Assembly: GCA_963704885.1 (NCBI GenBank)
Contig: CAVPIB010000001.1
Location: 640,001-704,000, forward strand
Reading direction: 5' to 3'
Origin: an uncultured Actinomycetes bacterium
GTDB lineage: Bacteria > Actinomycetota > UBA4738 > HRBIN12
DNA: 64,000 nucleotides
The notes under the pieces are model-generated. The model was not told the DNA's origin and did no database searches. It saw only the letters and a program-made list of their open reading frames with translations. Of the stretch, positions 1-64,000 are shown piece by piece. Each line of letters begins with the position of its first letter. Within the stretch, counting starts at the first letter, position 1. Position numbers and translations under genes: made by a program.

Positions 1-1439
1 GGCACGCGGTGACGGGTCGCGCCTTCGAACGCGAACGCGAGCTCGATCAATCCGCTCTCGGACCACGCCGGGCCCACGAACGACAGCCCGACCGGCAACC
101 CGGAGATGAACCCCATGGGGACGGTGATGCTCGGGTAGCCCGAGACCGCGGCCGGCGAGGTGTTGCCACCCACGTAGTGGTCGCCCAACACGTGGTCGAT
201 CAGCCAGGCGGGCGATCCCGACGGCGCGACGACGGCGTCGAGCCGGTGTTCACCCAGCACGACGTCTAGGCCCTCGTCGCGGGACAGGCGCCGGCACGTG
301 GCGAGCAGCTCGAGGTATCCGGGGTCGGTCAGCGGCCCCTTCTCCTGGGCCTCCTCGAAGATGTTCTGGCCGAAGAGAACCATCGCCTCCTCGTCGGCGT
401 GTGACGTGTTGAACTCGATCAGCTCGGCGAGCATGCGCGGGACATCGCCGCCGACGGTCGCCAGGTACGCCTCGACATCCGCCTTGAACTCGTACTTCAG
501 AACCTCCCATTCGGGTTCCTGGAGCTCAGCGCGTGTGGCACGTCCGCGGGGTCCACCAGCTCGGCTCCCTGCGTGCGCAATGACGGCGAGCGCGTCCTCG
601 AACACCGCGTCCACCGGAGCGTGGAAGCCGGCCATGTTGCGCGCCACGCCGATCCTGGCCCCCCGCAGAGCGTCCGGGTCCAGCCGGAACGAGACCTCGG
701 TCTCAGACATCGCGGCGAGCAGTGTTGCCGCGTCGGCGACCGTCCGCGCCATGGGACCGGCAGTGTCCTGGGTGTGCGAGATCGGCACGATACCCGACCC
801 TCTGATCAGCCCGACCGTCGGCTTGATGCCCACGATGCCGTTGATCGATGCGGGGCAGATGACCGAGCCGTCGGTCTCGGTTCCGACCGCGACGGCACAC
901 AGGTTGGCGGCGACGGCGACTCCCGAGCCCGAGCTGGAACCGCACGGACTCCGGTCGAGCGCGTACGGGTTGCGGCACTGACCGCCCCGCGCACTCCAGC
1001 CGCTGGAAGCGCGGGTGGAGCGGAAGTTGGCCCATTCGGACAGGTTCGACTTGCCGAGCAGCAACGCCCCGGCGTCGCGGAGTCGCGTGATCACGGGTGC
1101 GTCCTGAACGGGGCGCGAGTCGAGGAGCGCGAAGGAGCCGGCGGTCGTCTTCATGCCGTCCGCGGTGTCGATGTTGTCCTTCACCAGGATCGGGATGCCG
1201 TGCAGCGGGCCGCGAACACGTCCCTCAGCACGCTCGTTGTCGAGTTCGTCGGCGATCTGCAGCGCGTCGGGGTTCACCTCCATGACCGAACGCAGCTCGG
1301 GGCCACCGCTGTCGACCGCCTCGATCCGCGCGAGGTACGCCTCGGTCAGCTCGCGCGCCGTGACTTCACCCGAGCCGAGCTTCGACGAGAGGTCGGCCAG
1401 GGTGGCCTCTTCGAACGCGAACGGCGGCACGGTGTCCAT
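1..1439 (-). CDS. Amidase (amidase-signature family), 3' end runs off the window
   Basis: Not in ORF track because it has no stop in the window. Minus-strand frame from ATG 1439 (MDTVPPFAFEEATL) contains KDNIDT, SPCGSSSGSG, GTETDGS and YPSITVPMG...GLPVGLSFVG motifs. Confidence 0.9.
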   Translation of the reverse strand, partial: MDTVPPFAFEEATLADLSSKLGSGEVTARELTEAYLARIEAVDSGGPELRSVMEVNPDALQIADELDNERAEGRVRGPLHGIPILVKDNIDTADGMKTTAGSFALLDSRPVQDAPVITRLRDAGALLLGKSNLSEWANFRSTRASSGWSARGGQCRNPYALDRSPCGSSSGSGVAVAANLCAVAVGTETDGSVICPASINGIVGIKPTVGLIRGSGIVPISHTQDTAGPMARTVADAATLLAAMSETEVSFRLDPDALRGARIGVARNMAGFHAPVDAVFEDALAVIAHAGSRAGGPRGRATRAELQEPEWEVLKYEFKADVEAYLATVGGDVPRMLAELIEFNTSHADEEAMVLFGQNIFEEAQEKGPLTDPGYLELLATCRRLSRDEGLDVVLGEHRLDAVVAPSGSPAWLIDHVLGDHYVGGNTSPAAVSGYPSITVPMGFISGLPVGLSFVGPAWSESGLIELAFAFEGATRHRV

Positions 1440-1457
1440 CGCGCGAACGCTAACCCA

Positions 1458-1700
1458 TCAAGGTTCCGTGCCGTCTCGCACGACGCTGCGCGCCAGCTCG
1501 CGGGCCTCAACCAAGCGCTCGCGGTCCACGAACAGCTCGACGCCGTGTTGCCAGATCCGGCTGAGCGGTCCCGGTTCTTTGGACCACCACACGATGCCGT
1601 GGGTATCGAGTTGCTGGGCGATCAGATCCGCGTGAGGTGCCAGGAACTCACCGAGATGAACGGTCCGAACGTTCGGTGGAACCTGAGGGAGTCCTGGCAT
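1458..1700 (-). CDS. Small hypothetical protein (DUF2007-like appearance)
   Basis: 80-aa ORF co-oriented between hicB and the amidase; protein-like composition. Confidence 0.6.
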   Translation of the reverse strand: MPGLPQVPPNVRTVHLGEFLAPHADLIAQQLDTHGIVWWSKEPGPLSRIWQHGVELFVDRERLVEARELARSVVRDGTEP

Positions 1701-1729
1701 CGGTCGATCGTACCGACATCGGTGTGTCG

Positions 1730-2107
1730 CTACTTCGAAACGAGCTGTTGGATCCGCTGATACGAGAGATCGAGAAGTTCCGACGCGTCTCGGAGCGATA
1801 TCCCCAATCCCTCGGTGAGGCCCTTCGCGGCTTGGGCGGTGGCCTGGTGCGCCTCGAGCTGGGCACGGGCACTCCGCTCCCTGGCAGATCGAGCCCGCTT
1901 AACCTCTATCCGGACGTCTGAGGGAAGCCGGATGCGGAATCCCAGCTCCGCGTCCTCAGCATCGGACACCCACAGGGCCAGCGCCTCGCGGATCCTTCGC
2001 CGAGCCTGTTCGAGCGTGCGGCCGTACGTGTGGCATCCGGGAACATCCGGCACCCTGGCGAGCCATGCCCCGGACTCATCCCTACTGATGTCGACCCTGT
2101 ATGTCAT
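1730..2107 (-). CDS. hicB: HicB-family antitoxin with C-terminal HTH
   Basis: WLARVPDVPGCHTYGRTLEQARRRIREAL is the HicB N-domain signature; C-terminal SLRDASELLDLSYQRIQQL HTH. Confidence 0.85.
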   Translation of the reverse strand: MTYRVDISRDESGAWLARVPDVPGCHTYGRTLEQARRRIREALALWVSDAEDAELGFRIRLPSDVRIEVKRARSARERSARAQLEAHQATAQAAKGLTEGLGISLRDASELLDLSYQRIQQLVSK

Positions 2108-2192
2108 CGCAACCACTTCCGTGTGAACCACTCCCGCGGACCTCCTGGCAGCCGAGCTGACGGAGCAGCTTGAGAACGTGCCTTCCGGTCAT
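2082..2192 (-). pseudogene. hicA: Truncated HicA toxin remnant
   Basis: MTGRHVLKLLRQLGCQEVRGSGSH matches the HicA N-terminal half up to the GSH motif, then reads into hicB out of frame and stops after 36 aa. Confidence 0.7.
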
Positions 2193-2214
2193 GATGGCAA
2201 ATCCCTATAGGAAC

Positions 2215-2232
2215 TGTCTATATCACTAGACA
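2215..2232. promoter_or_regulatory. Inverted-repeat operator upstream of hicAB
   Basis: TGTCTA-tatcac-TAGACA about 23 nt upstream of the hicA ATG; TA operons typically autorepress through such palindromes. Confidence 0.55.
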
Positions 2233-2349
2233 CTCATGCTTTAGGGAGAGGTCGACGATAGCGGCCGGGTCTGACATGTCCGCTCCCGCGAGAGGTCTCG
2301 TCGCCGGATGGATCGCGGGTCGGCGGAACACCCCTTCTTGGCTCGGGGT

Positions 2350-2380
2350 GTAAACGATCCGGGGCCCTTCAGACTCTGTA
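2350..2380 (+). promoter_or_regulatory. Putative ECF-sigma promoter, copy 1 (autoregulatory)
   Basis: GTAAACG-N17-CTCTGTA, 8 nt before ATG 2389; same architecture at 4042-4072. Confidence 0.65.
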
Positions 2381-2388
2381 CGCGCAAG

Positions 2389-2946
2389 ATGGCGATGAGC
2401 GAGCCTAGAGTGCGCGATGTGGAGCACCTCCGGCGGTCGCGCAACGTGCGGTCTTCAGAGGCCGACCCATCGCAGGCCGCCGCCCATGACCTGGAGGAGC
2501 TGTTCCGCAACGCCGGGCCGGAGCTATGGCGGGCGATCTACGGCTTCACCGGCGGTCGCCGGCAGCTGGCCGAGGACGCCGTCGCCGAGGCGTTCGCTCG
2601 CGCTATCGAGCATGCCGACGGGATCCGCGAGCCGCTCGCGTGGATCTATCGCACCGCGTTTCGTCTGGCGAGCCGTGAGCTCCAACGCGAGAAGCGTCTG
2701 CCGCCGCAGCTGCCCGACCCGGCACCGGGGATCGACCCGTTCGATGTGCAAGAGATCCTGAAAGCTCTCGCCACGCTGTCACCCAACCAGCGCGCGGCCG
2801 TGCTGTTGCACGACGAGGAGGGATTCACCGGTCCCGAGGTGGGACGGCTCCTTGGGATGTCGGCCGCAACCGTTCGCGTCCATCTCTTCCGCGGACGCAA
2901 GCGTCTGCGAACGCTGTTGGGCACCGAGGAGGATTCTGATGGATGA
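2389..2946 (+). CDS. ECF RNA polymerase sigma factor
   Basis: Region 2 (AEDAVAEAFARA...AWIYRTAFR) and region 4 (LSPNQRAAVLLHDEEGFTGPEVGRLLGMSAATVRVHLFRGRKRL). Confidence 0.9.
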   Translation: MAMSEPRVRDVEHLRRSRNVRSSEADPSQAAAHDLEELFRNAGPELWRAIYGFTGGRRQLAEDAVAEAFARAIEHADGIREPLAWIYRTAFRLASRELQREKRLPPQLPDPAPGIDPFDVQEILKALATLSPNQRAAVLLHDEEGFTGPEVGRLLGMSAATVRVHLFRGRKRLRTLLGTEEDSDG

Positions 2947-3958
2947 CCGCTACCGCAAAGAGCTGACCAAGCTCCATCACGCCGAGCTCCCCCCCGACCT
3001 ATGGGATCGCGTGCAGGAGGGTCCACGCATGGCGCCCCTCGGCCCTCCCAACCGCTCGCGCGTGACGGCCGCCGTGGTCGCGTTCGCGACCTTCGGCCTG
3101 GCGGCGTTCTTCGTGTGGCAGGCGTTCAGCGAGACGCCCGCCTCTCAGCCCGCCGACTCGAGCGTGCTGGCCGTTCCGCCACGCGGAGAGACATCGGCCG
3201 TCTTCTTGGATGACGGTCGGCCGGTGTTCGTGGTCCATCACCTTGACGGGACCGTGTCGGTCGTCGACGGGTTCTCGAGCCACCGCGCCTGGGGTGTCGA
3301 GGAGTTGACCGTGTGGTGCCCGTCGACGCGTGAGTTCGTCGAGGCGGCACACGAGGCGCGCTTCGATGAATACGGGGGGTTCGCGTCGCCTCCCGCTCCC
3401 GGCGGCGTTGCGACCTTCGCGTTCCAGGTCGCGGGGACCGATCCTGTCGGTGACCCCAACTTGATCGTGGTCGGCGAGATGAGCGACGGCACGCTCGGTG
3501 GCGGGAACTCGGGTCCTGACCGGCCGCCTCTCTGCCCTTCGGGTGGCGTGGTCGGCGATGCCCATCTGATCGAGGTCACCGGCGGTAACTCGGGTGAGAC
3601 TGGCACGGTCTTGGGGCACTCGCTGAGGGGCCGTCAGGTCTGGAGCTCACCGGTCGAGGCCGTTGCTGCCGCCCCGACCGGATGGGTCGCCATCCAAGGA
3701 ACGATGCTGGTTGGTTCCGACGGCTTCGTGCAACTCTGCACGAAGGTCGTCGACGCTGCGTGCGAGGGAGGCGTAGTGGTCCAAGGGATCGACGGCATCG
3801 GCCTCTACCTCAACGTAACCAGGTTCGACTGGGTCTCCGGATATGAGGAGCCTCAGGTGTGGCTGGTGCAGATCCACGACGGCGTGATCGACGACCCGGC
3901 GGGCTTCAGCGGCATGCTCGATACGTGGCCCGACCAGGCGTCCCCGACCGGTCCATGA
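2939..3958 (+). CDS. Membrane-anchored putative anti-sigma factor with degenerate Rieske-like extracytoplasmic domain
   Basis: Overlaps the sigma stop; short cytoplasmic N-terminus, one TM helix (VTAAVVAFATFGLAAFFVW), then SSH...WC...EAAHEARFD...G...PAP. Confidence 0.7.
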   Translation: MDDRYRKELTKLHHAELPPDLWDRVQEGPRMAPLGPPNRSRVTAAVVAFATFGLAAFFVWQAFSETPASQPADSSVLAVPPRGETSAVFLDDGRPVFVVHHLDGTVSVVDGFSSHRAWGVEELTVWCPSTREFVEAAHEARFDEYGGFASPPAPGGVATFAFQVAGTDPVGDPNLIVVGEMSDGTLGGGNSGPDRPPLCPSGGVVGDAHLIEVTGGNSGETGTVLGHSLRGRQVWSSPVEAVAAAPTGWVAIQGTMLVGSDGFVQLCTKVVDAACEGGVVVQGIDGIGLYLNVTRFDWVSGYEEPQVWLVQIHDGVIDDPAGFSGMLDTWPDQASPTGP

Positions 3959-4041
3959 CCGCATCCGACGTTCGGTACGGACGGCTTCCTGATACCTCTA
4001 CGCCCTCGCCCCATCGGTTAGCAACGTCTTGTAGTCCGGAG

Positions 4042-4072
4042 GTAAACGGAACGGGGCGCGGAAAGCTCTGTA
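4042..4072 (+). promoter_or_regulatory. Putative ECF-sigma promoter, copy 2
   Basis: GTAAACG-N17-CTCTGTA, 7 nt before ATG 4080. Confidence 0.65.
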
Positions 4073-4079
4073 GACGCGG

Positions 4080-6039
4080 ATGAAGCGCATCGATCGACTC
4101 CTACTCGTGATCCTGCTCGCGACGGCCGCATGTACGGCCGCTGCGACGACGCCGCCGACGCCCATACCCGCACCGGACCCGAGAGGCCGACGGTGGCTGT
4201 GCTCTCAGTTCGCCGGAAGAGGCCGCTGCGTTCGGCTCACCCGATGACCCGTACCGAGACGAGGTCCTCGCCTGGCCGACCGGCGACCCGGAGGCGGAGG
4301 GACTCGACCCCGCGCTCCTGGCACAGATAGAAGAGGACGTCGGCCTGTCGAGCACGATCCGCAGTTTCCTCGTCGTCAGGAACGGCACGTTGGTCACGGA
4401 GCGGTACTTCCACGATGGTGGAGGAGACAAGGCGTTCAACGTCCACTCTGTGTCCAAGAGCCTGTTGAGCCTGATCGTCGGTGCGGCCCTGGAAGACGGA
4501 GCGATACCCGATCTCGATACACCGATCGCCGAGCTGCTTCCCGCCAACCTCGCGTCGGAACCGGGCGTCGACGGACTGACCGTGCGCCTCCTCCTCGAGA
4601 TGTCGGGTGGGCTCGACCTTGACGATGCCGCGTCGATCGATCAGATCACAGGCCCTTCTCATGCTCGGTCCGTGCTCCGTCAGACCCGTATCTCCGAGCC
4701 TGGCGTCGAGTTCTCCTACAACACGGGGATGAGCCACGTGCTCGCCGTGGCGACGGCGAATGCCGTCGGGTCGCCGCTCTGCGACTACGCCCAGGAGCGG
4801 CTCTTCGATCCCATGGGGATCACGGTGGATCACTGGCACAGCGACCCGGAGGGCTACTTCACGGGCGGCACGTCGATGTTCTTCACGCCGCGCGAGTTGG
4901 CGAGGGTCGGGCAGTTCACCCTGCAACGAGGGCAGTGGGATGGCCAGCAGATCCTGCCGTCGAGCTGGATCGACGAGATCACGACCGAGGCGTGGGACCT
5001 GGGTTGTCGGCCGCCGGATCGACCGGGGTACGGCTACCTGTGGTGGTTGAACGACGTCGCCGGCTTCGACATGTGGGCGGCCCTGGGGTTCGGAGGCCAG
5101 TCGATCGCCATCATCCCCGAGCTCGACCTCGTCGTCGTGATGACGCAGAAGAGCGAGGGTTGGCCCGTCGAACAGGATGTCGTTCGCCCGAACGGGGTCA
5201 TGCGCCGGATGATCGGCGCGGTAACGGATCGGCCGGTGGACGCGACGACCAGCGCCTGTCCGGCGGGCGACGTCTACCGCGCACGGGCCGATGGTTCGGA
5301 CCCGGTTCGACTCACCGATCAGGCGCCGATCGACATCGCCTACTCCTGGTCTCCCGACGGCGAGCGGATCGCGTTCCTCTCCGAGCGGAACCTGAACCCC
5401 GAGATCTACACGATGGCGGCCGATGGCTCCGACGTCCAAAGGCTGACTCGTGACTTCGACGTCGACCTGTTCCCGGCGTGGTCGCCGGACGAGGGCGAGA
5501 TCGCCTTCGCTTCAGATCGAGGGGGGACGTTCGACATATACGTGATGGCCGTGGACGGCTCGGGCCAGAGGGCGCTCACGGACTTCCCGAGAGACGAGAT
5601 ACATCCGACCTGGTCGCCCGATGGCACCAGGATCGCCTTCATCCGCAGCGAGGTCCCGCCGGGAGGCTACGGACCGCTCTGGGTGATGGATGCCGACGGA
5701 TCACACGCGAGGCTTCTGCTGAAGGACCCGCTGGTGGAGTTCCCGGCCTGGTCTCCCGACGGCACCCAGATCGCGTTCGGCATGTCGGGCAGCGGCGGAT
5801 CGCACATCGGGGTCCTCGATCTTCGAACGGGCGACGTGTCCGATCTAGGCCCTGGCACGTTGCCGCGTTGGTCTCCCCACGGGAAGCGCCTAGTCGTTTC
5901 GACCACCGACTACTCCGAGGTCGAGATCGTCACGATCGCGGACGGGTCGCGCACGACGATCCTCGCCGGCTCCGCTCCGGTGTGGTCTCCCGACGGCTCG
6001 TGGATCGCATACTCAGCAACCGAGGACTCGGCCGCCTAG
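4080..6039 (+). CDS. Lipoprotein: beta-lactamase-family serine hydrolase fused to TolB/PD40 beta-propeller; frameshift near 4180
   Basis: Signal/lipobox MKRIDRLLLVILLATAAC from 4080 is in a different frame from the body (WPTGDPEAEGLD..., SVSKS, FSYN, repeated WSPDG). Confidence 0.8.
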
Positions 6040-6097
6040 CACTCCCGGACATTCGTTCCACAGCGCCTTGACATCAGGCAGGTATCTCCGCTTTCGG

Positions 6098-7705
6098 TCA
6101 GTGGCACGGGATCGGTCCACCCTGATCGCGGACCGCTCCGCTGCGATCGATGAACGCCCACGAGTAGGAGTCGACATCGAGCGTCAGCAGCAATACGCCC
6201 CAGGCATCATCGCCTGAACCGAGGCGTACCTGCGAGGACGCCACTGGCGTATTGAACCCGTTCAGCCCGGTGCCTCCGGTGCCGACGATGAACAACCGCA
6301 TCCCGCCGATCTGAGCGAAGCGCTCGTAGCCGTGGTCGTGCCCCGAGAGCCAGATATCAACGCCCGCTGCCGCAGCGATGCCCCAGACGGGGTCCATACG
6401 CGAGACCGACCCGCCGCCGCTTGAAGACGAGTAGCGCGGGTGGTGCCCGTAGACGAGGTCGCAGGTGTGCGTATCGGCTGCGAGGTCGTTGGAGAACCAC
6501 GTCGTCTGCTCACTGCCCGACTCGATGCCCGGTTGATCCTCGGCGGTGTTGCCGCCTGAAGCGGCACCGTTCGGGTCGTCCGTGTCGAGCGCGACGAGAT
6601 GCCAGTCACCCAGGCCGAACGAGTAGTACAAGTTCCCATCCGCGAACAAGCCGCGCGATGCGAACTCCGCTCGGTAGCCCTCCGCCCCTGCTCCGTTCGT
6701 CGTGTCGTTGTACTCGTGGTTGCCGACGGCCGGGTAAGTGATCGAGTAGAACGATGAGGCGTTGTCTATCCCCCAGGCGTCACGGTACCCACCCGAGGAG
6801 ATGAACTCCGTTGCCGTCCCTGACTCGTACGCGAGGTCTCCGAGCGGCAGGACAGCGTCGGGGTCGAGCGCGATGATGAGGTCGCCCGTCTGCGCGCACC
6901 GCGTGCGCCCGGCCGACGTGAGGTTGCAGATGTCGCCCGCTGCAGCCACGGTGACCCTACCCGGCGGAGGCGGAGGTGTGGGAGAGGGCGTCGGTGAGGG
7001 GGATGGTGAGGGTGAAGGCGACGGTGAAGGGGACGGCGAAGGAGAAGGATACGGCGAGCTATCTGAGATCGCTAAGTTGTCGTAGGCACTTCCACCGTCG
7101 TCCTCGTTCGATGCGATGTGCAGCCGGAATCCTGCGTAGGTCGAGGACCCGAACGCTGTGAGGTCTTGCGACGACAGCGTGTAGCTGATGGGGGACAGGT
7201 TGCCAACCGTCATGGTCACGACGTTGCCACTTCGAGCACACGTCACGTGATACGTGCCACCGTTCACGAGACCGGCGTTGCGGATGGAGACGAGTTGGGA
7301 CGTGACGATGCTATTCGACCGACGACCGATGGCGACGAGGCCGTTCGGGTTGGTATCGGTGACCTCGATCTTGCAGAACAAGTTGTTGGTGTAGTTCCTG
7401 GCCATGAGGGCGAGTCCAGCGTTGGCGCGTTCATCTGTCGCCGACAGCGTGATATCTGCTTCGACGCTCACCTGGGTCGAGCCTGCGTTCACCGTGGCGA
7501 GCGCCGTCGTGGAAGCGTACTGGCCGGTGAGGAGCCGGGCTTGGCTCGAGCGGATGCCCCACGTCGAACTCGTGACGATCCATGGGCTACCGAGCGTGTT
7601 GGCATCTGGTCTGTCGAAGCCATCCGTCATGATGGTGGCTGCCCGCACGGGGAGCGCGAATACGAGGGCGGACAGGGTGACTACGGCTGCCAGTACCCTG
7701 CGCAC
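6098..7705 (-). CDS. Secreted metallophosphoesterase (purple acid phosphatase-like) with N-terminal beta-rich domain and Ser/Pro linker
   Basis: Signal peptide; AAGD, LGDLAY, VGNHEY, HHP and SGHDH motifs. Confidence 0.85.
   Translation of the reverse strand: MRRVLAAVVTLSALVFALPVRAATIMTDGFDRPDANTLGSPWIVTSSTWGIRSSQARLLTGQYASTTALATVNAGSTQVSVEADITLSATDERANAGLALMARNYTNNLFCKIEVTDTNPNGLVAIGRRSNSIVTSQLVSIRNAGLVNGGTYHVTCARSGNVVTMTVGNLSPISYTLSSQDLTAFGSSTYAGFRLHIASNEDDGGSAYDNLAISDSSPYPSPSPSPSPSPSPSPSPSPTPSPTPPPPPGRVTVAAAGDICNLTSAGRTRCAQTGDLIIALDPDAVLPLGDLAYESGTATEFISSGGYRDAWGIDNASSFYSITYPAVGNHEYNDTTNGAGAEGYRAEFASRGLFADGNLYYSFGLGDWHLVALDTDDPNGAASGGNTAEDQPGIESGSEQTTWFSNDLAADTHTCDLVYGHHPRYSSSSGGGSVSRMDPVWGIAAAAGVDIWLSGHDHGYERFAQIGGMRLFIVGTGGTGLNGFNTPVASSQVRLGSGDDAWGVLLLTLDVDSYSWAFIDRSGAVRDQGGPIPCH
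6963..7050 (-). repeat. Coding (Ser-Pro)n / poly-Pro linker
   Basis: PSPSPSPSPSPSPSPSPSPTPSPTPPPPP with varied synonymous codons. Confidence 0.85.
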
Positions 7706-8004
7706 CTAGGCCACCTCCCCTTCCGTATCGCTTCGACCCTTGGGGGCGCGCCTGGCGCGAGGGTGATAGCACTCGACCTTCGTGTTCGTTTCGCTTGGGG
7801 TGAGCCCGATCGGCCACCCAGTCGCAGCATACGCGAGCGACGACGCCGGGGGAAATGCTGTGGTGGCGGATAAGAGCCAAGTTGTTGGTCTCGGACATTT
7901 CTCGCCCGAAGCTAACGCGAGGCCTTGTCACGATCTGGTCGCCTAACGGAGACTGGATCGTATTCGGGCGCAGCTCCTGAAGCTGCCCCGGCCGACGGTT
8001 GTCG

Positions 8005-8433
8005 CTACGGACCTGGAAGCAGGCCCAGCTGTCCCATCGCGCCCATCATGTCGTAGACACCGTAGTGCTCGGTGTTCATGCCGGCGTCATCGAACGTGAA
8101 GACGTCGATCGCTCCCATCCTGAAGGACTTCCCCGTCGGGGGCATCCCAGGCATGAAGCCCTCGGTGTCGGTGCCCGTCATGGTGCTGCGGACCGCCACC
8201 TTGCTGCCTGACGCGATCACATCCTCGACCTCGATGTGCATGTCGGGCGTCTGCTGACGCATCATGTTGAACATCGCGATCGCGCCGGCCTTGTCGGCCG
8301 TACCGCCCGGCATCGGCGTGCGCTCGACGTAGGACTCGGACAGCGTCTTCTCGGCGAACCCGATGTCGCCCTCGTTCAACACCTTCTGGATCAGCTCTTT
8401 GACGGTGGCGGCGTTCTCTTCAGGCGTAGACAT
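8005..8433 (-). CDS. SnoaL-like ester cyclase (NTF2 fold)
   Basis: PDMHIEVEDVIASGSKVAVRSTMTGT...GMPPTGK motif. Confidence 0.85.
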   Translation of the reverse strand: MSTPEENAATVKELIQKVLNEGDIGFAEKTLSESYVERTPMPGGTADKAGAIAMFNMMRQQTPDMHIEVEDVIASGSKVAVRSTMTGTDTEGFMPGMPPTGKSFRMGAIDVFTFDDAGMNTEHYGVYDMMGAMGQLGLLPGP

Positions 8434-8438
8434 AACCC

Positions 8439-8879
8439 TCACATCCCCTCCGGAGCCGGCATGGCCCCGAGCTGGACCATCATCTTCGGGATATCCATCT
8501 GTGCCCAGGTTTCCTGGATCATCCCGTCGTCTCCATGACGTGAGATCTGGATCCAGTCGAAGTCGACCGTCTTACCGGTCGCGGGCATCCCTCCCATCGG
8601 CATGTCTCCATCGTTCGTCCCCGTCATCCGCACGTGCGAGACGACGTTGTTCCCGTCGCCGAAGATCTCGAGGATCTCCGTGTCTTTGTCGGAGAACATC
8701 TGGAACGTGCCTTCGTTCGCTATGATCGCGCCCTCGACCCCGGGGGGCAGTGGCCCTGGCTGCGGCGTGTTGGCGACGAAGTCAGCCGCGACGCACGCGC
8801 GGACGGTGTCGTAGTCGCGCTGGTTGTAGGCCTGCTCGAGCCGTTCGACCAGCTCGATGTTGCGTGCGACATCACTCAT
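8439..8879 (-). CDS. SnoaL-like ester cyclase (NTF2 fold), tandem paralog
   Basis: EIFGDGNNVVSHVRMTGT...GMPATGK motif. Confidence 0.85.
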   Translation of the reverse strand: MSDVARNIELVERLEQAYNQRDYDTVRACVAADFVANTPQPGPLPPGVEGAIIANEGTFQMFSDKDTEILEIFGDGNNVVSHVRMTGTNDGDMPMGGMPATGKTVDFDWIQISRHGDDGMIQETWAQMDIPKMMVQLGAMPAPEGM

Positions 8880-8957
8880 GGGACCCTCCCCGTGGATCGG
8901 TGTCCTCCGAAGCTACGACGGGTGGTCCGTTAGCGCAAGGTCGGGCTCGGAGAACGT

Positions 8958-9179
8958 TCAGTGACCGCCGCACATGCAGCTGCCGCCGCAGGCGCAGCCG
9001 CCGCCCGATGGCGCGGAGCTGCGGAACCCGCCGCTCGACGTCGAGGCCGCGAACATCGAGATCCGGCGCATCACATGGTCGGACTCGCAGGTCGGGCAGG
9101 CCGGGGAGTCATCGCTCATGGAACGGAGCCGCTCGAACAGCGACCCGCACGCCGAGCATTCGTACTCGTACAGCGGCAT
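8958..9179 (-). CDS. FmdB-family zinc-ribbon protein
   Basis: MPLYEYECSACG...CPTCES signature with a Gly/Cys-rich tail. Confidence 0.85.
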   Translation of the reverse strand: MPLYEYECSACGSLFERLRSMSDDSPACPTCESDHVMRRISMFAASTSSGGFRSSAPSGGGCACGGSCMCGGH

Positions 9180-9219
9180 GCGGGAAGTGTACGTGCCGGG
9201 GACGACGTGCCGCCGAGTC

Positions 9220-9597
9220 TTAGCCCCAGCTCTTGGGGTTGCGCCCCGCCACCTTGACGGTGCGCTGCTGGCCCTTGCCGTGCGCGGTGCCGTTCCCTTC
9301 TCCCACCCAAGTCCCGTCGCCAGGCACGAAGCCGGTCACGATTATGGGTGGGTGTCCGTGGAGGTCGAACGTGGCCCGGAAGAGGGTCCTCCCAGGTCGA
9401 TTGGTCGGGGTCTCCTCGATCGTGACCGCACCGAGTTCCTCGCCGCGCTCCCAGTCACCGGTCAGCTCCCAGACCTTCTCGTCGCTGAAGACCCTTTGGC
9501 CCGGGCCGGCCTCTTCGAGGGTCCTGCCCGAGGACACGCGTTCGTCGCTCAGGACTGGGAAATCGTAGATCGGTATCCGCCCACCCTCATCCACCAC
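9220..9597 (-). CDS. Hypothetical protein
   Basis: 125-aa ORF preceded by a GAGGAGG RBS. Confidence 0.6.
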   Translation of the reverse strand: MVDEGGRIPIYDFPVLSDERVSSGRTLEEAGPGQRVFSDEKVWELTGDWERGEELGAVTIEETPTNRPGRTLFRATFDLHGHPPIIVTGFVPGDGTWVGEGNGTAHGKGQQRTVKVAGRNPKSWG

Positions 9598-9687
9598 GGC
9601 TGGCCTCCTCGCAACGGTTGGCGCCGACCCACCCTACGCGCGGTCGCCGGGGCGAAGCAAGGGTCGACCTGACCTAGACTTCGGTCC

Positions 9688-12600
9688 ATGCCCGTCTGCG
9701 GGTCCTGCGGTCAGGGAAACCCCGCGCGAGCACGATTCTGCATGTCGTGCGCGTCGCCGCTGGCTGTCGAGGAGCAGGGCCCCGGCGCCCGCAAGACCGT
9801 GACCGTGGTGTTCTGCGACGTCGAGGACTCCACCCCGCTCGGCGACCGCTTGGACCCCGAGTCTGTCCGCCAGGTCATGACGAGCTTCTTCCGCGAGATG
9901 CGCAAGGCGCTCGAGCGCCACGGCGGCACCGTGGAGAAGTTCATCGGCGACGCCGTGATGGCGGTGTTCGGCGTTCCGCTCTTGCACGAGGACGATGCGT
10001 TCCGCGCGGTGCGCGCGGCGCAGGCCATGCGCGAGGCGCTCGACGGTTTGAACGCCGATCTAGAACGGCGGTTCGACGTCCGGCTGCAGACGCGTATCGG
10101 TGTGAACACCGGCGAGGTCGTGGTGGGCGATGCCTCGGCCGGTCAGGCGCTCGTCGTCGGCGATGCGGTGAACGTTGCGGCTCGGCTCGAGCGGGCGGCG
10201 GGCGCAGGCGAGATCCTCCTGGGGCCGGCGACGCACGCGCTGGTCCGCGACCACGTGGTCGCAGAGGTGACGGCACCGCTGGAGCTGAAGGGCAAGGCCG
10301 GAACGCTCGTCGCGTACCGACTCGCGTCTATCGGGCCGGGGCCCGACGAGATCGGCAGCCGGCCCGTTCCCCCGTTGGTCGGTCGCGAACACGAGCTCGA
10401 GACCCTGCACTCCGCGTTCGACCAGGTTGTGGATGAGCGCTCTTGCGCCCTCGTCACGATCCTGGGTCCGGCCGGGGTGGGGAAGTCCCGCCTGGCTCGG
10501 GAGTTCGTGCCGAGGACCCAACCCGATGCGCTGGTGCTCCGGGCCCGTTGTCTCCCGTACGGCGATGGCATCACGTTCTGGCCCGTGGCGGACCTGGTGA
10601 AGCAGGTGAGCGGGGTCGCCGATGACGAAGATCGAGGCGACGCGCGCTCGAAGATCGAGGCTGCGATGGCAGGCTGCCTCGACGGCACCCTCGTCGCCAC
10701 GCGCGTCTCCGGCGTGACCGGGTTCGCCAAAGCCACCGCCGGGCTGCAGGAGACCTTCTGGGCTATCCGGCGGTTCCTCGAGTGGGCCGGCCGCGACCGG
10801 CCCCTCGTCGTGATCCTCGACGACGTGCAGTGGGCCGAGCCCACCTTCCTCGACCTCGTCGAGTACCTCGCGGGATGGAGCCGTGACGTCGCGATGCTGC
10901 TCGTGTGCATCGCGCGTCCGGATCTGATGGACGAGCGCCCTACCTGGGGGAGCGGCGTCGTCAACGCCTCAGTCCTTCCGCTGGGTCCTCTCGATGAGCG
11001 CGAGAGCGAACTCCTCGTCTCCGAGCTGCTCGGGGGCGCTCGGCTGGACGAGCGGGTCTTCGCCCGGATCTCCGAGTCCGCCGACGGCAACCCGCTCTTC
11101 CTCGAGGAGATGCTGCGCATGCTCGAGGACGATGGGTTGCTCCGCGCGGGACGAAGGGGGGCGGGTCGCGACAGCGGACCTCGGCGAGATCCGGGTTCCT
11201 GAGTCGATCCAGGCCCTGCTGAGTGCGCGGTTGGATCGGCTCTCGCAGGAAGAGCGTCTGGTTATCCGCTCCGCGGCGGTGATCGGCAAGGTGTTCTGGT
11301 GGGGCGCTGTTGCCGAGCTCACCCCCGAGTCGCTCCGACCGGGTGTGGGGGGTGCGCTCCAGACGCTGGTTCGCAAGGACCTGATCCATCCGGAGGCCTC
11401 GACGTTCGCGGGAGAGGACGCCTTCCGCTTCCACCACATCCTTATCCAGGAGGCCGCCTACCGCGGCACCCCGAAGGAGGCACGTGCAGAGTTGCATGAG
11501 GCCTTCGCGAAGTGGTTGGAAAGGGTCGCGAGCGATGGCGTCGCCGAGCTGGACGAAGTGATCGGCTTCCACCTGGAGCAGGCCCATCGCTACCGCTCCG
11601 AGCTCGCGCCCCATACCGCCGGCGATGGCGACTTGGCGACCCGCGCCGGACTGCGACTCGCCTCCGCCGGGATCCAGGCGTCCGAGCGCCGCGACGTCCC
11701 CGCCGCGGCCGACCTGCTCGGACGGGCCACCACGCTGCTCCCGGCCGAGCATCCCGAGCGGCGAGCAGCCCTGCTGGCTCTCGGTGAGGTGCTGGGCGAG
11801 GCGGGCGACTTCGGACCGGCCGAGGCCGCTCTGGAGGAAGCTGGATCCCTCGCATCCGCAGCCGGCGATCAGGTCACCGAGGCCAACGCCGCGATCCTGC
11901 GGCTGTTCCTGCTCGAACACACGGACCCGAAGCACCCGACCGTTGACGTGCTGGCTGAGGCCGAGCGGCTGATCGCCACGCTCGACGCCCTGGGAGACGA
12001 CCTCGGTCTGGCCAGAGCGTGGCGCCTGGTCGGGGACCTGCACTGGAACCATGCGCACTACGGCGCGGCCGGAGACGCGTTGGAACGCGTGATCGAACAC
12101 GCGCGCCGCGCGGGGGCGACGCGCGAGGAGGCCGATGCATTGGGTCGCTACGCGGGCGCGGGTACCTACGGACCTGCGCCCGCCGAGGAGATCGAGCGGC
12201 GATGCGACGAGCTACTCGCAAGGACAACGGGCTCGGGGCACGAAGCGCCCGCCTTCCGAGCGCTCGCGTGGGTCCGAGCGATGCAGGGGCGGTTCGACGA
12301 GGCTCGCGAACTGGCCAGGCGGGCCCGCGCCATCTTCGAGGACCTAGGGCTCCGCATGCGGGCTACGTTCGTGGCCGAGACGGCCGGTGCGATCGAGATG
12401 CTCGCTCGAGACGCAGACGCCGCCGAGCGCGAATGGCGCGCGGGCCTCGACGCGGCCGACGAGATGGGGGAGCTGGGTTTCCAGTCCACGATCGCGGCGA
12501 TGCTCGCCCATGCGCTCCTCGAGCAGGGCCGCCTGGATGAAGCAGAGGAGATGGTCTCGCTCAGCGACCGCACCGGGGCAGAGGACGACGTGAGCACCCA

Positions 12601-12877
12601 GGTGCTCGGGCGCAGCGCCCGGGCTCGCGTTCTCGCCGCCCGAGGGCGGACCGAGGAGGCCGAGCCCGTCGCGCGCGAAGCCGTCGAGTTGTCCGAGGCG
12701 ACCGACGACCTGAACATGCGCGGCGACACGCTGGTCGACCTTGGCGAAGTGCTGGCTGCGGCCGGCGATCGCGAGGGTGCTAAAGCGGCGTTCGCCTCGG
12801 CGCTGGATCTCTACGAGCAGAAGGGGAACGCGGCCGCGGTCGAAGTCACCCGGCGCCGTCGGGCAGCGCTCGAGTGA
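9688..12877 (+). CDS. Zinc-ribbon / class III adenylate cyclase / AAA-ATPase / TPR protein; frameshift near 11145
   Basis: CxxC...CxxC, FCDVEDST, EKFIGDAV, GDAVNVAARL, GPAGVGKS, DDVQWA, GNPLFLEE; continues in ORF 10994-12877 (VPESIQALLSARLDRL, TPR-like helices). Confidence 0.85.
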
Positions 12878-12980
12878 AGTGTCCGGGTCAAACGGACATC
12901 CACAGATAGTGACCGTTGTCACGGAGATCGCTCTTGGGGATCGCTTAGCTCCTCGTGATTTCACGAAGGAGGTCGGTTCC

Positions 12981-13457
12981 GTGGGTCAATCGAAGCCGTG
13001 TTGGGTCTTGCTGATAGCTCGGGAAATGCAGGTTCACATACCGCCCGAGCTGTACACCAGCCTGGATCAGGCGGAGGACGAGGCCAGACGCTGGCTCTCC
13101 ACGTTGTTCTCCTGGAAGCCCACCTCGAAGCGAGTGTCCACGTCCGGGACTCTGCAAGTGGGGCGCCGCTTCGTCCTGCACATGGTCAGTTTCGATTTCC
13201 CCGATCCCTGGCGAGCAGGCTCACTGTGGCTCGGGGCGGAGTGGACTGCGAGGTCCTACCCGCGAATGCGTACAGAACTTCTTCCCACGGATGCAGACGG
13301 GGCACGAAGTTGGGTTTCCGTCAGACTCTCGCGACGCATGGCCCCTGTTCGGACCTCGCCGTGGTGCTACTCAGGGCGGTATGAGTTGGGTAGCAGCACT
13401 CGTTACGTGACGGCTGGCAGGATCAAGCGCGTGTGTGGTCCTTGGACTGGGGCGTGA
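12981..13457 (+). CDS. Hypothetical protein in the lower-GC islet
   Basis: GTG preceded by AAGGAGGT; Trp-rich 158 aa with no recognised motif. Confidence 0.5.
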   Translation: MGQSKPCWVLLIAREMQVHIPPELYTSLDQAEDEARRWLSTLFSWKPTSKRVSTSGTLQVGRRFVLHMVSFDFPDPWRAGSLWLGAEWTARSYPRMRTELLPTDADGARSWVSVRLSRRMAPVRTSPWCYSGRYELGSSTRYVTAGRIKRVCGPWTGA

Positions 13458-13458
13458 T

Positions 13459-15210
13459 TCAGATCCCCCATACGTCTGCTGCGATCTCGAGGAGCATCTC
13501 TTCGCGGATCGCAACCTCCTTGCCGCTCCAAGTCGAGAAGGGGCGAAGCCCGTAGCGGTCGGCCGTCTTCTTCGTCTTGTCTTGCTTACCGAGCGAGATA
13601 TCCACGACGAGGGACTTCGTCAGCTCGAAGTCGGACTTCTCATAGAGAGTGGCCTTCTGCTGGAAGGGTTTGTTGCGCGCAATTGCATTCGGTCCACCGT
13701 AGAGCAGCGTAAGGTTGCCGAGTCGGTATGTTGCCTGAGCTGATCCGGTGCCGAAGGCATCCAGGGCCTCCTCGCTCGGCCTTTGCGGCAGAATGTGTTC
13801 GATAGTGACGCCCCTCTTGAAGTACTTGAAGAAGTCGTCGTCCTTCCCGCACGCAACCTCGATGTGATGAGTCAGTTTGGCGAGGATGTACTTCAGGAGA
13901 CTCGATCCGACTTGATTCGTCTGAGCCAAGCTCTCTCGCGCCGTCGGAGCTACCTCGCTAGTCTTCCGTCTCAGCTGGGCGAGGAACCGTGCGAAGTCGT
14001 CAGAACTCTTGACCTCTCTCAACATGCCGCACCAGCCCGGCAACGCCTGCTCAATATCGTTCCACTGGGCGCCCGCCAGCGTGTATGCAAGCACCAGCGC
14101 CTCCACATGGCGTGCAAGTTCGGTGAACTCCGATTGTGTTCGGCCGGCACCGGCCATGAGCAGCGGAAGGTACTGACTGACACCTGTCCGCTGATACCGT
14201 ATGCCCATCAGGTGGAGGTTCTCGTCCTCCCAGGGATCAAGGCCAAGTCGGATGTTGATGTAATCCTGAGATGCCTGGGCCAATTCCTTGGCGAATCGAA
14301 GTGGATTGTTCGAGTAGCGGATCGCGTCGTCATGATCAAGGATCCATTGGAAGAGCTCGCTAGCCTTTGGCATCTTGGGGAAGTCATAGGTCGCGACAAG
14401 GTGATACCTGAGGAAGCGGAGTGGTCGGCGCTCACCACCCTTCCTAAGTGTCGCGAGGACGTGCTCCCAAGTGGCTACTAGTTCTGAGTGCTGGCTTTCT
14501 GGCGCCTCTCGAAAAAGCAGGTTCTTTAGCAGGTCCATCGCGTTGAGGACGACACCGCGATAGTTGAGCACCTCGAAGATCGTCAAGGCGCTCTGGAAAT
14601 CCCCGCTCGTAACCCGGATCAACTCCAGGTTGAGTAGAACAAACGCATGGAACTTCTTGATGCCTGCTTCGTTATCTTCGCCGAACCTCTCGATGAGGAA
14701 CTGCCGACACAAGCGGTAGGCATCCAGGAGCGGTCTTCCCACATCAGCCTTCCCCAGGTCGAGGCTAGCGACGTGGCCTTCACCGATTGCGTGGAGCACT
14801 TTGTTGCTCGGTTTGTACCGAAGCTCCATGCGATGTCGCAGCACGGTATTGCCTGAAGGATCGATGTCTGTGTCGAGGATCGCCTTGTCGAGAGTCGCGA
14901 CGTTTGCATCCTCGCTGAAGTCCTTCAAGCGATCTCGAACTGCACAGAAAAGCAGGTACAACGTGGTCAGCCGTTGCTGTCCATCGACGATGGCGAGGCT
15001 CTTGCCATGATCAGTCTTGAAGACCACGATGCTGCCTAAGAAGTAGTTATCCTCGTCGCCGGATTCATAGGCTCCGTAGATATCCCAGAGAAGCTGGTCT
15101 ACCTGTTTCTGTCGCCAAACGAACTCGCGCTGGAAGTCAGGGATGACGTAGAACGACGCAAAGACATCCTTCGCGGGCATCGCCTCCGTCTTTTCAATGA
15201 CTATCGACAT
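13459..15210 (-). CDS. gmrSD: GmrSD-type modification-dependent restriction protein (DUF262 + DUF1524)
   Basis: IPDFQREFVW, YFLGS, VDGQQRLTT, IFEVLNYRG (DUF262); TIEHILPQ...RLGNLTLL...N (DUF1524 His-Me finger). Confidence 0.88.
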   Translation of the reverse strand: MSIVIEKTEAMPAKDVFASFYVIPDFQREFVWRQKQVDQLLWDIYGAYESGDEDNYFLGSIVVFKTDHGKSLAIVDGQQRLTTLYLLFCAVRDRLKDFSEDANVATLDKAILDTDIDPSGNTVLRHRMELRYKPSNKVLHAIGEGHVASLDLGKADVGRPLLDAYRLCRQFLIERFGEDNEAGIKKFHAFVLLNLELIRVTSGDFQSALTIFEVLNYRGVVLNAMDLLKNLLFREAPESQHSELVATWEHVLATLRKGGERRPLRFLRYHLVATYDFPKMPKASELFQWILDHDDAIRYSNNPLRFAKELAQASQDYINIRLGLDPWEDENLHLMGIRYQRTGVSQYLPLLMAGAGRTQSEFTELARHVEALVLAYTLAGAQWNDIEQALPGWCGMLREVKSSDDFARFLAQLRRKTSEVAPTARESLAQTNQVGSSLLKYILAKLTHHIEVACGKDDDFFKYFKRGVTIEHILPQRPSEEALDAFGTGSAQATYRLGNLTLLYGGPNAIARNKPFQQKATLYEKSDFELTKSLVVDISLGKQDKTKKTADRYGLRPFSTWSGKEVAIREEMLLEIAADVWGI

Positions 15211-15228
15211 GTGTCCTCCAGCGAACCC

Positions 15229-15669
15229 TCAGTCTGGAACCTCGACAACGAAGCGGAACATGCGTCTCTGTTGCGAAGGGTCCAGGGACTCGTACCACCT
15301 CGTGACGTACCACATGCCCCAGAAGCGATAGCGACGAGGTATCTCCGGGAGTACCTCGAACACGTGGACAGGACTCCTGGTCTCATGCGCACGGAGCAGC
15401 CCGAGATTCCATCTGTTCCATTGTTGGTCGCCCGGTGGACCACCCTGTCCGGTGTAATCGAGAGAATGTCCGCGCGAGATCCACGCGTCGTGGTAACCCC
15501 AATCCTCGTTCTCATGCGGGCGGAAGCGAATGGAGACGGCGATATCGCTTCCGCTGGGCACATAGATGCCTTTGTAGAAGTCCTTGTGGACTGTTCGAAA
15601 CTTGGTGGTGCCTACAAGTTGGCCCGGTTCGAGGGTCACGACCAGAGGATCCGTAGCAGCCTGCCTCAA
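15229..15669 (-). CDS. Stand-alone SRA/YDG modified-cytosine-binding domain protein
   Basis: KGIY...YHD...LDYTGQGG..GDQQ...NLGL......PVHVF......YRFWG.W.V follows the SRA-YDG pattern; start codon uncertain. Confidence 0.72.
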   Translation of the reverse strand: MRQAATDPLVVTLEPGQLVGTTKFRTVHKDFYKGIYVPSGSDIAVSIRFRPHENEDWGYHDAWISRGHSLDYTGQGGPPGDQQWNRWNLGLLRAHETRSPVHVFEVLPEIPRRYRFWGMWYVTRWYESLDPSQQRRMFRFVVEVPD

Positions 15670-15670
15670 G

Positions 15671-16701
15671 TCAAGCTTGATTGTTCGGGAACTCCCCCTT
15701 CACGCCGAGCAGCCTCACTTTCCGCTCCAGCTCGAACCGGTCCAGCGCCGCGAGTGCTCCCGCTTCGATCGTCTCGAGACCGAGAGTGTCGGCTCCTCCA
15801 GCTTCACGCTCCGCTGCTTCGTGATGAACGGGACGAACCGCACCTTCACGATCACGCGGATCACGGGGCGGCCGTCGCGCTCGAGGTCCTCCATCAGCTC
15901 GTGGGTCAGGCGCACGAGTTCGCGGCGGATCTCTTCGGGGTCCTCCAGGTCCTGTTGGAACGTGCGTTCGCGGCTCACGCCCTTCGGGACCCACGGCTCG
16001 GCGCTCACGTGTGAGCCGCCCTCGCCGGTCGCGAGCTCTCGCAGCCACGGGCCGGTCTTCGGGCCGAACGCCGACGCCAGCCGCGACTCGTCGGTCGCCG
16101 CGAGCTCCGACACCGTTCTGATGCCGAGCGACGCGAGCTTCCGCGCGGTCTTCGCGCCGATGCCCCACAGCGCGTCGGTGGGGAGCGCGCCCATCACCTG
16201 ATTCCAGTTCTCGCGGGTCAGGCGGAACACGCCGCGCGGCTTCGCGAACCCGCTCCCGAGCTTCGCGCGGAGCTTGGTGTCGCCGACCCCGATCGAGCAC
16301 CACAGCTCGGTCCGCTCCAGCACCGCCGCCTGCACGTCGCGCGCGAACGCCTCGGGGTCGTGGGCCTCGATCGCCATGAACGCCTCGTCCCACCCCCACA
16401 CCTCGACCACCGCCGGGAACGACCGGAGCACGTCCATCACCAGCTTCGAGGCCTCGTCGTATGCGGGTCCGTCGACGGCCAGGAACACCGCTTCGGGGTT
16501 CCGCTTGTACGCGGTGCGCAGCGGCATCCCCGAGCCGATCCCGAACTTCCGCGCCTCGTAGTTCGCGGTCGAGACCACGCCGCGCTTCGTCGGGTCGCCG
16601 TCGCCGCCTACGACCACGGGCTTGTTGCGCAACTCCGGCCGGCGGAGGATCTCGACCGCCGCGATGAACTCGTCCATGTCCACGTGCAGGATCGCGTCCA
16701 T
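15671..16701 (-). CDS. dinB: DNA polymerase IV (Y-family); frameshift near 15785
   Basis: ILHVDMD, STANYEARKFGIGSGMP, WGWDEAF, LWGIG; the expected C-terminus (ERKVRLLGVKGEF) lies in another frame. Confidence 0.88.
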
Positions 16702-16795
16702 CCGGACAGGATGCTGCAATGGAGGGACCTCTGACCGTTGATACTCTCGCGGTCTGCGTGAAAGGTCCGCGCGACCTGACTAGCCCGGAGGTCTG

Positions 16796-17854
16796 GTGGG
16801 AAACATCCTGGTAGTCGATGACGATCCGCTGAACCAGCGCTTGCTAACCGGCACGCTCGAGCGCTTCGGGCACACGACCTCGTCGGCGTTGGATGGGAGC
16901 ACCGCCTTGACGATGCTCGCGGATACTCCTCCGGACGTCGTGCTGCTCGACCTGGTTATGCCCGGCATGGACGGGATGCAGGTGCTCGAGCGCATCAAGG
17001 CTGATCCCGACCTCCGGCACCTGCCGGTGATCGTGATCAGTGGCGTAGACGACGCCGAGAGCATCGTCCGCTGCATCGAGATGGGCGCCGAGGATTTCCT
17101 GCCCAAGCCGTTCGACCCTGTGATCTTGAAGGCGCGCGTGAACGCGGGGCTGAACCGCAAACAGCTGCACGACCTCGAGCAGGAGCGGGTGCGGAGCGTC
17201 TTCGCGCGGCTCGTCCCCGAGTCGGTCGTGGGCGCGTTGCTCGACCGAACAGAGGGCGGCTCCACGATCCCCGCCGAGTCGCTCACCGGCACGGTGCTGT
17301 TCGGCGATCTGCGCGGCTTCACGCCGTTCGCGGAGGCCCGCCCCGTCGATCAGGTGATCGGCGTGCTCAACCGATACCTGGGGTTGATGACCGACGCGAT
17401 CCTGGATCACGGCGGCACGCTCGTGGACTACATGGGCGACGGCGTGATGGCCGCGTTCGGCGCGCCGGTGCCCATGGGAGATCACGCCGATCGCGCGGTC
17501 GCGGCCGCCCGCGAGATGTCGACCGACAAGCTCGCCGCATTCAACGACTGGCTCGAGGGGACCGGGATCGGCGACCGGTTCCGGATGGGGATCGGGCTCA
17601 ACTCGGGCCCCGTGATGTCTGGCAGCGTCGGCTCGGAGCGACGTCTGGAGTACGCGGTGATCGGCGACACGGTGAACACGGCGTCACGGATCGAAGGGCT
17701 CACGAAGCAAGTGCCGCACGCCGTGCTCCTGGCCGAGGGCACCTACACCTCACTGCGATCGACCGAGGGGCTCACGTTCGTCGACGAGTTCGAGATCCGC
17801 GGCCGTCGGTCGAGGATCAAGGTGTGGGCCCTTGAGCACCCATCGGAGCGCTGA
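16796..17854 (+). CDS. Response-regulator (REC) / class III nucleotide cyclase fusion
   Basis: ILVVDDD, LLDLVMPGMDG, LPKP; FGDLRGFT, GDGVMA, GDTVNTASRIE. Confidence 0.9.
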   Translation: MGNILVVDDDPLNQRLLTGTLERFGHTTSSALDGSTALTMLADTPPDVVLLDLVMPGMDGMQVLERIKADPDLRHLPVIVISGVDDAESIVRCIEMGAEDFLPKPFDPVILKARVNAGLNRKQLHDLEQERVRSVFARLVPESVVGALLDRTEGGSTIPAESLTGTVLFGDLRGFTPFAEARPVDQVIGVLNRYLGLMTDAILDHGGTLVDYMGDGVMAAFGAPVPMGDHADRAVAAAREMSTDKLAAFNDWLEGTGIGDRFRMGIGLNSGPVMSGSVGSERRLEYAVIGDTVNTASRIEGLTKQVPHAVLLAEGTYTSLRSTEGLTFVDEFEIRGRRSRIKVWALEHPSER

Positions 17855-20800
17855 TGGGGGACGGCAAGAAGAAGAAGACGACGAAGGCGCTGAAACGGCG
17901 CATTTCCGAGCTCGAGGAACAGGAGGTCGAGTCCCGGCGCGCTGCGGAGGTGGACGCTGCGCTGTACCGGATCGCGCAGGCCGCCAGCTCCGTCACCGAC
18001 ATGCAGGCGTTCTATGCCGCGATGCACGGCATCGTCGGCGAGCTGATGGATGCCAGCAACTTCTACATCGCTCTTTACGACGAGGCGCGCCAGATGATCA
18101 ACTTCCCCTACTTCGTCGACGAGGTTGACCTGGACGTCCCGGACCCCAACGTGTGGGAGCCGTTCGGTGTCGGGAACGCACGGGGAACGACCGCCTACCT
18201 ACTGCGCACCGACCAGCCCACACTCATGGGTCCTGATGACTTCGACAAGCTGACCGCTGCAGGCGAGTTGGAGCTGGTCGGCGAGCTGGGCCAAGACTGG
18301 CTCGGGGTCCCATTGAAGTCCGAGGGCCACACCCTCGGCGTCCTCGTGGTCCAGACCTACACGCCCGACAAGCGGTTGACGAGGGCAGACCTGGACATCC
18401 TGACCATCGTGGGGGAGCACGTCGGGACCGCGCTCGAGCGCACCCGGCTGATAAACGAGACCCGCCAGCGCAGCGCCGAACTCACGTTCGTCAACGACGT
18501 CCAGCGGGGCCTGGCGGAGCGGCTGGACATGCAGGCGATGTATGACCTGGTCGGGGATCGTATCCAAGAGATCTTCGATGCTCAGGTCGTGGACATCGGG
18601 GTCGTCGACCCCGACTCGGGCCTGATCCACTTCCCCTACACGATCGAGCGAGGCGTCCGGTTCCCGGACAAGCCGATCGAGCTGATCGGCTTCCGGCGGA
18701 TGTCGCTCGAGACCCGGGAGCCCGTTGTCATCAACGAGGATGTCGGACGCGCGGCGACCGAGGTAGGGCAGCCCTTGGTGCTCACCGGCGAACCGCCGAA
18801 GTCGTCCGTCTTCGTTCCGCTAGTGGTCGGCGACCGGGGGACCGGTGTCATCTCGCTACAGAACCTCGACCGGGAGCACGCGTTCAACGACGCGGACGTG
18901 CGCCTCCTGACCACGCTCGCCGGCAGTTTGAGCGTGGCGCTCGAGAACGCGCGGCTGTTCGACGAGTCTCGGCGGCGCGGCACCGAGATGGCGGCCCTCG
19001 CGGAGCTGGGGCGCGAGATCGGGGGGTTGCTCGACCTCGACGCGGTGCTTCGCCGCATCGCGGAGCGGGCACGGGACCTGCTGCGGGCGGACACGAGCGC
19101 CGTCTTCTTGGAGGAGGGCCCGGGCGCCGGGCGGTTCGTGCCGCTCGTGGCGCTCGGCGATCTGGCGGACCTCATCATGGCGGACTCGATACAACTAGGT
19201 GAGGGCGTGATCGGCGACGTCGCGAGCCGCGGCTCGGCCGAGGTGGTGAACGACCTCAAGCGCGATCCGCGCGCGGTCCAGATCCCAGGCTCGGAGGAGG
19301 ACCAGGAGGAGCGTCTCATGGCCGCCCCTCTCCTGTCCCGTGGGCGCGTGATCGGGATGATGGCGATCTGGCGCACGGACGCTCACGCGGAGCCGTTCAC
19401 GGCCGACGATCTCAACTTCTTGGTCGGCCTCTCACAGCAGGCCGCGGTCGCGATCGAGAACGCCCGCTTGTTCCAGGAGAGCGACCGGCAGAAGCAATAC
19501 TTCGAGTCTCTCGTCGACATCAGCCCCGTCGCGGTCGTCACGATGGATCCAGACGAGGTCGTGTCCGGCTGGAACCCGTCTGCCGAGCGGTTGTTCGGCT
19601 ACTCCGCGCAGGACGCGATCGGACGGACGATCGACTCGCTCGTGATCAAGTCGTCCGAGTACGCCGACGAGGGGGAGGCGATCGTCCGCGAGGCGCTGGA
19701 GCAGGGCCGGTCGCACCGTTTGACGCGTCGGATGCGGGCCGACGGCGAGTTCGTCGAGGTCGAGGTGGACGTCGTTCCTTTGGTGGTCGACGGCCAGCAC
19801 CAGGGGTTCTACGGGATCTACCACGATGTCACCGAGCTCCAGGAGGCCCGCCGCACCGCCGACTCGGCCAACGAGGCGAAGAGCGCGTTCTTGGCCACGA
19901 TGAGCCACGAGATCCGCACTCCGATGAACGCGATCATCGGCATGAGCGGGCTGCTGTCGGGCACGGCATTGAACGACGAGCAGCGCGAGTACGCCACGAC
20001 GGTCTCGTCGAGCAGCGAGGCCCTCCTCGCGATCATCAACGACATCCTCGACTTCTCCAAGATCGAGGCCGGGAAGATGGAGCTGGAGGAGGCGCCGTTC
20101 GACCTGCGTGGCTGCATAGAGTCGGTCGTCGAGCTGGTCGGGCCCGTGGCCGGGGGGAAGGGCCTCGAGGTCACCTACCTCATGGAACCGGACACGCCGG
20201 AGGTCGCCGTCGGCGACGCGAGCCGGCTGCGGCAGATCCTGCTGAACCTGCTGAACAACGCGGTGAAGTTCACCGAGACCGGGGAGGTCGTGGTCACGGC
20301 CGGCTCGGCGCCGGCGTCCGTCGACGGGAAGCTCGGCTTCCGGGTCTCGGTCCGCGACACCGGGATCGGGATCTCGCCGGACCGGGTCGACCGGCTCTTC
20401 CGGTCGTTCAGCCAGGCCGACGTCTCGACCAGCCGCCGTTACGGCGGGACCGGCCTGGGCCTCGCGATCAGCAGGCGGCTGGCGGAGCTGATGGGTGGAA
20501 CGGTGACCGTCCAGAGCTCCGGCGTCCCAGGTGAGGGCAGCACTTTCCATCTGACGTTCGAGGCCGGGGCCACGGACATGACGCCGACCGCCCTGCGGCG
20601 GGATGGATCCCTAGGGGGCCGTCGCGCCCTGGTCGTGGACGACAACGCTACGAACCTGCGGCTCATGACCGAGCTGCTCGGCGCCTGGGGCCTAGAGGTC
20701 GTCACCGCCCCGGGCGTCGACGAGGCGCTGGCGGTGCTAGATGAGGGGACGTTCGACGTGGCGGTCCTCGACATGCTGATGCCCGGTGCGGACGGGTTGG

Positions 20801-21792
20801 ATCTGGCAGCGTCGCTCCATGCTCGCCTGCCGGACCTACCTGCGATCCTGGCATCGTCCGTTGGGCGGCGGGAGGTGGAGGCCGATCCCCGCTGGACGCT
20901 CGCGGGGATCGCGGCCGTCGTTACGAAGCCGATCAGGGCCTCGACGCTATACGCCGCCGTCGCGTCGGTCCTGGGCGAAGCGTCCGGGGATCGGGCCGAG
21001 GGCCGAACGACGGACGAGATCGACGGGGAGCTCGGCGCCAGGCATCCGCTGCGGATCTTGCTCGCCGAAGACAACGTGGTGAACCAGAAGCTGGCGATCC
21101 GGCTGCTGGAGAAGATGGGCTACCGCGCGGACATCGCCGCTAACGGCGTGGAAGCGCTCGAAGCGCTCGAACGCCAGCCCTACGACCTGCTACTCAGTGA
21201 CGTGCAGATGCCCGAGATGGATGGTGTCGAAACCACGCGCCGGATCCTGAAGCGGTGGGAACCGCAAGACCGGCCGTGGATCGTCGCGATGACCGCCGAG
21301 GCGATGCAGGGCGACCGCGAGCGGTTCCTGGCGGCCGGGATGAACGACTACGTCATGAAGCCGATCCGGACCGAGGAGCTCGTGGCGGCGATCGAGCGGA
21401 CCCCGCGCCGTGGCGACGGCGAGCCGGCCGCGACGGGACCGGTGGACGAGAAGGTCATCGAGAGGCTCGTTGAGAGCACCGGCGACGGGTCGTTCGTGGC
21501 GGAGCTGATCGATCAGTTCCGCGCCGACGCGCTCGGCCTGGTCGAGACCGCGAGGGCCGGCGTGGCCGCAGGAGACGCCGACGAGGTCCGCCGCGCCGTG
21601 CACACCCTCACGTCGAACGCGGCCACGTTCGGCGCGACAGATCTCGCCGTGCAGAGCCGGCAACTCGAGGAGTCGGCGAAGAGCGGGTCTCTCGAAGACG
21701 TCGGGCTGCGCCTGGACGCGATCGCCGAGCAGGTGGAACGGGTTCGCGGATCCCTGGCAGCCGCGAAGCAACGACTCTCCGGATCGCGATAG
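17854..21792 (+). CDS. Hybrid sensor histidine kinase (GAFx3-PAS-HisKA-HATPase-RECx2-Hpt)
   Basis: [37 protein letters not shown], two REC domains, C-terminal VHTLTSNA Hpt. Confidence 0.92.
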
Positions 21793-21833
21793 CTCAGCTG
21801 CTTCTTGACGTTCGGCCACCTCTCCGATAATAC

Positions 21834-21849
21834 TTAACTAGATGGTTCA
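21834..21849. promoter_or_regulatory. Putative ArsR operator overlapping a leaderless start
   Basis: Imperfect palindrome TTAACTAGATGGTTCA spanning ATG 21842, with AT-rich -10-like sequence just upstream. Confidence 0.45.
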
Positions 21850-22180
21850 GTCTCAGGTGCTCGACCGGACGTTCTCGGCGCTGTCGGATCCGACGCGGCG
21901 CGTCATCCTCGAACGCTTGGCGACGGGACCGGCCTCCATCAGTCAACTGGCAGAACCGATCGGCATCTCGCTCCCCGGGGTGATGAAGCACGTCCGCATC
22001 CTGGAGGAGGCGAAGCTCGTGATCACCGAGAAGCACGGCCGCACTCGTGAGTGCCGCCTGGGCCCGGATCAGATGGACGACGCCACTCGTTGGATCGAGC
22101 ACTACCGCGAGCAGTGGGAAGGCCGGCTCGATCGGCTGGAGGCATACCTCGAGCAGAAACAGAAGGGGGAACGGTCATGA
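21842..22180 (+). CDS. ArsR/SmtB-family transcriptional regulator
   Basis: FSALSDPTRRVILERL...KHVRILEEAKLV...GRTRECRL. Confidence 0.9.
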   Translation: MVQSQVLDRTFSALSDPTRRVILERLATGPASISQLAEPIGISLPGVMKHVRILEEAKLVITEKHGRTRECRLGPDQMDDATRWIEHYREQWEGRLDRLEAYLEQKQKGERS

Positions 22181-22644
22181 CAGAGAGCACGGCACCGAAG
22201 CTGGAGGAGCGGGGCGACCTCACCGTGACACGCATCTTCGACGCACCGCGGGAGATGGTGTTCCGGGCCTTCCTGGAACCCGAACAGCTCACGCGCTTCT
22301 GGGGTCCAGTCGGCGTCTCGACCCCCGTTTCGAACATCACGATCGACCCGCGAGTGGGGGGCGTCTTCGAGACGATCATGGTGTCCGACGAGGACGGCAC
22401 CGAGTACCCGACCAAGGGGATCTTCGTCGAGCTGGTGGAGCCCGAGCGGATCGTTTGGCGCGACCCAGAAGTCGGCGAGACGCAAACCCTCACGTTCAAC
22501 GACCTCGGTGGCAAGACCGAGCTGGTCATCCTTCAGGTCAACCTCCCAGCGGACTACAGGACCCCGGAGTCCCTAGCCGGCTTCAACAGCTACCTCGACC
22601 GGCTGGCCGAGCACCTTGCGCGCAAGCAAGCAGGGGGTGCCTAG
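22177..22644 (+). CDS. SRPBCC/AHSA1-domain protein
   Basis: TRIFDAPREMVFRAF...RFWGP...DPRVGG; ATGA overlap with arsR. Confidence 0.88.
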   Translation: MTESTAPKLEERGDLTVTRIFDAPREMVFRAFLEPEQLTRFWGPVGVSTPVSNITIDPRVGGVFETIMVSDEDGTEYPTKGIFVELVEPERIVWRDPEVGETQTLTFNDLGGKTELVILQVNLPADYRTPESLAGFNSYLDRLAEHLARKQAGGA

Positions 22645-23474
22645 GGGATCAGCCCGAACACCGTGGAGGGCGCTCCCGATCCCTCCCGGTTCCTCGGGCC
22701 TCCCCACGTGATCCAGGCTCCGACCGCGGGCAACGCTCCCAGGTTCGTCAGGTTCTCCAGCGTGAAGCGGTGCTTGTGGAGCGTTAGCGAGGTCTCGCGG
22801 TAGTGGAAGTCGCTGCCCGGGTCTGGACCGAACGTGTCGGTCCCAAGCGCGCCGCGTCTGCCCAGCACGCCCTGCTCGAGTAGCCACTTCACCGACGCCA
22901 GCGAGAACCCGGGCTGGTGGAAGCCGCCCTTGCCGCTGCCGCACGAGTAGTAGCTGATCGTGCCGGGTCCGCGGTCGGGTCCCCAGAACTCGTCACAGCC
23001 GGTCCTAAGGAGCACGGCCGCCTCCTGCGGCATGGGGCCGTTCGCCGCGACCCACGCTTCGAGGTCTGCCACCTTGACCACGTAGTCGACGTCGTCGGCG
23101 ACCTGCGCGCGCACGTCGATCACCACGGCCGGCAGGAAGAAGTCGCCCGGATCCATCGCATCGGCGCAGAGCGCGTTCGCATGGAAGTGGCACGGCGAGC
23201 TGTAGTGCGTACCCGTGTGCTCGCCCTCGCTGGCGTTCTGCAGGTAGAAGCCGTCGTTCGCCACGGTGAAGACCGTCCGCAGCCGGAACCGAGGATCGCC
23301 CGGGAACCCCGGTGTAACCGCGGGATCGTTCACGTGGCTCAGGAACACCACCTGACCGAACCCCGGCAGGGCGATCTCCGTGCCAGTGTCTACGCCACCG
23401 CGCGATGCGCCGGCGGCGTAACTGCCGGCCGCGACGATCGCTATGACCGCTGTGAGAGCGAGCATCTTCCGCAT
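22641..23474 (-). CDS. Secreted cyclase-family (kynurenine formamidase-like) metal hydrolase
   Basis: Signal peptide; EHTGTHYSSPCHF, LLRTG, PGFS, GTDTFGPD, LENL. Confidence 0.8.
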   Translation of the reverse strand: MRKMLALTAVIAIVAAGSYAAGASRGGVDTGTEIALPGFGQVVFLSHVNDPAVTPGFPGDPRFRLRTVFTVANDGFYLQNASEGEHTGTHYSSPCHFHANALCADAMDPGDFFLPAVVIDVRAQVADDVDYVVKVADLEAWVAANGPMPQEAAVLLRTGCDEFWGPDRGPGTISYYSCGSGKGGFHQPGFSLASVKWLLEQGVLGRRGALGTDTFGPDPGSDFHYRETSLTLHKHRFTLENLTNLGALPAVGAWITWGGPRNREGSGAPSTVFGLIP

Positions 23475-23505
23475 GACTCCATACCTCCCTCTGCGAGGAC
23501 GGGGC

Positions 23506-24792
23506 TCAGGCCCCGGCCATGACGGACTCGAGCAGGTCGGCGCCCTTGATCCGACCGGGGTCGGCCTGGATCGCCTTCGAGTGCGCAGCCATCCGCGCCT
23601 TCAGGTCGTCGTCGGCGAGCAGCCGGTTCACGGCGCCGATCAGCTGATCGTCGGTCCAGTCGTACGTGGGGAGCCGCTCGCCGAACCCGGTCTCCCGCAA
23701 CCTTTGTGCGTTGTCGTACTGATCCCAGAACAGCGGCAGGCCGATCATCGGCAGGCCGAAGTGGAACCCTTCGCACACCGTGTTGTTCCCGCCGTGTGTG
23801 ATCAGCAGGTCGCACTGCGGCAGGATCGACGGCTGCGGCAGGAACTGATCGCCGTACATGTTGGGGCCGAGCGCCATCTGGTCCTTCAGCGGTCCCATCG
23901 ACACGATCGTGCGGTGCTCGGTCTTGGCCATCGCATCGATCAGGCGCTGCATCAGCCCGACGTCCATACAGCCGAGCGATCCGAGCGACAGGTAGATCAC
24001 CTTGCCCTCGCCGGGTACCTGCTCGGCGACATCGAACGGCGCGTCGCTGGTCCGCACGGTGGAGTTCAGGCGATGCCACGTGGAGTCCAACGGTCGTGCT
24101 CGTGGGTAGTCGGCGACCTCTGGGAACAGGTAGAGGTTCGCCCACGGCGAGTTGGTGTTGAACTCGTCGATCGGGCAGGGGTCGACACCCACGGACGCGC
24201 GGAAGTCGTTGTGCTCCTTCAGGAGGGCCTCGTGCTGGGCGTGGTACTCATCCCGGAACGCCTGCCACTCGCTCCGATCGTCGATCGGCAGACCCGACAG
24301 GACCGGGGGCAGATCCGGATCGCGCATCTCCAGCGGGTTCGCCGAGACGAACCGGACCCACGGACAACCCGCGAGCTCGACCGCGGGGTACCCCGTGACG
24401 TTGTCGGTGCAAACGACGTCGGGGTGGATGTCGTCCCAGATCTCCATGAGCCGAGGGTGCGAGTACTGCGCGCCGGCCACTAGCGTCTCCCAGATGGGTT
24501 TCGTCACCGTGGCGATCTGCTCGATCGTGGGTTTGCGGAACTCCGGCGCGGTCGCCCGGATGAACTCGGCCCACGGGTCGGCGGTCGGATCCGCGTTCTC
24601 CTCGGGCGGCGCCATGCGCATCATGCGCTCCTCGAACCCGCGCTTCTCCAGCTCCCCTTCGAACGACTCGTCCACCACGAACACGATCCGATGTCCGCGC
24701 TCGGCGAGCACGTTGGCGATCGCGACGCAGTTGTTGGTGGGTCCCCACGCGCCCGGCTCGGGGAAGAAGGCGATCGACTTCGCGTCAGCCAT
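23506..24792 (-). CDS. GT1/MGT-family glycosyltransferase
   Basis: IYLSLGSLG, FLPQPSILPQCDLLITHGGNNT, LPLFWDQYDNA. Confidence 0.88.
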   Translation of the reverse strand: MADAKSIAFFPEPGAWGPTNNCVAIANVLAERGHRIVFVVDESFEGELEKRGFEERMMRMAPPEENADPTADPWAEFIRATAPEFRKPTIEQIATVTKPIWETLVAGAQYSHPRLMEIWDDIHPDVVCTDNVTGYPAVELAGCPWVRFVSANPLEMRDPDLPPVLSGLPIDDRSEWQAFRDEYHAQHEALLKEHNDFRASVGVDPCPIDEFNTNSPWANLYLFPEVADYPRARPLDSTWHRLNSTVRTSDAPFDVAEQVPGEGKVIYLSLGSLGCMDVGLMQRLIDAMAKTEHRTIVSMGPLKDQMALGPNMYGDQFLPQPSILPQCDLLITHGGNNTVCEGFHFGLPMIGLPLFWDQYDNAQRLRETGFGERLPTYDWTDDQLIGAVNRLLADDDLKARMAAHSKAIQADPGRIKGADLLESVMAGA

Positions 24793-24849
24793 GGGCTCGG
24801 AGGCTACGACGCGCGCGCCTTCCGCGCCACCGGGAGGATGCTCCGGGCG

Positions 24850-25263
24850 TCAGGGGAGGAGCTCGAAGGCTTCTACGTGGTTCGGACGCACGGCGCTGAA
24901 GTCGCGGCGATCGAGCGTCGCGATCTGCGTGACCCCGAGTCGTTCGGCCAGGGCCACCAGCGATGCATCCACGGTTCCCAGGGGCAAGTTCCGATATCGA
25001 GCGATGAGCTCGATCATCCGCGGCCAGTCCTCCGCGTCGACCGGCATCACCTCGAGCGACCCACTCGCGAGGTCCTGCAGGAAGCGGATCTCCGATGTCG
25101 TTCCGAGCCGCGTTCTTGCCAGGTAGGTGACCTCGGAGACCGCCAGCGCCGGGATGAAGAGCGGACCGCGATGGCGCTCGAGGAGCAGCCGGCATGGGCC
25201 GTGGTGCCGATCGCTGTGATCGAGGTAGGCGAAGAGCGGGCCGGTATCGACGACGAGGCCTAC
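24850..25263 (-). CDS. vapC: VapC PIN-domain toxin (apparent non-canonical GTA start)
   Basis: LVVDTGPL...SEVTY...GTVDASLVALAERL...ATLDRRDF PIN motifs. Confidence 0.8.
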   Translation of the reverse strand, partial: VGLVVDTGPLFAYLDHSDRHHGPCRLLLERHRGPLFIPALAVSEVTYLARTRLGTTSEIRFLQDLASGSLEVMPVDAEDWPRMIELIARYRNLPLGTVDASLVALAERLGVTQIATLDRRDFSAVRPNHVEAFELLP

Positions 25264-25508
25264 GGCTCGCTCCCGTGTTCTGCGAACCGCTCCGCTTCCT
25301 CGGTCAGGATCTCCTCGATCCGTTCCGAGAGATCCGAGCGACCGCTCCGACCCGAGGCCGTTCCCACGAGGCGGCGTCGGGCTCCGACGCCTAGGTATAA
25401 CTCGATCGCCTCGCGCGTGAGCGCGGATATCGTGGTCCCTCGGCGTTCGGCCTCCTGGCGGAGCTTGGCGTCCAGGTCCTCGGGTAGCTTCACGGTCGTC
25501 CTCTTCAT
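25260..25508 (-). CDS. vapB: Ribbon-helix-helix (CopG) antitoxin
   Basis: MKRTTVKLPEDLDAKLRQEAERRGTTISALTREAI; overlaps the PIN gene. Confidence 0.85.
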   Translation of the reverse strand: MKRTTVKLPEDLDAKLRQEAERRGTTISALTREAIELYLGVGARRRLVGTASGRSGRSDLSERIEEILTEEAERFAEHGSEP

Positions 25509-25509
25509 G

Positions 25510-25523
25510 GTATGCCAGCATAC
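25510..25523. promoter_or_regulatory. vapBC operator palindrome containing -10 box
   Basis: GTATGC-N2-GCATAC; minus strand contains TATGCT 8 nt before the antitoxin ATG. Confidence 0.6.
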
Positions 25524-25576
25524 TCCTGACAAGGCTGGCATGGAACGGTCGGGCCGACCGTGATCGGCGTCACACC

Positions 25577-26998
25577 TCAGCAGTCGTAATACAGGTGGAA
25601 CTCGTACGGGTGGGGGCGCAGGCGCACCGCGTCCACCTCGTGGATCCGCTTGTACTCGATCCACGTGTCGATCACGTCCTGCGTGAACACGCCGCCCTCC
25701 AGCAGCCACTGGTGGTCGTTCTCGAGGCTGTCCAGCACCTCTTCGAGCGAGCCGGGCACCTGCTTGACCATCGCCTTCTCCTCGGGCGGCAGGTCGTACA
25801 GGTCCTTGTCCATGGGCTCCGGCGGCTCGATCTTGTTCTTGATCCCGTCCAGTCCGGCCATGAGCATGGCGCTGAACGCCAGATACGGGTTGCAGGTCGG
25901 GTCCGGCGTGCGGAACTCAAGCCGCTTGGTCGCCGGGCTCTTGGAGAACACGGGGATCCGGATGCAGGCGCTGCGGTTCCGCTGGCTGTAGACCAAGTTG
26001 ATGGGTGCCTCGTAGCCCGGCACCAGCCGACGGTAGGAGTTCGTGGTGGGATTGGTGAAGGCCAGGAGCGAGGACGCGTGTGATAGCAACCCGCCGATGT
26101 ACCAGCGGCCCATGTCGCTGATCCCCGCGTAGCCGACCTCGTCCCAGAACAGGTTCTCGTCGTCGCGCCACAGGCTCTGATGCGTGTGCATGCCCGAGCC
26201 GTTGTCCATGAACAGAGGCTTGGGCATGAACGTCACGGTCTTACCGGCCTTCCAGGCCGTGTTCTTGACCACGTACTTGTACTTGAGGACGTTGTCGGCG
26301 GTGCGGAGCAGCGTGCCGTATCGCATGTCGATCTCGGCCTGTCCCGCCGTGCCCACCTCGTGGTGGTGGATCTCGATGTCGATACCCACCTTCTCCAGGT
26401 TCAGCACCATCTCGCTGCGCAGGTCCTGGTACTGGTCCATGGGGGGCAGGGGGAAGTAGCCCTCCTTGTAACGCGGCCGGTAGCCCAGGTTCTTGCCGCC
26501 CATCTCGGCACCCGAGTTCCAAACACCTTCGTCGGCATCGATGTGGTAATAGCCCTCGTGCTGGTTCTGGTCGAACCGGATCGAGTCGAAGATGTAGAAC
26601 TCGGCCTCCGGCCCCCAGTAGCTGATGTCGGCTATCCCGGTCTGCTTGAGGTACAGCTCGGCCTTCTTCGCCACGTAGCGCGGGTCACGGCTGTACATCT
26701 CACCGGTGACGGGGTCCTTCACGAAACAGTTGATGTTCAGCGTCCGGTGCTGCGTGAACGGGTCCATGTACGCGGTGTCGGGGTCGGCCACGAGCAGCAT
26801 GTCCGACTCCTGGATCTCCTGGAACCCTCGGATCGACGATCCGTCGAAACCGATCCCATCTTCGAATATCGACTCGTTGAGCTCGGCCGCGGGGACCGAG
26901 AAATGCTGCATGAGGCCCGGCAGGTCGCAGAAGCGATAGTCGACGATCTCCACCCCGTGTTCCTTAACCATGGCCAAGACGTCTTTCGGTGTAGCCAC
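25577..26998 (-). CDS. glnA: Glutamine synthetase type I (GSI-beta)
   Basis: [43 protein letters not shown], and adenylylation site [11 protein letters not shown]. Confidence 0.97.
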
Positions 26999-27058
26999 CG
27001 GTCTTCCCCCTCGCTGCTCGACGACCCCCCAAGCCTAGGAGCGTGGCGGGGCCGAACC

Positions 27059-27085
27059 GTTTCTTGAGCGTTAACTCTGCGTAAC
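27059..27085 (-). promoter_or_regulatory. GlnR binding site upstream of glnA
   Basis: Minus strand GTTAC-N6-TTAAC-N6-GAAAC, matching the actinobacterial GlnR box pattern gTnAc-n6-GaAAc. Confidence 0.75.
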
Positions 27086-27089
27086 GAAC

Positions 27090-27114
27090 GGGCCCCGGCT
27101 TGGCGCCGGGGCCC
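27090..27114. terminator. GC-rich hairpin (possible terminator)
   Basis: GGGCCCCGGC-TTGGC-GCCGGGGCCC perfect 10-bp stem; no strong U-tract. Confidence 0.45.
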
Positions 27115-27244
27115 TGGATCGGTGCTTCCGTGGATCTGGGTTCTCGCCCTGTTCTTTTCGTCTCTACCGGTCGTGCCTTCGGCGGGCGGAGGTCCCCGTC
27201 CGAGGGGGGAGGTCCGTAGGGGGACCTCCGCGCCGAGGGCTGGC

Positions 27245-27394
27245 CTACCGGCCCCGACCGGACACCCGCTCGTCGTCCTTGCGGACGGGAACGAGAGCCG
27301 GCCAGGACCGGAGGATCGAACTCAGGATCGCTACGCCGAGGGGGAGGGTTCCCATCCAGAGGATGAGGATCGCGGTCCTGAGTTCGTCGGCCAT
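27245..27394 (-). CDS. Small membrane protein (49 aa), not in ORF track
   Basis: MADELRTAILILWMGTLPLGVAILSSILRSWPALVPVRKDDERVSGRGR; one hydrophobic helix and a charged tail. Confidence 0.55.
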   Translation of the reverse strand: MADELRTAILILWMGTLPLGVAILSSILRSWPALVPVRKDDERVSGRGR

Positions 27395-27522
27395 GTGCAG
27401 GTCATCGGTCGCCGAGGCTCTTGTGGCGCAGGCTCACTTGGGAGCATTTCTCGCTCCGCCGGTACCCGGGATCGAGTAAGACGTCCGCCCTTGGGCGACC
27501 GACGGGCCGTCTGCCGAGCCTC

Positions 27523-28188
27523 TCAGTCCTCCGGCTGGGCTGCGCGGTAGCCCACGCTCCGCACGGTCTCGATCAGCTGCTCGTGCTCGGGGCCGAGTTT
27601 GGCTCGCAACCGGCGAACGTGAACGTCGACCGTTCGCGTGCCGCCGTAGAAGTCATAACCCCAGACCTCGCGCAAGAGCGTTGGCCTGGTGAATACCCTG
27701 CCCGGGCTCTGCGCCAGGAACCGGAGCAGCTCGAACTCCTTGAACGTGAGATCCAGGGGGCGGCCGCCGGCGGTGACGCGGTAGGTGTCGGTGTCGATCG
27801 CGAGGGGACCCAGGCGGATGGTGGAGCCGTCTCCGGCGCCGGCGCGCCGCCTGAGCATCGCCATGCGCAGCCCGATCTCGGCCGGCGGCGCGCCCGGGTA
27901 CAAGAACTCGTCGGCCACCTCGTGCCACGGGTAGCGCTCGACCTGATCGCGTTCCAGGATGACCAGCGTGGGGATCCTGGGGTGCTCGGCTCGAAGCCCT
28001 TGCAGGACCGACCACGCCTGACCCGGGTTCTCGCAGGCATCTACGAGCAGGGCCTCGGGTTCCAGCTCGCGGACGTGCGCCAGGGACGTGAGGGCCAGGG
28101 GCTCCACCTTGAGGTCGGGACGCAGCTCCGAAAGGGCGGGCAACGCCGCCTCGGGACCACGATCGGCGAGCAGGACCAGGGGAGCCAT
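27523..28188 (-). CDS. glnR: GlnR nitrogen regulator (atypical OmpR family)
   Basis: Degenerate receiver (ADEFLYPGAPPAEIGLR) and wHTH WGYDFYGGTRTVDVHVRRLRAKLGPEHE; next to hydrolase and moaD as in Streptomyces. Confidence 0.85.
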   Translation of the reverse strand: MAPLVLLADRGPEAALPALSELRPDLKVEPLALTSLAHVRELEPEALLVDACENPGQAWSVLQGLRAEHPRIPTLVILERDQVERYPWHEVADEFLYPGAPPAEIGLRMAMLRRRAGAGDGSTIRLGPLAIDTDTYRVTAGGRPLDLTFKEFELLRFLAQSPGRVFTRPTLLREVWGYDFYGGTRTVDVHVRRLRAKLGPEHEQLIETVRSVGYRAAQPED

Positions 28189-28240
28189 GGGAACCTCCAC
28201 CTTAGCCGGTCGGCATGACCGCCGGTACGCTTGACCAGCC

Positions 28241-29041
28241 ATGACGAACGTCCAGCACGCGCTTTCGCACCACTGGCGGGTCCCCGCTCACGCGTTCACG
28301 GTCACCACCGAGGACGGCGTGAAGCTGATCGGTACCCGGCTGGGAGCGGTCGGCGCCGATCTGCCGGCCGTGGTGCTGGTTCACGGGTTGATGGGTTGGC
28401 ACGCCAAGCCCAGGTTCGCGGTCTTCGCCGAGCACCTGACCGAGTGGTTCAAGGTGTACGCCTTCGACATGCGAGGTCACGGGGACTCGGAGGGCGTGAG
28501 CGACTTCGGCGGCGCCGAGATCTACGACGTGGACGTGGTTCTGGCGCTCGTCCGCGAGGCGGGTCACGCGAGCGTGGTGACCGTGGGGACATCGCAGGGT
28601 GCGATCGCCGCGCTGCGGCACGCGGCCCTGCTCGGGGGCGTGGACGCGGTGGTCGGCATCTCGTCGCTCGCCTCCTGGGACTGGCGCATCGACGCCGATC
28701 CGGTCGCCCGTCGCCAGCTGGACGCTCGGATCGGGAGCAAGGCGGGTCGAGCGGCGCTGCGTGCATGGGGCGTGCACCTGCCGGATCACTGGGAGGCGCC
28801 GGAGTCGCCAGAAGAGGTGGTCGGGAAGATCGCGCCAACCCCCGTGGTGATCGTCCACGGGACCGATGACCGGCTGTTCTCGCCCGATCACGCCCAGAGG
28901 CTGTTCGACGCGGCGAACGAACCCAAACGGCTCCTGCTCGGTGACGGCTTCGGCCACGCAGAGGACGGCTTGACGCCGGCGTTCGGGCGACGGCTCGCGC
29001 GGGTGATCTACGAGACGCTGGAGCTGCCGTGGTCCGAGTGA
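28241..29041 (+). CDS. Alpha/beta hydrolase
   Basis: LVHG, FDMRGHGDS, GTSQG nucleophile elbow, HGTDD, GFGH. Confidence 0.88.
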   Translation: MTNVQHALSHHWRVPAHAFTVTTEDGVKLIGTRLGAVGADLPAVVLVHGLMGWHAKPRFAVFAEHLTEWFKVYAFDMRGHGDSEGVSDFGGAEIYDVDVVLALVREAGHASVVTVGTSQGAIAALRHAALLGGVDAVVGISSLASWDWRIDADPVARRQLDARIGSKAGRAALRAWGVHLPDHWEAPESPEEVVGKIAPTPVVIVHGTDDRLFSPDHAQRLFDAANEPKRLLLGDGFGHAEDGLTPAFGRRLARVIYETLELPWSE

Positions 29042-29274
29042 GGTTGTTCGCGGCCCTGCGCGAGGCGGCGGGGGATTCATGGGTGGAGGCGCCGGGGAAG
29101 ACCGTGGGTGACGTGGTCGACGTGCTGAGCGAGCGCTACGGCGAACGGTTCGCCGGGGTGGTCTCGGTAGCGTCGTTCGTGGTCAACGGGGAGCGGGCAG
29201 GCCGCCAGACGCCGATCGCCGATGGCGACGAGGTGGCGCTGTTGCCTCCCGTCTCCGGCGGCGCGGGGCTCTAG
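29029..29274 (+). CDS. moaD: MoaD/ThiS sulfur-carrier protein
   Basis: VRLFAALREAAG...DEVALLPPVSGG followed by AGL extension. Confidence 0.85.
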   Translation: MVRVRLFAALREAAGDSWVEAPGKTVGDVVDVLSERYGERFAGVVSVASFVVNGERAGRQTPIADGDEVALLPPVSGGAGL

Positions 29275-29732
29275 TCCAACCACCACGATCGCGGCGGCGG
29301 CCGGAGTGCCGAGTCGAGGTCGTCGGCCACGGCGATGAACGCACTTAGTCGCTGCGGGCCGACTTGGTTGACCTTCTCGCAGATCTCAGCGGTGGCCTGG
29401 AGGGACAGTTCGATCCGGCGCTTGCCGAGGCGAGTGACGAGCGGCACACGAACGCCGCCGTCCGGGGGTAGGAGCTCGACGAGTCCGGCTCGATCCAGCT
29501 TGATGAGGAGCCGGCTCACGATCTGGCGGGTTTCGTGGAGCCGTCTGGCGATCGCGGCGGCGTGCGCGTTGCGATCGCGGGAGAGGAGCTCGAGGATCTC
29601 GAACTGCGCGTAGGAGATCTCGAGCTCCTCGAGCGCCGCGTCGAGGCGGGTTTCGAGCCGGCGCTGGAATCGACGCGATGAGTCGATGACGTTCCAGGCA
29701 CTCGGTGCCATGTCGGAAACCGGGTGGGCCAT
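29271..29732 (-). CDS. MarR-family regulator
   Basis: LEISYAQFEILELL...IVSRLLIKLDRAGLV...VTRLGK. Confidence 0.75.
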   Translation of the reverse strand: MAHPVSDMAPSAWNVIDSSRRFQRRLETRLDAALEELEISYAQFEILELLSRDRNAHAAAIARRLHETRQIVSRLLIKLDRAGLVELLPPDGGVRVPLVTRLGKRRIELSLQATAEICEKVNQVGPQRLSAFIAVADDLDSALRPPPRSWWLD

Positions 29733-29832
29733 CAAGGGGTTGTACTCCGCGGTACTGACATGTCCCGTTGGAGGTTGGCGGGCGCCGGGTCGTATCCACC
29801 TCGGGGCGGCGTCCAGCTGGCGCCCACATAGT

Positions 29833-29969
29833 GTCCACCTGTGGACGCCGATGGGAGCCGGTCTCACCGCATGGTGTCCACATGTTTCCCGATGAAACCG
29901 CAGGTCGCACTTGTGAACCGGTGGACGCCCAGCGCCGGGGGGAGGCTGCTTCCGCGTCCACAGGTGGAC
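29833..29969. repeat. 16-bp inverted repeats built from GTCCAC-N2-GTGGAC palindromes
   Basis: GTCCACCTGTGGACGC (29833-29848) and GCGTCCACAGGTGGAC (29954-29969); internal half-sites at 29876 and 29921. Confidence 0.65.
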
Positions 29970-30042
29970 GGCCCCGCAGCGGTAGGCTCATCGCCCGGCG
30001 GCGCGTTCGGAGGCGCCCTGCCATACTCCGACCCACGCTCCC

Positions 30043-30957
30043 ATGCGCTTCCACCGGCTCCTCCTCGTCGTGAACCCCGTCGCGCGGACGGTTTCCAAAC
30101 CCACGCTCGCGGTGATCGAGAAGGCTCTGTCGGCCGACTTCCGCCTCGAGGTCTCCGAGACCAAGGAGCGCGGTCATGCGAGCGAACTAGCCGCCCAGGC
30201 CGTGGCCGACGGGATCGACCTGGTGGTCGTCTTCTCCGGCGACGGCACCATAAATGAGGCGGTCAACGCCCTCGCCGGCACCGACACGGCCCTCGGCATA
30301 ATCCCCGGCGGTGCCACCAACATCCTGGTCCGCGCGCTCGGCCTGCCCACCGACCCGGTCGAGGCCACGGGCGTCCTGATCACCAAAGCGCTCGACGACG
30401 AGGCCTTCCGCCTCAATCTCGGCCGCGCCGACGGCCACTACTTCGCCGTCAACTGCGGCGCCGGTGTGGACGCGGCCGCCATGAAGCGGCTAGACGAGAA
30501 GTTCCCCAAGACGAAGGCGAAGTTCGACCGTGCCGCTTTCCGCGCCGTTGCCTGGGAGCTCCTCACCGGCTACGCGGGGCGCTCGCCCGACCTGGAGATC
30601 ACCATCGACGGTAGCGAACCCTCGCCCAGCCTGTCCGTCATGGTCGGCCGCACCGACCCGTACACCTACTACAAGGACCGCGGCCTCCGCATGACACCCG
30701 AGGCCTCGCTCGACACCGGGCTCGACGTGCTCTCGGTCCGCAAGCTGGCCCGTAGGAGCGTGCCGCGGATCGCTTGGCAGGTGTTCGGCTCAGCGCGTCA
30801 CGTGAAGGGCCGCGATATCCAGTACGTCCACGACGCCAAGCACGTTCTCGTCACCTCGAACGACCCGTTCCCCGTCCAGGTGGACGGGGACTCGCTCGGC
30901 GATCACCTCCGCTTGGAAGTGGAGCTGGCGCCCGAGGCGCTCTGGGTCGTCGCCTGA
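30043..30957 (+). CDS. Diacylglycerol/lipid kinase family protein
   Basis: VVNP, SGDGTINE, IPGGATN, QVDGD. Confidence 0.88.
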   Translation: MRFHRLLLVVNPVARTVSKPTLAVIEKALSADFRLEVSETKERGHASELAAQAVADGIDLVVVFSGDGTINEAVNALAGTDTALGIIPGGATNILVRALGLPTDPVEATGVLITKALDDEAFRLNLGRADGHYFAVNCGAGVDAAAMKRLDEKFPKTKAKFDRAAFRAVAWELLTGYAGRSPDLEITIDGSEPSPSLSVMVGRTDPYTYYKDRGLRMTPEASLDTGLDVLSVRKLARRSVPRIAWQVFGSARHVKGRDIQYVHDAKHVLVTSNDPFPVQVDGDSLGDHLRLEVELAPEALWVVA

Positions 30958-31676
30958 GCCTGATCCGGCGTCAACTGGATCCCGCACTCCCACTTCGACA
31001 ATCCGGCCCACCGTCCCGCTCGCTCCGGCTCGTCGGGGAACCGCATCCGGGTGCAGGGTGCGCAACCGATCGATGCGTAACCCAGGTCGTAGAGCGGGTT
31101 GTGGGGCAGGTCGTGCTCCCTCAGGTACCCCCAAACCTGCTCGTGAGACCACGCCGCCATCGGGTTGATCTTCACGATCCATCTACCAGGTTCCAGCTCG
31201 TACTGCTGCACGAACGGGGCGTCGGCGCGGGTCGGTGAGGACTCTCGACGGAACGCTGTGATCCATGCGTCCAGCTCGCGTAGCGCCTGGAACATCGGCT
31301 GGACCTTGTTCCGCTCGCAGCATCGCTCTGGGTCGCGTTCGAACAGCCGCGGACCGAGAACCTCAGCCTGCTCCGCCACCGTGTGCTCGCCGACCAGATC
31401 CACCACGTTCAGCCCGATGCGCTCCGCGAACTGCTCCTTGAACGCGAGCGTCTCCGCGAACTGGTAGCCGGTCTCTAGGAAGAGGATGGGTATATCGGGG
31501 CGGATCTGCGTAGCCAGATGCATCACGATGGTCCCCTCAGCCTGGAAGGCGGATGCGATCGCGATCCGTTCCAGGCCGGAACGCTCGAGCGCCCACGCCA
31601 AGATCTCGCGGGGATGGGTGACTTCGAACGCCGTGTTGAGCTCAGCGAGCTCGTCGGCTGGAAGGAGTGTCTGCAC
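30903..31676 (-). CDS. cysH: APS/PAPS reductase (Fe-S, APS-reductase type)
   Basis: LETGYQFAET, CC..NKVQP, YASIGCAPCT, RAGRW...KWECGI. Confidence 0.9.
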   Translation of the reverse strand: MQTLLPADELAELNTAFEVTHPREILAWALERSGLERIAIASAFQAEGTIVMHLATQIRPDIPILFLETGYQFAETLAFKEQFAERIGLNVVDLVGEHTVAEQAEVLGPRLFERDPERCCERNKVQPMFQALRELDAWITAFRRESSPTRADAPFVQQYELEPGRWIVKINPMAAWSHEQVWGYLREHDLPHNPLYDLGYASIGCAPCTRMRFPDEPERAGRWAGLSKWECGIQLTPDQAQATTQSASGASSTSKRR

Positions 31677-31749
31677 CGGGGGGCGAGTCTACCCGAGGTC
31701 CGTTTCGTATGCTGGCGGGCCCCTGACCTCGACGAAAGGCTGATCCCAC

Positions 31750-32922
31750 ATGCCCGAGAACGTCCAGATCGCGCCCCACGGCGGCACCTTGGTGGACCTG
31801 ACGGTCGCCGGCGACGTCGCCGGCGTCCTTCGTGCCGAGGCCACCAACCTCCCCAAGCTCACGGTCTCCGACCGTGAGCTCGCCGACCTGGAGATGCTGG
31901 CCGTCGGCGCCCTAAGCCCGCTCACCGGGTTCCAGGGCGAGGCCGACTACAACTCGATCCTCGACACCATGCACCTGACGAACGGTCTGGCGTGGGCGAT
32001 CCCGGTCACCCTGTCGGTGGACGAGGATGGTTCGCACCGACTGGGCGGCGCGGAGTCGGTCGCGCTCTGCGCGACCGAGGGCGGCGAGCCGCTCGCGGTC
32101 CTGCGAGTCTCCGAGATCTACCGCCGGGACAAGGCTAAGGAGGCGCTCTCCGTCTACCGCACCGAGGACGTTGAGCATCCCGGCGTGAGCGCGCTCCACG
32201 ACGCCGGCGACTTCTGCGTCGCCGGGGAGCTGCAGGTGCTCGACCTGCCCTCCCACGACGACTTCCTGCCCTACCGGCTCACCCCCGCCCAGACGCGCGC
32301 CGCGTTCGCCGAGCGCGGATGGAACACGGTCGTCGGGTTCCAGACCCGCAACCCCATCCACCGGGCGCACGAGTACATCCAGAAGTGCGCGCTGGAGATC
32401 GTGGACGGCCTGCTCGTGCACCCGCTCGTCGGCGCCACCAAGGGAGACGACGTGCCCGCCGACGTCCGTATGCAGTGCTACGAGGCTCTGTTCGAGGGCT
32501 ACTACCCGAAGGACCGTGCCATGGTGAGCGTGTTCCCGGCCGCCATGCGGTACGCCGGTCCTCGCGAGGCCATCTGGCACGCCATCTGCCGCAAGAACTA
32601 CGGATGCACGCACTTCATCGTGGGCCGCGACCACGCGGGGGTCGGCACCTATTACGGCACATACGACGCCCAGCAGATCTTCACCGAGTTCGGGCCCGGC
32701 GAGCTGGGTATCACCACACTGAACTTCGAGCACTCGTTCTGGTGCCAGGCTTGCGAGGGCATGGCCTCCCCGAAGACCTGCCCCCACGGCGAGGAGACAC
32801 GCGTCTCGCTCTCAGGCACGAAGGTGCGCGAGATGCTCCGCGCGGGCGAGCGCCCGCCGCAGGAGTTCAGCCGCCCCGAGGTCGCCGACATCTTGATCGC
32901 AGCGATGCAGGGTGAGGGCTAG
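31750..32922 (+). CDS. sat: Sulfate adenylyltransferase
   Basis: [37 protein letters not shown]. Confidence 0.95.
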
Positions 32923-33010
32923 TCCTCGATCAATTCCTCAGCCAGCAGACCCATGACGTGCGAGTTCACGTGTCGACCCTGCACGAACTCCGAGCGCCTG
33001 AGCGTTCCCC

Positions 33011-33169
33011 AGCGTTCGCGTCGCTTCGATCGACGACCTCATCCGCATGAAGCGAGCGAGCGGACGAACGAAGGACCTGCTTCACCTGGAGCATCTGGCG
33101 GCGCTCCGTGAGGAGATCGAGGCGTTCCGCGCCCAAGGGCTCGATCCCCAGCAGGGCGACCCGAGTTGA
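33011..33169 (+). pseudogene. C-terminal remnant of a nucleotidyltransferase-like protein
   Basis: SVRVASIDDLIRMKRASGRTKDLLHLEHL resembles the 'ASLDDLI.MK.A.GR.KD' C-terminal motif; in-frame stop at 32999 and no start before the motif. Confidence 0.55.
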
Positions 33170-33248
33170 GTCGCCTCCGGGACCACTGGTAGCCTCCCTA
33201 GGACCCGTCCGAGGGCCCCTGGTGGTCCCGAACGAGGAGGCAGACGAT

Positions 33249-34307
33249 CTGAGGCAGGTCCCGTCGCGCACGTTCCTGCGCGTAACCATCGCCACGCTGA
33301 CCCTGGCCGGCGTGCTGCTCGGCGTGCCCGCCCAAGCCAGCACCAAGGATGAGCTGGACGCTGCCCGGGAGCAGCTCTCGGCCAAACGGGCCGAGATGGA
33401 CGATCTCACCCGCCTGTGGCAGGAGACCGAGACCGCCTACGCGTTGGCGCAAGATGCGGTCCGCGACGCCCGGTTCCAGATAGGTTCGCTCGAAGCCCGG
33501 CTCGTCCGCGTGCAGAAGAGGCTCGATGCTCAGGTGCGCTCGGTCTACATCTCCAGCGGCAACGCGGCGATCGGCGCGTTGTTAGGCTCGGACTCGTTCG
33601 CGGACTTCGCGGACCGATTGCAGTTCGCGACCAACATCGTGCAGGGCGGCGAGGACCTGGCCATATCGGTCTCCGTCGAGACCGAGCGCCTGCGGCGCGA
33701 ACGGGCACGGTTGACCCTCGAGGCGCAGAACGAGGCTCAGGCGGCCGCCTCACTGCAGAGCCAGAGGACGGCACTAGATGCGAAGCTCGGCGAGTTTCAA
33801 TCCACGGTGAACGAGCTCTATGAGAAGTACCAAGACCAACTGGATGCCCAGCAGGCGATCGGGCTGCCGCCGGCCGGGGGCGGGGGAGGCGGCGGCTCGT
33901 TCCCTCCGACTTCGTCCGGCGCTGTCTCGATCTGTCCGGTGCAAGGGCCGGTGTCGTTCGTAGATTCGTTCGGCTGGCCGCGTCCCGGAGGGCGCAGCCA
34001 TGAGGGGATCGACATGATCTCGCCCTACGGGACGCCGGTCGTGGCGGTCCATGGCGGCAACGCCGTGCAGTCCCCCAACTCGCTGGGCGGCAACGCCGTG
34101 ATCCTGTATCACGCCGGGAGCTCGGACTGGACCTACTACGCGCACTTCAGCTCGTACGGGGCCAGCGGCAACGTCGCTGCCGGTCAGGTGATCGGCTACG
34201 TGGGCGCCACCGGTGACACCGGCGTCAACCACCTGCACTTCGAGTATCACCCCGGCGGCGGCTCGGCGATCAACCCCTACCAGACGCTGCTCGCCGTCTG
34301 CTTCTAG
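33249..34307 (+). CDS. Secreted coiled-coil + M23 peptidase (EnvC-like architecture); probable CTG start
   Basis: GAGGAGG 8 nt before CTG; signal peptide; HEGID, YYAH, HLHFE motifs. Confidence 0.85.
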   Translation: MRQVPSRTFLRVTIATLTLAGVLLGVPAQASTKDELDAAREQLSAKRAEMDDLTRLWQETETAYALAQDAVRDARFQIGSLEARLVRVQKRLDAQVRSVYISSGNAAIGALLGSDSFADFADRLQFATNIVQGGEDLAISVSVETERLRRERARLTLEAQNEAQAAASLQSQRTALDAKLGEFQSTVNELYEKYQDQLDAQQAIGLPPAGGGGGGGSFPPTSSGAVSICPVQGPVSFVDSFGWPRPGGRSHEGIDMISPYGTPVVAVHGGNAVQSPNSLGGNAVILYHAGSSDWTYYAHFSSYGASGNVAAGQVIGYVGATGDTGVNHLHFEYHPGGGSAINPYQTLLAVCF

Positions 34308-34330
34308 TCGCGCGACGTAGGATGTGCGCC

Positions 34331-34867
34331 GTGAGCGACCAACGCACCGGCAACCGTCGCATCGACCGGATCCGCGACGAGGACTACGTCCGCGATCTGG
34401 ACGGGCTGGCTCTCGACGATCTCCGGACCCGTCGCGACGACTGCCTGGCCGAGCGCGAGTACCTCTCGCTTCTCCGTCGGCTGGTCCAGGGACGCGCGGA
34501 GATCCTCCGCGCAGAGCTGGACGCACGTGAAGCAGGTGAGGACCGTGGTCCGTTGGTGGATCGCCTGGCCCAGATACTGGCGGGGGACGAGCAGTCCAGC
34601 GGCTCCCGCGGGGAGGCGGTCCGGGTGGGGCTACCCGAGGAGGAGATGCTGCTCGCCCGCCGCCGGATCGAGCGGTTGGTCGCCGATGCCGGCATCTCCG
34701 ATCCGGCGTCCCTCGACGACGAGAAGCTGTCCGCCGCGGTCGAGCTGTTGGCGACCGAGGAGCGCGAGGTCTCGGGTGCGCGGGCCGACGTCATCCGCGT
34801 CCTGGATGCCTTGCAGGACGAGCTGAAGCGCCGGTACCGGGAGGACCCGACGCTCGTCCTCAGCTGA
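34331..34867 (+). CDS. RsiG/AmfC-family anti-sigma-like protein
   Basis: RRIDRI...LRTRRD...LSLLRRLVQGR and EREVSGAR..VI..LD...ELKRRYRE; adjacent to asparaginase II. Confidence 0.75.
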   Translation: MSDQRTGNRRIDRIRDEDYVRDLDGLALDDLRTRRDDCLAEREYLSLLRRLVQGRAEILRAELDAREAGEDRGPLVDRLAQILAGDEQSSGSRGEAVRVGLPEEEMLLARRRIERLVADAGISDPASLDDEKLSAAVELLATEEREVSGARADVIRVLDALQDELKRRYREDPTLVLS

Positions 34868-34883
34868 GCGCCGGGGTTGAGCG

Positions 34884-35894
34884 TTGGGCGCCGTCCCGCT
34901 CGTCCACGTCATCCGCTCCGGCCTGGTCGAATCCGTCCACCTGGGTCACGTGGCGGTGTGCGACGCCGACGGCCGGCTGGTCGCCTGGGCCGGTGACCCG
35001 AAGCGTCCCGTGTTCGCGCGTTCCTGCATGAAGCCGCTGCAGGCGGCGGTCTCGCTGAAGGCGATCGACGAACCGATGCCCGACCGGGAGGTGGCCGTGA
35101 TGTGCGCCTCGCACAACGGAGAGCCGATCCATGTGGGCGCCGTGAAGGCGGTACTGAAGCGCGCCGGGCTCGGGCCAGATGCGCTTCGCAACCCGCCCGA
35201 CTGGCCGCTGGACCCCGAGGCGATGGCCTCGGCGCACCTCAAGCACCGATTGTTCATGGATTGCTCGGGCAAGCATGCCGGGATGCTCCTGGCCTGCGTT
35301 CGTGCCGGCTGGGACACGGACACCTACATGCGCTCCAGCCATCCGCTGCAACGTCGTGTGCTGCGGGCCGTGCTCCGAGCCACCGACCTGGAAGGGGTGA
35401 CGGTCGGCGTCGATGGGTGCGGCGTTCCCGTGCACGGCATGCCGCTTCGATCCATGGCCACGCTGTTCGCGCGCCTGGCCGAGCCCGAGCGACTCGGAGA
35501 CCTGGGCTCCGATGTGGATCGGGCCGTCGAGGCGATGCTCGCGGAGCCGTACCTCGTAGGCGGGCGTCACGGCTGGGATACCGAGGTCATGAAGGTGACC
35601 GGCGACGTCGTGGCCAAGTGCGGGGCCGAGTCGCTCGAGTGCGCGGCCATCCTGCCCTCCGGTCTGGGTGTCGCCGTGAAGATCGAAGACGGGGGCGACC
35701 GTGCGGGTGCGCCCGCCGTCATCTCCGTGCTGCGCCAGCTGAACAGCCTCTCCTCGGCGCAGGCCCGGGAGCTGACTCCGTTCGGCGAACCGGAGGTGAT
35801 GGGCGGCGGGAAGCCGGTCGGTCGCCTGGAGTCCGTCTTCCAGCTCCATTGGCGGGGCAAGGGATCGACAGCCCGAAAGGGCGGTCGCGCGTAA
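34884..35894 (+). CDS. L-asparaginase II family protein
   Basis: RSGLVESVH, RSCMKPLQA, CASHNGE, CSGKHAGML, DGCGVP, KIEDG. Confidence 0.88.
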   Translation: MGAVPLVHVIRSGLVESVHLGHVAVCDADGRLVAWAGDPKRPVFARSCMKPLQAAVSLKAIDEPMPDREVAVMCASHNGEPIHVGAVKAVLKRAGLGPDALRNPPDWPLDPEAMASAHLKHRLFMDCSGKHAGMLLACVRAGWDTDTYMRSSHPLQRRVLRAVLRATDLEGVTVGVDGCGVPVHGMPLRSMATLFARLAEPERLGDLGSDVDRAVEAMLAEPYLVGGRHGWDTEVMKVTGDVVAKCGAESLECAAILPSGLGVAVKIEDGGDRAGAPAVISVLRQLNSLSSAQARELTPFGEPEVMGGGKPVGRLESVFQLHWRGKGSTARKGGRA

Positions 35895-35903
35895 CATCGC
35901 TTG

Positions 35904-37142
35904 ATGGCCCCACCTCGCGTCGCGGTGCTCTCGGTGCACACGTCGCCGCTTGACCAGCCCGGCTCGGGCGACTCCGGCGGGATGAACGTGTACATCCGCG
36001 CGGTGGCCGAACGTCTCACGGAGCACGAGATCGAGGTCGACCTGTTCACGCGCCGCCGCGGCGGAGACGTCGAGGACATCATCGACATCGCGCCGGGCGT
36101 TCGGGTGCTCAACGTGAAGGCCGGACCCTACGCCCCGATACCCAAGACCGATCTCCCTCGCTATCTGCCGGAGTTCCTTGGGGGCGTGTTGCGCCGCGCC
36201 CGTCAAGACGGGCGCGGCTACGACATCCTGCACAGCCATTACTGGTTGTCGGGCTGGGTCGGCAGCTCCGCCAAGGAGATCTGGGGCGTCCCGCTGGTGG
36301 CGTCGTTCCATACCCTCGGCAAGGTGAAGAACTACTCCTTAGCCGGTGGGGAGCAACCTGAGCCGCCCGCCCGTCTGGCCGGCGAGGAACGGGTGATCGC
36401 GGGCGCGGATCGGATCTTGGCGCCGACGCCGGCGGAGGCTGCGCAGCTTGTCGGTCTGTATCGGGCCGATCCCGGTCACATCCGGATCGTCCCGCCGGGC
36501 GTCGACCACACGATCTTCTTCCCGCGCAAGCGCGCCGACGCGCGTGAGCGGCTCCACCTCTCTGGCCTGAGGCTGGCCGTCTACGTGGGGCGACTCCAGC
36601 CGCACAAGGGACCCGACATCGCCGTGCGCACGCTGGCCGAGGCGGTGGCTCGCGATCCCGAGCTCACGCGCGACCTGATGCTCGCGATCGTCGGAGGTCC
36701 GAGCGGTACCGGCCAAGGGGTCGAGGTGGCGCGGCTCATGGAGCTCGCCTCCGCGCTCGGCGTCAGCCACCGGGTGATCCTCTTCCCGCCGTTGCCGCAG
36801 GCGCGCCTGGCCGATGTCTACGCGGCGGCGGACGTGGTGCTGGTCCCGTCCCGATCGGAGTCGTTCGGTCTGGTGGCGCTCGAGTCGCAGGCGTGCGGCA
36901 CGCCGGTCGTGGCGGCATCCGTCGGTGGTCTGCGGTTCGTGGTGTCTGACGGGCGCACCGGATTCCTGGTTGAGGGTCACGACCCGTCCGATCACGCCGA
37001 TCGCATGCTGCGGATCCTGGCCGACCCGGTCCTGGCCGCCGACCTGGGCGTCGCGGCCGCCCGCGAGGCGCTGAGGTTCACCTGGGACGCGACGGCGTCC
37101 CAGCTGGCCGGGATCTACCGCGAGCTGACGGCGGCATCGTGA
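35904..37142 (+). CDS. mshA: D-inositol-3-phosphate glycosyltransferase (mycothiol synthesis)
   Basis: SVHTSPLDQPGSGDSGGMNVY, HSHYWLSG, GRLQPHKGPD, SESFGLVALE. Confidence 0.9.
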   Translation: MAPPRVAVLSVHTSPLDQPGSGDSGGMNVYIRAVAERLTEHEIEVDLFTRRRGGDVEDIIDIAPGVRVLNVKAGPYAPIPKTDLPRYLPEFLGGVLRRARQDGRGYDILHSHYWLSGWVGSSAKEIWGVPLVASFHTLGKVKNYSLAGGEQPEPPARLAGEERVIAGADRILAPTPAEAAQLVGLYRADPGHIRIVPPGVDHTIFFPRKRADARERLHLSGLRLAVYVGRLQPHKGPDIAVRTLAEAVARDPELTRDLMLAIVGGPSGTGQGVEVARLMELASALGVSHRVILFPPLPQARLADVYAAADVVLVPSRSESFGLVALESQACGTPVVAASVGGLRFVVSDGRTGFLVEGHDPSDHADRMLRILADPVLAADLGVAAAREALRFTWDATASQLAGIYRELTAAS

Positions 37143-37681
37143 TAGCCGGCGAACGGGTCACGCTTCGCCCGGTCGCCGAACAGGACTACCCGTTGATACA
37201 GGCGTGGCAGAACGACCCCGAGGTCTGGTGGCTGATGGACTACGAGGGTCCGTTCTCCCTGGCGGACATAGCCGAGAGCGAGCGGCGCGCTCGCGAGGAG
37301 GGGCATCCCTACACCGTCGAGTTCGAGGGACGTCCCATCGGGCGGATCGGCTTGAACAACATCCGTCGCCGTGACCGGATCTGCGCCCTGTACGTGTTCC
37401 TCGGCGATCGCTCGGCGTGGGGCGACGGTCTGGGGACCGACGCCATCGACGCCTTGCTGGCCCATGCGTTCGACCGGTTCGATCTTCATCAGGTCGAGCT
37501 CTGGTCGTTGGCCGACAACGAACGGGCGATCCGCGCCTACCGGCATTGCGGGTTCCACGAGACGGCGCGGCTCGCGGATCGCTCTTGGAAGGACGGTCGA
37601 TGGGTGGATCACGTCGTCATGACGGTGACGCCCGAAGTGTTCCGTAAGACCCGCATGGCCCGTGACCAGCGGGAACGCTGA
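37139..37681 (+). CDS. RimJ/RimL-like GNAT acetyltransferase
   Basis: VTLRPV, WGDGLGT, NERAIRAYRHCGF. Confidence 0.85.
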   Translation: MIAGERVTLRPVAEQDYPLIQAWQNDPEVWWLMDYEGPFSLADIAESERRAREEGHPYTVEFEGRPIGRIGLNNIRRRDRICALYVFLGDRSAWGDGLGTDAIDALLAHAFDRFDLHQVELWSLADNERAIRAYRHCGFHETARLADRSWKDGRWVDHVVMTVTPEVFRKTRMARDQRER

Positions 37682-37768
37682 CATCGACCTCACGCTCCGC
37701 CGATTTGTCACTCTTTGTCTCAGGCCTTCTACCTGCGGATATATACCCTGACCTGCGGAAACATGAAG

Positions 37769-37797
37769 TTGACCGCGCCTCGACTCGCCGCTAGATT
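37769..37797 (+). promoter_or_regulatory. Sigma-A-type promoter of the putative ncRNA
   Basis: TTGACC-N17-TAGATT; predicted start near G37805; ACCTGCGGA direct repeats at 37731 and 37751 upstream. Confidence 0.75.
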
Positions 37798-37804
37798 TCG
37801 CTTC

Positions 37805-38173
37805 GCTCCAAGCAGTCGAAGTGCCGACGCGAAGGAACCGGACGGAGCACCGGAGAAGCCGCAAGGTGGATCAGGTGCTCCAGGCTCGGGTAGGCCGCAA
37901 GGCCGAAGCGAGCCGGCTGGGAAGGTCGCAAGGCCGGAACGGCGCCTCAGTCAGGCGAACCGCAAGGGGAGCAGGGCCGGGGCACCGCCGCCGGGCAAGC
38001 CGCAAGGCGAGCCCACGGCGGCGGGCCGTCGGGAACGCCGCAAGGCGGGCCCGCGGGGTCCGGGAGGCCGCGCGATGGCGCGGAGGTTGCTTGGAGCACC
38101 AGAGCCCGAGGGGCTGACGGTGGCTGGGAGCTTCGGTTCCCGGCGAGCCGGAGGTCCCTCGGGTTCTCTATTT
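37805..38173 (+). ncRNA. Unrecognised large structured RNA with six GCAA-tetraloop arms
   Basis: Closing stem 37805-37817/38085-38097; inner stem 37838-37843/38058-38063; CGCAAGG hairpin loops at 37861, 37897, 37928, 37962, 38002, 38040; many G-U pairs favour the + strand. Confidence 0.75.
38101..38173 (+). terminator. Long terminal hairpin with C(UUCG)G loop
   Basis: AGAGCCCGAGGG/CCCTCGGGTTCT outer stem, GCTGGGAGC-TTCG-GTTCCCGGC apex, followed by CTATTT. Confidence 0.65.
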
Positions 38174-38204
38174 CGTGACCCTCATCGGCTACTGTCCCGA
38201 TGCC

Positions 38205-38849
38205 ATGGGAACCGCAAGCACGCGACCGACCGACGCCTCCGCTCGTCGCGATCAGACCGTCGAGGTGGCGATGCGCCATTTCGCTGAGCGCGGGTACCGC
38301 GGCGCACGCGTCGAGGACATCGCCACAGAGGTCGGGGTCGCCAAGGGCACGGTCTTCCTGGACTTCACCTCGAAGGAAGGACTGTTCCTGGCGGCTTACC
38401 AACGGGCGGTCTCGATGCTCCCGGCGTGGCTGGATGCACCCTCGGAGATCGTGGAGCAGGGGTTCTGGGCCATCGTGGACTGGTGGCTGGAGCGCACGGA
38501 GGAGATGGGAGAACAGGACTGGGTGGCCAACCGGGTCTCCATGATGGGCCGCAACGACACGGGGTTGGGGCTCCGGCGGCCGATCGACAGGTTCATGCGG
38601 AGCGAGGATCCCTACGGCACGCTCGAGTTCGTGGAGTTCGGCGTGCGGCGCGGGGAGGTTCGCGACGATGTCGACGCCGAGATGCTCGCCTCCATGCTCG
38701 ATTGGCTGGCCGTGAGGTTCCAGGACGCGCTGGTCTCGGTGGACCTCGATCCGGGCCTGATCCACCGCAAGCCGGAACGCCGTTCGATGCGCATCAAGGA
38801 GTTCGTAGAGGTGCTGCGTGGCGGCATCGATGTCCAGCCCGAGGACTGA
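38205..38849 (+). CDS. TetR-family regulator
   Basis: FAERGYRGARVEDIATEVGVAKGTVF.DF.SKEGLF HTH. Confidence 0.88.
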   Translation: MGTASTRPTDASARRDQTVEVAMRHFAERGYRGARVEDIATEVGVAKGTVFLDFTSKEGLFLAAYQRAVSMLPAWLDAPSEIVEQGFWAIVDWWLERTEEMGEQDWVANRVSMMGRNDTGLGLRRPIDRFMRSEDPYGTLEFVEFGVRRGEVRDDVDAEMLASMLDWLAVRFQDALVSVDLDPGLIHRKPERRSMRIKEFVEVLRGGIDVQPED

Positions 38850-38891
38850 TACTCCGATGCGGTACGGTGTGCGGCTGGTGAGGAGCGGACG

Positions 38892-39722
38892 ATGACGGAT
38901 CGCAGGGTGGCTTTCCTGGGCGGCGGAAAGATGGGCGAGGCGCTCATCGCCGGCCTGATCCGGTCTGGCGGGCGGACGGTTGACGAGATCACGGTCACGT
39001 GCCGGCGCGAGGAGCGCGCTCGTGAGTTGGCCGGCAAGTACGGAGTCTCGGCCACGCTCGACAACGCCGAGGCTGCGCGCTGGGCCGACATGTTGGTGCT
39101 GATGGCCAAGCCGCAAGACATGGAGGTTCTGCTCGAGCAGATCCGGGGCGAGGTGACGCCCGACGACCTGATCGTGAGCTTCGCCGCAGGGCTACGAACC
39201 TCGTTCGCCGAGAAGCACCTCCCTGACGCGGTGCCCGTGGTGCGGGTGATGTCGAACGTGCCGGTGATGGTCGACGAAGCTATGTCGGTGATCGCGGCCG
39301 GATCACACGCCGAGGACGAGCACATGGTGCTGGTCGAGGAGCTGCTCGCCTACGTCGGCCGAGTGCTGCGGCTAAAGGAAGAGCACATGGACGCGGTGAC
39401 TGCCACGAGCGGCAGCGGTCCCGCCTACTTCTTCTTGCTGGCCGAGGCCATGATCGAGGCCTGTATCCTCCTGGGGCTGTCGCGCGACGTGGCGACCGAG
39501 CTGATCATCCAGACCATGCTCGGCTCCGCGAAGATGCTTCGCGACACAGGCAAGCACCCCGTGGAGCTCCGCGAGATGGTGACGTCGCCCGGTGGAACCA
39601 CCATCGCGGCGATCCGCCACCTGGAGGAGGCCGGCGTGCGAGCCGCGTTCCTGAACGCGATCGACGCCGCCTGCAAGCGAGGCCAGGAGCTGTCGCAGGG
39701 CGGCGATGAGGATGAGGAGTAG
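38892..39722 (+). CDS. proC: Pyrroline-5-carboxylate reductase
   Basis: LGGGKMG, RVMSNVP, SGSGPAY, VTSPGGTT. Confidence 0.95.
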   Translation: MTDRRVAFLGGGKMGEALIAGLIRSGGRTVDEITVTCRREERARELAGKYGVSATLDNAEAARWADMLVLMAKPQDMEVLLEQIRGEVTPDDLIVSFAAGLRTSFAEKHLPDAVPVVRVMSNVPVMVDEAMSVIAAGSHAEDEHMVLVEELLAYVGRVLRLKEEHMDAVTATSGSGPAYFFLLAEAMIEACILLGLSRDVATELIIQTMLGSAKMLRDTGKHPVELREMVTSPGGTTIAAIRHLEEAGVRAAFLNAIDAACKRGQELSQGGDEDEE

Positions 39723-39727
39723 GCAGT

Positions 39728-39850
39728 ATGGGTAGGGGAGACCGCAACCAGATCCGCTGGGCGCACGACCGTGAGCGCAGGAAGAAGGAGCGCGAGGCGA
39801 GGCAGGCAGCCGAGCGCGGGGCGGCCAGGAAGGCCGCGAAGAAGAAGTAG
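39728..39850 (+). CDS. Small basic protein (40 aa), not in ORF track
   Basis: MGRGDRNQIRWAHDRERRKKEREARQAAERGAARKAAKKK; GAGGAG RBS in the end of proC. Confidence 0.6.
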   Translation: MGRGDRNQIRWAHDRERRKKEREARQAAERGAARKAAKKK

Positions 39851-39861
39851 TCCGATCCAGG

Positions 39862-40650
39862 CTAGTCGCGCGGCCGCAGGCGGTTCCGGAGGGTGCCGAT
39901 CCCTTCGGCGGCTAGCTCTATCTGCGCGCCGGGCCACAGCCGCCGCGACGGGTCGAGGTCGGCGCCGCGGAACGGACCGAGCGCGAACGCGTCCCCCCGC
40001 TCCAGCACCGCGAAGCGTGACGCCTCGCTGATCAGCCCGTAGAGGCTCTCCGCCGCGCCGTTCAGGTTGCCCTTCGCGACCTCCTCACCGTCGACCTTGA
40101 CCTGGACGATCATCGTCTGCGGGTCCAGCTCGTCGGCGGTCACGACGCACGGGCCGATCGCGAGCGGCAGCCCTTCGGCGGTCGCGAGCGGGTCGCCGCT
40201 CGCCTCGTGCGCCCTCCAGTCGCTCACCAGCGTGTAGCCGAAGATGTTCGGCCGGATGTCGTCGATAGACGCCTTCGCCGTCTCTCGGGCGAGCACCGCG
40301 GCGACCTTCGGCTCGTAGTCGATCCACGCCGCGCCTTCGGGCCACGGCACGTCCTGCTCGGGCCCGACGATCCGTCGCTCGACCCCGGGTGCGTCGGGAG
40401 TGAGCAGCGAGGTAGGGAAGAGCGGGGGGAGCACGCGCGCCTGCTTCACGACGCAGCGAGCTACCTCGTCTTCACGTTCGAGGGCGGCACGGGCGGCGTC
40501 CATCACGGTTCCGCCGCTGCTCGCCACCAGGGCTTCCAAGGTGGTGGGGAAGGCCGGATGCCCAACGACGTCGGGCAGGTCGACCACCTCACCCCCGAGG
40601 ATCGCTCCCAGTCGCCGGTGCCCCCTCCGGTCGTAGGTCACGAGCCTCAT
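39862..40650 (-). CDS. Fumarylacetoacetate-hydrolase-family protein (degenerate motifs)
   Basis: MRLVTY, IDYEP, IFGYTLVSDW, GPCVVTADEL, EGIGTLRN. Confidence 0.75.
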   Translation of the reverse strand: MRLVTYDRRGHRRLGAILGGEVVDLPDVVGHPAFPTTLEALVASSGGTVMDAARAALEREDEVARCVVKQARVLPPLFPTSLLTPDAPGVERRIVGPEQDVPWPEGAAWIDYEPKVAAVLARETAKASIDDIRPNIFGYTLVSDWRAHEASGDPLATAEGLPLAIGPCVVTADELDPQTMIVQVKVDGEEVAKGNLNGAAESLYGLISEASRFAVLERGDAFALGPFRGADLDPSRRLWPGAQIELAAEGIGTLRNRLRPRD

Positions 40651-40810
40651 CAGGGAGCCGAAGCATACGCCCGCCCACCTGCGATTTCCGGCTTTCCACC
40701 GACGAACTGGCGGTCACCGGTCGATGGGCGATGGATGGGGTGCTCGGCTACGCTACCGACCGCACGACCAGCGGGTTTCTCAACCGTTCTTAAGGAAGGG
40801 GCGAGCTCCT

Positions 40811-42373
40811 ATGGCAGAGGGTTTCCGCGTGACCTACGCGACCATGTCGGCCGACAACGAAGAGCTGCACAAGCATTACGACGAGGGGATCGACCAAGCC
40901 AAGGCCGAGCTCGGCAAGACCATCCCGGTCGTCGTGAACGGCGAGGAACGTCCCGGCGAGGGCACCTACGAGCTTGAGTCGCCGACGGACGGCACGCTGC
41001 TCGCGCACATCTCGCAAGCCACACGCAAGGACGTCGAGGACGCGATCGCCGCGGCGAAGGGCTTCGCCGTCGAGTGGGATCGGATGGGCTGGAAGAAGCA
41101 CGTCGAGATCATCAACAACGCGGCAGACCTGATCACAGAACGCCGCAACATGCTGTCGGCGCTGATGGCGATGGAGGTCGGCAAGAACCGCCTCGAGGCG
41201 CTCGGCGACGTAGAGGAGACCGCCGACCTGATGCGCTGGAACGCGAAGGAGATGGTCGACCACAACGGCTTCAACGTGCCGATGCAAGCGATGGGTGCGG
41301 CCGGCGACTACTACGACGTGCTGCGGCCGTTCGGCGTCTGGGCCGTGATCAGCCCGTTCAACTTCCCGATGGCGCTCTCCGGCGGCCCGTCCTCGGGAGC
41401 CCTCGTCGCGGGCAACTGCGTCGTCTTCAAGCCGGCGCACCAGGGTGCGCTCCTCGGATACAAGCTCTATGAGATCTACCGCGACGCCGGTGTGCCCAAC
41501 GCCGCGTTCCACTACATCCCCGGTCGCGGCTCGATCGTCGGGGACATCATCGTGCACCACAAGGACGTCGATGGGATCACGTTCACCGGCTCGTACGAGG
41601 TCGGGATGGGCATCTACCGCACGTTCGCGTCGGACTACCCGAAGCCAGTGATCTGCGAGATGGGTGGGAAGAACCCGGCGATCGTGACGAAGAGCGCGGA
41701 CCTGGACAAGGCGACCGACGGCGTGATGCGGTCGGCGTTCGGCTTCGGTGGGCAGAAGTGCTCAGCGGCGTCACGCGTGTTCGTGGAGCGCGAGGTCTAC
41801 GACGACTTCGTCGCACAGCTCAAGGAGAAGACCGAGAAGATCAAGATCGGCAACCCGTTGGAGAAGGACGTCTACCTCGGCCCCCTGATCAACCAGGCGG
41901 CGATCGATACCTTCGAGGAAGCGGCCCAGGAGGCGCGCACGGTCGGCACGATCGTGACCGGCGGTGAGCGCCTCACGGACGGCGAGTTCGCCAAGGGCAC
42001 CTTCGTCCAGCCGACCGTGGTCGAGGTCCCCGACGACAGCTGGATCTGGAAGAAGGAGCTGTTCGTTCCGTTCGTCGCGGTGAAGTCGTTCGACGAGTTG
42101 GACGACGCGATCGACGAGGCGAACTCCAGCGAGTACGGCTTGACGGCCGGTCTCTACAGCGAGGACCGGGCCGAGATCGACGAGTGGCTCGACCGGATCC
42201 AGGCGGGTGTGGTGTACGTGAACCGCCGCGCCGGCGCGACCACGGGCGCGTGGCCCGGCGTTCAGCCGTTCGGCGGATGGAAGGGTTCCGGCACGACGGG
42301 CAAGGCGGGAGGCGGTCCCTACTACGTCACCCAATACATGCGCGAGCAGTCGCGGACGGTGATCGAGGAGTGA
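40811..42373 (+). CDS. Aldehyde dehydrogenase (P5C-dehydrogenase-like)
   Basis: ISPFNFP, FTGS, EMGGKN, GQKCSA, YGLT, QPFGGWKGSG. Confidence 0.9.
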   Translation: MAEGFRVTYATMSADNEELHKHYDEGIDQAKAELGKTIPVVVNGEERPGEGTYELESPTDGTLLAHISQATRKDVEDAIAAAKGFAVEWDRMGWKKHVEIINNAADLITERRNMLSALMAMEVGKNRLEALGDVEETADLMRWNAKEMVDHNGFNVPMQAMGAAGDYYDVLRPFGVWAVISPFNFPMALSGGPSSGALVAGNCVVFKPAHQGALLGYKLYEIYRDAGVPNAAFHYIPGRGSIVGDIIVHHKDVDGITFTGSYEVGMGIYRTFASDYPKPVICEMGGKNPAIVTKSADLDKATDGVMRSAFGFGGQKCSAASRVFVEREVYDDFVAQLKEKTEKIKIGNPLEKDVYLGPLINQAAIDTFEEAAQEARTVGTIVTGGERLTDGEFAKGTFVQPTVVEVPDDSWIWKKELFVPFVAVKSFDELDDAIDEANSSEYGLTAGLYSEDRAEIDEWLDRIQAGVVYVNRRAGATTGAWPGVQPFGGWKGSGTTGKAGGGPYYVTQYMREQSRTVIEE

Positions 42374-43722
42374 GCCTGGAGGACATGGAGATCGAGGGGC
42401 TCGCGCACGCGAAGGCCCCGAACCTGATCACCGAGATCCCCGGGCTGAACGCCCAGGAGGTGCTGGACCGGGACGCCCGCGTGACGAGTCCCTCGCTCCC
42501 CCGCGCTTACCCGTTCGTCCCGAAGCGGGGTGCCGGGTCGGTCGTCGAAGACGTCGATGGGAACATCTTCCTGGACCTGAACGCCGGGATAGCGGTGACC
42601 TCGACGGGGCATTGCCACCCGAAGGTCGTCGAGGCGATCCAGCGTCAGTCGGCCGAGCTGATCCACTATTCGGCGAGCGACTTCTTCCTGCCGATCTATT
42701 CGGAGGTAGCCGAGCGCCTGGATGAGATCGCGCCCATGTCCGAGCCGGTGCGTTCGTTCCTGACGAACTCGGGGACGGAAGCGGTCGAGGCCGGGATGAA
42801 GCTGGCTCGATGGGCGACGGGCCGTCAGTACATCCTGGGGTTCTACGGCTCGTTCCATGGACGGTCCTACGGCAGCGTTTCGCTCACCGCCTCCAAGGCG
42901 AACTACCGCGCAGGGTTCGGTCCCCTTCTGCCCGGCGTGATCCACGCCTACTACGGCGACGGGCGTGACATGCAGATGGCACCGGGCTCCGCTGAGGACG
43001 GGTTCCCCACCATCGACTACATCGAGCACTTCTTGTTCAAGAAGATGGTGTCGGCGCGCGAAGTGGCCGCGATCGTGGTCGAGCCGGTGCTGGGCGAGGG
43101 CGGCTACATCGTCCCGCCCGACGGATGGTTGCGGGCGCTCCGCGAGCTCTGCGATCGCCACGGCATCTACCTGATCTGCGACGAGGTGCAGTCGGGCATA
43201 GGCCGCACGGGCAAGATGTGGGCGGTCGAGCATCCCGGCGTGGAGCCCGACATCCTGCTCGCTGGCAAGGGGATGGCGAGTGGGATGCCGCTCGGCGCCA
43301 TGATCGCCAAGGACTCGAAGATGACGTGGACGATCGGAACGCACGGGTCGACGTACGGTGGCAACCCCGTGTCGTGCGCCGCGGCACTTGCCACGCTCGA
43401 CGTGATCCAGGAGGAGCAGCTGCTGGAGAACGCCGACAAGGTGGGCGGCGTGATGTTGAACGGGCTCCGTGACATGCAGGATCGCCACCCCAGCATCCGC
43501 GAGGTGCGAGGCTTGGCGCTGATGATCGGGATCGAGTTCCCCGACCATGACTTCGCAGCGGGGGTGGAGCATCGGTTGTTCCAGAAGGGCTTGCTGGCCC
43601 TCGGGTGCGGTGACAACGCGATGCGGATGTCGCCCGCGCTCACGTTCCGTGAGGACCAGGCGCGGACCGCGCTCGAGATCTTCGAGGGCGTGGTCGCCGA
43701 CGCCGAGTCCTCCGATGCGTAG
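42370..43722 (+). CDS. Class III PLP aminotransferase (4-aminobutyrate-transaminase-like)
   Basis: NSGTEA, SFHGR, EPVLGEGG, DEVQSGIGRTG, GKG, STYGGNP. Confidence 0.88.
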   Translation: MSLEDMEIEGLAHAKAPNLITEIPGLNAQEVLDRDARVTSPSLPRAYPFVPKRGAGSVVEDVDGNIFLDLNAGIAVTSTGHCHPKVVEAIQRQSAELIHYSASDFFLPIYSEVAERLDEIAPMSEPVRSFLTNSGTEAVEAGMKLARWATGRQYILGFYGSFHGRSYGSVSLTASKANYRAGFGPLLPGVIHAYYGDGRDMQMAPGSAEDGFPTIDYIEHFLFKKMVSAREVAAIVVEPVLGEGGYIVPPDGWLRALRELCDRHGIYLICDEVQSGIGRTGKMWAVEHPGVEPDILLAGKGMASGMPLGAMIAKDSKMTWTIGTHGSTYGGNPVSCAAALATLDVIQEEQLLENADKVGGVMLNGLRDMQDRHPSIREVRGLALMIGIEFPDHDFAAGVEHRLFQKGLLALGCGDNAMRMSPALTFREDQARTALEIFEGVVADAESSDA

Positions 43723-43731
43723 GTCGTCGGC

Positions 43732-44121
43732 GTGACCGTCTCCGTCGATACCCTCACGTTCGACTGCCACGATCCGAAGCTCGTCGCCGACTTCTGGTGC
43801 ACGGCGCTCGGGTATCGGCTCGTGGATATCGACGACGAAGGCGCGGAGATCCGGCCCGTCGATGGTTCGGGCTGGACGCTGCTCTTCTTGATCGTTCCCG
43901 AGGGCAAGAGCGTCAAGAACCGCGTGCATCTGGATCTGCGCCCCAGTGTGTCGATGGCCGACGAGGTGGCTCGATTGGAAGCGGCCGGTGCCACCCCTTC
44001 GCGACGGGTGGACGAGGGAGGCAGCTTCTGGACCGTGATGGCCGACCCGGAGGGGAACGAGCTCTGCGTCCTTCGCGGCCCCGCGGATGGCTGGACGCCG
44101 GAGGGGTCGGTGGATGGCTGA
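43732..44121 (+). CDS. VOC/glyoxalase family protein
   Basis: FDCHDP...FW..ALG, KNRVHLDL, WTVMADPEGNE. Confidence 0.88.
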   Translation: MTVSVDTLTFDCHDPKLVADFWCTALGYRLVDIDDEGAEIRPVDGSGWTLLFLIVPEGKSVKNRVHLDLRPSVSMADEVARLEAAGATPSRRVDEGGSFWTVMADPEGNELCVLRGPADGWTPEGSVDG

Positions 44122-45037
44122 GTCGAAGGTGGCCACCATGCACGACGCCGTCGCGGCCTTCGTCCGCGACGGCGACACCGTCGCGATCGAAGGCTTCACC
44201 CACCTGATCTGCTTCGCCGCGGGTCACGAGATCATCCGGCAGCGTCGCCGCGACCTGACGCTCTGCCGCTTGACCCCCGACGTGGTCTACGACCAGATGA
44301 TCGGGGCCGGCGTCGCATCCAAGCTGGTGTTCTCTTGGCTCGGCAACCCGGGCGTGGGTTCGCTCCACGCTATCCGCAGGCGTATCGAGAACGATGACCC
44401 GGCACCGTTGGAGATCGAGGAGTACTCGCATTTCGGGATGGTCTGCCGCTACGTGTCCGGCGCCGCTAACCTGCCGTTCTTCCCGATCCGCAGCTACTTC
44501 GAGTCGGACATCCCGAAGGTCAACCCGAACATCAAGGCGATGCGCTCGCCGTATGCCGACGGCACCGAGATCCACGTCGTGCCGCCGCTCAAGCCCGACG
44601 TGTCGATCGTGCACGCGCAGCGTGCCGACGCGAGCGGCGATGCTCAGATCTGGGGGCTGCTCGGTTGCCAGAAAGAGGCGGCGTTCGCGGCCGACCGTGT
44701 GATCGTGGTGTGCGAGGAGCTGGTCGAGGAGTCCGTGATCCGCGCCGATCCCAACCGAACCGTGATCCCAGGGGTGATCGTGGATGCCGTGGTCGAGGAG
44801 CCGTTCGCCTGCCATCCGTCTTTCGCGCAGGGCTACTACGACCGCGACAACGCGTTCTACCTGAAGTGGGATGAGATCGCGCGGGACGCGGCGACGCTCG
44901 ATGCCTGGCTGGACGAGTGGGTCCACGGCCTGGCCAACCACGCCGAGTACGTGGAGAAGATGGGCGCGGCGCACTGGGACCACCTTCGGCCCGAGTCGGC
45001 GATGTCGGGCGAGGTCGACTACGGGAGGTACGCGTGA
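44114..45037 (+). CDS. Family I CoA-transferase alpha subunit (GctA/PcaI-like)
   Basis: EGFTHLICFAAGHEIIRQ, FSWLGNPGVGSL, QGYYDRDN. Confidence 0.88.
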   Translation: MAESKVATMHDAVAAFVRDGDTVAIEGFTHLICFAAGHEIIRQRRRDLTLCRLTPDVVYDQMIGAGVASKLVFSWLGNPGVGSLHAIRRRIENDDPAPLEIEEYSHFGMVCRYVSGAANLPFFPIRSYFESDIPKVNPNIKAMRSPYADGTEIHVVPPLKPDVSIVHAQRADASGDAQIWGLLGCQKEAAFAADRVIVVCEELVEESVIRADPNRTVIPGVIVDAVVEEPFACHPSFAQGYYDRDNAFYLKWDEIARDAATLDAWLDEWVHGLANHAEYVEKMGAAHWDHLRPESAMSGEVDYGRYA

Positions 45038-45810
45038 GCGACGCCGTCGCCGGGTACTCCAAGTCCGAGATCATGATCGCCGCGAGCGCGCGGCAGCTGA
45101 ACGCGGTCAGCAACTGCTTCGTTGGTGTGGGACTGCCGAACATCGTCTGCAACCTGGCGCAGCGCACCGTCTCGCCTCACCTGCAACTGGTCTACGAGTC
45201 GGGCGTATTCGGCGCTCGGCCGGAGCGCTTGCCGCTGTCGATCGGGGACCCGACACTCGTCACCGGCGCCACCGCGATCACGTCGATGTTCGAGCTGTTC
45301 GCCTACTACTTGCAGGCGGGGCTGATCGACGTGGCGTTCCTGGGCGCCGCGCAGATCGACAGGTTCGGCAACATCAACACCACGGTGATAGGCGACTACG
45401 CCAAGCCCAAGGTCCGCCTGCCAGGAAGCGGCGGCGCGTGCGAGATCGCGATCAACGCCCGACAGGTGATGGTGATCATGCGCCAGGGGACCCGTTCGTT
45501 CGTGGACACGATCGACTTCCGGACGTCGCCGGGACACTCGGGTGATCCGGACCACGACGCCGCGCGAGGCTGGTGGGGGAGCGGCCCGACCAGCGTCGTG
45601 ACCGACCTGGGGACGTACGTCTTCGATGAACGGACGGGCGAGATGACGCTCACCACGCTGCATCCCGGTGTCAGCCTCGAGCAGGTGCGCCAAGGGATGG
45701 GCTGGGACCCGAAGGTCGCCGACGACGTTGGCGAGACGTCGGCGCCGTCGGCAGAGGAGCTCCGGTTGATCCGCGAAGAGCTCGACCCGCTCGGCGTCTA
45801 CACGAAGTAG
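45034..45810 (+). CDS. Family I CoA-transferase beta subunit (GctB/PcaJ-like)
   Basis: FVGVGLP, YESG, AQIDRFGNINTT, RLPGSGGA. Confidence 0.88.
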   Translation: MSDAVAGYSKSEIMIAASARQLNAVSNCFVGVGLPNIVCNLAQRTVSPHLQLVYESGVFGARPERLPLSIGDPTLVTGATAITSMFELFAYYLQAGLIDVAFLGAAQIDRFGNINTTVIGDYAKPKVRLPGSGGACEIAINARQVMVIMRQGTRSFVDTIDFRTSPGHSGDPDHDAARGWWGSGPTSVVTDLGTYVFDERTGEMTLTTLHPGVSLEQVRQGMGWDPKVADDVGETSAPSAEELRLIREELDPLGVYTK

Positions 45811-45824
45811 CCACGAGCGGTACC

Positions 45825-46022
45825 GTGTCGGCCATGCCGGAGCGCGACCACGAGCCCGAAGCCTCGCCCTGGGCGGACCCCGCCGAGATGCAGGATCCTG
45901 AGCCGGACTGGGCGAAAGGCATCCGCGACCAGAGGAAGGCCCGGGCCGAACGCCTCCGAAAGGTGTTCGAGGGCTTCGACGGCAAGCTCCAGAAGAAGCC
46001 TGAACCTCCGGGGTCCGGATGA
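45825..46022 (+). CDS. Small hypothetical protein
   Basis: 65 aa within the operon; ATGA overlap with the next gene. Confidence 0.5.
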   Translation: MSAMPERDHEPEASPWADPAEMQDPEPDWAKGIRDQRKARAERLRKVFEGFDGKLQKKPEPPGSG

Positions 46023-47329
46023 GCCACGTCTTCCCACGCGTGCTGACCCGTGTTCTGCCGACGGCGGTGTCGGCCGAGGGCGCCTGGATCGTGGATGCCA
46101 ACGGCAAGCGTTATCTGGACGGTTCGGGCGGGGCGATCGTGGTGAACGTCGGTCACGGCGACCGTGAGCTGATCGATGCCGCGGTCGCGCAGCTGCACAA
46201 GACCCAGTACGTGCACGGCACGATGTTCACGACCGAAGCGGTCGAATCCTACGCCGACGAGCTGGCGCCGCATCTCCCCATGGACGATCCACGGATCTAC
46301 CCGGTGTCGGGAGGGAGCGAGGCTATCGAGACCGCCATCAAGATGGCGCGGGCCTATCACATGGCGCGTGGCGAGGAAGCTCGAACCGCCATCATCGCCA
46401 GGAGGAGCTCGTATCACGGCAATACGCTCGGCGCGCTGGACGTGAGCGGCAAGGAGCCCATCCGCAAGCCGTATACGGCTTGGCTCGGCCGGTTCCTGCA
46501 CGCGCCCGCGGCCTACGAGTACCGGTGCGGGAACCCGCAACACCCCGAGGAGTGCGGGGCGTGGCACGCCGCCGAGCTCGAGCGGATGGTCTCGCTGGCC
46601 GGGCCCGAGAACGTGGCGGCCTTCGTGGCCGAGCCGGTCGGGGGCGCGACGCTCGCTGCGGCGGTCCCGACCGACGACTACTGGCCGGCCGTTCTGGATG
46701 TCTGCCGTCGCCACGGCATTCTCGTGATAGCGGACGAGGTCATGACAGGGTTCGGCCGGACGGGTCGCTGGTTCGGCGCGGACCACTGGGGCGTCCGCCC
46801 CGACATCTTGACCGCCGGCAAGGGCAGCACTAGCGGCTACGTGCCGTTCGGGTTCGCCGCTGCCACCCGCGAGGTGTTCGACACCGTCGCCTCCGGAGGG
46901 TTCGTTCACGGTTTCACGTGGTCGCACAACGCGCTCGGCGCGGCGGTTGGTAGTGCGGTCCTGCGCCGCCTAACCGAGGGCGGGCTGGTCGAGCGGAGCG
47001 CCGAGCTCGGCGAGCGCCTCCGCAAGGAGCTGGCCGTGGCGCTCGAGGATTGCCCGATCGTCGGGGACGTTCGCGGGATCGGCATGATGGTCGGGGTGGA
47101 GTTGGTGCGCGACCGCGAGACGGCGGATCCGTTCGCTCGGACCGAGCAGGCGGCGGAGCGTGTCACCGCCGCTGCTCGCGAGGCGGGTCTGCTTCTCTAC
47201 TCGAGCACCGGTCATGTCGACGGGACGAAAGGCGACCTGATCATGCTGGGACCGCCGTTCTGCATGACCGACGACGACGCGTCGATCCTGGTGGAGCGCA
47301 CCGCTGCCTCGATCTGCTCGGTCGCGTGA
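46019..47329 (+). CDS. Class III PLP aminotransferase (omega-amine:pyruvate / BioA-like)
   Basis: SGGSEA, SYHG, DEVMTGFGRTG, AGKG, HGFTW. Confidence 0.88.
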   Translation: MSHVFPRVLTRVLPTAVSAEGAWIVDANGKRYLDGSGGAIVVNVGHGDRELIDAAVAQLHKTQYVHGTMFTTEAVESYADELAPHLPMDDPRIYPVSGGSEAIETAIKMARAYHMARGEEARTAIIARRSSYHGNTLGALDVSGKEPIRKPYTAWLGRFLHAPAAYEYRCGNPQHPEECGAWHAAELERMVSLAGPENVAAFVAEPVGGATLAAAVPTDDYWPAVLDVCRRHGILVIADEVMTGFGRTGRWFGADHWGVRPDILTAGKGSTSGYVPFGFAAATREVFDTVASGGFVHGFTWSHNALGAAVGSAVLRRLTEGGLVERSAELGERLRKELAVALEDCPIVGDVRGIGMMVGVELVRDRETADPFARTEQAAERVTAAAREAGLLLYSSTGHVDGTKGDLIMLGPPFCMTDDDASILVERTAASICSVA

Positions 47330-48399
47330 GCGACAGGGTCGGACTCGTCCTGTGTCCCGAAGCCAAGATCTACGATCACGGCCCCGAACATCCCCTCCGG
47401 CCCGAGCGCGTGCTCCTGACCTGGGAGCTGATCCACTCCCTGGGTCTGGACGACCTCGCGAACGTCGAGCGGTTGACCTGTCAGGCTGCAGACGACGCCA
47501 CGCTCCAGTTGGTGCATACGCCTGCGTTCATCGACGCAACGCGGCGCGCCGGAGATGGCGAGACCGGAGACTGGAGGCGGTTCGGCTACGGCCCCGGCGA
47601 CAATCCGATCTTCGACCGGATGCACCACGCCGGAGCGCTGGTGGCCGGGGCGTCTGTGGAGGCCGCGCGGTCGGTGTGGGCCGGGGAGGTCGAGCATGCG
47701 TTCAACGCAGCCGGAGGGCTTCATCACGCCATGCCCGATCGGGCGTCGGGGTTCTGCGTGTACGACGACCCGGCGATAGCCATCGCGTGGCTCCTGGAGC
47801 ATGGCGCGGAGCGGGTGGCCTACGTCGACGTGGACGTGCACCACGGCGACGGCCCGCAGTTCATCTTCTGGGACGATCCGCGCGTGCTCACCGTCTCGAT
47901 CCATCAGTTCGCGCCGTGGTTCTTCCCCGGCACCGGTGATGCGAGCGAACGGGGAGGCTCGGAGGCATCGGATAGCGCCGTGAACATCCCGCTCCCTCCC
48001 TTCACGGGCGACGAAGAGTGGCTGCATGCGTTCCGAGGCGAGGTGCCCAGGCTGGTCAGGGGGTTCCGTCCCGACGTGTTGGTGACCCAGCTCGGTTGTG
48101 ACACCCACGCCACCGACCCGCTGGCGCAGATGCAGCTCACCACCCGCGCCTACCGCGAGGCGGCGAAGGAGCTCCACGACCTGGCGCACACGGCGGCGAG
48201 CGGACGTTGGGTGGCAACCGGGGGGGGCGGATACCAGTGGGCTCGGGTCGCTCCGCGAGCGTGGACGCTCTACTTCGCCGAGATGGCCGGTGCCGAGGTA
48301 CCCGATCGGCTCCCCGACCGGTGGATCGAAGAGGTTCGCGGACTCGTCGGCGGCGATGTGCCAACCACGTTCTCCGAGTTGGCGGTCGACCCGGCATGA
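47326..48399 (+). CDS. AcuC / histone-deacetylase-family amidohydrolase
   Basis: HPLRPER, GGLHHA, SGFCVY, DVDVHHGDG, GCDTH..DPL, GGGGY. Confidence 0.9.
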   Translation: MSDRVGLVLCPEAKIYDHGPEHPLRPERVLLTWELIHSLGLDDLANVERLTCQAADDATLQLVHTPAFIDATRRAGDGETGDWRRFGYGPGDNPIFDRMHHAGALVAGASVEAARSVWAGEVEHAFNAAGGLHHAMPDRASGFCVYDDPAIAIAWLLEHGAERVAYVDVDVHHGDGPQFIFWDDPRVLTVSIHQFAPWFFPGTGDASERGGSEASDSAVNIPLPPFTGDEEWLHAFRGEVPRLVRGFRPDVLVTQLGCDTHATDPLAQMQLTTRAYREAAKELHDLAHTAASGRWVATGGGGYQWARVAPRAWTLYFAEMAGAEVPDRLPDRWIEEVRGLVGGDVPTTFSELAVDPA

Positions 48400-49811
48400 T
48401 CGCGCGCACCAAGCTCATCTGCACGCTGGGCCCGGCTACGAACACGCCCAAGTTCGTGAGCGGTCTGGTCGCGGCCGGCGCCTCTATCTTCCGGCTGAAC
48501 TTCTCGCACGGCGCGCCGAAGGACCACGCGCGCGCCGTCAAGCTGGTGCGCGACGCCGAGGCGAAGGCCGACCGTTCGCTCGCCGTGATGGTGGACCTCC
48601 CCGGCCCGAAGGTTCGGCTCGGGACGCTCCAGCCGGATCCGCGCAGGTTCGTAACCGGCCAGATCTTCGTCTTGGGTCCGGACGCGCCTGCGGGTCGGGA
48701 CGGAGCCACCACCACCTACCCTGGGCTGGCGAAGGACCTGCGCGTGGGCGACCGCGTCCTGCTGGCCGACGGCGCCGTCGAGCTGACGGTCGTCGCGATC
48801 GAGGACGGGTTGGTCCGCACGGAATGCGTTCGCGGCGGGACGGTTCGGTCCGGCCAGGGCGTGAACGTCCCCGCCGAGCGTCTCAGCCTGCCCGCCGTCA
48901 CCGACCGAGACCGTGAAGGGCTGACGCGTGCGCTGGAGCTCGGCGTCGACCTGATCGCCCAGTCGTTCGTACGAGGCCCCGGCGACGTCCAGGAGCTTCG
49001 AGCGCTCATGGGGGACCACCCCGTGCCGCTCGTGGCCAAGATCGAAACGAAGCCTGCCGTGCAGGAGATCGCCGGGATCTTGGATGCGACCGACGCGCTC
49101 ATGGTCGCCCGCGGCGACCTGGGCGTTGAGCTGCCGATGGAGGAGATCCCACTGCTGCAGAAGGATCTGATGCGCGCGGCCCGCCAGGTCGGCCGACCGG
49201 TGATCGTGGCCACGCAGATGCTCGAGTCGATGATCCGCGCGCCGAGGCCCACGCGCGCGGAGGCCACCGACGTGGCGAACGCCGTCCTGGATGGCGCAGA
49301 CGCCATCATGCTGTCGGGCGAGACGGCCATCGGCCGCTACCCGTTCGAAGCCGCGGCGGCGGCGTCTCGGATCGCCGCGGCGGTCGAGGCGCGCGCGCTG
49401 GAGTACCGCGCCGCACAACCCGCATGCAGCCACTCGGGTGAGGGCGCGGCCGTGGCGCACGCGGCGGCGGCCGTGGCCACCGAGGACCGCGATGTGATCG
49501 CCATCACGTGCTACACCGAGACCGGCCGGACGGCGCAGCTGCTCGCGGCCGAACGTCCGGGTGTGCCGGTGTTCGCGTTCATCCCCGACGAACGCGTCCG
49601 CCGGGCGAACGCGCTGCTCTGGGGTGTCACGCCGCTTCCCGCAGGCAAGCCCGTCGACACCGACGAGATGATCGCGCTCATGGATGAAGGCCTTCAGGCT
49701 CATGGCTTGGCCAAGCCGGGCGACGCGGTCGTCATGGCAGCGGCCTCACCCGCCGGCAAGACCACCACGAACATGCTCAAGATCCACCGCGTAGGCTCTC
49801 CCGTCCGCTAG
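48396..49811 (+). CDS. pyk: Pyruvate kinase
   Basis: TKLICTLGPA, RLNFSHG, DLPGPK, AKIE, MVARGDLGVE, ATQMLESM, MLSGETA. Confidence 0.95.
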   Translation: MIARTKLICTLGPATNTPKFVSGLVAAGASIFRLNFSHGAPKDHARAVKLVRDAEAKADRSLAVMVDLPGPKVRLGTLQPDPRRFVTGQIFVLGPDAPAGRDGATTTYPGLAKDLRVGDRVLLADGAVELTVVAIEDGLVRTECVRGGTVRSGQGVNVPAERLSLPAVTDRDREGLTRALELGVDLIAQSFVRGPGDVQELRALMGDHPVPLVAKIETKPAVQEIAGILDATDALMVARGDLGVELPMEEIPLLQKDLMRAARQVGRPVIVATQMLESMIRAPRPTRAEATDVANAVLDGADAIMLSGETAIGRYPFEAAAAASRIAAAVEARALEYRAAQPACSHSGEGAAVAHAAAAVATEDRDVIAITCYTETGRTAQLLAAERPGVPVFAFIPDERVRRANALLWGVTPLPAGKPVDTDEMIALMDEGLQAHGLAKPGDAVVMAAASPAGKTTTNMLKIHRVGSPVR

Positions 49812-49826
49812 CCGTAGTATGCCGAC

Positions 49827-50018
49827 ATGAGCGGATACGGTGTTCCTGGCGTGCCGGGTAGGTCCGGAGGCACGGATCCCGAGAGCACGCGGCTCGACGA
49901 GAAGGAACTCCAGGCGGCCGCCGAGCGGCACGAAGCGGAGGAGAGGGCGCACGCGAGCGAGAAGCCGCGCGACCCGCGATCCTTCTCTCGGCTCTTCAAG
50001 CGCCGTTCTTCGCGCTAG
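49827..50018 (+). CDS. Small hypothetical protein
   Basis: 63-aa ORF filling the gap after pyk. Confidence 0.45.
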   Translation: MSGYGVPGVPGRSGGTDPESTRLDEKELQAAAERHEAEERAHASEKPRDPRSFSRLFKRRSSR

Positions 50019-50029
50019 TCCGTAGCGGA

Positions 50030-50512
50030 CTAGTTGCGATCCAGCGATCCGACGATCGCGTCGACCAGCCATGTGAGATAGCCGTAGAGCGCGAAGGCGC
50101 CCGCGCGAGGATCCTGCGGTGGGAAGTCGGCGTCGCTCGTCTCCTCGGTGATCTCGAGTCGTGTGCCCAGAACCAAACGCAGGTCGTTCGTGACCGAGAG
50201 CCACGCGAGCAGGTCGTCCTCGGAGAGCTGTTCCGCGTCCACGGTGGCGTTCATCCGTTCGATCGCCGCCAGGCGTCCTTTGCTCAGGTCGCCGCCGGCC
50301 ATCCCTTCGAACTCCAGGTTCCGGATGGGATCGTCCAGGTAGGCCGGCGGGTTCAGACGCGCCATGGCTGGGTCGCTGGACGGATCCTCATGTTCGAGCA
50401 GGTCGCGTAGCTGGTCCGGCAGGGGGCGAAGCACATCGCGCTCGCTCGCGTCCAACCGGAGCTCGTACTTGCCACGGCGCGTGCGCCGAACCGGATCGTC
50501 CTCGCCCGTCAC
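50030..50512 (-). CDS. DUF2017 family protein
   Basis: DPAMARL.PPAY, WLSVTNDLRLVLGTRL; downstream of clpS as in Actinomycetota. Confidence 0.85.
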   Translation of the reverse strand: MTGEDDPVRRTRRGKYELRLDASERDVLRPLPDQLRDLLEHEDPSSDPAMARLNPPAYLDDPIRNLEFEGMAGGDLSKGRLAAIERMNATVDAEQLSEDDLLAWLSVTNDLRLVLGTRLEITEETSDADFPPQDPRAGAFALYGYLTWLVDAIVGSLDRN

Positions 50513-50516
50513 GGAC

Positions 50517-50816
50517 TCAGACGTCCTTCTGCATCGTGGCCCACAGGCCGTGTGCGTGCAGCCGGGAGACGTCGAACTCGGCCTTCTCGCGAGCCCCGCT
50601 CGACACGACCGCCTTGCCCTTCGTGTGGACGTCCATCATCAGTTTCTCCGCCTTCGTCCGCGAGTAGCCGAAGAGCTTCTGGAAGACCCAAGTGACGTAG
50701 GACATCAGGTTCACCGGGTCGTTCCAGACGATGACGATCCACGGCGGGTCCGGTTCGGTGACCTCGTCGCCCTCTGGGGGTTCGAGCCTGACCGGCGCCG
50801 TGATCGTCTCGGCCAT
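50517..50816 (-). CDS. clpS: ATP-dependent Clp protease adaptor
   Basis: [11 protein letters not shown]...[13 protein letters not shown]...GLWAT. Confidence 0.93.
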
Positions 50817-50821
50817 CAGCG

Positions 50822-51622
50822 TCAGGCCTCCGCGTCGCCGGCGCCGGTTCCCTTGATGTCGAGATCGCGGATGCGGCGAACGCCCCACCTGTACAACGGC
50901 GGCGTGAGCACCCGGAAGGCTTGCAACGGACTCACCCACCGCGGTACCGAGAGCTCTGGGGTGATCTCCTCCTGGACCACGCGGACGATCGCTCGAGCCA
51001 CCCGGTCGACGGGTATCACCAGGCGCTGATCCAGGTTGTCCTGAGGGAAGCCTTCGGTGGAGACCAATCCCGGGTTCACTGCCGTCACCAGCACGCCGGC
51101 ACGTTCGACCTCGTAGGAGAGCGATTCGGAGAACGCCACGACCGCGTGCTTCGTCGCCGTGTAGACGGCGGCACCCGGTCCCGCGAAGCGCCCTGCCAGG
51201 GACGCCACGTTCACGATATGGCCGTGCCTCCGCTTGATCATCCCCGGCAGGAACGCCCTAGTTCCGTAGATCACACCCAGCAGGTTGACGTCGACCACGC
51301 GCTCGATCTGCTCGTAGGTGAGATCCGCGAACGCGCCGCCACCTGGGATACCCGCGTTGTTCACCAAGATGTCGCAGGGACCGTACGCCTCCTTCACGAC
51401 TGCCGGGAGCGAGGCCAGCTGTTCGGGGTCGGTGACATCGCATCGGATGGCGAGCGCGGTCCCCCCGGCGCGCTCGATCCGGTCGGTCAGGTCGTCGAGT
51501 CGCTCCTTCCGCCGGGCCGTGAGCACCACCTTCGCGCCCCGCTGCGCGAGCGCGACGGCCGCCGCCTCGCCGATCCCGGACGATGCTCCGGTCACGACGG
51601 CCACGGTCCCCTTCAGTTGCAT
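50822..51622 (-). CDS. Short-chain dehydrogenase/reductase
   Basis: [17 protein letters not shown]. Confidence 0.9.
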
Positions 51623-51647
51623 GCACGCTCCTCTACCCTTGGGTGCG

Positions 51648-52499
51648 ATGGACGTTATCGAAGCCCACGCCCGGCGACTGCCCGCGCTGGACCATCGCTG
51701 GGTTCCTCGACCCTACCCCCACTCGGAGTTGGCGAGCGCTCTCGAGGGCGGGCGCGTGGCCGGGGTGGCCACGCATCCGTTGGACAACGTCCGCAGGAAT
51801 GCTCGGATGCTGCTGGAAGGCGACCCCGACAAGCGGTTCGGCCTGACGGGACTCTCCGACGGACTCGCGCTCGCCGACGTCCTGCGATTGGTGTCGGCGG
51901 GGGCAGGAGAGACGATAGATCCGGACCAGGAGTACGGAGAGGTGCACATCCACCCGGGTCCGATCCTGGCCGCATGCGAGGCACTGGGTGCGCGCCTCGC
52001 GACGGCCGCTTCACGCGGCGAGGGGGTCCTGATAGCCACCGGGCACCCGGGCGGTCTCGATCTCTTGTATCGCGAGCTGGAAGGACTCCTGATCGCGAAC
52101 GGCGGCCGCGTCGTGAAGCCGGCCGAAGGCGAGAACTGGCGCGACCCGGATCTTGATCACGACTGGTTCGTCGGCTATCTCTCCGGTGTGGGGATGCTCA
52201 CCGACGGGCGCGTGCCCCGACATACGCATCGTCCAGACGGCATGCACACGATGCTCGCCCACGACATCCCCGACCTCGTCTTGGCCGATCACGGGTTCGC
52301 CGGGGCGGCGATCGAGGCCGGGATCGAGACCGTCTGTGTGGCCGACGTGAACGACCCGGCCCTGATCGTGGCCAAGGCGCAGGGGCGGACCGACATCGTG
52401 GTCGTGATGGACGATCACGTGGAGCCGGACGCCTATTGGCCGTGCTTCCAGGCCGCCGCGTCCGCGTTCCAGCAGGTCAGGGGCACGCTTCCCAACTAG
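51648..52499 (+). CDS. Actinobacterial 'Phosphatase' family protein
   Basis: VAGVAT, ATGHPGG, HTH.P, PDLVLADHGFAGAA, ADVNDPAL, DD.V. Confidence 0.75.
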   Translation: MDVIEAHARRLPALDHRWVPRPYPHSELASALEGGRVAGVATHPLDNVRRNARMLLEGDPDKRFGLTGLSDGLALADVLRLVSAGAGETIDPDQEYGEVHIHPGPILAACEALGARLATAASRGEGVLIATGHPGGLDLLYRELEGLLIANGGRVVKPAEGENWRDPDLDHDWFVGYLSGVGMLTDGRVPRHTHRPDGMHTMLAHDIPDLVLADHGFAGAAIEAGIETVCVADVNDPALIVAKAQGRTDIVVVMDDHVEPDAYWPCFQAAASAFQQVRGTLPN

Positions 52500-52541
52500 G
52501 GCTATCCCGGGGACCACCCCTTCCCCTACAATCCGCCCATC

Positions 52542-52739
52542 GTGAGGAAAGAACCTTTCACCGAGGCTCGGCTGTTGACCGTGAACGAGGTCGCAGACCT
52601 CTTGCGCGTATCCAGGATGACCGTCTACCGGCTGATCAAGACAGGGGAGATGTCCGCCTTCAGGGTGGGCAGGGGCTATCGCCTCCGCGAGGAGGACATC
52701 GACAGCTACCTGACCGAGCGCTACACCGAGGCCGGATAA
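52542..52739 (+). CDS. Excisionase-like HTH DNA-binding protein (Rv0500A-like)
   Basis: LLTVNEVADLLRVSRMTVYRLIKTGE..AFRVGR. Confidence 0.88.
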   Translation: MRKEPFTEARLLTVNEVADLLRVSRMTVYRLIKTGEMSAFRVGRGYRLREEDIDSYLTERYTEAG

Positions 52740-52801
52740 CCGGCAGAGCGCTCACGCGCACACGCGGCGCCGAACCTCCGTGAACCGACGGAGGAGGGTC
52801 C

Positions 52802-53692
52802 GTGAACGAGCACGACCGGCTCGTGGACCGAGCCGCGCGCGATGCGCACACCGCGCTGTTCATCGGCGGCATCGACGCCGGGAAAAGCACGCTGGCTCGT
52901 GCCGTGGCGGCGTTCGCGCTCCAGCTCGGGCGTTCCGTCGCCTACCTCGACGTGGATCTGGGTCAGAAGACCGTGGGCCCTCCCGGCGCGGTGGCCCTCA
53001 AACGACTGCGGTCGGCCGACGACCTCACCCTGGATCGGCTCGCGGTGCCCGACGCGGTGGCGTTCGTGGGAGCCACCTCGCCGCAGGGCCACCTGTTGCC
53101 ACTCGTGACGGGTATGGCGCGGCTGCACGCCAGAGCCCTCGAGGAGGGCGCGGACCTGGTCGTGGTCGACACGAGCGGGATGGTCTCGGGCATCTACGGC
53201 CAGCTCGTCAAGTATCACAAGGTGGAGATCCTCCGGCCCGATCTGGTGGTGGGTCTGCAGCGCGGTGAGGAGCTCGACCCGTTGCTCGGGGTGATCGAGC
53301 GATTCTTCAGCGCCGACGTGATCTCGGTCGGCGTACATCCAGCGGTCGTGTCCACGAGCGTGGAGCAGCGAGCCGAGCATCGCCAGCGGTCCATGGCGCG
53401 CTACTTCGAGGGCACGCTCAGCAGGTTCCGGATCCGACCAACCGTGTTCATGCCGACGCTTCCGCCCCTGTTCGATCTGCGGCAGCTCGACCGGTTGCTG
53501 GTCGGTCTGTCGGATGGCGCCGGCGGCTATACGGGCATGGGATACCTGGAGCACCTGCCCGCCGAAGACGCCCTTCGGTTGATCTCGCCTGTGGCAGATC
53601 CGCCCAAGGCCCTTAGACTGGGCTCCGTCCGGCTGGAGGAGACCTACCGCGCCAAGCGCGTCGACCTCCGGAACCTGTTCGGAACAGAGTGA
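52802..53692 (+). CDS. Clp1/Grc3-like polynucleotide 5'-hydroxyl kinase
   Basis: Walker A GGIDAGKST, DVDLGQ..VGPPG, VVDTSG, R...R lid (QRAEHRQR). Confidence 0.75.
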   Translation: MNEHDRLVDRAARDAHTALFIGGIDAGKSTLARAVAAFALQLGRSVAYLDVDLGQKTVGPPGAVALKRLRSADDLTLDRLAVPDAVAFVGATSPQGHLLPLVTGMARLHARALEEGADLVVVDTSGMVSGIYGQLVKYHKVEILRPDLVVGLQRGEELDPLLGVIERFFSADVISVGVHPAVVSTSVEQRAEHRQRSMARYFEGTLSRFRIRPTVFMPTLPPLFDLRQLDRLLVGLSDGAGGYTGMGYLEHLPAEDALRLISPVADPPKALRLGSVRLEETYRAKRVDLRNLFGTE

Positions 53693-53705
53693 GAGTGAGG
53701 GTCGT

Positions 53706-53807
53706 TTGGGGTCGCTGATCAAGAAGCGCCGCAAGAAGATGCGCAAGAAGAAGCACAAGAAGCTCCTGAAGCGAACGCGCCACGCGCGGATGAAGCTGGG
53801 CAAGTAG
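53706..53807 (+). CDS. Ribosomal protein bS22 (AURKAIP1/COX24 domain), not in ORF track
   Basis: MGSLIKKRRKKMRKKKHKKLLKRTRHARMKLGK. Confidence 0.9.
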   Translation: MGSLIKKRRKKMRKKKHKKLLKRTRHARMKLGK

Positions 53808-53828
53808 CCCCCAGGAGGTCCTCGTCCG

Positions 53829-54590
53829 TTGCGCGCCGCGGTCCGCCTCCTTCCGATCCTTCCCGCCACGCTCGTCCTCGCCTTGATCTCGTCGGCCTGC
53901 AACCAGGCTGAGGAGATCCGCGCGCAGGCCCTCGCCAACTCGCAGGCGGTAACGTTCGCGGCGTCGGACGGCGTCGAGCTCGCCGGCCGGGTGTTCGGCC
54001 CCGAGGACGCCACCGCCGGTGTCGTCCTGGCGCACATGCGGCCCGCCGACCAGAGCTCCTGGTTCGATCTCGCGGACCGTGTCGGAGGCCTTGGGTATCG
54101 CGTCCTGACGTTCGACTTCCGTGGCTACTGTCCGGGCGGCGACGCGGGGTGCTCGAAGGGGAAGAAGGAGATCTCGGCCATCTGGCAAGACGTCCAGGGA
54201 GCGGTCGACTACCTGAAGGCGCAAGGCGTTCGTCGCATCGGTCTGGTCGGTGCCAGCATGGGCGGCACGGCCTCGCTCGTGGTCGCTTCTCGACCCGATG
54301 AGGCGATCGTGGCCGTAGTGACCCTTTCTGCGCCGGCATCTATCGACGGGCTGGTGGCCGGACCCGACGTCGTGTCAGCGACGACCGCGGCCAAGCTGTT
54401 CATCGCCGGTAACGGCGACGGGGTCGCAGCCAAGTCGGCGCAGACGTTCTACGACCAGAGCGCGCCGCCTAAGCGCGTGGAGATCTTGACCACGGCGGAT
54501 CATGGAACGGATCTGCTTGAGGGCAATCAGGGCGAGATCGCGCGGAACCTGATCATCGGCTGGCTGGGGCAGTACGTGCCGATCTCATGA
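53829..54590 (+). CDS. Alpha/beta hydrolase lipoprotein
   Basis: Lipobox-like ISSAC, FDFRGY, GASMGG, DHG. Confidence 0.8.
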   Translation: MRAAVRLLPILPATLVLALISSACNQAEEIRAQALANSQAVTFAASDGVELAGRVFGPEDATAGVVLAHMRPADQSSWFDLADRVGGLGYRVLTFDFRGYCPGGDAGCSKGKKEISAIWQDVQGAVDYLKAQGVRRIGLVGASMGGTASLVVASRPDEAIVAVVTLSAPASIDGLVAGPDVVSATTAAKLFIAGNGDGVAAKSAQTFYDQSAPPKRVEILTTADHGTDLLEGNQGEIARNLIIGWLGQYVPIS

Positions 54591-55372
54591 CCAGGCCGAT
54601 CGTCTTCTTGACCGACTACGGACTTGCGGATGAGTTCGTGGGTGTTTGCCGCGGCGTCATGCTGCGGATCGCGCCTGATGCCCGGATCGTGGATCTGGCG
54701 CACGCGATCCCGCGACAGGACGTGCTCCGGGGTGCGCTGACGCTTGGACGTGCGACCACCTACATGCCCGCCGACGCGGTGTACGTCGGCGTGGTGGATC
54801 CGGGCGTGGGCACGGAGCGCCGATCTATCGCGGTGCTCGCCGCCTCGGGAGCGGCCCTGGTGGGACCGGACAACGGGCTGTTGTCGCTGGCGTGGGAGGC
54901 ACTCGGGGGAGCCGAAGCGGCGATCGAGATCGCGGCCGAGCACGTCGTACTGCAGCCGGTGTCGCGAACGTTCCACGGGCGGGACGTCTTCGCGCCGGCC
55001 GCGGCGCACCTGGCGGTGGGGATGCCGCTCGATGAGTTGGGGTCGGCGCTGGCCGTCGACGAGCTCCGTGTCCTGGAGCTGCCCGGTCCGATGGTCGCCG
55101 CGGGTGCGATCGGTGCGAGGGTCACCGGCATCGACGGGTTCGGCAACGTCGAGCTGAACGTGGTCGCAGGCGATCTTGAGGCCGCCGGGTTGGGACCGAT
55201 GCTGACCATCCGCGGCAAGCTGGCGCCACGGGTTGGGATCTTCGCCGACGTCCCGCAGGGGACGCTGGCTGCGATCATCGACTCGCAAGGCCAGCTCGCG
55301 CTGGTCGTGAACCATGGCAGCGCCGCCGAGATGCTCGGCCTGTCAGTAGGGAAGACAGTGGTCCTGGAGTAG
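54587..55372 (+). CDS. SAM hydrolase / chlorinase-fluorinase (DUF62) family
   Basis: LTDYG, VVDPGVG, GPDNG, TFHGRDVFAP, IDGFGN. Confidence 0.9.
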   Translation: MTRPIVFLTDYGLADEFVGVCRGVMLRIAPDARIVDLAHAIPRQDVLRGALTLGRATTYMPADAVYVGVVDPGVGTERRSIAVLAASGAALVGPDNGLLSLAWEALGGAEAAIEIAAEHVVLQPVSRTFHGRDVFAPAAAHLAVGMPLDELGSALAVDELRVLELPGPMVAAGAIGARVTGIDGFGNVELNVVAGDLEAAGLGPMLTIRGKLAPRVGIFADVPQGTLAAIIDSQGQLALVVNHGSAAEMLGLSVGKTVVLE

Positions 55373-55395
55373 GGCGGGGGACCTCGAAGCGTGTA

Positions 55396-55554
55396 TCAAG
55401 GCGTTGGCGTCGGGGAGAAGCTGGGGAGCTGTCCGGGGCTCGTCGGACCTTGGAGGGCCGGGCGATCGCCCGAAGCGATGACCAGTTGGGCGATCCCGGC
55501 AACGAGCAGCAACACCGTCAGCACGATGATCATGATGAGGGTGGGCCGGCGCAC
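55396..55554 (-). CDS. Small membrane/secreted protein (52 aa), not in ORF track
   Basis: MRRPTLIMIIVLTVLLLVAGIAQLVIASGDRPALQGPTSPGQLPSFSPTPTP. Confidence 0.55.
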   Translation of the reverse strand: MRRPTLIMIIVLTVLLLVAGIAQLVIASGDRPALQGPTSPGQLPSFSPTPTP

Positions 55555-55563
55555 AGCTCGAGG

Positions 55564-56424
55564 CTAGCAGCGATCCGGTCGCGGCCGTGATGCTAAGAGC
55601 TCGCTGCCGACGCGCTGACCCACCGGCATCAGGAGCCGCCTCTCCACGTTCTCGCGCATCGAGATCATCAGCTCGCGCAGCCGAGCCGGCTCGGTGAGGG
55701 AGCGCCGCAGGTCGACCTCGAGCGACACCGCGCCCCGATAGGGGCTCGTCGCGAGGTCGTCAAGGAAGGCATCGATCGGAAGCACGCCTTCTCCCGGCGG
55801 CAGGTGCGAATCCCACCCCTTGCCGGCGTTGTCGGAGAGATGCACGTGCCGCAGCCGGCCGTTGAACCGTCGCTGGACCTCGACGAGGTCGTGCGATGCG
55901 ACCGCGGCATGGCTGGTGTCCAGCACCAGATCAGGCAACCCGTCGAGCGCCTCGAGATCCTGGTCGGCGTGGAACGTCACGGCTCTGCCCGCCACGTGGA
56001 CCGGGAACATGTTCTCCACGGCGACCGTCACGCCCGTCCTTGCCATCAGGGCCGGGAGGCGCTCCTCCAGCCATCGGCGGAACGAGCGTTGCCAGCGGTA
56101 GGGCGGGTGGGCGACCACCAGGGGAGCGCCGGCCGCCTCGGCCACTTCGACCGCCCGTTCGATCTTCCCGATCGGATCTGGACCCCATACGCGCCGAGTC
56201 ATCAGGAGACAGGGAGCGTGGATCGCGCCGATCGTCAGCCCGTGCGCCGCGGCGAGCTGCCGCATCCGGCGTGGATCCTGGCTGGCCGGATCCCGCGTGA
56301 CCATGACCTCGACGCCCGTGTACCCGGTCTCTTCGAGCAGGCCGAACGTGGCGTCGAGCGGGCGCGCGAAGAACGCGGCCGAGGAGAACAAGACCCTTGG
56401 GGAAGGGGAAGACATCACTGGCAT
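55564..56424 (-). CDS. Sugar phosphate isomerase/epimerase (TIM barrel)
   Basis: GVEVMV, IHAPCL, AVENMFP, LDTSH, HVHLSD, DSHLPPG, SLEV. Confidence 0.85.
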   Translation of the reverse strand: MPVMSSPSPRVLFSSAAFFARPLDATFGLLEETGYTGVEVMVTRDPASQDPRRMRQLAAAHGLTIGAIHAPCLLMTRRVWGPDPIGKIERAVEVAEAAGAPLVVAHPPYRWQRSFRRWLEERLPALMARTGVTVAVENMFPVHVAGRAVTFHADQDLEALDGLPDLVLDTSHAAVASHDLVEVQRRFNGRLRHVHLSDNAGKGWDSHLPPGEGVLPIDAFLDDLATSPYRGAVSLEVDLRRSLTEPARLRELMISMRENVERRLLMPVGQRVGSELLASRPRPDRC

Positions 56425-56473
56425 CATACGCGACTCGAACCGCGCGCCCGAAAGCCTCTATATCCTCTTGCGT

Positions 56474-57181
56474 ATGTGGATCTTCCCGTTAGCGGCGGCG
56501 GTGGTCGCACTGCTGTTCGCCGCCCTGCTGGGCAAGCAGTTCCTACTGCGCCGGCGGTCGTATCAGCTGCTTTGGGCGCTCGCGATGCTGATGTACGCGG
56601 CGGCGTCGGCCGCGGTGGTGATCGGAGCCCTGAACGGTTGGAGCCGGCTGGATCTCCAGCTGTATTGGCTGTTCGGGGCGGTACTCAACGTGCCGTTCCT
56701 TGCGGCAGGGGAGCTCCAGCTGCTGATACGCAACCGTACCGCCGAGCTGATCCTCGACGTGTTGCTCGTGTTCTTGGTGGCGTACGCGTTCTCGGTCGTA
56801 CGTGTGGCCGCTACCGACGCCACGGCTCTGGCGGAGCAGCTGCCATCGGGCAAGCACGTCTTCGGTGACGGGGCGCCCGCGCACCGGCTCCCGCAATTGA
56901 TCTCGATCCCGTCTTACCTGATCCTCGTCGGAGGCGCGCTCTGGTCCGCCTGGCGGATGCGTGGTCGTCCCGAGCTTAGGGATCGCTTCGTGGGGACGCT
57001 CCTGATCGTACTGGGCGCCACGATCATCGCGGGGTTCGGCTCGGCGTTCGCGGCGCTCGGCAAGCTCCCTCTCTTCTCTATCGCCCTCCTCGCGGGGATC
57101 ACGGTGATGTTCTGGGGCTTCCTGCGGGCGTCCCGCACGGCTCCGGAGCGGGCTCCGGCTGCCGCATCCACGTCTTCCTGA
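56474..57181 (+). CDS. Multi-pass membrane protein
   Basis: About seven hydrophobic segments. Confidence 0.75.
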   Translation: MWIFPLAAAVVALLFAALLGKQFLLRRRSYQLLWALAMLMYAAASAAVVIGALNGWSRLDLQLYWLFGAVLNVPFLAAGELQLLIRNRTAELILDVLLVFLVAYAFSVVRVAATDATALAEQLPSGKHVFGDGAPAHRLPQLISIPSYLILVGGALWSAWRMRGRPELRDRFVGTLLIVLGATIIAGFGSAFAALGKLPLFSIALLAGITVMFWGFLRASRTAPERAPAAASTSS

Positions 57182-57201
57182 CCGGTCGTGGGGGCGGAGG
57201 C

Positions 57202-57915
57202 CTAGGTTGCCGCCTGCCACACCGGATCTAGGGGCGCAGCCGGGACGGATCCGGCTGGCTCCACCGTGATCAGGATCCGGTCGAACACATTGGGATCGAA
57301 TCCGAGGTGCACGACCGTGAGACCCCGTTCTGGCAGGAACTCCGCGGCGAACGTCGGTTCGATCCCCGAGACCAACCACACCCGATAGACGGTTCCGGGC
57401 GGGGGAGACGGCAGGTCGCGTCCCACCAGGTAGAACTCTTCCACCCCGGGCTCCGAGATCTCGGTGATGGGGTCGGTGCTCGCCGAGTTGGCGTCGACCG
57501 ACGCCATGGAGGCTCCCGGCCGCCGGGCGAAGTCGAACGCCTGGGCGATGTCGTTCATCCGGGACTGCGTGTTGTTGGCACGGACCCCTTGGGACACGGT
57601 GAGGCCGGCCAATCCCACCACTGCCACGACACTCGCCGCTACAGCGAACATGGCGCCGGGGCGTCGGCGGGGACCCTGGATCCCGAGATCCCCGTGGAGG
57701 CGGGGCAACAGCGTCTCGGGCGGGTCGAGCGGTTGGGTCGCGAGCGCCAGATCCGCGGCAACCCCCTGGAAGACGGCGAGCGAGTCCCGGCATGCCGGGC
57801 AGGATGGAACGTGCTCGGAGAGCAGGTGGTCGGCCCGGACGGCGTCCTCGCCAGAGAGGCTTCGCAGTACGTAGCCGGCCAGCAGCTCCTCGATCGCTTC
57901 GTGGCTCTCCGTCAC
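57202..57915 (-). CDS. RskA-like anti-sigma factor (zf-HC2)
   Basis: EHVPSCPAC, one TM helix, YRVWL and ITVEPAG RskA motifs. Confidence 0.85.
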   Translation of the reverse strand: MTESHEAIEELLAGYVLRSLSGEDAVRADHLLSEHVPSCPACRDSLAVFQGVAADLALATQPLDPPETLLPRLHGDLGIQGPRRRPGAMFAVAASVVAVVGLAGLTVSQGVRANNTQSRMNDIAQAFDFARRPGASMASVDANSASTDPITEISEPGVEEFYLVGRDLPSPPPGTVYRVWLVSGIEPTFAAEFLPERGLTVVHLGFDPNVFDRILITVEPAGSVPAAPLDPVWQAAT

Positions 57916-58484
57916 ATCTGATCCTCTCGGTAGAGCACCCGGCGGAGCTTGCGCATCGCCGCCAACGTCCTGGTCTTCACGGTCCCGATCGGGATCCCCA
58001 GCTCTTGGGCGATCGCGGCCTGCGTTTCTCCCTGGTAGTACGCCATCTCGAGCACCTGTCGTTGGTCCGGGGAGAGCGTCTCGAGCGCTTCTCGGAGCTC
58101 CCGGCGACGGATCCCCAGGAAGTCCTTGTCCACGACGTCTTCCGCTACGTCTTCGCCGGTCAGCGGCTCGAGGTTCGCCGCACGCTCGCTTCGTTTGCGC
58201 AGTCGCTCCTCCCGGCGGACCGTGTCCACCGCTTTATGGTGCACCAGAGAGAGGAAGAACGTGCGGAAGGCACCGCGTGCGGGGTCGAACGCTTCAGGGG
58301 CTCGCCACAGCGCCAGGAAGGCGTCGTGGACGGCGTCTTGCGCCAGGACCTGTTGCCCGGTCAACCGATATGCCAGCCCGAATGCGGTAGGGCCGTAGCG
58401 ACGGTACAGCTCGTCGAAGGCGCCGCGATCACCCGCGGAAAGGCCGCGGTGGAGCTCCAGGTCGTCTAGATCGGCTTCAGGCAC
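57912..58484 (-). CDS. ECF sigma factor (SigK-like)
   Basis: GDRGAFDELY, FDPARG, AYYQGETQAAIA..LGIPIGTVKTR. Confidence 0.88.
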   Translation of the reverse strand: MPEADLDDLELHRGLSAGDRGAFDELYRRYGPTAFGLAYRLTGQQVLAQDAVHDAFLALWRAPEAFDPARGAFRTFFLSLVHHKAVDTVRREERLRKRSERAANLEPLTGEDVAEDVVDKDFLGIRRRELREALETLSPDQRQVLEMAYYQGETQAAIAQELGIPIGTVKTRTLAAMRKLRRVLYREDQM

Positions 58485-58543
58485 GTGGGCTCAGTTGTAT
58501 CACCCAGATCTGAGGCGGCGGCTCGGCTCTGTAGCATCGAAGC

Positions 58544-58795
58544 GTGCGCGTCACCCTCTATTCGCGGCCCGGTTGTCATCTGTGCGACGCTGCACGTGCC
58601 GTGCTCGAGGCCGAGCGTGAGGCGACGCCGTTCGAGCTCCGAGAGGTCGACATCCAGGACGACGATGCCCTTGAACATGCTTACGGCGTCCGGATCCCAG
58701 TGGTCGAGATCGACGGCGAGGAGCGGTTCGAGTACGAGGTGGATCCGCGCGAGCTCTCTCGCGTGCTCCACGATGCGGCAAGTTCTGCCGACTGA
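58544..58795 (+). CDS. Glutaredoxin-like protein (DUF836)
   Basis: LYSRPGCHLCD, IPVVEIDG. Confidence 0.88.
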   Translation: MRVTLYSRPGCHLCDAARAVLEAEREATPFELREVDIQDDDALEHAYGVRIPVVEIDGEERFEYEVDPRELSRVLHDAASSAD

Positions 58796-58864
58796 GCTTG
58801 TGCACTTGAGAACGCTAACGACGGTCCGTTACCCTTGCCCGGTGGACCCGAGGAGCGGTTTCCG

Positions 58865-59548
58865 ATGGTGAAGGGTCGACCCATCCCAGAGGCCACCGTC
58901 GGACGCCTCCCCGTCTACCTCCGCGCCCTGGTCGACCTCGCTGAGTCGGGGGCGGGTACGGTTTCGTCCGAGTCGCTCGCCGAGGCTGCTGGCGTTAACT
59001 CCGCGAAGGTCCGGAAGGACCTATCGCACCTGGGCTCCTACGGCACGCGGGGAGTGGGTTACGACGTCGCCTACCTGATCCACCAGATACGTCGGGAGCT
59101 CGGGCTCACGAAGGACTGGCCCATCGTTATCGCCGGCATCGGCAACCTGGGTCACGCGCTGGCGAACTACCGTGGGTTCCCCGAACGAGGCTTCAGTGTC
59201 GCCGCCCTGGTGGACGTGGATCCGGCCAAGGTCGGTCAGCGGATCGGCAGCCTCGCCGTTCAACACGTCGAGGAGCTGTCAGCCCTGGTGCGGGACCTCA
59301 AGATCGCGATCGGGGTCATCGCCACGCCTGCCGCTGCCGCCCAAGACATCGCCGATCGGATGGTTCACGCCGGGATCCGCTCCATCCTCAACTTCGCTCC
59401 GGCGGTGATCACGGTGCCCGACCGCGTGTCCGTCCGCAAGGTGGATCTGGCCATCGAACTCCAGATCCTGGCGTTCTACGAACAGCGCAAGGCGACCCTC
59501 GCGGAGGTTCGTCGTCGCGGACGGGCGGTCGCCGATGTTCCCCGCTAG
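58865..59548 (+). CDS. rex: Redox-sensing transcriptional repressor Rex
   Basis: IPEATVGRLPVY, VRKDLS.LGSYGTRGVGY, GIGNLG, ILNFAP. Confidence 0.95.
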   Translation: MVKGRPIPEATVGRLPVYLRALVDLAESGAGTVSSESLAEAAGVNSAKVRKDLSHLGSYGTRGVGYDVAYLIHQIRRELGLTKDWPIVIAGIGNLGHALANYRGFPERGFSVAALVDVDPAKVGQRIGSLAVQHVEELSALVRDLKIAIGVIATPAAAAQDIADRMVHAGIRSILNFAPAVITVPDRVSVRKVDLAIELQILAFYEQRKATLAEVRRRGRAVADVPR

Positions 59549-59662
59549 CTACTTGGCGATCGTGATCCAAAGCAGGAACACCACGGCCAGAACCATGACG
59601 CCGAACAGGATGAACTGGATGCTCCCCTGATCCAGGAGGGGAATGGTCTCAGCACCGATCAT
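59549..59662 (-). CDS. Small single-TM protein (37 aa) ending the cytochrome bc operon, not in ORF track
   Basis: MIGAETIPLLDQGSIQFILFGVMVLAVVFLLWITIAK preceded by AAGGAGGGAG. Confidence 0.65.
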   Translation of the reverse strand: MIGAETIPLLDQGSIQFILFGVMVLAVVFLLWITIAK

Positions 59663-59692
59663 CGTCGTCTCCCTCCTTCCCGTGACGTTGGC

Positions 59693-60439
59693 CTAGGCCG
59701 GTCCGAACCACGCGGGCGCGCTGCCACCGAGGAGGAACTCCTTGCGCTTCTTCTCCGCGCGGTCGAGGAGCGGCAGATGCAACAGGAACAGTAGCGTCGA
59801 CCCGATCATGAACATGATCGAGTACCGGGGCACGCTCCCCGAGTCGTGGTAGAGCGAGAGCGTCGTGAGCGGTCCGCCACCTGAATAATGTGCCTGCACG
59901 ACGGCGAGCGGCGTCTTGTCGTCTTCAGCCGTGGCGAATCGCACGCTATCCACAGAGAACTGAGTGGCCAGGACGGCGTCGCTTGCGAATTCCTCGCGGT
60001 CCAGCTCCTCGTTCGCCTGCTCCGCCAGGAACGAGGTCGCTGCGCTGGTCGCCGTCTCGACGGATCCCTCCTGGCTCTTGGTCGGCGTCTGCCACGGGCT
60101 CGACGGATAGTCGTCGAACGTCGTGTAAAGCTCGTTGGACGCCGACAGACCTGCCTCCACCACCACCCACGCTGGCTCGGCTCCACGTGGTCCCTGGTTG
60201 GTGGGAGTACCCGGGCCTTGTGCCCAGAACCCGAAGTACCACAACGAGGAGTGGATCATCAGCCAACCCGCGAAGCACACGGCCAGGATGAGGTAACCCA
60301 TCCATTTGCCGAACACGAACGACAGCATCAGATACACGCTGCCCACGAACAGGATCAACGCCACGACGGTGACCCCGGCGCCCTTGAAAAGGGTGCCGCA
60401 CTCGATGTGCAACCCTAAGCACGTGGAGGAGTCGATCAT
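59693..60439 (-). CDS. Membrane protein of the cytochrome bc operon
   Basis: Two N-terminal TM helices, a soluble loop and a C-terminal TM; overlaps the cytochrome c stop. Confidence 0.7.
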   Translation of the reverse strand: MIDSSTCLGLHIECGTLFKGAGVTVVALILFVGSVYLMLSFVFGKWMGYLILAVCFAGWLMIHSSLWYFGFWAQGPGTPTNQGPRGAEPAWVVVEAGLSASNELYTTFDDYPSSPWQTPTKSQEGSVETATSAATSFLAEQANEELDREEFASDAVLATQFSVDSVRFATAEDDKTPLAVVQAHYSGGGPLTTLSLYHDSGSVPRYSIMFMIGSTLLFLLHLPLLDRAEKKRKEFLLGGSAPAWFGPA

Positions 60440-61179
60440 CAGGCGCTCGCCTGCGGTGAGGCCGACTCCGACGCCGGACTCGTCGGGCTAGCGGACGGAG
60501 AAGCGGCCGCCTTGGCGGCGTCGGCATTGACGCACACGTTCTCCTCGAACGGCACGTTCTCCTCGTTCACGAAGACCAGGTAGTTCACGATGTCGTTGAT
60601 CTGCTGGTCGTCGAGCGCCCCCTCATACCGGATGCTCCACGACGGCATGCCGGCTGCGGCCCGCCCCCGCTCGATCACGGTGTAGATGTCATCGAGCGAC
60701 AGGATCTGGGTGTGTCCCGTCGACGGACCGCCGCAGATCGTGGACAGGTCGGGTGGATATGCGTAGCCGCCCTGGAACGCGATCACGCCTCCTCTTAGCT
60801 CCGGTCCGTGGCAGCGGACGCAGCCGACCCCCAGCTGGTTCTCCTCGCTGAAGAGCTCCACGGCGCGGCGGCCGCGGTCGATCGCCTGCGTCTTCAGTTC
60901 CTCCTCCTGTTTCAGGTTGGCGGAAGGCTCGATCAACCAGGTGTACGGGAGCCAGATAACGAAGAACGTGACCAGTACCACGCCCCAGCCCTGAAGCTTC
61001 TGTAGCAGCGGCGTCTCGAGCGCCGGATCTGACGGGCCGGGCTCCATGGCCGGGGGGATGTCTGGCGCCTGCTCGCGCGTCACACGTCCGCGCAGGACGA
61101 ATGCGCCGGCGGCGAGGACCACGAAGACCCCGCCCAGGACGAGCAGGATCACCCCCGCCGTGTCGCTCAACGCCAACAT
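60439..61179 (-). CDS. Membrane-anchored monoheme cytochrome c
   Basis: Two TM helices, CVRCH, axial Met in AGMPSW. Confidence 0.88.
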   Translation of the reverse strand: MLALSDTAGVILLVLGGVFVVLAAGAFVLRGRVTREQAPDIPPAMEPGPSDPALETPLLQKLQGWGVVLVTFFVIWLPYTWLIEPSANLKQEEELKTQAIDRGRRAVELFSEENQLGVGCVRCHGPELRGGVIAFQGGYAYPPDLSTICGGPSTGHTQILSLDDIYTVIERGRAAAGMPSWSIRYEGALDDQQINDIVNYLVFVNEENVPFEENVCVNADAAKAAASPSASPTSPASESASPQASA

Positions 61180-61195
61180 CGTCGCTCGACCCTCC

Positions 61196-61900
61196 CTATC
61201 CCGGGGCCACGCAGAAGGGTCCCTGGGGTGGTTCGCTGATCGTGTCCGCGCCGCGGGGCGGCCCCAGTATCACCTGGGATGTGTCCACCAAGACGTTGCC
61301 GCTCTCGAGCGTGATCTTGAACCTGTCCATGCCGCGGGGCGCCGGCCCCAGCTCATACTCCCCAGCGAAGTTGTACTTCGAGCCGTGACACGGACACTCG
61401 AACCACTTCGACGAGCCGCAGAACGGCACCCGGCAGCCCAGGTGCACGCACCGCTGGTAGAGAGGCATGATCCCGTCCGTCGTCACGCCTTCCGCCGGGT
61501 AGTCGGCATCCGGGGTGACCTTGCCCTCCCAGGACACCACGTAGAAGCGGCCGGCGCCGTTGTACACGGGCCCGTCGGCCAGCTCTGCCTTTATGTCGAC
61601 CAGCGTTCCGGCGTTGATCACCGACCCGAAGCCACCCTTGAGGCTTGGCCACATGAACGCGATGGAGGCTCCCCCGAACTGCGCGCCGAACACGAGCAGC
61701 GAAGTCAGGAGTGACTTGCGGAAGAAGTCGCGCCGAGACATCGGGGGCAGGGACCTCTTCGGCACCGCATCGCCTTCGGCTGCTGCCTTCTGCGCCTTGG
61801 CGGCCCGTAGGAACGAGAGCCCGAACACCACCGCGAAGATGTCGAGCGCGATGAAGACCACTATCGCGGCCGTGACCCCTGTGGAGAGCGCGATCGTCAT
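61196..61900 (-). CDS. Rieske iron-sulfur subunit of the cytochrome bc complex
   Basis: Tat motif SRRDFF; CVHLGC and CPCHGS; GPAPR. Confidence 0.92.
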   Translation of the reverse strand: MTIALSTGVTAAIVVFIALDIFAVVFGLSFLRAAKAQKAAAEGDAVPKRSLPPMSRRDFFRKSLLTSLLVFGAQFGGASIAFMWPSLKGGFGSVINAGTLVDIKAELADGPVYNGAGRFYVVSWEGKVTPDADYPAEGVTTDGIMPLYQRCVHLGCRVPFCGSSKWFECPCHGSKYNFAGEYELGPAPRGMDRFKITLESGNVLVDTSQVILGPPRGADTISEPPQGPFCVAPG

Positions 61901-62739
61901 AGGTCGAAGAACACCCCCTGCGCCCACGGCCAGACCCAGTTGTACCCGGGGCCGCGGAGGAAGCTCCCGATGATCGTGAGCGTGGCCCCGAAGCAGAAAA
62001 GGAGGGTGAACATGGTGATCGCGATCTTGCGATCACCCGGTTTCACGCTTGGGTTGCGGTCGACGAAGGGCACCGCCGCAAGTCCGACCAGGATGAAAGT
62101 GGGGATCGTGATCCCAGCGATCATGGGGTGGAAGTAACGCAGCAGCTCCTGCAGACCCAGGAAGTACCAGGGGGCCTTCGATGGGTTCGGCGTCAGGTTG
62201 GGGTTCGCAAGCTCACGCAGCGGCGCGTTCAGGAACGTGGAGAAGACGAGCACGCCGGCCGAGAGGATGAGCATGGCCACGAACTCCTCGATGAGCAGGT
62301 GCGGCATGACGTTCACTCGGTCACCCTGCTCGCGCTCAACCCGCTGGATGCCCTCGGGGGGCACCAGCGCCAAGAGACGGTGCTTGTCGTCCGCACCCTT
62401 CTTGGGCGTGGGGATGTTGCCTGTTGGAAGAGGCGCGGCGCGCACCGGCGAGGTGGTGGAAGCTGCCACCGCCATGACCGCTCCGACGCCCACCGGTACG
62501 GGCGCGGCTGCAGGCACTCCCGCGTCACCGTTGCCTGTCGGAGCGGCTGCGGCCGGAGTCGCCGCCGCCGCGGCGGCGGGGTGCTCGTGGACCTCGTCGG
62601 GATGTGCCTTGCGGTAGGCGGCTACGGCAGCCCGCCGAGCGCGGCCTTCGGCGATGCGCTTGTCCACTCCGGCCGTGGTCTGGGCGTCCAGCGTCTGCTG
62701 GTACACCTCCAGATCCTTCGGCAGCTCCTCCCAGTTCAC
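61897..62739 (-). CDS. Cytochrome b C-terminal subunit (subunit IV-like) with N-terminal extension
   Basis: PHLL, ANPNLTPNPSKAPWYFLGLQELL, VPFVDRNP; AGGAG RBS before GTG 62739. Confidence 0.85.
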   Translation of the reverse strand: MNWEELPKDLEVYQQTLDAQTTAGVDKRIAEGRARRAAVAAYRKAHPDEVHEHPAAAAAATPAAAAPTGNGDAGVPAAAPVPVGVGAVMAVAASTTSPVRAAPLPTGNIPTPKKGADDKHRLLALVPPEGIQRVEREQGDRVNVMPHLLIEEFVAMLILSAGVLVFSTFLNAPLRELANPNLTPNPSKAPWYFLGLQELLRYFHPMIAGITIPTFILVGLAAVPFVDRNPSVKPGDRKIAITMFTLLFCFGATLTIIGSFLRGPGYNWVWPWAQGVFFDL

Positions 62740-62749
62740 GATGTCGCTC

Positions 62750-63520
62750 CTAGAGTGGTCCGGAGATCCCGCCGTCCTTGCGGATCCGCCAGAAGTGGAC
62801 CGCAAGGAAGATCACCAACACGAACGGCAGCGCCAACACGTGGAGCACGTACCACCGGAGCAGCGTATTCGGCCCGACGACCACGCCGCCCAGGAGCAGG
62901 AAGTTGGCCTGCTTCGCGATGAACGGCGAATAGCCCGCGAGAGACGTGCCCACCGTGACCGCCCAGATCGCCAGCTGGTCCCAAGGCAGCAGGTAGCCGG
63001 TGAACGAAAGACCGAGCGTTAGGAACAGCAGGATCACGCCCACGACCCAGTTGAACTCGCGCGGTGGCTTGTAGGCACCCGTGTAGAAGACGCGTGCCAT
63101 GTGCAGCGTCACCGACAGAACCATCAGGTGCGCGCCCCATCGGTGCAGGTTGCGGACCAGGTCGCCGAAGAAGACCGATGTCCTGATGGACTGCATGTCG
63201 GCGTAGGCGACCGCACCACCCAGGTCGGCCATCGGCCGGTAGAAGAACATCAGGAAGATGCCCGTGACGGTCAGCAGGATGAACAGGAAGAACGAGAGTC
63301 CGCCCAGGCAGAACGTGTAGGTCAGCTTCAGCCCGTGGCGCTTCACCTTCACCGGGTGCAGGTGGTAGAGCACGTTGTTCATGGTTGCTAGCGCGCGGTC
63401 GCGTGAGGTGTCCTTGTAGCCCTTGCGGAAGAGCGACCCCGGCCGGAAGATCGACTTCCAGACCTCGGTTTCTCGGATGCGGTCGCCCACCTCGCTCGGT
63501 GACGGCGGCTTCAGCTTCAC
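62750..63520 (-). CDS. Cytochrome b6-like N-terminal subunit
   Basis: [46 protein letters not shown]. Confidence 0.92.
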
Positions 63521-63565
63521 CCGGCTTCCCTTCTCCCGTTCATGCCCACCGGTCCGATGGAGACC

Positions 63566-63964
63566 TCACTCAGCCTCCGCCTGCGCCATAGGGACCTGAG
63601 CCATGGCGCGTGCGCCGCCGGCTCCGCCTTCCGGCAGTCGCGCATAGTACAGCGTGTCGGTGGGACAACGATCCACGCAGACCGAGCAACGGGTGCATGC
63701 GTTGTCGTCAACCACGAAGACCGCCGTCGAACTGTTGACCTCGGCGCCCACCGAGTCCTCTTCGGCCCCTTCTACGATCTCCGGAGACATCATGAAGATG
63801 CAGTTCCATGGACACACGTCCTCGCATGCCCGGCACAAGATGCAGTTGTCCGGGTCGAGCATGAGGTGCTTGGGCGACTTGACCCCTATCGCCAGCCACG
63901 CGGGGTCGACGGCCTCCACCACGTAGTCGTCGTGGATGTCGACCTCGGTCTTGGTGAAAGGCAT
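63566..63964 (-). CDS. 2x[4Fe-4S] ferredoxin
   Basis: CILCRACEDVCP and CTRCSVCVDRCP. Confidence 0.9.
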   Translation of the reverse strand: MPFTKTEVDIHDDYVVEAVDPAWLAIGVKSPKHLMLDPDNCILCRACEDVCPWNCIFMMSPEIVEGAEEDSVGAEVNSSTAVFVVDDNACTRCSVCVDRCPTDTLYYARLPEGGAGGARAMAQVPMAQAEAE

Positions 63965-64000
63965 GACAGTCCCTACCGGTATCCGCCCGTTGGGCGGACG

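What the first reader, a model, noticed from the sequence alone, without database searches (positions are those of the whole stretch)
37769..38173. Stand-alone ~370-nt RNA with six repeated GCAA-tetraloop arms, own promoter and terminal hairpin
Seen: in the gap between the GNAT and TetR genes, TTGACC-N17-TAGATT places the start at about G37805, exactly the first base of a 13-bp stem (37805-37817 with 38085-38097). A purine-rich bubble follows, with a small hairpin on its 3' side (CCGCGC-GATG-GCGCGG). Then CCGGAC/GTCCGG closes a multiway junction of six arms. Each arm is an outer helix, a purine-rich internal loop (GAA/GGA twice, GGUA/GAAG, AA/GA, AA/GG, one larger), a 2-4 bp helix and a GCAA loop. 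Stems differ in sequence between arms yet keep pairing, often through G-U. A long C(UUCG)G hairpin with a short U-rich tail ends it. Known: GNRA and UUCG loops, tandem G-A and loop-E-like motifs are hallmarks of functional RNA. I see no RNase P, tmRNA, SRP, tRNA or riboswitch signatures. Inference: either a multivalent protein-sponge or scaffold RNA (CsrB-like logic, different motif), or a 6S/Ms1-like RNA-polymerase-binding RNA with an amplified apical domain.
Basis: partly seen in the sequence, partly recalled or inferred. Interest (0 to 1): 0.92.

Follow-up and report, generated by a model that had tools for sequence, protein, structure and literature searches.

The report
Six-armed variant of uncatalogued actinobacterial sRNA
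This is a real small-RNA gene from a conserved actinobacterial family that no RNA catalogue lists, and in this lineage the family's conserved core has been replaced by six copies of one small hairpin, which suggests, but does not prove, a multivalent protein-binding RNA.

Summary
Window 37805-~38169 (+) folds as described: a 13-bp closing stem, a six-arm junction with a GCAA loop on every arm, and a 3' UUCG hairpin (z = -11.06). A sigma-70-type promoter puts the start at 37805. There is one copy in the genome and no Rfam 15 match.

Comparison with relatives changes the picture. The RNA is the ortholog of a ~270-nt RNA found across the window's order and in some other families of the phylum. 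It shares the promoter, upstream boxes, closing stem, 3' hairpin and position beside the mshA-like glycosyltransferase gene. In most lineages the interior is a highly conserved ~165-nt core with covariation support. In the window's genus and at least nine other genera of the family, 3-8 hairpin arms replace that core.

A model built only from arms finds, as its best hit in 23 of 24 standard RNAs, the core's invariant GCC-GUAA-GGC element. The arms therefore look like amplified copies of one ancestral module. Contigs from RNA libraries of three studies carry the sequence.

Function is untested. My best guess (about 0.4) is a multivalent protein decoy or scaffold. Rivals are a 6S/Ms1-like polymerase binder and a function that lies only in the conserved frame. 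The family is new to the catalogues I could search.

The parts
37705..37716 (+). Upstream box A (TTGTCACTCTTT), about -100 from the RNA start
   Evidence: Found within 2 mismatches at -98 to -111 in 36 of 43 orthologous loci. It occurs 4-5 times in the own genome, and 3 of those sites lie upstream of putative small-RNA promoters.
37729..37758 (+). Two copies of upstream box B: CTACCTGCGG at 37729-37738 and CTGACCTGCGG at 37748-37758
   Evidence: Box B (up to 2 mismatches) is present in 42 of 43 loci, typically at -57 and -77, with two or more copies in 22 of 43. The same 10-mer lies upstream of other promoters in the genome.
37769..37797 (+). Promoter: -35 TTGACC, 17-nt spacer, -10 TAGATT
   Evidence: 1 site found, 0.0 expected in shuffles. 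A TTGACN-N16-18-TANNNT site sits at -34 to -37 from the first P1 base in 43 of 43 loci.
37805..38169 (+). The RNA itself, about 365 nt
   Evidence: Fold z = -11.06. One RNA-library contig starts at 37805 and another ends at 38170 followed by an A run. The 5' end coincides with the start predicted from the promoter.
37805..37817 (+). P1, 5' strand (pairs with 38085-38097)
   Evidence: All 13 pairs are invariant in 13 arm-type RNAs. In 24 standard-form RNAs, 5 of the 13 pairs show compensatory changes (columns 1-13 with 202-214).
38085..38097 (+). P1, 3' strand
   Evidence: As for the 5' strand.
37821..37835 (+). Lower rod, 5' strand. It pairs with 38068-38081 in the MFE; alternatively 38068-38084 forms its own hairpin
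   Evidence: (helix 2). The two alternatives are about equally supported.
37838..37843 (+). Junction-closing helix CCGGAC (pairs with 38058-38063)
   Evidence: 88.2% of cells paired on A3 (helix 3).
37844..37881 (+). Arm 1: 8-bp outer helix, GAA/GGA loop, GCC/GGU, GCAA at 37861-37864
   Evidence: 4 of 10 outer pairs have compensatory changes (helix 4). The loop is GCAA in 13 of 13.
37883..37914 (+). Arm 2: 6-bp outer helix, GGUA/GAAG loop, GGCC/GGCC, GCAA at 37897-37900
   Evidence: 4 of 6 outer pairs are compensated (helix 6). The loop is GCAA in 11 of 13, GAAA in 1 and GCGA in 1.
37916..37943 (+). Arm 3: 4-bp outer helix, GGAA/GGAA loop, GGUC/GGCC, GCAA at 37928-37931
   Evidence: 98.1% paired in helices 8 and 9. 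The loop is GCAA in 13 of 13.
37944..37983 (+). Arm 4: stepped helix, GAA/GGA loop, CC/GG, GCAA at 37962-37965
   Evidence: This is the least well conserved arm: 76.9-79.5% paired in helices 10 and 11. GCAA is present in 13 of 13.
37985..38024 (+). Arm 5: 12-bp outer helix with a bulge, AA/GA loop, GCC/GGC, GCAA at 38002-38005
   Evidence: 4 of 12 pairs are compensated (helix 13). The loop is GCAA in 13 of 13.
38026..38056 (+). Arm 6: 3+4-bp outer helix, AA/GG loop, CGCC/GGCG, GCAA at 38040-38043
   Evidence: helices 15 and 16. The loop is GCAA in 13 of 13.
38101..38167 (+). 3' hairpin: 15 + 4 + 9 bp, two small purine internal loops, UUCG loop. It is the most widely conserved part of the RNA
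   Evidence: It is the only part matched by BLAST across the order, at 80-94% identity. 99.7% paired on A3 (helix 17). The apical part shows compensatory changes and insertions in 33 sequences. Model R2 finds it in 21 of 151 genomes sampled across the phylum.
38168..38173 (+). Short interrupted U-rich tail; likely 3' end at about 38169-38170
   Evidence: Read from the sequence. An X5 contig ends at 38170 followed by 22 A (tables 7 and 8).

Best explanation
What it is (about 0.9 confident): an independently transcribed, single-copy structured small RNA of about 365 nt, at 37805-~38169 on the + strand. It is the multi-arm form of an RNA family that is absent from Rfam 15 and that I did not find in the papers searched. 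The family sits next to the mshA-like glycosyltransferase gene.

All forms share a frame:
- upstream boxes A and B;
- a TTGACC-N17-TAnnTT promoter;
- a 13-bp closing stem;
- a lower internal-loop region containing GGAACC;
- a sequence-conserved 3' hairpin that also serves as terminator.

In most lineages the frame encloses a nearly invariant core of about 165 nt. In the window's lineage the core is gone, and six arms radiate from one junction.

How the arms arose (inferred, about 0.7): by serial duplication of one module of the ancestral core. That module is a short helix, a purine-rich internal loop, a 2-4 bp helix ending in CC/GG, and a GNRA loop closed by C-G.

How it works (inferred, about 0.4): this module is the unit recognised by a protein partner that I could not identify. 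The ancestral RNA shows it once, inside a folded core. The window's RNA shows it six times on one stable transcript, so it would act as a multivalent decoy or scaffold that titrates or gathers the partner. The frame would supply expression, stability and perhaps a second binding site.

Shown here: the gene, its structure, its orthology and the likeness of the module. Not shown: any binding, any partner or any phenotype.
For: Gene and structure:
- Fold z = -11.06 on the + strand against -3.80 on the - strand.
- A promoter at the right distance, kept in 43 of 43 orthologous loci.
- One copy in the genome.
- On 13 related RNAs the window's structure keeps 92.2% of cells paired, against 20-45% with partners slid.
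- In that same count 21 pairs show compensatory change, against 8.5 in shuffles (0 of 500 shuffles reach it).
- RNA lengths differ by non-multiples of three among close relatives, which argues against coding.

Orthology:
- The same promoter, boxes, P1 and 3' hairpin appear in 45 delimited RNAs: 24 standard, 20 arm-type and 1 divergent.
- The GT4 gene is adjacent in 48 of 48 loci of the family.
- The standard form has 86 predicted pairs, 37 of them with compensatory change.
- The core model R1 finds nothing in the own genome, nor in 0 of 6 other genomes of the genus or 0 of 16 of genus g21.

Module:
- 76 of 78 arm loops in 13 genomes are GCAA, while the stems vary.
- Model R3, built from 67 arms of 12 arm-type RNAs, has its top hit at the CCUGGGAAAGCCGUAAGGCGAACUGGGC site of the core in 23 of 24 standard-form loci.
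- Those R3 hits score 19.7-23.0 bits; the next best hit anywhere in the 47 kb searched scores 14.9 bits.
- GCCGUAAGG is invariant in 23 of 24 standard RNAs. It is kept in the short paralog and in the f18 form.
- A similar module caps the 3' hairpin of one f18 RNA, L097.

Transcript (a hint only):
- Contigs from RNA libraries of three studies carry 37805-38170.
- Two of them are 100% identical over 268 and 276 nt.
- One starts at 37805 with a fold-back loose end, and one ends at 38170 followed by A22.
Against: - No partner is known, and no binding was tested.
- One arm-type RNA (L028) carries UUCG on three arms, plus two GCGA and one GAAA. C(GCAA)G and C(UUCG)G are both extra-stable hairpins (general knowledge), so the loops may be kept for stability and not for recognition.
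- In the arm domain, internal-loop and junction bases are the least conserved class: mean identity 0.837, against 0.878 for stems and 0.946 for hairpin loops. That is not what a sequence-specific site in the purine loops would predict.
- Arm number varies from 3 to 8.
- The rest of the nearly invariant ancestral core is lost with no visible replacement. If the core holds the function, the arm form may have a reduced or different role.
- The parts conserved across all forms are the frame and the 3' hairpin, not the arms.
- The read evidence comes from assembled contigs, which cannot prove ends, strand or level.
Confidence: 0.4

Rival explanations
1. The function lies only in the frame. The working parts would be P1, the lower loop and the sequence-conserved 3' hairpin, for instance as a protein-binding site. 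The interior would be a replaceable, stabilising expansion segment. The six arms would then be thermodynamically robust filler that grew by duplication in a G+C-rich genome and would have no binding role.
For: - Only the frame is common to all forms: standard, short paralog, f18 and arm-type.
- The 3' hairpin is 80-94% identical across the order, while its apex varies and accepts insertions.
- L028 uses UUCG loops on three arms, and arm number varies from 3 to 8.
- Internal loops of the arms are the least conserved class.
Against: - The standard core is among the most conserved RNA stretches seen here (82% mean column identity, long invariant runs), which does not fit a dispensable spacer.
- What replaced it is not arbitrary. 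It matches one invariant core element, and 76 of 78 loops are the same tetraloop.
Confidence: 0.25
2. It is an RNA-polymerase-binding RNA, the counterpart of 6S, Ms1 or CoRP in this order. It would be abundant, bind core or holoenzyme, and adjust the pool of polymerase in stationary phase.
For: - It is a stand-alone, strongly promoted RNA of about 270-370 nt with paired ends, conserved across an order.
- No 6S (RF00013) or Ms1 (RF02566) match exists in the own genome, which is 97% complete.
- The Ms1 survey (PMC9130861, sections 22-23 and Table 4 read) lists 146 genera with predicted Ms1.
- The RIP-seq paper (PMC11077062, passages read) found an unrelated 516-nt polymerase-binding RNA in Corynebacterium. 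It also predicts undiscovered classes in actinobacteria that lack 6S and Ms1.
- Box B also lies upstream of a carD-like gene and next to a tRNA gene.
Against: - No Rfam model matches, even at E up to 10 or E up to 1.
- Synteny is GT4/GNAT, not HAD-IB hydrolase/oxidoreductase (against PMC9130861 Tables 1-3).
- The intergenic region downstream of the genome's HAD-IB gene holds its own conserved element, matched in 30 of 41 genomes (G000 included), with z = -2.9 and -4.2. That niche may already be filled.
- A mimic of open promoter DNA would not be expected to tolerate replacement of its whole central domain by a six-way junction (inference).
Confidence: 0.2
3. It is an RNA-only architecture. The six GNRA loops would dock into helical receptors, within the molecule or between copies, to build a compact or oligomeric particle like the ornate RNA assemblies described recently.
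For: Six GNRA loops sit on one junction, and every arm has tandem C-G pairs that could act as minor-groove receptors (sequence; the receptor idea is general knowledge). The RNA is very stable and well defined: the MFE equals the centroid.
Against: - No receptor motif was identified and no covariation between loops and helices was tested.
- UUCG replaces GNRA on three arms of L028, and UUCG loops do not dock in this way (general knowledge).
- Nothing here addresses oligomers.
Confidence: 0.07
4. It is not an independent gene but a cis element: the terminator or 3' UTR of the GNAT gene, a leader of the TetR gene, or a dispersed repeat or hidden coding region.
For: - It lies 124 nt after the GNAT stop, and its 3' hairpin ends 8 nt before the first possible TetR start.
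- The U tail is weak, so some read-through is likely.
- TetR is adjacent in 43 of 48 loci of the family.
Against: - It has its own promoter at a fixed distance in 43 of 43 loci.
- GNAT is adjacent in only 18 of 48 loci of the family.
- TetR is adjacent in 0 of 18 loci of other families of the order, while the RNA persists.
- It is single-copy, and the tandem-repeat finder returns nothing.
- Reading frames are not preserved among relatives.
Confidence: 0.03

Closest known systems
Ms1 RNA (Rfam RF02566; mycobacteria and Streptomyces, binds RNA polymerase core)
   Same: An actinobacterial, stand-alone RNA of roughly 300 nt with its own strong promoter and paired 5' and 3' ends, conserved over large taxonomic ranges but poorly at the sequence level.
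   Different: - The Ms1 model finds nothing in the genome at E up to 1 and nothing on the RNA at E up to 10.
- Ms1 is defined by synteny with a HAD-IB hydrolase (PMC9130861), whereas this RNA sits beside an mshA-like GT4 gene.
- The HAD-IB locus of this genome has another conserved element.
- Polymerase binding was not tested.
6S RNA (RF00013)
   Same: An abundant regulatory RNA whose ends pair into a closing stem. The standard form of the family is predicted to be a long irregular hairpin.
   Different: There is no model match and no large central bubble in the window's RNA. The centre is a six-way junction.
CsrB/RsmZ-type sponge RNAs
   Same: One transcript carries several copies of a short hairpin motif plus a terminator. 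Copy number varies between relatives.
   Different: The motif is C(GCAA)G with a purine internal loop, not GGA in loops. No CsrA gene is present in the genome. Here the repeats replace a conserved core in an older RNA family.
CoRP RNA of Corynebacterium (PMC11077062)
   Same: An actinobacterial, genus-restricted, large structured RNA found only recently. It shows that polymerase-binding RNAs need not resemble 6S or Ms1.
   Different: CoRP is 516 nt, lies between tRNA genes and is reported only in Corynebacterium (passages read). I made no sequence comparison because its sequence is in a supplement.
Large ornate bacterial RNAs of unknown function (OLE, ROOL, GOLLD, raiA; names recalled)
   Same: Highly structured, strongly conserved, abundant non-coding RNAs whose function could not be read from sequence.
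   Different: None of these Rfam families matches. This RNA is smaller, and its interior is modular and variable.

Membership tests
Ms1 RNA (RF02566) | Match to the Rfam covariance model | tested here: not met
   No hit at E up to 1 in the whole own genome. No Ms1 hit at E up to 10 on the RNA or on a standard-form ortholog, nor at E up to 1 on three f18 loci. The paper itself says the Rfam model reaches only close relatives of mycobacteria, so this test is weak.
Ms1 RNA (RF02566) | Synteny with a HAD-IB hydrolase gene, paired with oxidoreductase, Fic, CpaE or glycoside hydrolase (PMC9130861, Tables 1-3) | tested here: not met
   Neighbours are GT4, GNAT, TetR and ProC. The genome's 281-aa HAD-IB gene lies about 185 kb away on the same contig.
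Ms1 RNA (RF02566) | Binds RNA polymerase core in vivo | not testable with these tools
   Needs RIP or a gradient experiment.
6S RNA (RF00013) | Match to the Rfam model; a rod with a large central bubble | tested here: not met
   No hit in the genome at E up to 1. The predicted centre is a six-way junction.
CsrB/RsmZ-type sponge | Repeated GGA-loop hairpins and a CsrA/RsmA partner in the genome | tested here: not met
   All six arm loops are GCAA. No PF02599 match in the genome, which is 97% complete. This rules out family membership, not sponge-like logic.
Dispersed repeat (REP/MITE-like) | Many copies in one genome | tested here: not met
   One BLAST match and one R2 match in 3.0 Mb. The tandem-repeat finder returns 0 rows.
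The uncatalogued family described here (standard form) | Shared promoter geometry, P1, 3' hairpin and GT4 synteny | tested here: met
   (R2 scores 99.4 bits on the window).
The uncatalogued family described here (standard form) | The conserved ~142-position core (model R1) | tested here: not met
   No R1 hit in the own genome at E up to 1. The window's RNA is therefore a variant form and not a standard member.
Riboswitch or cis-leader | Constant position upstream of one class of gene, with no promoter-to-terminator unit of its own | tested here: not met
   It has its own promoter in 43 of 43 loci and its own terminator hairpin. The downstream gene differs between families.

The most novel reading that the evidence does not exclude
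The family is a new class of global regulatory RNA of this actinobacterial order whose recognition unit is the purine-loop/C(GNRA)G hairpin. The window's lineage would have turned a single-site, intricately folded RNA into a six-valent sponge for the same partner, a rare case in which the birth of a sponge RNA from a non-sponge ancestor can be followed genus by genus. The partner could be the transcription machinery. Another lead is a factor that normally reads a ribosomal RNA hairpin. The inner 11 nt of arm 2 are identical to a 16S rRNA hairpin of a genome of the same genus, and a RimJ/RimL-type acetyltransferase gene is often adjacent. This lead is weak, because the arm model scores that 16S site at only 12.5 bits (E = 0.68).
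Probability: 0.15. Interest if true: 0.9.

Novelty: new variant of a known kind. Interest (0 to 1): 0.72.

Why it matters
1. It adds a conserved structured RNA family to the actinobacteria that the current Rfam release does not hold. In a phylum-wide sample the 3' module was found in 21 of 151 genomes, and in nearly all genomes sampled from the window's order.

2. It is a clean natural experiment in RNA evolution. The same gene, with the same promoter, ends and neighbours, carries either a nearly invariant core or an array of 3-8 copies of one of that core's hairpins. Comparing the two forms should show which part of the RNA does the work.

3. The literature proposes that actinobacteria lacking 6S and Ms1 have undiscovered polymerase-binding RNAs. 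This family gives that proposal a concrete candidate to test, and a second candidate lies at the HAD-IB locus.

4. The conserved upstream boxes, shared with other putative small-RNA genes, point to an unknown regulator of stable-RNA promoters.

Tried and rejected
- Whole window at gathering score: 0 hits.
- The RNA at E up to 10: only chance-level microRNA and RT-13 hits below 20 bits.
- 12 orthologous loci at gathering: 0.
- A standard-form RNA at E up to 10: nothing relevant.
- Paralog loci: 0.
- Other box-A and box-B loci: only a tRNA.
- The HAD-IB intergenic region: nothing relevant.
- f18 loci at E up to 1: 0.

**Family searches in the own genome.**
- 6S: none.
- Ms1: none.
- 6C: two sub-threshold hits of 28.3 and 23.5 bits against a cut-off of 47. 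Neither is the locus I first took by eye for a 6C-like RNA (C4:254893), so I dropped that label.
- CsrA: none.
- 16S rRNA: not assembled or withheld in G000.

**Other negative scans.** The tandem-repeat finder gave 0 rows. The terminator scan gave 0.

**Organism names.** It returned 80 loci, all from metagenome bins labelled only to phylum or class. It gave no genus names, and I did not use those loci. All taxa in this report are therefore the anonymous f and g labels of the genome search.

**Literature.**
- No paper holds the conserved strings of the core, P1 or 3' hairpin.
- Three keyword searches found no description of this RNA.
- This covers only the held library.
- Supplements are closed. 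Supplementary Table 2 of PMC9130861 (824 predicted Ms1 loci) and the CoRP sequence in PMC11077062 could not be checked against this family.

**16S mimicry.** The arm model hits the same 16S site in 5 of 5 genomes, but at 12.5 bits and E = 0.68. I kept this only as a weak lead.

**Origin of the arm form.** On a tree of the neighbouring GNAT protein (27 rows, after I dropped L059 and L067 as duplicates of genomes already present), the 11 arm-type rows fall on one side of a branch with support 88/89, below the tool's star threshold. Only two arm-type genera have the GNAT gene, so this says little about the other eight.

**Read laying.** No contig of the four RNA runs lay on 37400-37804 or on 38171-38600. 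As the tool states, a part without cover proves nothing with contigs, so I do not count it as evidence. The ends at 37818/38085 (X1) and at 38117 (X2) carry adapter sequence and are fragment ends. X5 record 7 (depth 789.6, 8 mismatches) belongs to a relative with the standard form, judging by its loose end.

**Unpublished genomes.** They enter these results:
- G008 (L003) is in A3 and.
- G034 (L014) is in the arm counts and in A5.
- G049 (L041) is in A1, A2 and A4 and so in models R1 and R2.
- G041 (L094, L247) is in the GNAT tree and the synteny count.
- G116 (L082) is among the paralogs.
- G300 is the only basis for family f52 (L093; L255 in the synteny count).
- G059, G071, G093, G109, G117, G137, G141 and G151 are in the tallies.
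- Apart from f52, no conclusion rests on any of them alone.
Full report
**1. The observation**

Folded as RNA, 37805-38173 (+) gives an MFE of -244.9 kcal/mol, identical to the centroid. One hundred dinucleotide shuffles average -184.9 +/- 5.4, so z = -11.06 and none of the 100 folds as well. The opposite strand gives z = -3.80.

The helices are:
- a 13-bp closing stem P1 (37805-37817 with 38085-38097);
- a lower rod;
- the helix CCGGAC/GUCCGG (37838-37843 with 38058-38063), which closes a junction;
- six arms, each with an outer helix, a purine-rich symmetric internal loop, a 2-4 bp inner helix and a GCAA loop;
- a 28-bp interrupted 3' hairpin (38101-38167) with a UUCG loop and a short, interrupted U tail.

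The only sigma-70-like site in 37400-38500 is TTGACC-N17-TAGATT at 37769-37797 (1 found, 0.0 expected). It places the start at about 37805.

One detail stays open.

Neighbouring genes are a GT4 glycosyltransferase (mshA-like), a GNAT of the Acetyltransf_3 type, a TetR regulator and P5C reductase.

**2. It is a gene, not a repeat, and it is not catalogued**

BLAST finds one copy in the 3.0-Mb genome, and the tandem-repeat finder finds nothing. Rfam 15 has no match to the window at gathering score, and only chance-level hits below 20 bits on the RNA at E up to 10. The 6S and Ms1 models find nothing anywhere in the genome.

**3. Relatives: one frame, different interiors**

BLAST of 37769-38173 matched 58 of 61 genomes, the own genome included. 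Full-length matches (70-87% identity) came only from the window's genus and a few other genera. Elsewhere only the first ~100 and the last ~90 bases matched, the latter at 80-94% identity even in other families.

Reading the loci showed why. The same upstream boxes, promoter, P1 and 3' hairpin enclose a completely different interior in most lineages. I could delimit 45 RNAs. L026, L035 and L048 were cut by contig ends or were false matches, so I dropped them.
- 24 carry a standard interior of about 165 nt.
- 20 carry hairpin arms.
- 1 (L036) carries a divergent interior.

The standard form is strongly conserved (75% mean column identity over the whole RNA, 82% in the core, with long invariant runs). 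Its consensus fold has 86 pairs, 37 of which show compensatory change. It too has no Rfam match.

**4. Distribution**

Core model R1:
- It hits 87 of 151 genomes in a sample dominated by the window's family and order.
- It hits nothing in the own genome.
- It hits 0 of 6 other genomes of the genus and 0 of 16 of genus g21.
- In a phylum-wide sample it hits 11 of 151 genomes.

Model R2, built from the shared 3' module, hits 21 of the same 151 genomes:
- the own genome plus 5 of 5 other genomes of the family;
- 4 of the 5 other genomes of the order;
- families f11 and f52 (f52 rests on one unpublished genome);
- 7 of 10 genomes of f18;
- 2 weak hits in f14.

The f18 form has the same frame around a larger core. 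It lies after a GNAT gene and a second ORF that I took, by eye only, for a YbjN-like gene.

R1 also revealed a shorter paralog, a 123-nt core lacking one helix. It lies at other loci in some genera and has the same upstream boxes but no separate 3' hairpin.

**5. Synteny and promoter**

| Group of loci | GT4 adjacent | TetR adjacent | GNAT adjacent |
|---|---|---|---|
| Window's family (48 loci) | 48 | 43 | 18 |
| Other families of the order (18 loci, mostly shorter) | 11 | 0 | 5 |
| f18 (7 loci) | 0 | 0 | 6 |

Upstream geometry is remarkably fixed. A TTGACN-N16-18-TANNNT site lies 34-37 nt before the first P1 base in 43 of 43 loci with enough upstream sequence. Box A lies at about -100 in 36 of 43. 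Box B lies at -57, often also at -77, in 42 of 43.

**6. The arms**

I laid the window's MFE structure on 13 arm-type RNAs: 11 of the genus and one each of two other genera (alignment A3).
- It keeps 92.2% of cells paired, against 20-45% when partners are slid by 1-3 columns.
- It has 21 pairs with compensatory change, against 8.5 +/- 1.8 in shuffles; none of 500 shuffles reaches it.
- P1 and most of the 3' hairpin never vary in this set, so they say nothing here. Their support comes from the wider alignment.
- 76 of 78 arm loops are GCAA.
- In the arm domain, mean identity is 0.946 for hairpin loops, 0.878 for stems and 0.837 for internal loops and junction.
- RNA lengths in this set range from 364 to 381 and differ by non-multiples of three, so no reading frame is preserved.

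Across genera the number of tetraloop arms in the MFE is as follows:

| Loci | Tetraloop arms |
|---|---|
| L001-L013, L015, L020 | 6 |
| L014 | 3 |
| L017 | 4 |
| L016 | 4 in the MFE, though the sequence holds more |
| L046 | 8 |
| L028 | 3 UUCG plus 3 GNRA |

**7. Where the arms came from**

The arms share a consensus close to gCCGGGaAgGCC-GCAA-GGCgggcccGGg. I built model R3 from 67 arms of 12 arm-type RNAs, with no standard-form sequence in it.

I then searched it against the 24 standard-form loci, 47 kb on both strands with filters off. Its best hit in 23 of the 24 was one and the same site of the core, CCUGGGAAAGCCGUAAGGCGAACUGGGC, at 19.7-23.0 bits. The best hit anywhere else scored 14.9 bits. 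The one miss (L025) has a C-to-U change in the inner helix.

GCCGUAAGG is invariant in 23 of 24 standard RNAs. It is retained in the paralog and in the f18 form.

I infer that the arm form arose when this one module was duplicated and the rest of the core was lost. The neighbouring GNAT tree is compatible with a single origin but samples only two arm-type genera.

**8. Expression**

Twenty public runs hold part of the stretch, and 19 are on record as RNA. I laid the contigs of four runs from three studies on 37400-38600.
- X1 and X2 hold pieces of 268 and 276 nt with no mismatch (37818-38085 and 37821-38096). The X1 piece ends in adapter sequence at both ends.
- X6 holds many short pieces over 37805-37977.
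- One X6 piece starts exactly at 37805. Its loose end is the reverse complement of 37839-37856, as I read it, which looks like a fold-back at the end of a cDNA.
- X5 holds a piece that ends at 38170 followed by 22 A.

These are assembled contigs from RNA libraries. They show that the sequence is present in RNA libraries, and they hint at the two ends. They do not prove strand, level or ends.

**9. What it does**

Nothing here shows a partner. The facts that constrain the answer are these:
- (a) The frame is universal, and its 3' hairpin is conserved in sequence beyond what a terminator needs.
- (b) The standard core is nearly invariant, yet whole genera do without it.
- (c) What they have instead is several copies of one invariant core element.
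- (d) One lineage uses UUCG on half of its arms.

I weigh (b) and (c) as favouring a reading in which the module is a recognition unit and the window's RNA presents it six-fold, as a multivalent decoy or scaffold (about 0.4). I weigh (a) and (d) as favouring the rival in which only the frame works and the arms are stable filler (about 0.25).

The polymerase-binding idea (about 0.2) is attractive because the genome has no detectable 6S or Ms1. The RIP-seq study also expects new classes in such actinobacteria (PMC11077062, passages read). Three things count against it:
- The models and the synteny do not fit (PMC9130861, sections 7, 21-23 read).
- A six-way junction is an odd substitute for an open-promoter mimic.
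- The Ms1-type locus of this genome has its own conserved element.

**10. Comparison and novelty**

It works most like a sponge RNA in layout. It is not a member of the Csr/Rsm class, because the loops lack GGA and the genome has no CsrA. It fails the tests I could run for Ms1 and 6S membership.

The family as a whole is absent from Rfam 15. I did not find it in the library by sequence strings or keywords. Closed supplements could hold it.

I rate the feature as a new variant of a known kind. It is a structured regulatory small RNA with repeated hairpin units, in a family that appears to be undescribed.

**Limits**
- All taxa are anonymous labels.
- Samples of genomes are not censuses.
- E-values of my own models are rough.
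- Several genomes are unpublished; they are listed under Tried and rejected.

Noticed in passing
window 37705-37758; own genome G000:C7:3126, C4:612145, C19:72899, C7:19854, C8:3967, C4:674795: Box B (CTGACCTGCGG) recurs just upstream of other promoters. Examples are a carD-like gene, a site next to a tRNA gene, and a region with a CIRCE-like inverted repeat. The 10-mer TGACCTGCGG occurs 14 times in the genome, about 8 of them intergenic. It may be the site of an unknown regulator of highly expressed genes.
   Followed up: partly
own genome G000:C4:254893-255070 (+) and G000:C4:178050-178325 (-), outside the window: Two more putative small-RNA genes carry box A (TTGTCACTCTTT), a TTGACN-N17/18-TAnnTT promoter and a terminator-like hairpin. 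The first has two hairpins with CCCC loops and precedes a small Cys-rich ORF. The second gives a sub-threshold 6C hit (23.5 bits). Neither has an Rfam hit at gathering score.
   Followed up: partly
own genome G000:C1:492709-492919 (L226:2305-2515), outside the window: The 211-nt intergenic region after the HAD-IB hydrolase gene, which is the synteny that defines Ms1, holds a ~115-nt element. BLAST matches it in 30 of 41 genomes, the own genome included, across six families of the order. It folds with z = -2.9 (+) and -4.2 (-) and has no Rfam match. It is a candidate short Ms1 counterpart.
   Followed up: partly
L079-L086 (for example L080:1001-1123 -): A shorter paralog of the family occurs in some genera. 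It has a 123-nt core lacking one helix, its own closing stem GGCCCCAGG/CCUGGGGYC and no separate 3' hairpin. Box A is the same, and box B is in inverted orientation. Genome G116 has two copies 1.5 kb apart.
   Followed up: partly
L095-L098, L250-L258: Family f18, outside the window's order, has a third form with the same frame and a larger core. It lies after a GNAT gene and a second ORF that I took by eye for a YbjN-like gene. In L097 the apex of the 3' hairpin is an arm-like module with a GCAA loop.
   Followed up: partly
L265:2373-2400 (16S rRNA of a genome of the same genus): The inner helix and loop of arm 2 (GGCCGCAAGGC) are identical to a 16S rRNA hairpin at about model position 865-892, and the flanks are purine-rich there too. 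The arm model scores this site at only 12.5 bits (E = 0.68), so it may be chance.
   Followed up: partly
window 62607-63421: Four of the eight CCGCAAGG sites outside the RNA cluster within about 800 nt near the end of the window, on both strands. I did not examine them. There is no Rfam hit there.
   Followed up: no
window 38175-38849: The TetR gene starts within a few bases of the RNA's 3' end and is adjacent to the RNA in 43 of 48 loci of the family but in none of 18 loci of other families. Read-through from the RNA's weak terminator could couple the two.
   Followed up: no
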